NCBI GenBank assembly: GCA_964016885.1
Contig: OZ024759.1
Span: forward strand, 22,320,001 to 22,384,000
DNA from: Eledone cirrhosa
Taxonomy: Eukaryota
Length of the DNA: 64,000 nucleotides
Reading direction: 5' to 3'
Part shown: piece after piece, positions 1 through 64,000 of the stretch
Position numbering within the stretch: the stretch's first letter is position 1
Layout: each line of letters begins with the position of its first letter
The notes under the pieces: generated by a model
Database searches by the model: none
The model's input: the letters and a program-made list of their open reading frames with translations, nothing else
Told to the model about the DNA's origin: nothing
Made by a program: the position numbers and the translations under genes

Positions 1-11819: not shown

Positions 11820-12856
11820 GTTTGGACAGTCTTTTGCTGTTTTTTCTTGTTTATTATAGTTGTTGTTGTTGTTAGGGCAGTGAATTGGCAGTAATTGGTA
11901 GAGCCCGAGACAACATGCTTTGCAGCATAGAGTTGCGGCCCTTTGCGGTCTGTGTTCAAATCCTGCCGAGGTTAACTTTGCCTTTCATCCTTATGGGAGT
12001 TATTAAAATAAAGTACCAGTAATGCACTTGGGCCAATTTCATTGACTTTCCCTGTGCCTATATCAGAAACCATTATTAAGTCTGGCAGTAGGGTGGTGTA
12101 TTGGTAGAGGATCGGACAACATGTTTTATGACATAGAGTTACAGCCCTTTGCATTCTGAGTTCAAATCCCGCCGTGATCAGTTTTGCCTTTCATCCTTAC
12201 AGGGCCAGGAAAATAAAGTACCAGTAACGCACAAGGGTCAATTTAATTGACTTTCCCCTCTCCTCAAATTGTTGGTCGTGCCTAAATCAGAAACCATTAT
12301 GGTTGTTGAGCAGCAAATGGCCAAATAAAAGACAACCAACAACCAACTGAAGGGGTCAGGGATGTTGTGCAGGGTCCTTGGCCCTGAAAGACTCAGTATA
12401 CTGGATCTCATGTAGCATTTAATGTATTTCGTTAGAAATATGTCCCGGAAAGGTTAATTCCAATCTAATTGCTGTTTGTAATTACCTGGTACATCGTCAT
12501 CTCTATCTCTCTGTTCTCCTAAATGTAGAATAGTGACTCTCATCCAATTCACTTGTTTTATTTTAATTTGATTGACTAACAATTAAAAATATAAATTTAA
12601 TTTCTCAAAGTTCTTTTGTCACACATATCTGTGACATCATCAGTGATTATTGCTATTTTATTTCTATAACGAGTTTCTTTAATTATCTCTGCTTGCACAT
12701 GTGTTTGTGTGCTTGTGTGTCTGAGTCCGCATGTGTTTATATTCTATCTTTGGTCACTATTGTGTGTTTATTGTTATTTCAACACGATTTCATATGAAAA
12801 ACTTTTCAAAACAAATACATTTTTTTTTTGTTTTTGTCTTTCACTGAAACAATTAG

Positions 12857-13017
12857 TTTTTAACGCCATCTACAACAGTGATGATAACGTGTTTGTTGGA
12901 GCTCCATCAGGAAGTGGTAAAACTATCTGTGGAGAATTTGCAGTTCTACGTATGTTGTCCCAGAACCCTGATGGCAGGTGTGTCTATGTCACATGTTTGG
13001 AAACTCTTGCTCAGCAG
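12857..13017 (+). CDS. SNRNP200: SNRNP200 exon 11 (C-terminal cassette Walker A)
   Basis: ttag|[24 protein letters not shown]...ETLAQQ|gtttgt. Confidence 0.96.
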
Positions 13018-13284
13018 GTTTGTTGTCTTTTGTAAATTTTATATCTGTTTCACTAATAAGTTTGCTTCATCTAATTCCCTTGGGATTAAATAATACTAAT
13101 ATTTTTTAAACCTTCTGATAACAGACCACATGAAGCTGCTTTGGTTCTATGATAAAAAAAAAAAAAACTTTGTTTAAAAGTGTTTGTTTATTTAAAAACT
13201 TTCCATCATAATTTTATCATAAGTATATTCGCTGATTAAAAACGCAAAAATTTTAAGTGCATTTGAACTATTTTTCTATTGCAG

Positions 13285-13383
13285 ACATACACCGATTGGT
13301 ACAACAAATTCAGTCTTCAGATGGGCAAGAGAGTTGTTTTGCTGACAGGGGAGACAGCCACTGATCTCAAACTACTTGCCAAG
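13285..13383 (+). CDS. SNRNP200: SNRNP200 exon 12
   Basis: gcag|[33 protein letters not shown]|gttagc. Confidence 0.95.
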
Positions 13384-14097
13384 GTTAGCTCCTTGCTTTC
13401 ATTGCATAGCTTTCAACTTACCATATATATTCAAATATAAGCTGACCCCACTATTTTATGTTTGAGAAATGAACAAAAATTCAAGCCTTATTTATGTAGA
13501 ATTTGAAATTGGTGAAAATTCTCAAAATATTTACCTCAACTATAAGTCTACCTCCAACTACTACCAATGACTTTTTGGGTCACATATTCCTCAGCTTATA
13601 TTCCAGAATATATGGTACTTTACTAATTATTTTATTTATATGGTTATTAATTTACATACATAGAAACCATGCCAAAAAAGGGTCAAGAAGAGTTTTCAGT
13701 TGTGTAAAGGGCACAACAACCTCCCTACTGCTGGTGCCATAAAGAAATGCACCCAGTACACTCTGTAAAGTGATTGGTGAATTGGTGATAAGAAGGGCAT
13801 CTAATTATAGAAAACCTGCTAAACAAAAGGTAGAGAGGATGCTTCAGTTGTGTCATAGACATGACAACCTCCCTCATGCTGGTACCATGCCCAGTACACT
13901 TTGTAAAGTGCAGGAAAAATTTAAATGAGAAGCAGGCCCTTGGCCTATCTGAGTGGTCAGTAGCTCCTATTAGGTACTGACTTGATCTGTGATAACCCGT
14001 ACAACCCCCTGCTAAATGATGATAAGCTATATTTTTTATAACAAAAAATTATATTATTTATGAATGTATTTTTTCTTTATCTTTCTTTGAACTTTAG

Positions 14098-14226
14098 GGC
14101 AACATTATTATCAGCACCCCTGAGAAATGGGACGTTCTTTCACGGCGATGGAAGCAGAGGAAAAATGTACAGAGTGTCAATCTATTTATTATTGACGAGC
14201 TTCATTTGATTGGTGGTGATGTTGGT
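14098..14226 (+). CDS. SNRNP200: SNRNP200 exon 13 (TPEKWD, DELH)
   Basis: ttag|[43 protein letters not shown]|gtatgt. Confidence 0.96.
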
Positions 14227-14540
14227 GTATGTATTGTTTTTGTTATTTATATATTATTCCTTTTTCACATAATCTACTTGACTACATGAATGAATGTTTC
14301 ATCTAAGCTCTGATGTTCTTAGTGTCAATACAGTGTGATTGTGGTAGCTTCTGTACTGCAGGTGCTATATGTCAGGTCAGGCTTTTCTGGTACAACGTAA
14401 CGCAATACAACGTATTTCATGGTCGAGTGGTTGGCATCTAAACAGGCTCCCCCTCCCCTCACCCTAATAATAAATATTTCTATCACTTTGTTAACCTTAT
14501 AAACTATTTCTCTTAATTTCCTTTTTTTTTATTTTTACAG

Positions 14541-14732
14541 CCGGTATTGGAGGTGATCTGCTCTCGAATGAGATATATTTCTTCTCAACTAAATCGTAAT
14601 ATTCGAATCGTAGCCTTGAGTTCATCTTTGTCCAATGCTAAGGACATTGCACAATGGCTTGGTTGCAGTACCGGTGGCTTTTTTAACTTCCATCCAAATG
14701 TTCGACCAGTTCCTCTTGAGCTGCATATACAG
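14541..14732 (+). CDS. SNRNP200: SNRNP200 exon 14
   Basis: acag|[13 protein letters not shown]...[11 protein letters not shown]|gtaatc. Confidence 0.97.
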
Positions 14733-15832
14733 GTAATCTTTCAAACTATCCTTCTGTTTACCATATTCTTTCGTGTATTCTGTACATTTGTCTATAACAC
14801 ACGCTCTTTTTAATCAGAAAAATGCCCGGAAAAGCCTAGTTTTTGTTTATAACATTTAGTTAGTTGTGTTATATGGTTTTGACTGTTAATTAGACGAGAA
14901 GGTCACGTCAGAAGCCCTCTACATTCCAGAACCACAACATGAGACTTATGACTAGCAAGCGGCTCAGCGACCGTATCTGTATCAGTTAGCTGTTCAACAT
15001 TACCAAAATTAGACCAATTACATCAATTGTCAAGTCAAGAGTACTCAAACTATACGGCCATATAAAAAGATCAACTCATGGTTATGCCTGGAAAGAAGGT
15101 TGGCTGGTAAGAGGAGCAGAGACCGGGAGCCAAAACGATGGCTTGACAATGTCAACTTATGGACTGGTCTTAATATTTGCTCTTTGAACTCTGCTGTTGG
15201 TGGTCGAACTTTGTGGAAAGAGATCACATGATACGCAGTCTGCAACTGGCGGAGTTTAGCATCACAAGAGAGAGTGTGTTTACCACGCAACCCCAAAACA
15301 AACAAGGAAAAAAGGGAAAAAACTGCACAGTATACACAGAAGAATACAGTAATTCTTCCACTGATTGTCTTCTAAACATGACCAGCAAGAACCAAAGCCA
15401 AGCTACAGAATGGAACTTTCAATGAAACTTGTGGCAGATCACCATAAATAACTATTAGTAGTGTGACTTTGCCACGAAATGTTGAACAACACATGTAACA
15501 TCTTGGTGTAGGAATCATCAATTTTCCTTGAGCGGGTGATACTGAGAGTCCAGGATTCTGAACCATACAGTAAGATGGTTTTGATAGTAGCTTTGAAGAC
15601 TTTGCACTTTGTAGATCTTGAGATGGCAGCCTTCTAGACCTTTGTAGTGAATTTATTGCACTCCATGCTTGACCAATTCTGGTTTTATTCTTATTACTCC
15701 TTTATTGTTCATCTTTTTAACTTCCTTAAATAAAAAAATAAAAAATTTTCTCCAATGTTTTTTGATTTTTACAAAATCGTTTCCTTTTTTTATTTATTTA
15801 ATTTTAATTTAATTTTTTTATTATTATTCCAG

Positions 15833-16069
15833 GGTTTTAATATCAGTCACAATGCTTCACGCATAGTTGCAATGTCTAAACCCACTTACCAAGCCATCCT
15901 GCGACATTCCACCAAAAAACCAGTCTTGGTTTTTGTTCCATCTCGCAAGCAAACACGTCTCACAGCTATCGACATTTTGACCTTTTGTGCAGCTGACATG
16001 CAGCCCAGTCATTTCTTGCATGTGCCACAGACCGACCTGGAACCTTTTATTAACAAGATTAATGATAAG
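15833..16069 (+). CDS. SNRNP200: SNRNP200 exon 15
   Basis: ccag|[10 protein letters not shown]...[12 protein letters not shown]...INDK|gtacgt. Confidence 0.97.
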
Positions 16070-16473
16070 GTACGTACAAATCTCTCTCTCTCTCTTATCA
16101 TTTTAAGCCTTGAGCCTTTAAACTGGCCGTATCCGGCCAGAATTCTCTCACCTCTTTTGGTTCAAACCGGCTGTAACTGGCCGCTCATACTTACATCAAT
16201 ATTATTGTTCAACAATATTCAAAATAAATAATATCGAAATCTCATCGATTCAATATTATGTGAGATAATTGTGTGAGGTAAAGCCTTTACCACGGCAATA
16301 CAATAGTAAATATAGAGTAATGTAAATGTTTGTAGAATTAAAGGTTAAGCGGGTTCTGAAAAAGAAGTCTGTACAGGCACCTACTGGGTTCATCAACCAT
16401 AAAAATACATCATGTGTGTTTGTATATTTATGTATATAACCATTATGTATACGATAAATTCTTTATTTTACAG

Positions 16474-16676
16474 ACTTTAAGAGAGACTTTAAGCAACGGG
16501 GTAGCATACCTGCACGAAGGACTCAACGACACTGAGCGCAAAGTGATTGAGCAGCTGTTTATGAGTGGAGCAATACAGCTGGTGGTGGCCTCACGTAATC
16601 TCGGCTGGGGAATGACCATGGCATCTCATCTGGTCATTGTAATGGATACACAGTACTATGATGGCAAAGCGCACTC
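16474..16676 (+). CDS. SNRNP200: SNRNP200 exon 16
   Basis: acag|[17 protein letters not shown]...[10 protein letters not shown]|gtaagt. Confidence 0.97.
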
Positions 16677-16789
16677 GTAAGTGGTCATATCATTAAATTA
16701 TGTGTGTATATTTTGCGGGTCTTATTCGGGATATCAGAGCTCCTCTGAGATAATAAAGGGCAGGGGGTTGTGTTTGTGTATGTTAGTCA

Positions 16790-17632
16790 TTTCTACTGTA
16801 TTTTTCCATAGCTATGAAGATAATATATATTCTATACTTAACTTTCTACTGTATTTTTCTGTAGCTATGAAGATTTTTATATATTCTATACTTAACTTTC
16901 TACTGTATTTTTCTGTAGCTATGAAGATAATATATATATTCTATACTTTACTTTCTACTGTATTTTTCTGTAGCTATGAAGATTTTTATATATTCTATAC
17001 TTTACTTTCTACTGTATTTTTCTGTAGCTATGAAGATTTTTATATATTCTATACTTTACTTTCTACTGTATTTTTCTGTAGCTATGAAGATTTTTATATA
17101 TTCTATACTTTACTTTCTACTGTATTTTTCTGTAGCTATGAAGATTTTTATATATTCTATACTTTACTTTCTACTGTATTTTTCCGTAGCTATGAAGATT
17201 TTTATATATTCTATACTTTACTTTCTACTGTATTTTTCCATAGCTATGAAGATTTTTATATATTCTATACTTTACTTTCTACTGTATTTTTCTGTAGCTA
17301 TGAAGATTTTTATATATTCTATACTTAACTTTCTACTGTATTTTTCTGTAGCTATGAAGATTTTTATATATTCTATACTTTACTTTCTACTGTATTTTTC
17401 TGTAGCTATGAAGATTTTTATATATTCTATACTTTACTTTCTACTGTATTTTTCCGTAGCTATGAAGATTTTTATATATTCTATACTTTACTTTCTACTG
17501 TATTTTTCTGTAGCTATGAAGATTTTTATATATTCTATACTTTACTTTCTACTGTATTTTTCTGTAGCTATGAAGATTTTTATATATTCTATACTTTACT
17601 TTCTACTGTATTTTTCCGTAGCTATGAAGATT
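16790..17632 (+). repeat. 54-bp minisatellite, 16 copies of the exon-17 splice acceptor
   Basis: ctatgaagatttttatatattctatactttactttctactgtatttttctgtag. Confidence 0.97.
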
Positions 17633-17772
17633 ATCCAATCACGGATGTACTGCAGATGTTGAGCCGTGCTAACAGACCACTCCAAGACCAGGAAGGGAAA
17701 TCCGTTATACTCTGCCAGAGCTCGAAAAAGGAATTCTTCAAGAAATTTCTATACGAACCATTACCTGTCGAG
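17622..17772 (+). CDS. SNRNP200: SNRNP200 exon 17 (second motif VI); acceptor is the last unit of a 54-bp tandem array
   Basis: cgtag|[20 protein letters not shown]...YEPLPVE|gtgggt. Confidence 0.95.
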
Positions 17773-17940
17773 GTGGGTATTCTCTCTCCCTCCTTCACCA
17801 CTGCTAATCATTACCTGTTGAAAATGCTATCCTCCCAAACTGTTGACCAATACCCACTAAGAGGGTTGTTGTAAACAAAGCCCCAGACGCACACACTCAC
17901 ACACATACATACATACATACACACACAATAGTATATTTAG

Positions 17941-18162
<222 letters not shown>

Positions 18163-18304
18163 TAATAATTTTGTTTTTCGTTCATTCTATTTTGATAGTC
18201 AAACCCATTTTTTTATCATATTGTCAAACAAAGATACTTCATCATCATCATTTAATGTCCATTTTCCACACTAGCATGGGCTAGACGAATTGTTCTGACT
18301 ACCA

Positions 18305-19090
18305 TTTTGCAGAGTGAACTGGGTGTCTTTGTTCATGGCACCACCGCTACTACTTTACAGAGTGTACTGGGTGTATTTTATCATGGTACCAACACTACTA
18401 CTTTACAGAGTGCACTAGGTGTATTTTTATCATGGCACCAGCACTACTACTTTACAGGGTGTACTGGGTGTATTCTATCATGGCACCACCACTACTACTT
18501 TACAGCATGTACTGGGTGTATTTTATCATGGCACCAGCACTACTACTTTACAGGGTGTACTGGGTGTATTCTATCATGGCACCACCACTACTACTTTACA
18601 GCATGTACTGGGTGTATTTTATCATGGCACCAGCACTACTACTTTACAGGGTGTACTGGGTGTATTCTATCATGGCACCACCACTACTACTTTACAGGGT
18701 GTACTGGGTGTATTCTATCATGGCACCAGCACTACTACTTTACAGGGTGTACTGGGTGTATTCTATCATGGCACCACCACTACTACTTTACAGCATGTAC
18801 TGGGTGTATTTTATCATGGCACCACCACTACTACTTTACAGGGTGTACTGGGTGTATTCTATCATGGCACCACCACTACTACTTTACGGCATGTACTGGG
18901 TGTATTTTATCATGGCACCAGCACTACTACTTTACAGGGTGTACTGGGTGTATTTTATCATGGCACCAGCACTACTACTTAGCAGGGTGTACTGGGAGTA
19001 TTTTATCATGGCACCACCACTACTACTTTGCAGGGTGTACTGGGTGTATTTTATCATGGCACCACCACTACTACTTAGCAGGGTGTACTA
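18305..19090 (-). repeat. 48-bp minisatellite related to the RTE 3' UTR motif, about 16 units
   Basis: catggcaccagcactactactttacagggtgtactgggtgtattctat; follows an RTE tail at about 18240-18290. Confidence 0.95.
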
Positions 19091-19300
19091 CTTGAACAAA
19101 CTACTCAACCATATAAAAATAAAAATTATGGATCTTCTAGAAGCTGCTAAACTAGTTCCTATAATGGGCATCATCAAAAACAAAGTCCTGAAGCTCTTTG
19201 GTCATGTAAAGCATTCACAGAAATGTCTTTTTAAAACATGTAAGAAGTGTCAAGTATTTGTATTATATATATTCTTCAGGTGTGACATGAAATATCAGTA

Positions 19301-19606
19301 GTCACTCCAGATAGAGCCGCTACTTCTCCGAATTGAGAGGTCACACCTCCAATGCTATGGACATGTAGTGAGAATGTCTCAGGAAAGAACCACTGGACAG
19401 ATTTTAAAGTCAAAACCAACAGGCAAGAGACCCAGGGGTGGTAGACCCCAAGCAAAATGGATAACATCCCTGAGCTTGGCTGGTCATGCATGGGGATCCA
19501 GCTGGATCAGTTGGAGACAGTTGCTTCTGACAGGACCTGCTGGAAGGAGTGTTTGAGGAGTCTGCCTCCATGACCCTCTCAGGAAAAGTGGGCAAAGAAG
19601 AAGAAT
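19301..19606 (+). mobile_element. 5'-truncated RTE-like fragment with (AAG)n tail; a related copy lies at about 10010-10200 (-)
   Basis: YGHVVRMSQERTTGQILKSKPTGKRPRG.P..W; flanked by a direct repeat containing cttcaggtgtgacatgaaatatcagta. Confidence 0.75.
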
Positions 19607-19771
19607 ATATTATATCATATATCTCCTTCAGGTGTGACATGAAATATCAGTATTAATATTAGTATTATAAATATTCTTCAAGTGTGACATGAAGTCATCA
19701 GTAATAATATCTTCTTCAGGTGTGTCATGAAATCATCAGTATTAATAGTTATATTATATAATCTCCTTCAG

Positions 19772-19848
19772 GTGTGTCACATCGTCATTTATCAGATCAT
19801 CTCTCCGAACTTGTTGAGAATACCATCAATGATTTAGAACAATCAAAG
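19772..19848 (+). CDS. SNRNP200: SNRNP200 exon 19
   Basis: ttcag|[27 protein letters not shown]|gtaaga. Confidence 0.96.
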
Positions 19849-20019
19849 GTAAGAAATTAAAGAAACAAAACGTTGTTCATAATAGTTCTTATTATATTTG
19901 GTTTGACTACTACTACCACTTGAAACAATGTTTCCTTGGTCTGATTTGATGAGTTCCATCCCACTCAGTAAGTGAATGAGGTTTGGGATCTTGTTGATGG
20001 GTCTCTTAACGTTTGGTTT

Positions 20020-20500
20020 TAGTTCTCAATAATTCTTATTACATTTAGTTTTAGTTCACTCAACTAAATCTGTCCTATTAACAGCCTTTTACTCATAATG
20101 TCTGCTTAAAATGTAGATAAAGTTCTTTGAATCACTAACTTGTAATTGTGTCAACATTCACCTCATATGAGTTGAGTCATCTCTAAACTGCACATCCACA
20201 TGTGCTAGCCAAAAGCTGCCTTAAATCCAGAAAAAGTTTCCTAAAGAGCGTCACACCCCTTGGAACATCAAGCATAAATAGGAAGAAAAACTTAACAACC
20301 TCCCATCAGTAACAACAATGGAGCTAAAGGCAAGTGAAACACAGCCTCTTGAGCAGATACAAACTATGCAGTGGGGAAATGCCTCAACAGACTAAGATCT
20401 GGTGTTGGATGTGCAAAAGTCACTCTTGCAAAATGGGGATATTTAAAAGATGGAGACGTTGTGTGTGATTGAGGCATCGAACCACATACTACGCAGCACC
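20020..20500 (+). mobile_element. Decayed LINE C-terminal fragment (Ingi/Vingi-like, tentative)
   Basis: W.KCLNRLRSGVGCAKVTLAKWGY...CD*GIEPHTTQH. Confidence 0.5.
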
Positions 20501-21050
20501 CCTGCTGGAAAACCCCTTCCTTCTTTAGTCATCTCTAGTGTGTGTTGGACAAATACACAAGGGTTATTATTCACAGTGATTACAGACATTTGATGTTCAC
20601 TCAGGATGTATCTTGTTCTTTTTGTCTGTGTTGACTATGTCACCCATCTAAGCTGTCATTATAAACTAGAGGATTGGCAGTAATTGGTAGAGCGTCAGAC
20701 ACCATGCTTTTCAGCATAGAGTTACGGCCCTTTACGTTCTGAATTCAAATCCTACCATGGTTGGCTTTGCCTTTCATCCTTACAGTGGGGGGTCGATAAA
20801 ATAAAGTACCAGTAATTGCTGGCCTTGTGCCAAAAGTAAAAACAATTATTAGCTAATAAGTCTTTTGTTTACCAGTGTATCAGTGTTGACGATGTCACAC
20901 ACAGGCTGTTTATAGAAGCTAATCTATCTTTAGGTTATCACTCTTCGTGTGTACTCTAGGAATGTAATCCCCGTAAATACTTGAGGACAACTGTATTCTG
21001 TTTGTTAATGTATCAGTGTCAACAATGTCACACACAAGCTGTCACTATAA

Positions 21051-21170
<120 letters not shown>

Positions 21171-21237
21171 TGAAAACTTGTTACTCTAATGAAAGTCATT
21201 ACTTATGACAGCTGGTTTTGCTCCCTAACACCAACCA

Positions 21238-21859
21238 TTTTACAGAGTGTACTGGGTGCATTTTATTGTGACACCAGCACTACCACTTTACAGAGTGTAC
21301 TGGGTGTATTTTGTGACACCAGCACTACTACTTTATCAAGTGTAGTGCAGTATATTTTATTGTGACACCAGTACTACCATTTTACAGAATGTACTGGATG
21401 CATTTTATTGAGAAACTAGCACTACTATTTTACATAGTGTACTGCAGTATATTTTATTGTGACACCTGTACTACCACTTTACAGAGTGTACTGGATGCAT
21501 TTTATTGTGACACCAGTACTATCACTTTACAGAGTTTACTGCAGTGTATTTTATTGTGACACCAATACTACCACTTTACAGAGTGTACTGCAGTGTATTT
21601 TATTGTGACACCAGTACTTCCACTTTACAGAGTGTACTGCAGTGTATTTTATTGTGACACCAGTACTTCCACTTTACAGAGTGTACTGCAGTGTATTATA
21701 TTGTGACACCAGTACTACCACTTTACAGAGTGTACTGCAGTGTATTTTATTGTGACACCAGTACTTCCACTTTACAGAGTGTACTGCAGTGTATTTTATT
21801 GTGACACCAGTACTACCACTTTACAGAGTGTACTGCAGTGTATTATATTGTGACACCAG
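21238..21859 (-). repeat. 49-bp minisatellite related to the RTE 3' UTR motif, about 13 units
   Basis: gtgacaccagtactaccactttacagagtgtactgcagtgtattttatt; preceded by cctaacaccaacc from the RTE UTR. Confidence 0.95.
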
Positions 21860-21949
21860 TGTAATATTTCTGTAATGATATCTGTGTCTTAGTCTGTAGA
21901 ATGTCTGGTAAATTTGCACCATTCTGTGATTTCTCTTCCCTTCTTTCAG

Positions 21950-22071
21950 AATTATTCAGCATGTCTTTGAATGCCAAAACCAAAGTGAAAGGACTTATTG
22001 AGATCATTTCTAATGCTGCTGAATATGAATCTATCTCCATCCGACACCACGAGGATCAAGTTCTGAAACAA
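21950..22071 (+). CDS. SNRNP200: SNRNP200 exon 21 (second Sec63 unit)
   Basis: ttcag|[21 protein letters not shown]...DQVLKQ|gtgagt. Confidence 0.96.
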
Positions 22072-22573
22072 GTGAGTTTTCCCTCTTACATCTTCTATGT
22101 ACTTATATACTCTTTTACCTGTTTCAGCCATCCGGCTGAGGCCATGCTGGTAGAAAATTGGCGGAGTTGTTAGAATGTGGGCTCGATAGCTTTTGTGGTA
22201 TTTGTTCTGATCTGTGCTCCAAGTTGAAATCTCGTCAAGATCTACTTTGCTTTTCATCTTTTCAAGGTCACTATATACAGTTGTCCCTCGGTATTCGCAA
22301 GGGTTACGTTCCTAGAGCACTAGTAGTTAGGGTGTATATATGTGTGTGTGTGTGTGTGCACGCATATCCTATTTAATTTATTTTAGTTTTTTTTTAGTTT
22401 TTACCTTGTTTTTTTAGATCCATTTCTATCCTCATTTTGCTTTTACTGGTATTCTTAGTATCTCCTTCCTTGACCCACCCTATATCCCCACCACATCCAG
22501 TTTCAGGAGCCATTCAATTGCATTACACCCCACCACCCCATCTTCTTATCTCTGTATACCCTATTTCATGAGT

Positions 22574-22614
<41 letters not shown>

Positions 22615-22624
22615 ATTTTAATAA

Positions 22625-22666
<42 letters not shown>

Positions 22667-23198
22667 AAAAGGTAAACAGAAATAACAACACAATCAGTAC
22701 AGTATAGTATGGAAAGAATATATTAGGCTAACACTTGAAATAACATGAAGAGAGTCTTAACGTTTTGGACGCTAGTCCTTCATCAGAAGAAAGAATGAGA
22801 AATTAGAAAGGTTGAAGGGAGGGGCAGGGTGGAATTGGAAAAATAATGTTTTTAGAGAAAAATAACAGGACCAATTCATGTTGCCATCTCTTGGAAAAAT
22901 CTTGATGTTGGTGTTTTGTGTATACTTCTAGTAAATAAAATTTAGTTTAGTGTTTCTAAGGAGGACGGCCGATTGAACAAGAACTTCGAGACTAGTAATA
23001 GGTAGTAACTTAACCACTACCATGCTAGTCGATACATCGATCTCCACCGTTCAATTGACCCTCTGAAACGATCGTAAAACAATGAATTAACTCTCTACCT
23101 ACACCTGACTTCTGTTTTTATTGTTTAAACACACATATATGTATTTATATGTATATATATTTTATTCTTTACCATAATTATTGATGTTCATGTTTCAG

Positions 23199-23342
23199 TT
23201 GGCAACTCGTTTGCCCCACAAACTGGCAAACCCCAAATACAATGATCCTCATATGAAAACAAACCTCCTGCTGCAAGCACATTTATCTCGGTTGCAATTA
23301 TCTGCAGAGCTGCAATCAGATAAGGAACTGATTCTGAGCAAA
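23199..23342 (+). CDS. SNRNP200: SNRNP200 exon 22
   Basis: ttcag|LATRLPHK...[16 protein letters not shown]...LILSK|gtaagt. Confidence 0.96.
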
Positions 23343-23441
23343 GTAAGTCCTGCTATTTCTTTCTTAACTCTTAACATCCTGTAATGATTTAGCTGAAAAT
23401 CCAAATAAGAGAAGAACCAGAAGATACCATATTCTGTTTAA

Positions 23442-23643
23442 CCCTTTAGCATTTAAACCGGTCATATCTGGCCAGAATTCTCTCACCTCATTCTGTTCAA
23501 ACCAGCTGTAACTGACTGCTCATACCTACATTATGGTATTGTTCTCAAAATAAATAATATCAAAATCTCGTAGATTTGATATTTAAAGCCTTTTCTGCGA
23601 AAATATAATATAGCATATATAGAATAATGTAAATGCTAAAGGG
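23442..23643 (+). mobile_element. piggyBac-type MITE
   Basis: TTAA|CCCTTTAGCATTTA...TAAATGCTAAAGGG|TTAA; other copies at about 16104-16348, 29290-29508, 34272-34450, 43800-44000. Confidence 0.88.
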
Positions 23644-23890
23644 TTAATAGAATTAGTTAACTTACTAATGTTAACTCTTAACATCCTGCAATGATTTAGT
23701 AGAAAATTAGAAAAACAGGTTTGTTAATTCAAATGTTTATAGTATCTTTACTAATGGATAGATTGTTATTAACTCTTAACGTCCTGCAATGTTTTAGTAG
23801 AAAATATCTAAAAAAGTGTTTGTTTGTCCAAATGTTTTCAGTGTCTTTACTAAGGGACAGACCATTGTGAAAATTTACTTCAATGTTTAA

Positions 23891-24103
23891 CCCTTTAGCA
23901 TTTACATTACTCTATATTTACTATTATATTTTCACAGTAAAAGCTTTACCTCACATAATAATTGAATCTACGAGATTTTGATATTATGTATTTTGAGAAC
24001 AATACCTTAACATCAGTATGAGCGAGCAGCCAGTTAGGGTCTCTTTGAACAGGAATAAGTGAGAGAATTCTGGCTGAATATGGCCGGTTTAAATGCTAAA
24101 GGG
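23891..24103 (-). mobile_element. piggyBac-type MITE, inverted relative to 23442-23643
   Basis: Same TIRs and TTAA flanks; internal sequence in reverse orientation. Confidence 0.88.
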
Positions 24104-24505
24104 TTAAAGTGTGGGCTGGGTGCTTTTTGTTGTGACCCCCTACACCAGGTGAGTCAAACATGTTGCCCGTGGGCCGTATGCAGCACTTTACAAGCACACC
24201 TGGGGTCTGCACAAAGGTTTTTACAGCGCAAGCATGTTTTATCTTAGTAAAATTAGTTGTAATGTGCTCAATTAGTTGTGTGTGGCCCTCGGGGGACCCT
24301 CAATTTGACAAAATGCCTGCTCTAATCAACCACTTTCCAGTGTGGGCATATATACATATTTGATAGTGAAAATAGTTCTACTGTTATATTTATTATTAGC
24401 CTAGTCAAAATTACAATGGAGGCACTATTTTCACTATCTAATTTCAAATTCTCCGTTGTTTGTAAACAAAAGCTGATAAAGCTTTGTATCTGATATATAT
24501 ATATA

Positions 24506-24890
24506 TCATCATCATTTCATTTTATTTTACGTCCACTTTTCCCTGCTTGCAAGAGTGGGACGGGAACTGATTCTGGCTTGATTTCTACAGCTGGATGCCC
24601 TTCCTAACACCAACCTCATTTTCAGTGAGTGCTGGTGCTGTTTTCCTGTGGCGCCTACACGTCCACTTTACAGTGTGGGCTGGGTGCTTTTTTGCCGTGG
24701 CACCTCCACGACCACTTTGCAGTGGAATGATAGAGACCCCAATCCCTATCATCTCATTTCTACAGCTGAGTAAACTGGAGCAACGTGAAATAAAGGGTCT
24801 TGCTCAAGGAAACAACACATCACCCGGTCTGAGAATTAAACTCACAACCTTTCTATTGCAAGGCCAATGCTCTAACCACTAAGCCATGTG

Positions 24891-24892
<2 letters not shown>
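24506..24892 (-). mobile_element. SINE family B full-length copy
   Basis: Same head, core and RTE tail; flanked by (TA)n on both sides. Confidence 0.88.
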
Positions 24893-24972
<80 letters not shown>

Positions 24973-25004
24973 CACACACATATATTTCTATTTCTATTTC
25001 ACAG

Positions 25005-25181
25005 GCTATTCGTTTAATCCAAGCTTGTGTGGATGTGTTAAGTAGCAATGGATGGCTAAGTCCTGCTCTTTCAGCCATGGAACTTACCCAAATGGTCACT
25101 CAGGCAATGTGGAGTAAAGATTCCTACCTCAAGCAGTTACCATATTTCACTAATGATATCATCAACAGATGCCATGAGAAG
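25005..25181 (+). CDS. SNRNP200: SNRNP200 exon 23
   Basis: acag|[22 protein letters not shown]...RCHEK|gtaagt. Confidence 0.97.
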
Positions 25182-25299
25182 GTAAGTTTTTGTTCTTTTT
25201 TTGGGGGGGTGGGGGTGGCATTGATGGGAAGTAGAGGTTTAACTGCTATCCCTTTCTAAAGTTTGTTTCTTTTTCATCTTTTTCATTTTTTTTTTTCCT

Positions 25300-25565
25300 C
25301 CTCCTCTCCTCTTCTTTCACCACCGCCACTGTCGTCACCCGACACCCCACCACTACTGCCATCACATCACTCCACCACCACCACCAGTGCCGTCACCCCC
25401 TGCCACCACTGCCGTCACCCCATCCCCACCACTGCCGTCACCCCACCACTTCCACTGCCATCACCACCACCACTTCTGTCACACCTACACCACCACCGCT
25501 GCCGCCACCCCGCCACCTCCACTGCCGCCACCCCGCCACCACTACCACCACCACCACCACCACTT
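25300..25565. repeat. (CCA/CCG)n low-complexity tract; related (ATC/ACC)n tracts at 25840-26380, 44630-45030, 46740-47015
   Basis: Degenerate trinucleotide repeats. Confidence 0.9.
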
Positions 25566-25670
25566 TACCCCTGTATCAGCACCTCTAATAGAAGGGGAAG
25601 GGGTGGGTGCATGATTTTATTTATTGACCCTTAATCCAATGGTGTGTCTTCTCTTTACATCCCTGTTCAG

Positions 25671-25831
25671 GGTCACGAGACTATATTTGACATCATGGAG
25701 ATGGAAGACGATGAACGCAACGCTCTGCTGCAACTGTCCGACACAGAGATGGCCGGAGTGGCGCGATTCTGTAACAGGTATCCCAATATTGAGTTGACAT
25801 TTGAGGTGCAGGACAAAGAGACCATCAAAAG
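25671..25831 (+). CDS. SNRNP200: SNRNP200 exon 24
   Basis: ttcag|[16 protein letters not shown]...[13 protein letters not shown]...ETIK-AG|gtaaag. Confidence 0.96.
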
Positions 25832-26503
25832 GTAAAGTATCAATGCCATCATCATTATCATCACCATCATTATCATCACCATCTCTATCATCGATACCAT
25901 CAGCACTGCCGCTGTCATCAATATCATCATCACCACCATCATCAATATCATCATCACCACCATCATCAATATCATCATCACCACCATCATCAATATCACC
26001 ACCACCACCACCACCACCATCATCATCATCATTATCATCATTATCACCACCACCACCACCACCACCATCATCATCATCATTATCATCATCATCACCATTA
26101 TCACCACCAGTACCACCACCACCACACATCATTATGATCAATCATCCTTACGGGGTCGATAGATTAAAGTACCAGTAATGCACTGGGATAATTGCTGGCC
26201 TTGTGCCAAAAAGTAGAAACAATGATGATCAATACCATCACCACCACTATCATCAATACCACCACTATCATCATTATCATCAATAACACCACTATCATCA
26301 ATACCACCACTATCATCATTATCATCAATAACACCACCATCAACATTATCATTATCATGATCATCACCATTATCATCAATATATTTCTACATATGCAAGA
26401 ATACATTAATATATACATATACAAGGTCCTCACCCTTGCAAGCAGGGAAGAGCGGACGTAAAATGAAGATGATGATGAAGGATTTATTCATATATATATA
26501 TAT

Positions 26504-26829
26504 GGAGGCACATGGCTTAGTGGTTAGAGCATTGGCCTTGCAATTGAAAGGTTGTGAGTTCAATTCTCAGACCAGGTGATGTGTTGTTTCCTTGAGCAAG
26601 ACACTTTATTTCACATTGCTCCAGTTTACTCAGCTGTAGAAAGGAGATGATAGGGACTGGGGTCCCTATCATTCCACTGCAAAGTGGTCATGGAGGTGCC
26701 ACGGCAAAAACCACCCAGCACTCACTGTAAATGAGGTTGGTGTTAGGAAGGGCATCCAGCTGTAGAAATCAAGCCAGTTCCCGTCCCACTCTTGCAAGCA
26801 GGGAAAAGTGGACATAAAATGATGATGAT
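26504..26829 (+). mobile_element. SINE family B: tRNA head + CORE-like domain + RTE-derived tail
   Basis: A box TGGCTTAGTGG, B box GAGTTCAATTC, TTCCTTGAGCAAGACACTT core, about 26678-26777 matches RTE 3' UTR 4591-4738, (GAT)n tail. Confidence 0.88.
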
Positions 26830-26843
26830 ATATATATATATAT

Positions 26844-27120
26844 ATCATCATCATCATCATCATCATTCCATTTTACGTCCGCTTTTCCCTGCTTGCAAGG
26901 GTGGGACGGGAACTGATGCTGGCTTGATTTCTACAGCTGGATGCCCTTCCTAACACCAACCTCATTTACAGTGAGTGCTGGGTGCTTTTTTGCCGTGGCA
27001 CCTCCACGACCACTTTGCAGTGGAATGATATGGACCTCAGTCCCTATCATCTCATTTCTACAGCTGAGTAAACTGGAGCAATGTGAAATAAAGTGTCTTG
27101 CTCAAGGAAACAACACATCA
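26844..27120 (-). mobile_element. SINE family B copy lacking the head
   Basis: Reverse complement of about 26577-26829. Confidence 0.88.
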
Positions 27121-27323
27121 TATATATATATATATACACACAGATGCAAAAATACATACATATACTAGGATATATTCATATATATATTTAAAGGTTAAAC
27201 AAGGTTCAATGAATAAATCAAAGAATGAGTTTTACAATAGTTGAAGATAGCTCAGTACCTCTGAAATATGTATAATAAAATATACTTGATCATACGAATG
27301 TCTATTTTTGTTAATATTTTGAA

Positions 27324-27368
<45 letters not shown>

Positions 27369-27559
27369 TCATCATCATCATTTAACATTCATTTTCCATA
27401 CTTGTAATGGGTTAGATGGGTTGTCCACGTTGAGAGACATGTCTGGCCAGAATTGGCCACACTATACCTTGCTCAGACATGACTGTAAATTCGGCCAAGA
27501 TTTTTACAGCTGGATGCCCTTACTAACACCAACCACATTTACAGTATGGAACATATATA

Positions 27560-27885
27560 CAGTCCCCCCCCCCCCCCCCCGGTATTCGCTCGGGTTACAT
27601 TCCTAGAGTACCCGCAGAGAGTGAAAAACCGGGAATATTGGACGTGGTCCATAAAAATGCCTATAATCGTCAAAATATAACAAAATATAATTTTAAAAAA
27701 AGGGACCTTCTAATCCGAAGTGACGTCCAAAAGGCCAGCAAATACGGTATATTATTATTAATAATTTAGTGTTAAAAAATATATATTGCCATGAAAAAAG
27801 CCATAAAATTGTGAATATGCAGTGGTTTCCACAAACAATTATTAGTTAGGTTCTAAGGAAAATTCCCTGAATGCCAGGGGTATAA
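27560..27885. mobile_element. Tigger/pogo-like MITE; end fragments also at about 22277-22320 and 20955-20996
   Basis: TA|CAGT..CCC(T)CGGTATTCGC..GGGTTACATTCCTAGAG start; degenerate right end. Confidence 0.55.
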
Positions 27886-28117
27886 ATGCAAGAATATCTA
27901 AGTACAACTCACACCCCGATAAACACAGACACATACGTACACACAGACATGATTTTGTTTCTATTGTACTAACGTTTAAGATGGTGGATTGACAGTATTG
28001 TTAGAGCATATGGCAGTATATGTTTTAACTCTTTACGTTTTGAGTTCAAATCTCGCTGAAGTCAACTTTGCTGTTCTTCTTACTGAGGTCTATAAAATAA
28101 AGTACCTGTAAAATAAT

Positions 28118-28304
28118 TGTTTCTACTTTAGGCACAAGGCCAGCAATTACCCAGTGCATTACTGGTACTTTATATTATCGACCCCGTAAGGATGAAAGGC
28201 AAAGTCAACCTCGGCGAGATTTGAACTTAGATCGTAAAGGGACGTAACTATGCTGGAAAGCATGGCGTTCAACCCTCTACCGATACTGCCAATCCACCAC
28301 CCTG
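28118..28304 (-). mobile_element. SINE family A copy nested antisense inside an older family A copy
   Basis: 20-bp TSD TAAAGTACCTGTAAAATAAT at 28098-28117 and 28305-28324. Confidence 0.9.
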
Positions 28305-28454
28305 TAAAGTACCTGTAAAATAATGGGATCAGTACAGTCAACAAACCCCTCTCACCAAATTTCTGGTCTTGTACTTAAATTAGAAGGAATTATACTCACT
28401 TCATTTGGTTTCTATTGGTGACCTTTTTTTTAAAATTTTATTTCTATTTTACAG

Positions 28455-28536
28455 TGGTTCTACTGTGAACGTACTTGTCACACTTGAGAGAGAAGATGAG
28501 ATAACAGGACCTGTCATTGCTCCATTTTTCCCACAG
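28455..28536 (+). CDS. SNRNP200: SNRNP200 exon 25
   Basis: acag|[28 protein letters not shown]|gtaaga. Confidence 0.96.
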
Positions 28537-28761
28537 GTAAGAATTATCATACATAAAGGACGTCTTCTCCATCATGTTGGCTGGGACCACGAGGTGGACT
28601 GACCCTTAAGTTCTATCTATGGTGATGGTGGCATGTGGATTTTATTATATTGCATAAATAAATATATTCTACATTGCATTTACATTGACTGTAATTGTAA
28701 CATTAAGAAGTTGCTAGTCTACACAACCAGAGATAAGTGAATATTATATATATATATATAT

Positions 28762-28911
28762 AACATGGGTGGAAGTGGTGAGAACAGACCTCAGATCATT
28801 GAAGCTCACGGTGGAGATGACGAAGGACCGTGACGAGTGGAGAGATGCTGTGCTGAATAAGACCCGTCCCACTCTTGCAAGCAGGGAAAAGCGGACGTAA
28901 AATGATGATGA
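28762..28911 (+). mobile_element. Short RTE 3'-end element; similar copies at 48743-48899 (+) and about 120-295 (-)
   Basis: LTVEMTKDRDEWRDAVLNKTR then cttgcaagcagggaaaagcggacgtaaaa(tga)n. Confidence 0.8.
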
Positions 28912-29741
28912 TATAATGAGAGGATATATGTATCATAAGAGAGGAGGAGAAAGAGAGAGAGAGGTGTGATGCAGTATGTTAAATGCTGATAGGCGAAGTG
29001 AGGTGAGCTCGATGCTTGGGGTAGCAGTGTTAAATATTAAAGAGGGGTTAATACTTAATGAATTTATGTGATTATATCTTCTCTGAGGACTCTATACCAC
29101 AGCGGTAACAGCTTACATCTGCGTAAACAACGTTACTTCCTGTGGTATAGTTGAAACATAATGTAAGAAGTAAAATTTTGTTTTAAACGAACTGCAACTC
29201 CCTCATTTATTTATTTTGTTTATATATATATATATATATATAATCTGTGCAGCAACCAAGAATAAATTAATTAATGAAAATAATTCTACTTAACCCATGA
29301 GCATTTAAACTGGCCATATCCAGCTAGAATTCTCTCACCTCTTTCTGTTCAAACCGGCCGCTTATACTGACATTAAGGTATTGTTCTCAAAATAAATAAC
29401 ATCAAAATCTCATAGATTCAATATTATGTGCGATAATTATGTAAGATGAAGCCTTTACTGTGAAAATACAATAGTAAATATAGAGTAATGTAAATGCTGA
29501 AGGGTTAAAGACTCCCAAGTGTATTTTCAACTTCTTTTTTTTATATTTTTGCCTTTGTGAAAAACAGCAAAAAAACAAACCCAAACACTCTAAGTAACCA
29601 ACATTCTGGTGATATATATACATTCAAAATCTGATGATTGAGGAATCAAATATAGATGAATAGATAATCTCCAATAATGGAATTTGCCTCTGAATTGTAA
29701 AACCGCACATAAACTATGTATTATCATCTTTCTCTTTCTAG

Positions 29742-30005
29742 AAACGAGAAGAAGGATGGTGGGTGGTGATTGGTGACTCGAAGACGAATTCATTGTTGTC
29801 GATCAAGCGGCTGACATTACAGCAAAAAGCCAAAGTAAAACTGGACTTTGTAGCTCCAAATGTCGGCCATCATAATTACATTCTGTTCTTCATGAGTGAT
29901 GCCTACATGGGCTGTGACCAAGAGTACAAGTTCTCCATCAACGTCAACAAAGCTGAAGAAGAGGATGATATCAGCAGTGGTGACAATGCTAGTGACATGG
30001 AATAA
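29742..30005 (+). CDS. SNRNP200: SNRNP200 terminal coding exon
   Basis: ctag|[12 protein letters not shown]...[13 protein letters not shown]...SDME then TAA 30003-30005. Confidence 0.97.
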
Positions 30006-30252
30006 GTCCAAATAGTGAAATCCTTTGGACCATTGTTTTTTTTTTCCCCCATATGTATGTTGCTTCTTTGTACAGTTTCTACAAACTTCTACAAACATCC
30101 ATATATTTCATCTAATCAATATGGATGATCAATTTATCCATAATATTTTCTGCTCATTAAAATCATGATTCAGTTTTTAATCATTTGTCTTTTTGTTTGT
30201 TTTTTTATTGTTTTTTTTTTTTTTTTTTTTTTTAATCTAAGCTTTCTTTCAT

Positions 30253-30258
30253 AATAAA
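30253..30258 (+). promoter_or_regulatory. Candidate polyadenylation signal of SNRNP200
   Basis: AATAAA about 250 nt after the stop, following a U-rich stretch; alternative ATTAAA at 30156-30161. Confidence 0.5.
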
Positions 30259-30431
30259 ACATAACTTTTCATGTGCAGGACACCGTGTGTGTATGTGTGT
30301 ATATATATCATCATCACTGTTTTATGTCCATTCTTCCACGCTAGCGTGGGTTAAACGGGTTGTCCTGTTGTGGCCAATGTCAGGTCGCCTACACAACCTC
30401 TTTACTGTATGGACTGGGTGCTTTTTTGTTG

Positions 30432-30485
<54 letters not shown>

Positions 30486-30699
30486 CCCACAGGCGAAGGT
30501 CCGTGATGAATTGAGAAAAATATAAACACTTTAAAACAAACAGCTTAAAACTTTACTAAAATAGCAGAGGAAATATTTTTAATTAAATAAATAAATTACT
30601 AAAAGCAGACCAAGAAACACCCTACATATTCGCCATAATCACATTTACAATTTTACAATGAATGGCAAATTCTTTGCTTGGGAAAAATTATTGTTCTGT

Positions 30700-31050
30700 T
30701 TCATGCGGCGGCACACCCTGGGCTCGCTGTAGAGGCCAATCCTGGACCTGCAGGCTCTGGTTACAGTTAGAGCAAGTGTATATATAGTCAGTTGGTGGTT
30801 GGGTCATGGTCAGCTTTCTTCTTTGATGTTTGTTTTCAGCCACCGCCCTTCTGCCCTCCTCAAAGCTGGCTGCAGTTGTTTTAATGAGCGGAGCAGGAAG
30901 GAATATTTGAGATGATCTTGGTATTAGATCACCAAGATGAACCAGATGAGATCTTTCAAAATTCTTTATATCTTTATGGCAGAGTTCTACATTTTCCACA
31001 GTCAGCAGCTGGGTCTTCAAAAGAAGTAAAAGTTATGTTCAAAGATTTAA
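30700..31050 (-). mobile_element. Decayed RTE/BovB-like 3' fragment
   Basis: FEEGRR...RRK...YTCSNCNQS(C)RSRIGL, remnant of the C-terminal zinc finger. Confidence 0.65.
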
Positions 31051-31631
31051 GATTGTGTTTTCGGTTTTTATCTTGTTTCCTCTTTTTCCAAATAGGCTAT
31101 GTAGCCGGTAAACCCTAAAGTGACGCCATACACATAGCTATAGCGTTTCACTAGCCCCTTCCTTCTGTTGTCTATCTGTATATATATTTATGAGTAGCTG
31201 TGTGTGTATGTAACCAAAGTGTAACGTACGTTACGAATAGACAACCAAATGCTTTTAACATGTTTTTTTTATACAATTGATGGTGGAAAAGATTTCAAAT
31301 TGTCTTAACTTGGGCTGCAATTCATGGTGTCTGACACTCTTACCGGTTACATAGCCTCTTCCAAAAGAAAACATGTCTACTCAGTTTGTCTTTAATATCT
31401 AGGTAATGGTCTGCCTACATTACGTGCACCTTTATGAAGTTGGACTGTACCTAGGGTGTGCAGTCCTCAGTTATCTGTAGGACATGACCAGGCCATCTGA
31501 ATTGGGATTCCATAAGAAATGACTCAATCCCACCGATGTTGCATCTCGTGAAGAGATCGGCATTGGAGATTGCTAGAAGAAAGTGCATAACCACAGATAG
31601 ACCGAAGGAAATGCTTGTGGAAGACATCAAG

Positions 31632-31689
<58 letters not shown>

Positions 31690-31949
31690 AATGAAGTAAT
31701 TCTGTCGGAAAAGTCCAGGAAAAAAGAGTGCTCTGTGTAGGTAACAGAGCTTAATAGTTATGTAATAAACAACATAAGGCAATTATTTCATTTACCAGTG
31801 GTTTCTTAAAAGCAAAAAATTTGCTTTCAATCATCAGAAAGAAAAAATCCTGGTGTATTTATTGACGTCGGATTTTAAAAACAAATATATAATCTATATG
31901 AAAGTGAGGCTGGAAAAGGAAGAAGGAAAGGGAGGTTCTTATTTTCACT

Positions 31950-32040
31950 GGCAGCTCGTCTAACAGGTAACTGGTGATGCTCATGAAGGCGTTTGGCTGT
32001 TCCATCGCATCACCCGCAGCTACGCTGCGAGCTTGCCTAA
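31950..32040 (+). mobile_element. Fragment resembling the C-terminus of CRE-clade non-LTR elements
   Basis: VTGDAHEGVWLFHRIT..RSYAAS resembles TGD.RE..FL.QR.S...QRGNAA. Confidence 0.45.
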
Positions 32041-32874
32041 AAAATTATTGGAAAGTTTTCTCAGGGCTCCTCGCAATATCTTTTGCTCTGATAGTGGTTC
32101 GTTTGCCTTTTGTTGTTGTATGTGGTCCTAGATGTATGTAATACACGCTTTGTATGTATTATGTGTTTGTATTTTCGTTCTGTAATTATATTTTTTATAC
32201 AACTGTGAATAAATCAAGTAATTTTGATTCCTCACATTTGTATATTATAGCTCCATAACTTAACTTGTTGAGCTGAGGCCATTTAAAATTCCGTACCTCT
32301 TTCTAGCGGAATAAACGTCCATCTTTGTTTATAGCTCGTGCCTTGGTTTGAACGTGGTCACACCATGGTGAGCTTCGCTGGACATGGACAGGTATATTGT
32401 TTTATATATTATTTTTGCATTTATACTCTTCATAGTATGCGTAGACTATACCTCCGAGGAGTGTGGGGAGTTTCTTGTAGTTTAATCATAATCGGTAGTT
32501 TGTGATTGATTGATTTTAAATTACGGTCTACCGAACGTGAAATAGCACTATCGGCAATTATACTGATTCCATCTAGAATACATATTCCTTTTTGAAATGT
32601 GCTTTGTATATATATACAATACATTGTGATATAAGGTTCTTATCCTCTCTCTCTGTGTATACATATATCTTTGACGATAATTTATTAGTTGTATAAATTT
32701 TACAGTAGAATAACGTTGCAAATATGTTTACCTTAATAACATAACAAATGTGTAAATAACATTAAAAATTGCTCGCAATTCGTTCAGAAGGACATTACAA
32801 ATATAATGTCTAAACCGTGTATAATAACACAATAATATAAATTCTTTGAACAAAAATGATAAAGGAAAGAAGGA

Positions 32875-33347
32875 ACTCTGAACGCCTTGCTTCCCTGGGC
32901 ATGGATACATTGAAGCTCCGACGCTTGGCAACTGACTTGGTAAACACCCACAAAATTGTTAACCATCTTGCCAACAACAACCATGAGTACCTTTTTGATT
33001 TCCATGTGTCTAACACACGTGAACATGTCCACAAGGTTAGAAAACAGCACAGTTCCCATGACTTTCGGAAACATATTTTCACGCTCAGAGTTGCTGAAGC
33101 ATGGAACAAATTACATGCATCAGTTGTTAGCTGTTGAGACACTGCATCCTTTAAAACCTCCATACTTCCTGAGTTCGCCAACACTACACCTAATGTTCCC
33201 CCTCCATACACACATGTATATCATGACTCGTACACTATTCACTTCCCTGACATTTCTATATTATTCTATGTACTATACATACACCTTTGACGAGTTGTAG
33301 TGCACCTGAGCACTTTACACAATAATTTCATTATTATTATTATTATT
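32875..33347 (+). mobile_element. CR1-clade LINE 3' fragment with (ATT)n tail
   Basis: ERLASLGMDTLKLRRLATDLVNTHKI...HVHKVRK...FTLRVAEAWNKL. Confidence 0.85.
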
Positions 33348-33550
33348 AAAAAGGTGGGGGGCAATTCACCACCAAATGCGATAATCGGCCGCACCACACC
33401 TTAGGGGTTAACTGCACACTTCCAGGCAAGCCAATACACACGGGTAATGGCGAGGCTAAGGCCCTGAAATGACAAGGTACCCTCACGGGCACCTAGTAAG
33501 GTGAGGCGCCAGTGAAGACAAGAACTTCGCTGCCAGCGGCCCAACTCCAC

Positions 33551-33809
33551 ATGGAAATCTTTCGTTTTAGGTACGTAAAATAAAACTTTGCGAATATGGC
33601 GTCGAAACCACAGGGACAACGTCTTCATAAACATGGTACTTTGGATTCGACATTATTATCCTTTGTGAGATTTCGCTTCTTCTGAAATACATTTTTGTTT
33701 TTCTGGATTTTTTTTATTTACGTTTTAGGTACGTAAATAAATGAAGGTGTCCCTGTGGTTTCGACTCCATATTCGCAAAGTTTTATTTTACGTACCTAAA
33801 ACCAAAGAT

Positions 33810-33815
<6 letters not shown>
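33551..33815. mobile_element. MITE with about 75-bp terminal inverted repeats
   Basis: 33551-33628 is the near-exact reverse complement of 33741-33815; abuts (TA)n. Confidence 0.8.
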
Positions 33816-33870
<55 letters not shown>

Positions 33871-35926
33871 TGATGTCTTCCGCAAACATATTCATCACTC
33901 TATCTATGCACTATAATATATATTAAAATTATAGAACGAAAATATTTTCTTAAAATAATTTTTAATATTTACAATAGGAAAAAAATTCTATTTATATTTG
34001 ATTATATTTAAATAAAGGAGAGATTCCTTTTTAAAAATGTGATGGGGCGGATTGAGAGAGGCACTGGAATTTTCACATTAATAAATAATTTTGAGTTAAT
34101 TGTAACTAAGGTTTGGTAAGCATGACACGGGCCATGGGTGTCACTTGGACTAGCAGCACTTTCTTTTAAAATCAGATAAGTTATCACCAGAGAATGAAAA
34201 AAAGAAACTTCTTCAGATGTATAATCTGTCTTTGATTATCATGGCTGAGAAACATGATAGTGGCTGGATCATTAACCATTTAGCATTCTCATTACTCTAT
34301 ATTTACTATTATATTTTCACAGAATAAGCATTATCCCACATAATATAGAATCTACGAGATTTTGATATTATTTATTTTGAGAACAATACTTTAATATCGA
34401 TATGAGCAGCTGGTTTGAACAGAAAGAGGTGTGAGAATTCTGGCCAGATAATGTAGACATTATATTTGTAATGTTCTTCTGAACGAATTGCGAGCAATTT
34501 ATAATGTTATTTACGCATTTGTAATATAATTAAAACATATTTGCAATGTTATTCTGTAAATTTATAAAATATAGTGTTGTTATCTATAAAAATGCTAAAA
34601 ACCATTTATATAAATTATTAGAACACCACAAGTAAAGAAATACCATGCTGGGAACTATATGACCACAAAGGCATACCTTATAGTATGATTGTTAATGTTT
34701 GAGCAAGGATGTAATTTCACTGCTTGCCATAGACGTTATTTTCCCTAGCTATGCCTCTGGTCAAACGTATGTTTTCAAGTTTCGGTCTTCTAAATTTATT
34801 TACGAAATTTTGGTCTACGTTGTTTCCACGAGAACATGGGAACCTGTCTCAACCACACAGTCATGTCTGTTTGGTTTATAATACCTAAAATAAATATATA
34901 GAGAGGTGCCTATATATATATAGTAGATAATGAATACAAAGACCAAAATCCAAAGAAGACTCGATAAGGGTTGTATATATTTATTAAAATTTGAGCTCTG
35001 CTGTTTGTGCCATAACAGTCTATAACACAGAGGTTGAAAAAATCATTCTGCCTTTTGGATTTCTGATTGACCACGGACACTGATTAGCATTGTGCTTCTA
35101 TAATCTTTCCCAGGACATATGTGTGTGTGTGTGTAAACACAGGATCTATAAAACATATCTCAACTTCAGACAATTCTCACGATCCAGGTAGGTATATTAA
35201 TATTCATTTTGCATACACACTATGATACAAGCACCCTAGAGCATACTAGTCCCTTTGCCAATGCATTCCTTGGTCGACAAAGAACATCGCCTCGACTATA
35301 TACCCCTAATAGAACCATAGCGGAATGGATAGCTACAAAACATGCACAGAATCGTTATAGGTTAACTTTGCCTTTCATCCTTACGGGGTCGATAAAATAA
35401 AGTACCAGTAATGTACTGGGTAATTGCTGGCCTTGTGCCAAAAGTAGAAACAGTTATATATTATACATCAATCTGTTCGGAACTAGCTATTGAAACGGCA
35501 GGAGCTCAGCCGTCGGGGTCCCGAATCCTTCATATATACATATATATGTTGGTGTTTCTTGGTCTGGTTTAATTAAATTATTTATTTTATTCAAGGTATT
35601 TTTAGTTGGTAGAACGACTAATTTGGTGTCGTCGTGAGGTAAAGAATTTATTCATGTCAGGCCACCTTGCTGCATGTATCAAGACTTATTTCCTTTTGAC
35701 CTTTAACGAAAATGGCCACCACTGTAATTAATTGTTTCTACTTTCGGCACAAGGCCAGCATTAACCCAGTACATTACTGGTACTTTATTTTATCGACCCC
35801 TGTAATTAATATTACACCATATCTACACTTCTATCGCTGATTCCATAGTATTGATGCTGTTAATCTCCCAGGTAGTTGTCCAGTGCTCTACCGACTTCAA
35901 TATTTATGTAGTGTTGTTGTAAATAT

Positions 35927-36085
35927 CAGGGCCGTCTTAACGCACGGGCACGCTGGGCAGTTGTCCGGAGGCCCCATGAAGATAGGGAGCCCATTTGTAT
36001 TTTTATTCCTGTGAGTGGTTGTGTAGGTAGGGGCCCCAGTGCTCTGCTTTACCCGGGGGCCTATAATGCTGTTAAGACGGCCCTG
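35927..36085. mobile_element. hAT-type MITE
   Basis: 15-bp TIR CAGGGCCGTCTTAAC; TSD degraded. Confidence 0.8.
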
Positions 36086-36296
36086 TCTAACATCACTCCT
36101 TCATAGGCTGACCAAGATACTCTCATAGAATGCACTAGCATCACTTCCTATCAGCCTATGGACTTTTTAGCCAAAGTTCGTATATCAACAACAACGGCAC
36201 GTGTGTTTATATATATATAACGAAGGAAGTGTGGTAAGGAACCAGATGAACCATAACGCACAAGAGTACTCGATACTTAGGGTAGTAGAGTGGGTA

Positions 36297-36380
36297 ATAG
36301 GAAAAAGTTTAACCCCGACGGCAGAGCTCAAGCCGTCGAAACGGCTTGAGCTTTGCCGTCGGGGTTAAACATTTTCCTAT
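36297..36380. repeat. 84-bp GC-rich palindrome
   Basis: 40-bp arms with CGAA loop. Confidence 0.9.
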
Positions 36381-36569
36381 ATATAAATATATATAAGGGG
36401 CGGTGGAACTGTATATTCACTACAGCTTGTGTACATGTTAGGTTTATCGCATATCGACGTTTTTTTATATCTTGGTTGGTATTTGATAATAACTAAATTA
36501 ATCACTATAACTAAATTGACCGAATTTGCCCCCCCCCCCCGCCACATACACAAATGGTTCCACCGGTCC

Positions 36570-36623
<54 letters not shown>

Positions 36624-36780
36624 GGTTTAAGGTTCACCACTGTATAGAGCTGGTCTATTCCGTATGGTCAATCGTAATGCAATAATATAGAGAGTACTCA
36701 ACGTAAAGCAGTTCAACCGTCTTTGTTTTTGTAGTTGGTGGTGCTATTACGGAGTTATACATTCACGTATTATATTTCGA

Positions 36781-64000: not shown

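Follow-up and report, generated by a model that had tools for sequence, protein, structure and literature searches.

An array of acceptor-bearing 54-bp units at an intron-exon boundary of the Brr2/SNRNP200 gene of the octopus Eledone cirrhosa, and use of its last copy in an assembled transcript

Minisatellite-like duplications of intron-exon boundaries that carry the splice signals along with them are known from amphioxus as mirages; the portions of PMC3087553 consulted report length instability, homogenised inner units and undisturbed regular splicing, and those of PMC3902484 agree. The hosts named there are Adh3, the globins BflGb6 and BflGb9, troponin C and PGBD5 (PMC3087553, PMC3902484). 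In the literature outside subscription journals, the term mirage was found in lancelet papers only, and no octopus report of such arrays was found. Human junction-spanning VNTRs listed in the consulted part of PMC1557585 are those of F7 IVS7 (37 bp, 5–9 times), CBS IVS13 (15–20), 6-16 (25 pseudo-sites), lamin B2 and PDGF. According to the same source, F7, lamin B2 and PDGF use the true site only, and CBS and 6-16 also use the two nearest pseudo-sites. Effects of tandem repeats on splicing are common in humans according to PMC10078293, in whose consulted portions no acceptor-array case was found.

The window analysed here is a stretch of 64,000 nucleotides (contig OZ024759.1, positions 22,320,001 to 22,384,000, forward strand) from the genome of E. 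cirrhosa, which comprises 3.0 billion bases. It contains 26 exons which, when spliced, give an open frame of 1,324 residues. The exon that ends at the donor of the array intron was found to match residues 1608–1674 of human Brr2 (PDB match, E 7e-37). Seventeen more exon matches lie wholly upstream of the window on the same contig; the exon behind the array, designated exon 17 in the earlier note, is therefore the 17th of the window and, counted over the whole gene, the 34th coding exon or a later one. Exon numbers below are those of the window.

The array itself has a period of 54 bp with 15.6 copies and 97% matches (TRF), and its composition is 22% GC and 54% T. Each unit consists of 44 intron bases (a branch-point-like motif, a pyrimidine tract and YAG) followed by 10 exon bases, so that this is a minisatellite-like tandem duplication spanning an intron-exon boundary. 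The AGs end at 16811, 16864, 16918, 16973, 17027, 17081, 17135, 17189, 17243, 17297, 17351, 17405, 17459, 17513, 17567 and 17621, that is, at spacings of 53, 54 and 55 bp and then twelve times 54 bp from 5′ to 3′. Fifteen of these are decoys and the last is the true acceptor, 23 nt upstream of which lies the A (17598) of a predicted branch-point-like TTTAC. YAG is kept in 16/16 units, and all 16 junctions read AG|CT. These positions and the unit length are those given in the earlier note; its count of sixteen copies holds for the AG ends, but the first of these belongs to a partial copy that has 22 intron bases instead of 44.

The expected coding consequences were likewise confirmed. The conserved HSYEDYP junction arises from AG 17621 only; the five decoys at 17351–17567 leave the frame open and would add between 18 (17567) and 90 (17351) residues; the ten decoys 5′ of 17351 lead to a stop or a frameshift. 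Use of AG 16811 would leave an intron of 135 nt. An in-frame TAA, described before as a stop gate, does exist, but the TTAAC variant that creates it is not unique, being present in three units (16838, 16892 and 17325). The frame-preserving character of the unit is also real but unsurprising: 62% of shuffled composition-matched units are stop-free in the coding frame, which together with the roughly 1-in-3 chance of a length divisible by 3 gives a joint chance of about 0.2. Among 71 homologous proteins, the stretch in which the insertion would fall has the same length, 20 residues, in 60/60 measurable matches. This constancy suggests that insertions at the junction are poorly tolerated.

Features of the array locus and of the neighbouring acceptor echoes (window coordinates)
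Feature	Position	Strand	Evidence or details
Upstream Brr2/SNRNP200 exon (16th in window), ending at donor of array intron	16474..16676	+	PDB match
Unique 5′ part of 945-nt intron, GT donor at 16677	16677..16789	+	Single-copy depth in X1
54-bp minisatellite (mirage)	16790..17632	+	TRF, AG positions, depth support
First, partial acceptor copy (22 intron bases, AG end 16811)	16790..16811	+	
In-frame TAA from TTAAC unit variant	17326..17328	+	
True acceptor AG	17620..17621	+	X4 joint
Downstream exon (151 nt, 44% GC, 17th in window)	17622..17772	+	
Degenerate, older echoes of exon-19 acceptor	19255..19779	+	AG ends 19279, 19631, 19719; dead copy 19681; true AG 19771
Degenerate echo of exon-20 acceptor	20860..21096	+	AG end 20875; partial copy near 21008; true AG 21077

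Compared with the amphioxus mirages, the Brr2 array shows the same tandem duplication of the 3′ end of an intron and the start of an exon with the AG signals intact, its 54-bp unit lies within their reported range of 10–160 bp, its inner units are homogenised with the edge units set apart, and regular splicing is kept. At 97% matches overall, inspection of the units shows that indels, like the partial copy, occur at the 5′ edge only and that point variants form a recurring pattern: the inner units are in concerted evolution, and the boundary units stand apart. It differs in belonging to another animal lineage, in having a spliceosome helicase gene as host, and in its 16 copies, as against 3–6 in BflGb6. 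With the human VNTRs it shares the many-fold reiteration of a splice site, similar copy numbers and use of the copy that touches the real exon; unlike this array, which repeats the acceptor, those repeat the donor. Whereas the two nearest pseudo-sites are used in CBS and 6-16, only the true acceptor was found in the Brr2 transcript contig described below; their use in those two genes means that silence of the Brr2 decoys is not guaranteed.

The array could be an artefact of assembly, either with an inflated copy number or with no duplication in the DNA at all. No read in the data examined spans it as a whole, and a DNA run (X1) gave a flank contig in which the first acceptor is followed by the consensus unit, whereas the assembly has a 53-nt variant there (two letters and one inserted base at 16820); this discrepancy may reflect graph merging or an allele difference. 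In the same run, however, the contigs made up of unit sequence only have depths of 163.4 and 125.3, and the unique contigs 12.4–13.9. The resulting ratios to single-copy depth, 12.7x and 9.7x, compare with 11.5x and 9.5x expected from the assembly; word depth estimates copy number only roughly, and X1 is possibly the sample used for the assembly itself. The short-read word depth thus fits the assembled copy number. Unit sequence is also entered by unique contigs from both sides, one of 537 nt that extends from the upstream exon past the first acceptor to the unit and one of 330 nt that leads from the unit into the downstream exon, and the variants among the units are patterned. We therefore consider an artefact extremely unlikely.

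A contig from another run (X4), 6,687 nt long with a depth of 31.8, joins 16676 directly to 17622. Its alignment begins at exactly 17622, the upstream side stops at 16676 apart from loose letters that equal those following 17621, and positions 1597 and 1596 of the contig record are adjacent across the joint. It shows 0 differences over the three exons compared, the upstream exon among them, covers exons only on the stretches compared and also leaves out the following intron at GT..AG. In length it agrees with a whole mRNA, with 1,416 nt of exons and about 180 nt of UTR downstream of the joint and 5,091 nt upstream. The type of the run is not recorded, and we judged it to be cDNA from the GT..AG joint and the exon-only cover. 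This was the single X4 contig on either exon, and it is unbranched across the junction. X4 has no contig on unit or intron sequence, an absence of cover that we did not take as evidence. Our results indicate that the major transcript skips all 15 decoys, as the earlier note had supposed the spliceosome must do unless it splices stepwise, and that regular splicing is undisturbed in the major isoform in this one sample. The RNA evidence is one assembled contig of one run; contigs drop rare variants and stop-bearing forms that are targets of NMD are depleted in them, so the productive junction is the only one found in contigs and leakage of a few percent may have gone undetected.

To rank the acceptors we used a matrix built from 141 predicted myosin and kinesin acceptors, which had been picked with a window-trained matrix, so that the scores give a rough ranking only. 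It superseded an over-fitted matrix of 24 sites under which all 16 sites of the array were negative. The true acceptor scored 5.6, and the decoys 7.7 (n = 11), 5.6 (n = 2) and 5.2 (n = 2). Splice signals are thus well kept in the units, 13/15 decoys scoring at least as high as the true site, which is the second lowest of the 25 acceptors of the window. Intrinsic strength does not favour the true acceptor, so the choice must come from context. It is followed by a 151-nt exon of 44% GC that ends in a donor; behind each decoy, after 10 nt, comes U-rich intron repeat of 22% GC, and the implied exons would be 205–961 nt long. Exon definition is expected for introns longer than about 250 nt, with preference for the sites closest across the exon, according to the consulted part of PMC9225289, which deals with human data; the array intron measures 945 nt.

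On these grounds the array is quite probably a tolerated minisatellite without a regulatory role, whose last copy would be chosen by exon definition. The spliceosome would define the exon from its own ends, and only the last copy adjoins the full 151-nt exon and is the one closest to the downstream donor. Scanning from the last predicted branch point (A at 17598) would reach 17621 first. Every unit has its own branch-point-like motif and its own AG, so the rule that the first AG after the branch point is used remains unbroken and nothing special has to be invoked. If any of the ten far decoys were used now and then, the transcripts would have premature stops and would probably be cleared by NMD. 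Neutral expansion had been the fallback reading of the earlier note, and it fits the evidence.

RNA structure was considered as a selector and rejected: the predicted probability that the AG is unpaired is 0.16 at the true site and 0.00–0.26 at 14/15 decoys (0.66 at 17243), and the pyrimidine tract of the true site is predicted to be less open (0.44) than those of the decoys (0.54–0.82). The lowest-scoring acceptor of the gene, with −2.4 out of sample, was that of exon 11 (12857), which has almost no pyrimidine tract beside its AG and keeps the reading frame.

The decoys could nevertheless matter without any evolved switch. If a few percent of transcripts were spliced to 17567, or to 17567 and 17513, the C-terminal helicase cassette would gain 18 or 36 hydrophobic residues, and the length of the allele would slightly change the dose of functional Brr2. 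That 11 decoys outscore the true site and that the frame is open from the five nearest ones speak in favour of such leakage, as do the use of the two nearest pseudo-donors in human 6-16 and CBS (PMC1557585) and the commonness of repeat effects in humans (PMC10078293), both taken from the consulted portions of these sources. Against it stand the sole X4 contig on these exons, which is unbranched at the junction, the 20-residue stretch that is constant in 60/60 measurable matches among 71 proteins, and the amphioxus mirages, which in the consulted portions of PMC3087553 leave splicing undisturbed. Leakage of this kind appears unlikely to us.

It is a long shot that the array acts as a length-variable dial, in which altered Brr2 or altered 3′ splice-site fidelity would lead to decoy use, giving a longer C-terminal cassette from the near decoys and NMD substrates from the far ones, and unit number would set the Brr2 dose between individuals. 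Were decoy use regulated, this would amount to repeat-tuned feedback on a core spliceosome enzyme, of which we know no earlier case. A selected rheostat, as proposed in the earlier note, demands more: the level of Brr2 or the number of units would shift the choice to stop-bearing decoys, and NMD of the products would buffer Brr2. Autoregulation through unproductive splicing (AS-NMD or poison exons) is common among splicing factors, and this gene resembles such systems in that it encodes a splicing factor, the core spliceosome helicase, and that ten of its alternative acceptors would give a premature stop or a frameshift. However, the five likeliest decoys are those nearest to the exon and would escape NMD, whereas a poison switch would place its stops there; the stop variant TTAAC recurs in three units; no unproductive isoform was present in the contigs, which drop rare forms; the unit is absent from the acceptor contig of the one informative relative (X6); and a similar structure occurs in a kinesin family, at background frequency. 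A report of SNRNP200 autoregulation was also absent from the titles and opening abstract lines of the literature matches listed (15 of 140). The proposal was not supported by these results, and we consider a selected rheostat highly unlikely. Removal of the intron unit by unit was the other suggestion that failed. Recursive splicing likewise involves several acceptor-like sites within one intron, here 16 at even spacing, and its ratchet points need AG|GT. In this intron of only 945 nt, AG|CT stands at every site, so no donor would re-form, and the GTs within the unit score −2 to −4 as against 3.1–13.2 for the 25 true donors (which were also the training set). Stepwise splicing is almost certainly not what happens here.

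As to the origin of the tolerated minisatellite, a segment of about 54 bp that happened to span the acceptor would have been duplicated, and expansion by unequal exchange or slippage would then have made the inner units uniform but not the 5′ edge, which is degenerate. In the relative (organism C, X6), the match of the acceptor contig to the window begins at 17606, only 16 nt upstream of the AG, and no fit to the unit was found in the 77 bases that it has further upstream. This hints at a lineage-specific array but is weak evidence, because the intron has diverged anyway and only one relative was informative; 20 differences are listed in the 203-nt upstream exon of X6. The comparison of runs covered the array as two flanking stretches, and at neither of them did run X5 (organism B) give any cover. 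Elsewhere in the E. cirrhosa genome, the unit was not found among the matches listed, of which one candidate was scored.

The locus can serve as a natural reporter of acceptor choice: an essential gene is spliced past 15 decoys, most of which outscore the real site, so that exon context seems to weigh more than intrinsic strength. The mirage class of amphioxus is also extended to another lineage. Arrays that span junctions can mislead gene prediction and short-read mapping.

Two further acceptors of the window, those of exons 19 and 20, are preceded by degenerate echoes (see table). Two of the exon-19 echoes outscore the true site (11.2 and 11.0 vs 9.0), and the farthest echo, at 19279, stands about 350 bp away from the others; the sequence in between is unrelated, has a short GAA run at its end and may be a retroelement insertion by which an older array was split. 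The exon-20 echo includes about 18 exon-like bases and lies 202 nt upstream of the true acceptor. Counting the main array, echoes were found at 3/25 acceptors vs 0/25 donors of the window, which had raised the possibility that acceptors are duplication hotspots. We rejected this in view of the upstream half of the gene, where 0/17 predicted acceptors have an echo, and of 1/139 acceptors in independent genes.

The independent sample consisted of 178/179 myosin and kinesin matches with their flanks (one antisense overlap was excluded). The boundary finder recovered 22/24 acceptors and 23/24 donors of its own training exons; a score cut kept 146 acceptors and 164 donors of 178, and collapsing near-identical exons left 139 and 157. 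At 1/139 of these predicted acceptors and 3/157 of the predicted donors, a duplication was present within 500 bp, with the junction as its outermost copy. This amounts to about 1% of acceptors (95% interval 0.02–3.9%) and 2% of donors, a first base rate for the genome. The background was 569/12,860 (4.4%) and 570/14,238 (4.0%) of intron positions and 5/298 (1.7%) of acceptor-like AGs; the background positions come in clusters and some may lie in other exons, which makes P values rough. Junction duplications are thus not above the intron background and are perhaps depleted. For Brr2, the 3/42 acceptors with echoes compare with a background of 2.5%; P is ~0.09 if the picked array is counted and 0.28 if it is left out. 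The three acceptors with copies (exons 17, 19 and 20) fall within four consecutive exons; the tolerated minisatellite as the best explanation does not account for this clustering, which counts against it.

In one kinesin family, a similar array was found at a predicted acceptor; the matching copies upstream of it number 2 at locus L056, 8 at L058, 6 at L061 and 4 at L062. These loci (on contigs C22, C1636 twice and C18) are near-identical, with alternating 50/70-bp units just upstream of the kinesin match; contig C1636 is unplaced, and its two loci may be allelic or have arisen by recent duplication. Echoes on the donor side, downstream of the exon matches, consist of three donor-like copies at L012 and one extra copy each at L014 and L140 (the L140 donor is weak), and at L071 a 33-bp array begins directly beside the donor.

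Arrays with a period of 30–150 numbered 84 in the 474,602 bases of the sampled loci, about 18 per 100 kb (some loci overlap). Within the window, intronic minisatellites with periods of 46–49 bp were observed at 6441–6817, 9354–9637, 18298–19089, 21234–21860, 24619–24724, 42326–42426 and 47911–48023, most of which look as if they derive from one dispersed repeat. The array at 6441 differs from the others and stops 28 nt before the exon-5 acceptor, which it does not include. Simple-repeat tracts of (TA)n and TA/TG occupy 50265–52422 (2.2 kb) and 57340–63640 (6.3 kb).

Follow-up and report, generated by a model that had tools for sequence, protein, structure and literature searches.

SNRNP200/Brr2 is the U5 snRNP helicase, a core component of the spliceosome that is encoded by an essential gene. 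In a 64,000-nt stretch of the Eledone cirrhosa genome (assembly GCA_964016885.1, contig OZ024759.1, positions 22,320,001 to 22,384,000 of the forward strand; hereafter the window, in whose coordinates all positions are given), intron 18 of this gene carries near-identical acceptors located 52-492 nt 5′ of the true acceptor of exon 19, and the AG-intact copies among them would lead almost at once to a stop codon. This arrangement raises the question of whether the upstream sites regulate a spliceosome component through its own splicing, or whether they are the residue of local duplication that the splicing machinery passes over.

Repeated copies of the exon 19 boundary

The last 26 exons of SNRNP200/Brr2 lie within the window (exon numbers are counts within it), and their placement and translation yield a single open frame with a lone terminal stop at about 30007. 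Exon lengths range from 71 to 292 nt. In a PDB search, the exon at 18010-18157 hit human Brr2 with an E value of 6e-37, and the nearest named proteins to a 51-residue piece, among the proteins of 91-2000 residues searched, are molluscan, from Mytilus and Lottia, at 82%. Intron 18 is a phase 1 intron of 1614 nt (18158-19771). The features discussed here are collected in Table 1.

Table 1. Features around intron 18 of SNRNP200/Brr2 in the window; acceptor scores, in bits, come from a matrix built from the gene's own acceptors
Feature	Position	Strand	Remarks
Acceptor array before exon 17	16790..17632	+	54-bp unit; 15 decoy AGs; true site 17621
SNRNP200/Brr2 exon 18	18010..18157	+	ends AAG; donor after 18157; phase 1
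Copy 1 (U1)	19255..19300	+	decoy; AG ends 19279, then GTGTGACA; TGA 19288-19290; 13.3 bits
LINE 3′ fragment, RTE-type	19300..19605	+ (sense)	306 bp; 5′-truncated; frameshifted; (GAA)3 tail 19597-19605
Copy 2 (U2)	19606..19652	+	decoy; AG ends 19631; TGA 19640-19642; 12.0 bits
Copy 3 (U3)	19653..19703	+	AG changed to AA at 19681; branch-point-like TTAAT retained; weak AAG one base further on, 3.4 bits
Copy 4 (U4)	19704..19741	+	short unit, 38 bp from previous copy; AG ends 19719; TGA 19728-19730; 7.2 bits
Last unit (U5)	19742..19779	+	true acceptor; AG ends 19771; TTAAT with A at -27; 10.4 bits
SNRNP200 exon 19, true	19772..19848	+	77 nt; starts GTGTGT
Decayed acceptor array before exon 20	20622..21096	+	unit about 69 bp (by eye); true site 21077

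The 3′ end of intron 18 is built of five units, each comprising about 45 intron bases and 8 exon bases. The last of these, U5, includes the 8-nt exon head that recurs in the copies, and the number of exact exon bases in each copy varies from 5 to 8. All of the positions given in an earlier, sequence-only reading of this DNA proved correct, namely AGs ending at 19279, 19631, 19719 and, for the true site, 19771, together with an AG changed to AA at 19681. The same is true of its translations: read on from exon 18, the decoys with an intact AG give Gly-Val-Thr-stop at U1 and U2 and Gly-Val-Ser-stop at U4, and the true exon gives Gly-Val-Ser-His-Arg-His. In U3, use of the AAG one base past the dead site would likewise stop immediately. 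Successive units are spaced by 352 bp (46 bp without the 306-bp insert), 50, 38 and 52 bp, and the tandem repeat is well above chance, with none of 200 shuffles equalling it. Over 27 bp, from -6 to +21, copies 1 and 2 do not differ, in keeping with the direct repeat of at least 27 bp that had been noted around the insert, and over 43 bp they are 91% alike.

Variants among the units are distributed as a mosaic: upstream of the AG, U1 resembles U3 and U2 resembles U5, and downstream U1 and U2 are the same. Because periodic units share variants crosswise in this manner, we infer that they have undergone unequal exchange. The array has also decayed, in that one AG is gone and one unit is shortened, and three of the four copies keep their AG. 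The suggestion that some of the decoys are old tandem duplicates is thus borne out by units that are periodic, mosaic and decaying. Contigs from two sequencing runs, X1 and X2, which probably represent the source sample and hence check the assembly only, match 19586-19958 without differences; this segment of the array is therefore not an assembly error.

We consider it probable that the array is a neutral mirage of the intron-18/exon-19 boundary, formed by duplication and unequal exchange and later split by a LINE, with decoys that are ignored. Such a mirage would have begun with one chance duplication of about 50 bp that ended 8 nt into exon 19, and would have grown, with shuffling of its units, via unequal exchange. 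A truncated LINE would then have inserted between the first two units, and slow decay would have followed. The spliceosome is predicted to pick the last copy by exon definition, since this copy alone has the genuine exon, with the context of its donor, downstream. Occasional use of a decoy would amount to noise rather than regulation, its products being removed through nonsense-mediated decay or re-spliced.

The original report of mirages concerned Adh3. Lancelet mirages are described as tandem repeats of intron-exon boundaries with units of 10-160 bp, many of which keep AG or GT (PMC3087553), and they are reported to leave splicing unaffected (PMC3087553, PMC3902484). As described there, the units join the 3′ end of an intron to the head of an exon, many of them but not all retain AG, and unequal exchange is invoked; the same holds at intron 18, where junction-spanning tandem units of 38-52 bp bear signs of exchange. 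The lancelet globin gene BflGb6 is described as having an acceptor-side mirage (PMC3087553), like that of intron 18. Compared with the lancelet cases as published, the present array differs in having a non-lancelet host, in being split by a LINE, in its 8-nt exon head and in copies that read AG/GT. Both silence and length polymorphism are described as tested in lancelets, whereas the evidence here consists of a depth fit in one run (X4, below) and the X1/X2 match from one sample.

A second set of relatives is found in human genes, in which the 37-bp VNTR of F7 intron 7 and the repeats of 6-16, CBS, LMNB2 and PDGF similarly reiterate a splice junction, with pseudo-sites whose sequence is functional but which are reported to be normally silent (PMC1557585). 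Minisatellites of the F7 type are donor-side and the first copy wins, whereas the intron 18 array is acceptor-side and its last copy is the true site. Some pseudo-sites of 6-16 and CBS are described as used (PMC1557585), so silence is not guaranteed. Among the papers listed in a literature search that covered mainly open-access work, there was no mirage in a cephalopod or other mollusc. A neutral mirage in SNRNP200 would extend the repeat type described in lancelets to another animal group, and arrays of this kind can mislead gene annotation. The locus would also constitute a natural test of acceptor choice, with near-identical acceptors in an essential gene and two sister arrays of different properties.

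The LINE insert and the origin of the first two copies

The sequence that separates U1 from U2 had been described as a truncated RTE fragment at 19301-19606. The identification as a LINE 3′ fragment holds, and both limits lie one base further upstream (Table 1). Translated, it gives the C-terminus of a LINE frame; a search yielded 304 relatives at E<=0.001, and RVT_1 was present in eight of the nine longer relatives scanned. One of ten relatives looked up is named after F52C9.6, which we take to be the frame of C. elegans RTE-1. A Pfam search with the insert piece, a fragment without the RT domain, returned no match, nor did a word-index protein search using the LINE piece. Among sequencing-run contigs, the depth of the insert is about 5e5, compared with 12 for unique DNA, and approximately 1000 other copies per run carry on past 19585 as GAA repeats. 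A relative that is 78% alike occupies 9991-10198 on the minus strand. Insertions of RTE-clade LINEs are described as the C-terminus of a 5′-truncated RT-ORF followed by a short-repeat tail (PMC6007223, PMC1291365, PMC2887409), and the insert, with its GAA tail, has the same form. The RTE-type assignment is well supported, the clade label being drawn from the tail, the named match and background knowledge of the group.

The sequence-only reading had further proposed that one decoy might be a long target-site duplication (TSD) of the RTE element. In a fuller version, insertion of the LINE into the first unit of an existing array would have generated U1 and U2 as a 43-46-bp TSD, and later exchange with downstream units would have changed the upstream half of U2. 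The repeat (19258-19300 and 19610-19652) does abut the 5′ junction at 19300 and starts at most 4 bases past the GAA tail. This geometry is non-discriminating, however, since an insertion anywhere in a tandem array comes to lie between two of its units. A 1-nt deletion and the 27 identical bases are common to U1 and U2, which favors a common origin of the two, but they are closest relatives over -6 to +21 only. They differ at -20, -16, -9 and -7; at all four positions U1 has the base of U3, and at -9 and -7 U2 has that of the true site. The best alignment of the left flank of the insert is to the U3 region.

The length of the repeat also bears on this proposal. The TSDs of RTE elements are reported to be mostly 7-15 bp (PMC6007223), those of SR3 to be 10-12 bp (PMC1291365), and that of a moth RTE element to be 20 bp in one example (PMC2887409). 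The 43-46 bp found here, in a repeat that is mosaic, exceed these lengths, and no long RTE TSD was among the papers listed in a literature search of mainly open-access work. We applied a flank-repeat comparison to ten other insertions, with limits set by eye: seven have no flanking repeat above shuffles, one is borderline (1/200), and two have significant repeats of 30-39 bp. Although these two provide some precedent for long duplications, both appear to have a third copy, as in an array. The seven include the related copy at 9991-10198, which has no long flanking repeat (90 of 200 shuffles equal its score), and one insertion with a perfect 10-bp repeat. Long TSDs as a habit of this LINE family were therefore rejected, given seven null insertions of ten and two significant ones that look like arrays.

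Taken together, the agreement of U1 with U3 at four of four sites and the shorter TSDs of RTE elements disfavor the TSD origin, which we regard as unlikely. Reading of the junction sequence revealed no short TSD at the insert, which is a point in favor of a long one; conversely, an array that came first requires an insertion with nearly no TSD, and this counts against the neutral mirage. The TSD proposal concerns the origin of the first two copies alone, and is compatible with silent decoys.

Strength and use of the decoy acceptors

U1 and U2 have higher local scores than the true acceptor and are the best and second-best of the 88 AGs of intron 18, and U4 has a lower score. Exons begun at U4 or U2 would be 129 or 217 nt long, inside the range of the gene. 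Thus, neither local score nor exon length explains silence of the decoys, which counts against the neutral reading. At branch distance, the motif YTRAY is confined to the true site and the AG-dead U3, and TTAAT is lacking from all three AG-intact decoys, a hint that this branch-point-like sequence perhaps helps choice of the true site. The argument is a weak one, for YTRAY occurs in only 9 of 25 true acceptors, against a background of 21%. Loss of a branch point as a general reason for silence was rejected, as the true site of exon 17 has no YTRAY and three of the exon-17 decoys have one.

Evidence on use comes from contigs of runs X1, X2, X4 and X5 aligned to 19095-21230 at >=80% likeness, a range that begins downstream of the exon 18 donor, so that joints from 18157 to a decoy lie outside it. 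These are four of eight runs, the others being X3 and three RAD-seq runs among them. At 80% likeness, copies of the repeats swamped the tables of the four, with 846 joints and 3715 loose ends beyond the rows listed. Contigs of X4, an unlabelled run, span all four bins in which exons 19 and 20 fall. The best fit of a single depth, 31.7x, places cover at 19770-19846 and 21076-21165, with the start searched over 19743-19779 and other fits close. Since AG stands at the 3′ end of exon 18 as well as of exon 19, the limits of this fit are those expected if the mRNA uses the true acceptors; the exon joint itself is absent from the rows listed. X4 depth is zero at 19671-19742, which lies on the path of decoy messages unless another donor is used. 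No listed joint crosses this gap, and contigs drop rare forms, so it is not counted as evidence of silence. The X4 depths fit use of the true site and are no measure of decoy use.

In a second organism, X5, contigs at >=80% likeness cover 19671 to about 19831, with a depth over U3-U4/U5 that is 2.3 times that of the next bin. Most of exon 20 and of the unique intron is without X5 cover, which may be due to a tool filter. The cover at elevated depth suggests that the array exists in this organism, and hence that it may predate one species.

As exon 19 starts GTGTGT, all three AG-intact decoys are of the form AG/GT, and joining any of them to exon 18 regenerates a donor, with scores of 7.1, 7.1 and 9.8 bits compared with a median of 8.2 bits for the 25 donors of the gene. 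A stop is consequently not the sole possible outcome of decoy use, and a transcript mis-spliced to a decoy might be re-spliced rather than poisoned. The joint between exon 18 and true exon 19 (18155-18157 with 19772-19777) reads AAG/GTGTGT and also scores 9.8 bits, the strongest of five GT-regenerating joints in the window; by its sequence, exon 19 could be an RS-exon.

These regenerated donors permit a reading in which the decoys are recursive, or ratchet, sites: exon 18 would be spliced to a decoy, and the resulting AAG/GTGTGA or AAG/GTGTGT donor would then be spliced to 19772 to give normal mRNA. In a further part of the same reading, the choice between rescue and poison would fall to the exon junction complex. 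Recursive sites and RS-exons are described as an acceptor with part of a donor directly behind it, the rest being supplied on splicing to the previous exon, as here, and the exon junction complex is described as repressing such splicing (PMC6224609, PMC8605326). Against this resemblance, the GT is present at the decoys only because exon 19 itself opens with GTGTGT, and three of the four copies carry T to A at +6, a weaker donor. The true joint is also as strong as the best decoy joint and must normally escape re-splicing. Ratchet points are described for long introns, and intron 18 is just 1.6 kb; furthermore, the sites at intron 18 stem from the copying of a GT-starting exon. Finally, no GT accompanies the arrays at exons 17 and 20, which have persisted nonetheless. 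The ratchet and its exon junction complex extension, taken jointly, are accordingly rated as quite improbable.

Decoy stops and neighbouring arrays

The TGA is the same in all four copies, and in each it directly follows the copied exon head, as the first triplet that does not belong to the exon. Most simply, the four TGAs would represent one junction event that was copied with the unit rather than four events. Stops are moreover the usual fate of cryptic acceptors in this gene: when all 732 CAG/TAG sites of the 25 introns are counted, the decoys among them, 724 run into a stop, with figures of 43% for a stop inside ten codons, 20% inside four and 4.4% at precisely the fourth. The claim that the decoys are poison acceptors is thus right in that each would yield a stop if used, and it is uninformative in that nearly all other cryptic sites would do the same. 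Use of two of the three decoys would also put the sequence that follows out of frame. The decoy stops (beginning at 19288, 19640 and 19728) are at least 118 nt before the exon 19 donor, more than the roughly 50 nt upstream of a junction expected of stops that trigger nonsense-mediated decay.

A comparison is provided by two neighbouring acceptors. In the array before exon 17, the units are about 97% alike, and each of the five decoys closest to the exon keeps the frame without meeting a stop, so that its use would add 18 residues. A TTAAC variant in three exon-17 units creates both a stop and a branch-point-like motif. The decayed array before exon 20 has an AG-intact copy at 20875 and AG-less copies near 20622 and 21008; a SINE-like piece of very high copy number and a lower-copy repeat lie between its copies. 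Because the exon-17 array arose by the same process and yielded stop-free decoys, poison is not a rule of such arrays. Together with the copying of one junction triplet and the default occurrence of stops in the gene, this indicates that the decoy stops of intron 18 need no selection.

Within 600 bp, near copies occur at 3 of 25 acceptors (those of exons 17, 19 and 20) and at 0 of 25 donors (P 0.23), so that three of four consecutive acceptors have arrays. Local duplication is widespread in these introns, near copies within the same distance being found at 879 of 4811 sampled intron positions. When weighted by position, the acceptor arrays show no excess (P of at least three, 0.76-0.86). Measured against a per-event background of 3.1-3.4%, P is 0.04-0.05 for 25 acceptors and 0.20-0.25 for 50 junctions. 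As the window was picked for this feature, we do not claim an excess of arrays at acceptors.

Splicing factors often regulate themselves through poison splicing, and the host gene here encodes a core spliceosome helicase. The decoys could accordingly be imagined as selected poison acceptors that tune Brr2, such that a weak spliceosome or high Brr2 would shift splicing to a decoy whose TGA would direct the message to nonsense-mediated decay. The strong decoy scores, stops that lie far upstream of later junctions, the slight per-event excess of acceptor arrays and the X5 contigs over part of the array are all in keeping with this idea. It is opposed by the probable single origin of the TGA, by stops being the default outcome, by the mosaic and decaying state of the intron 18 array, by the stop-free decoys of its sister at exon 17 and by the disappearance of the excess among the 25 acceptors under position weighting. 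No such case appeared in the titles and abstract openings of the 20 papers listed out of 104 on SNRNP200 and poison exons. We judge selection for poison to be very unlikely. Also very unlikely is co-option of the mirage as a Brr2 feedback switch, in which a transcript spliced to a decoy would be either re-spliced or locked by the exon junction complex and destroyed via its TGA, although, if true, decoys regulated by re-splicing or degradation would mean that a random repeat had come to control a gene of the spliceosome core by feedback.

Other repeats in the window were recorded. In intron 19, away from splice sites, an imperfect 30-bp direct repeat (19875-19904 and 20022-20051) flanks a high-copy fragment and has an apparent third copy, which fits either an array plus an insertion or a long TSD. 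Intronic minisatellites with units of 47-54 bp occupy 6435-6817, 9354-9637, 16790-17632, 18298-19089, 19607-19747 and 21234-21860, and the templates of these six are in part unrelated despite their common unit size. Intron 2 contains a full-length LINE in sense orientation (1437-4559), with an unbroken frame of 1040 codons that encodes, by Pfam, an endonuclease, a reverse transcriptase and a PHD finger; a flank repeat test of this element found no clear TSD. Downstream of the gene, at about 39000-40980 on the minus strand, broken frames, including one of 238 codons at 40264-40980, give the impression of a transposase from their sequence. Tracts of (TA)n and (TG/TA)n that are very long, 2 kb and 6 kb, and have extreme GC skew occur at 50265-52422 and 57340-63640.
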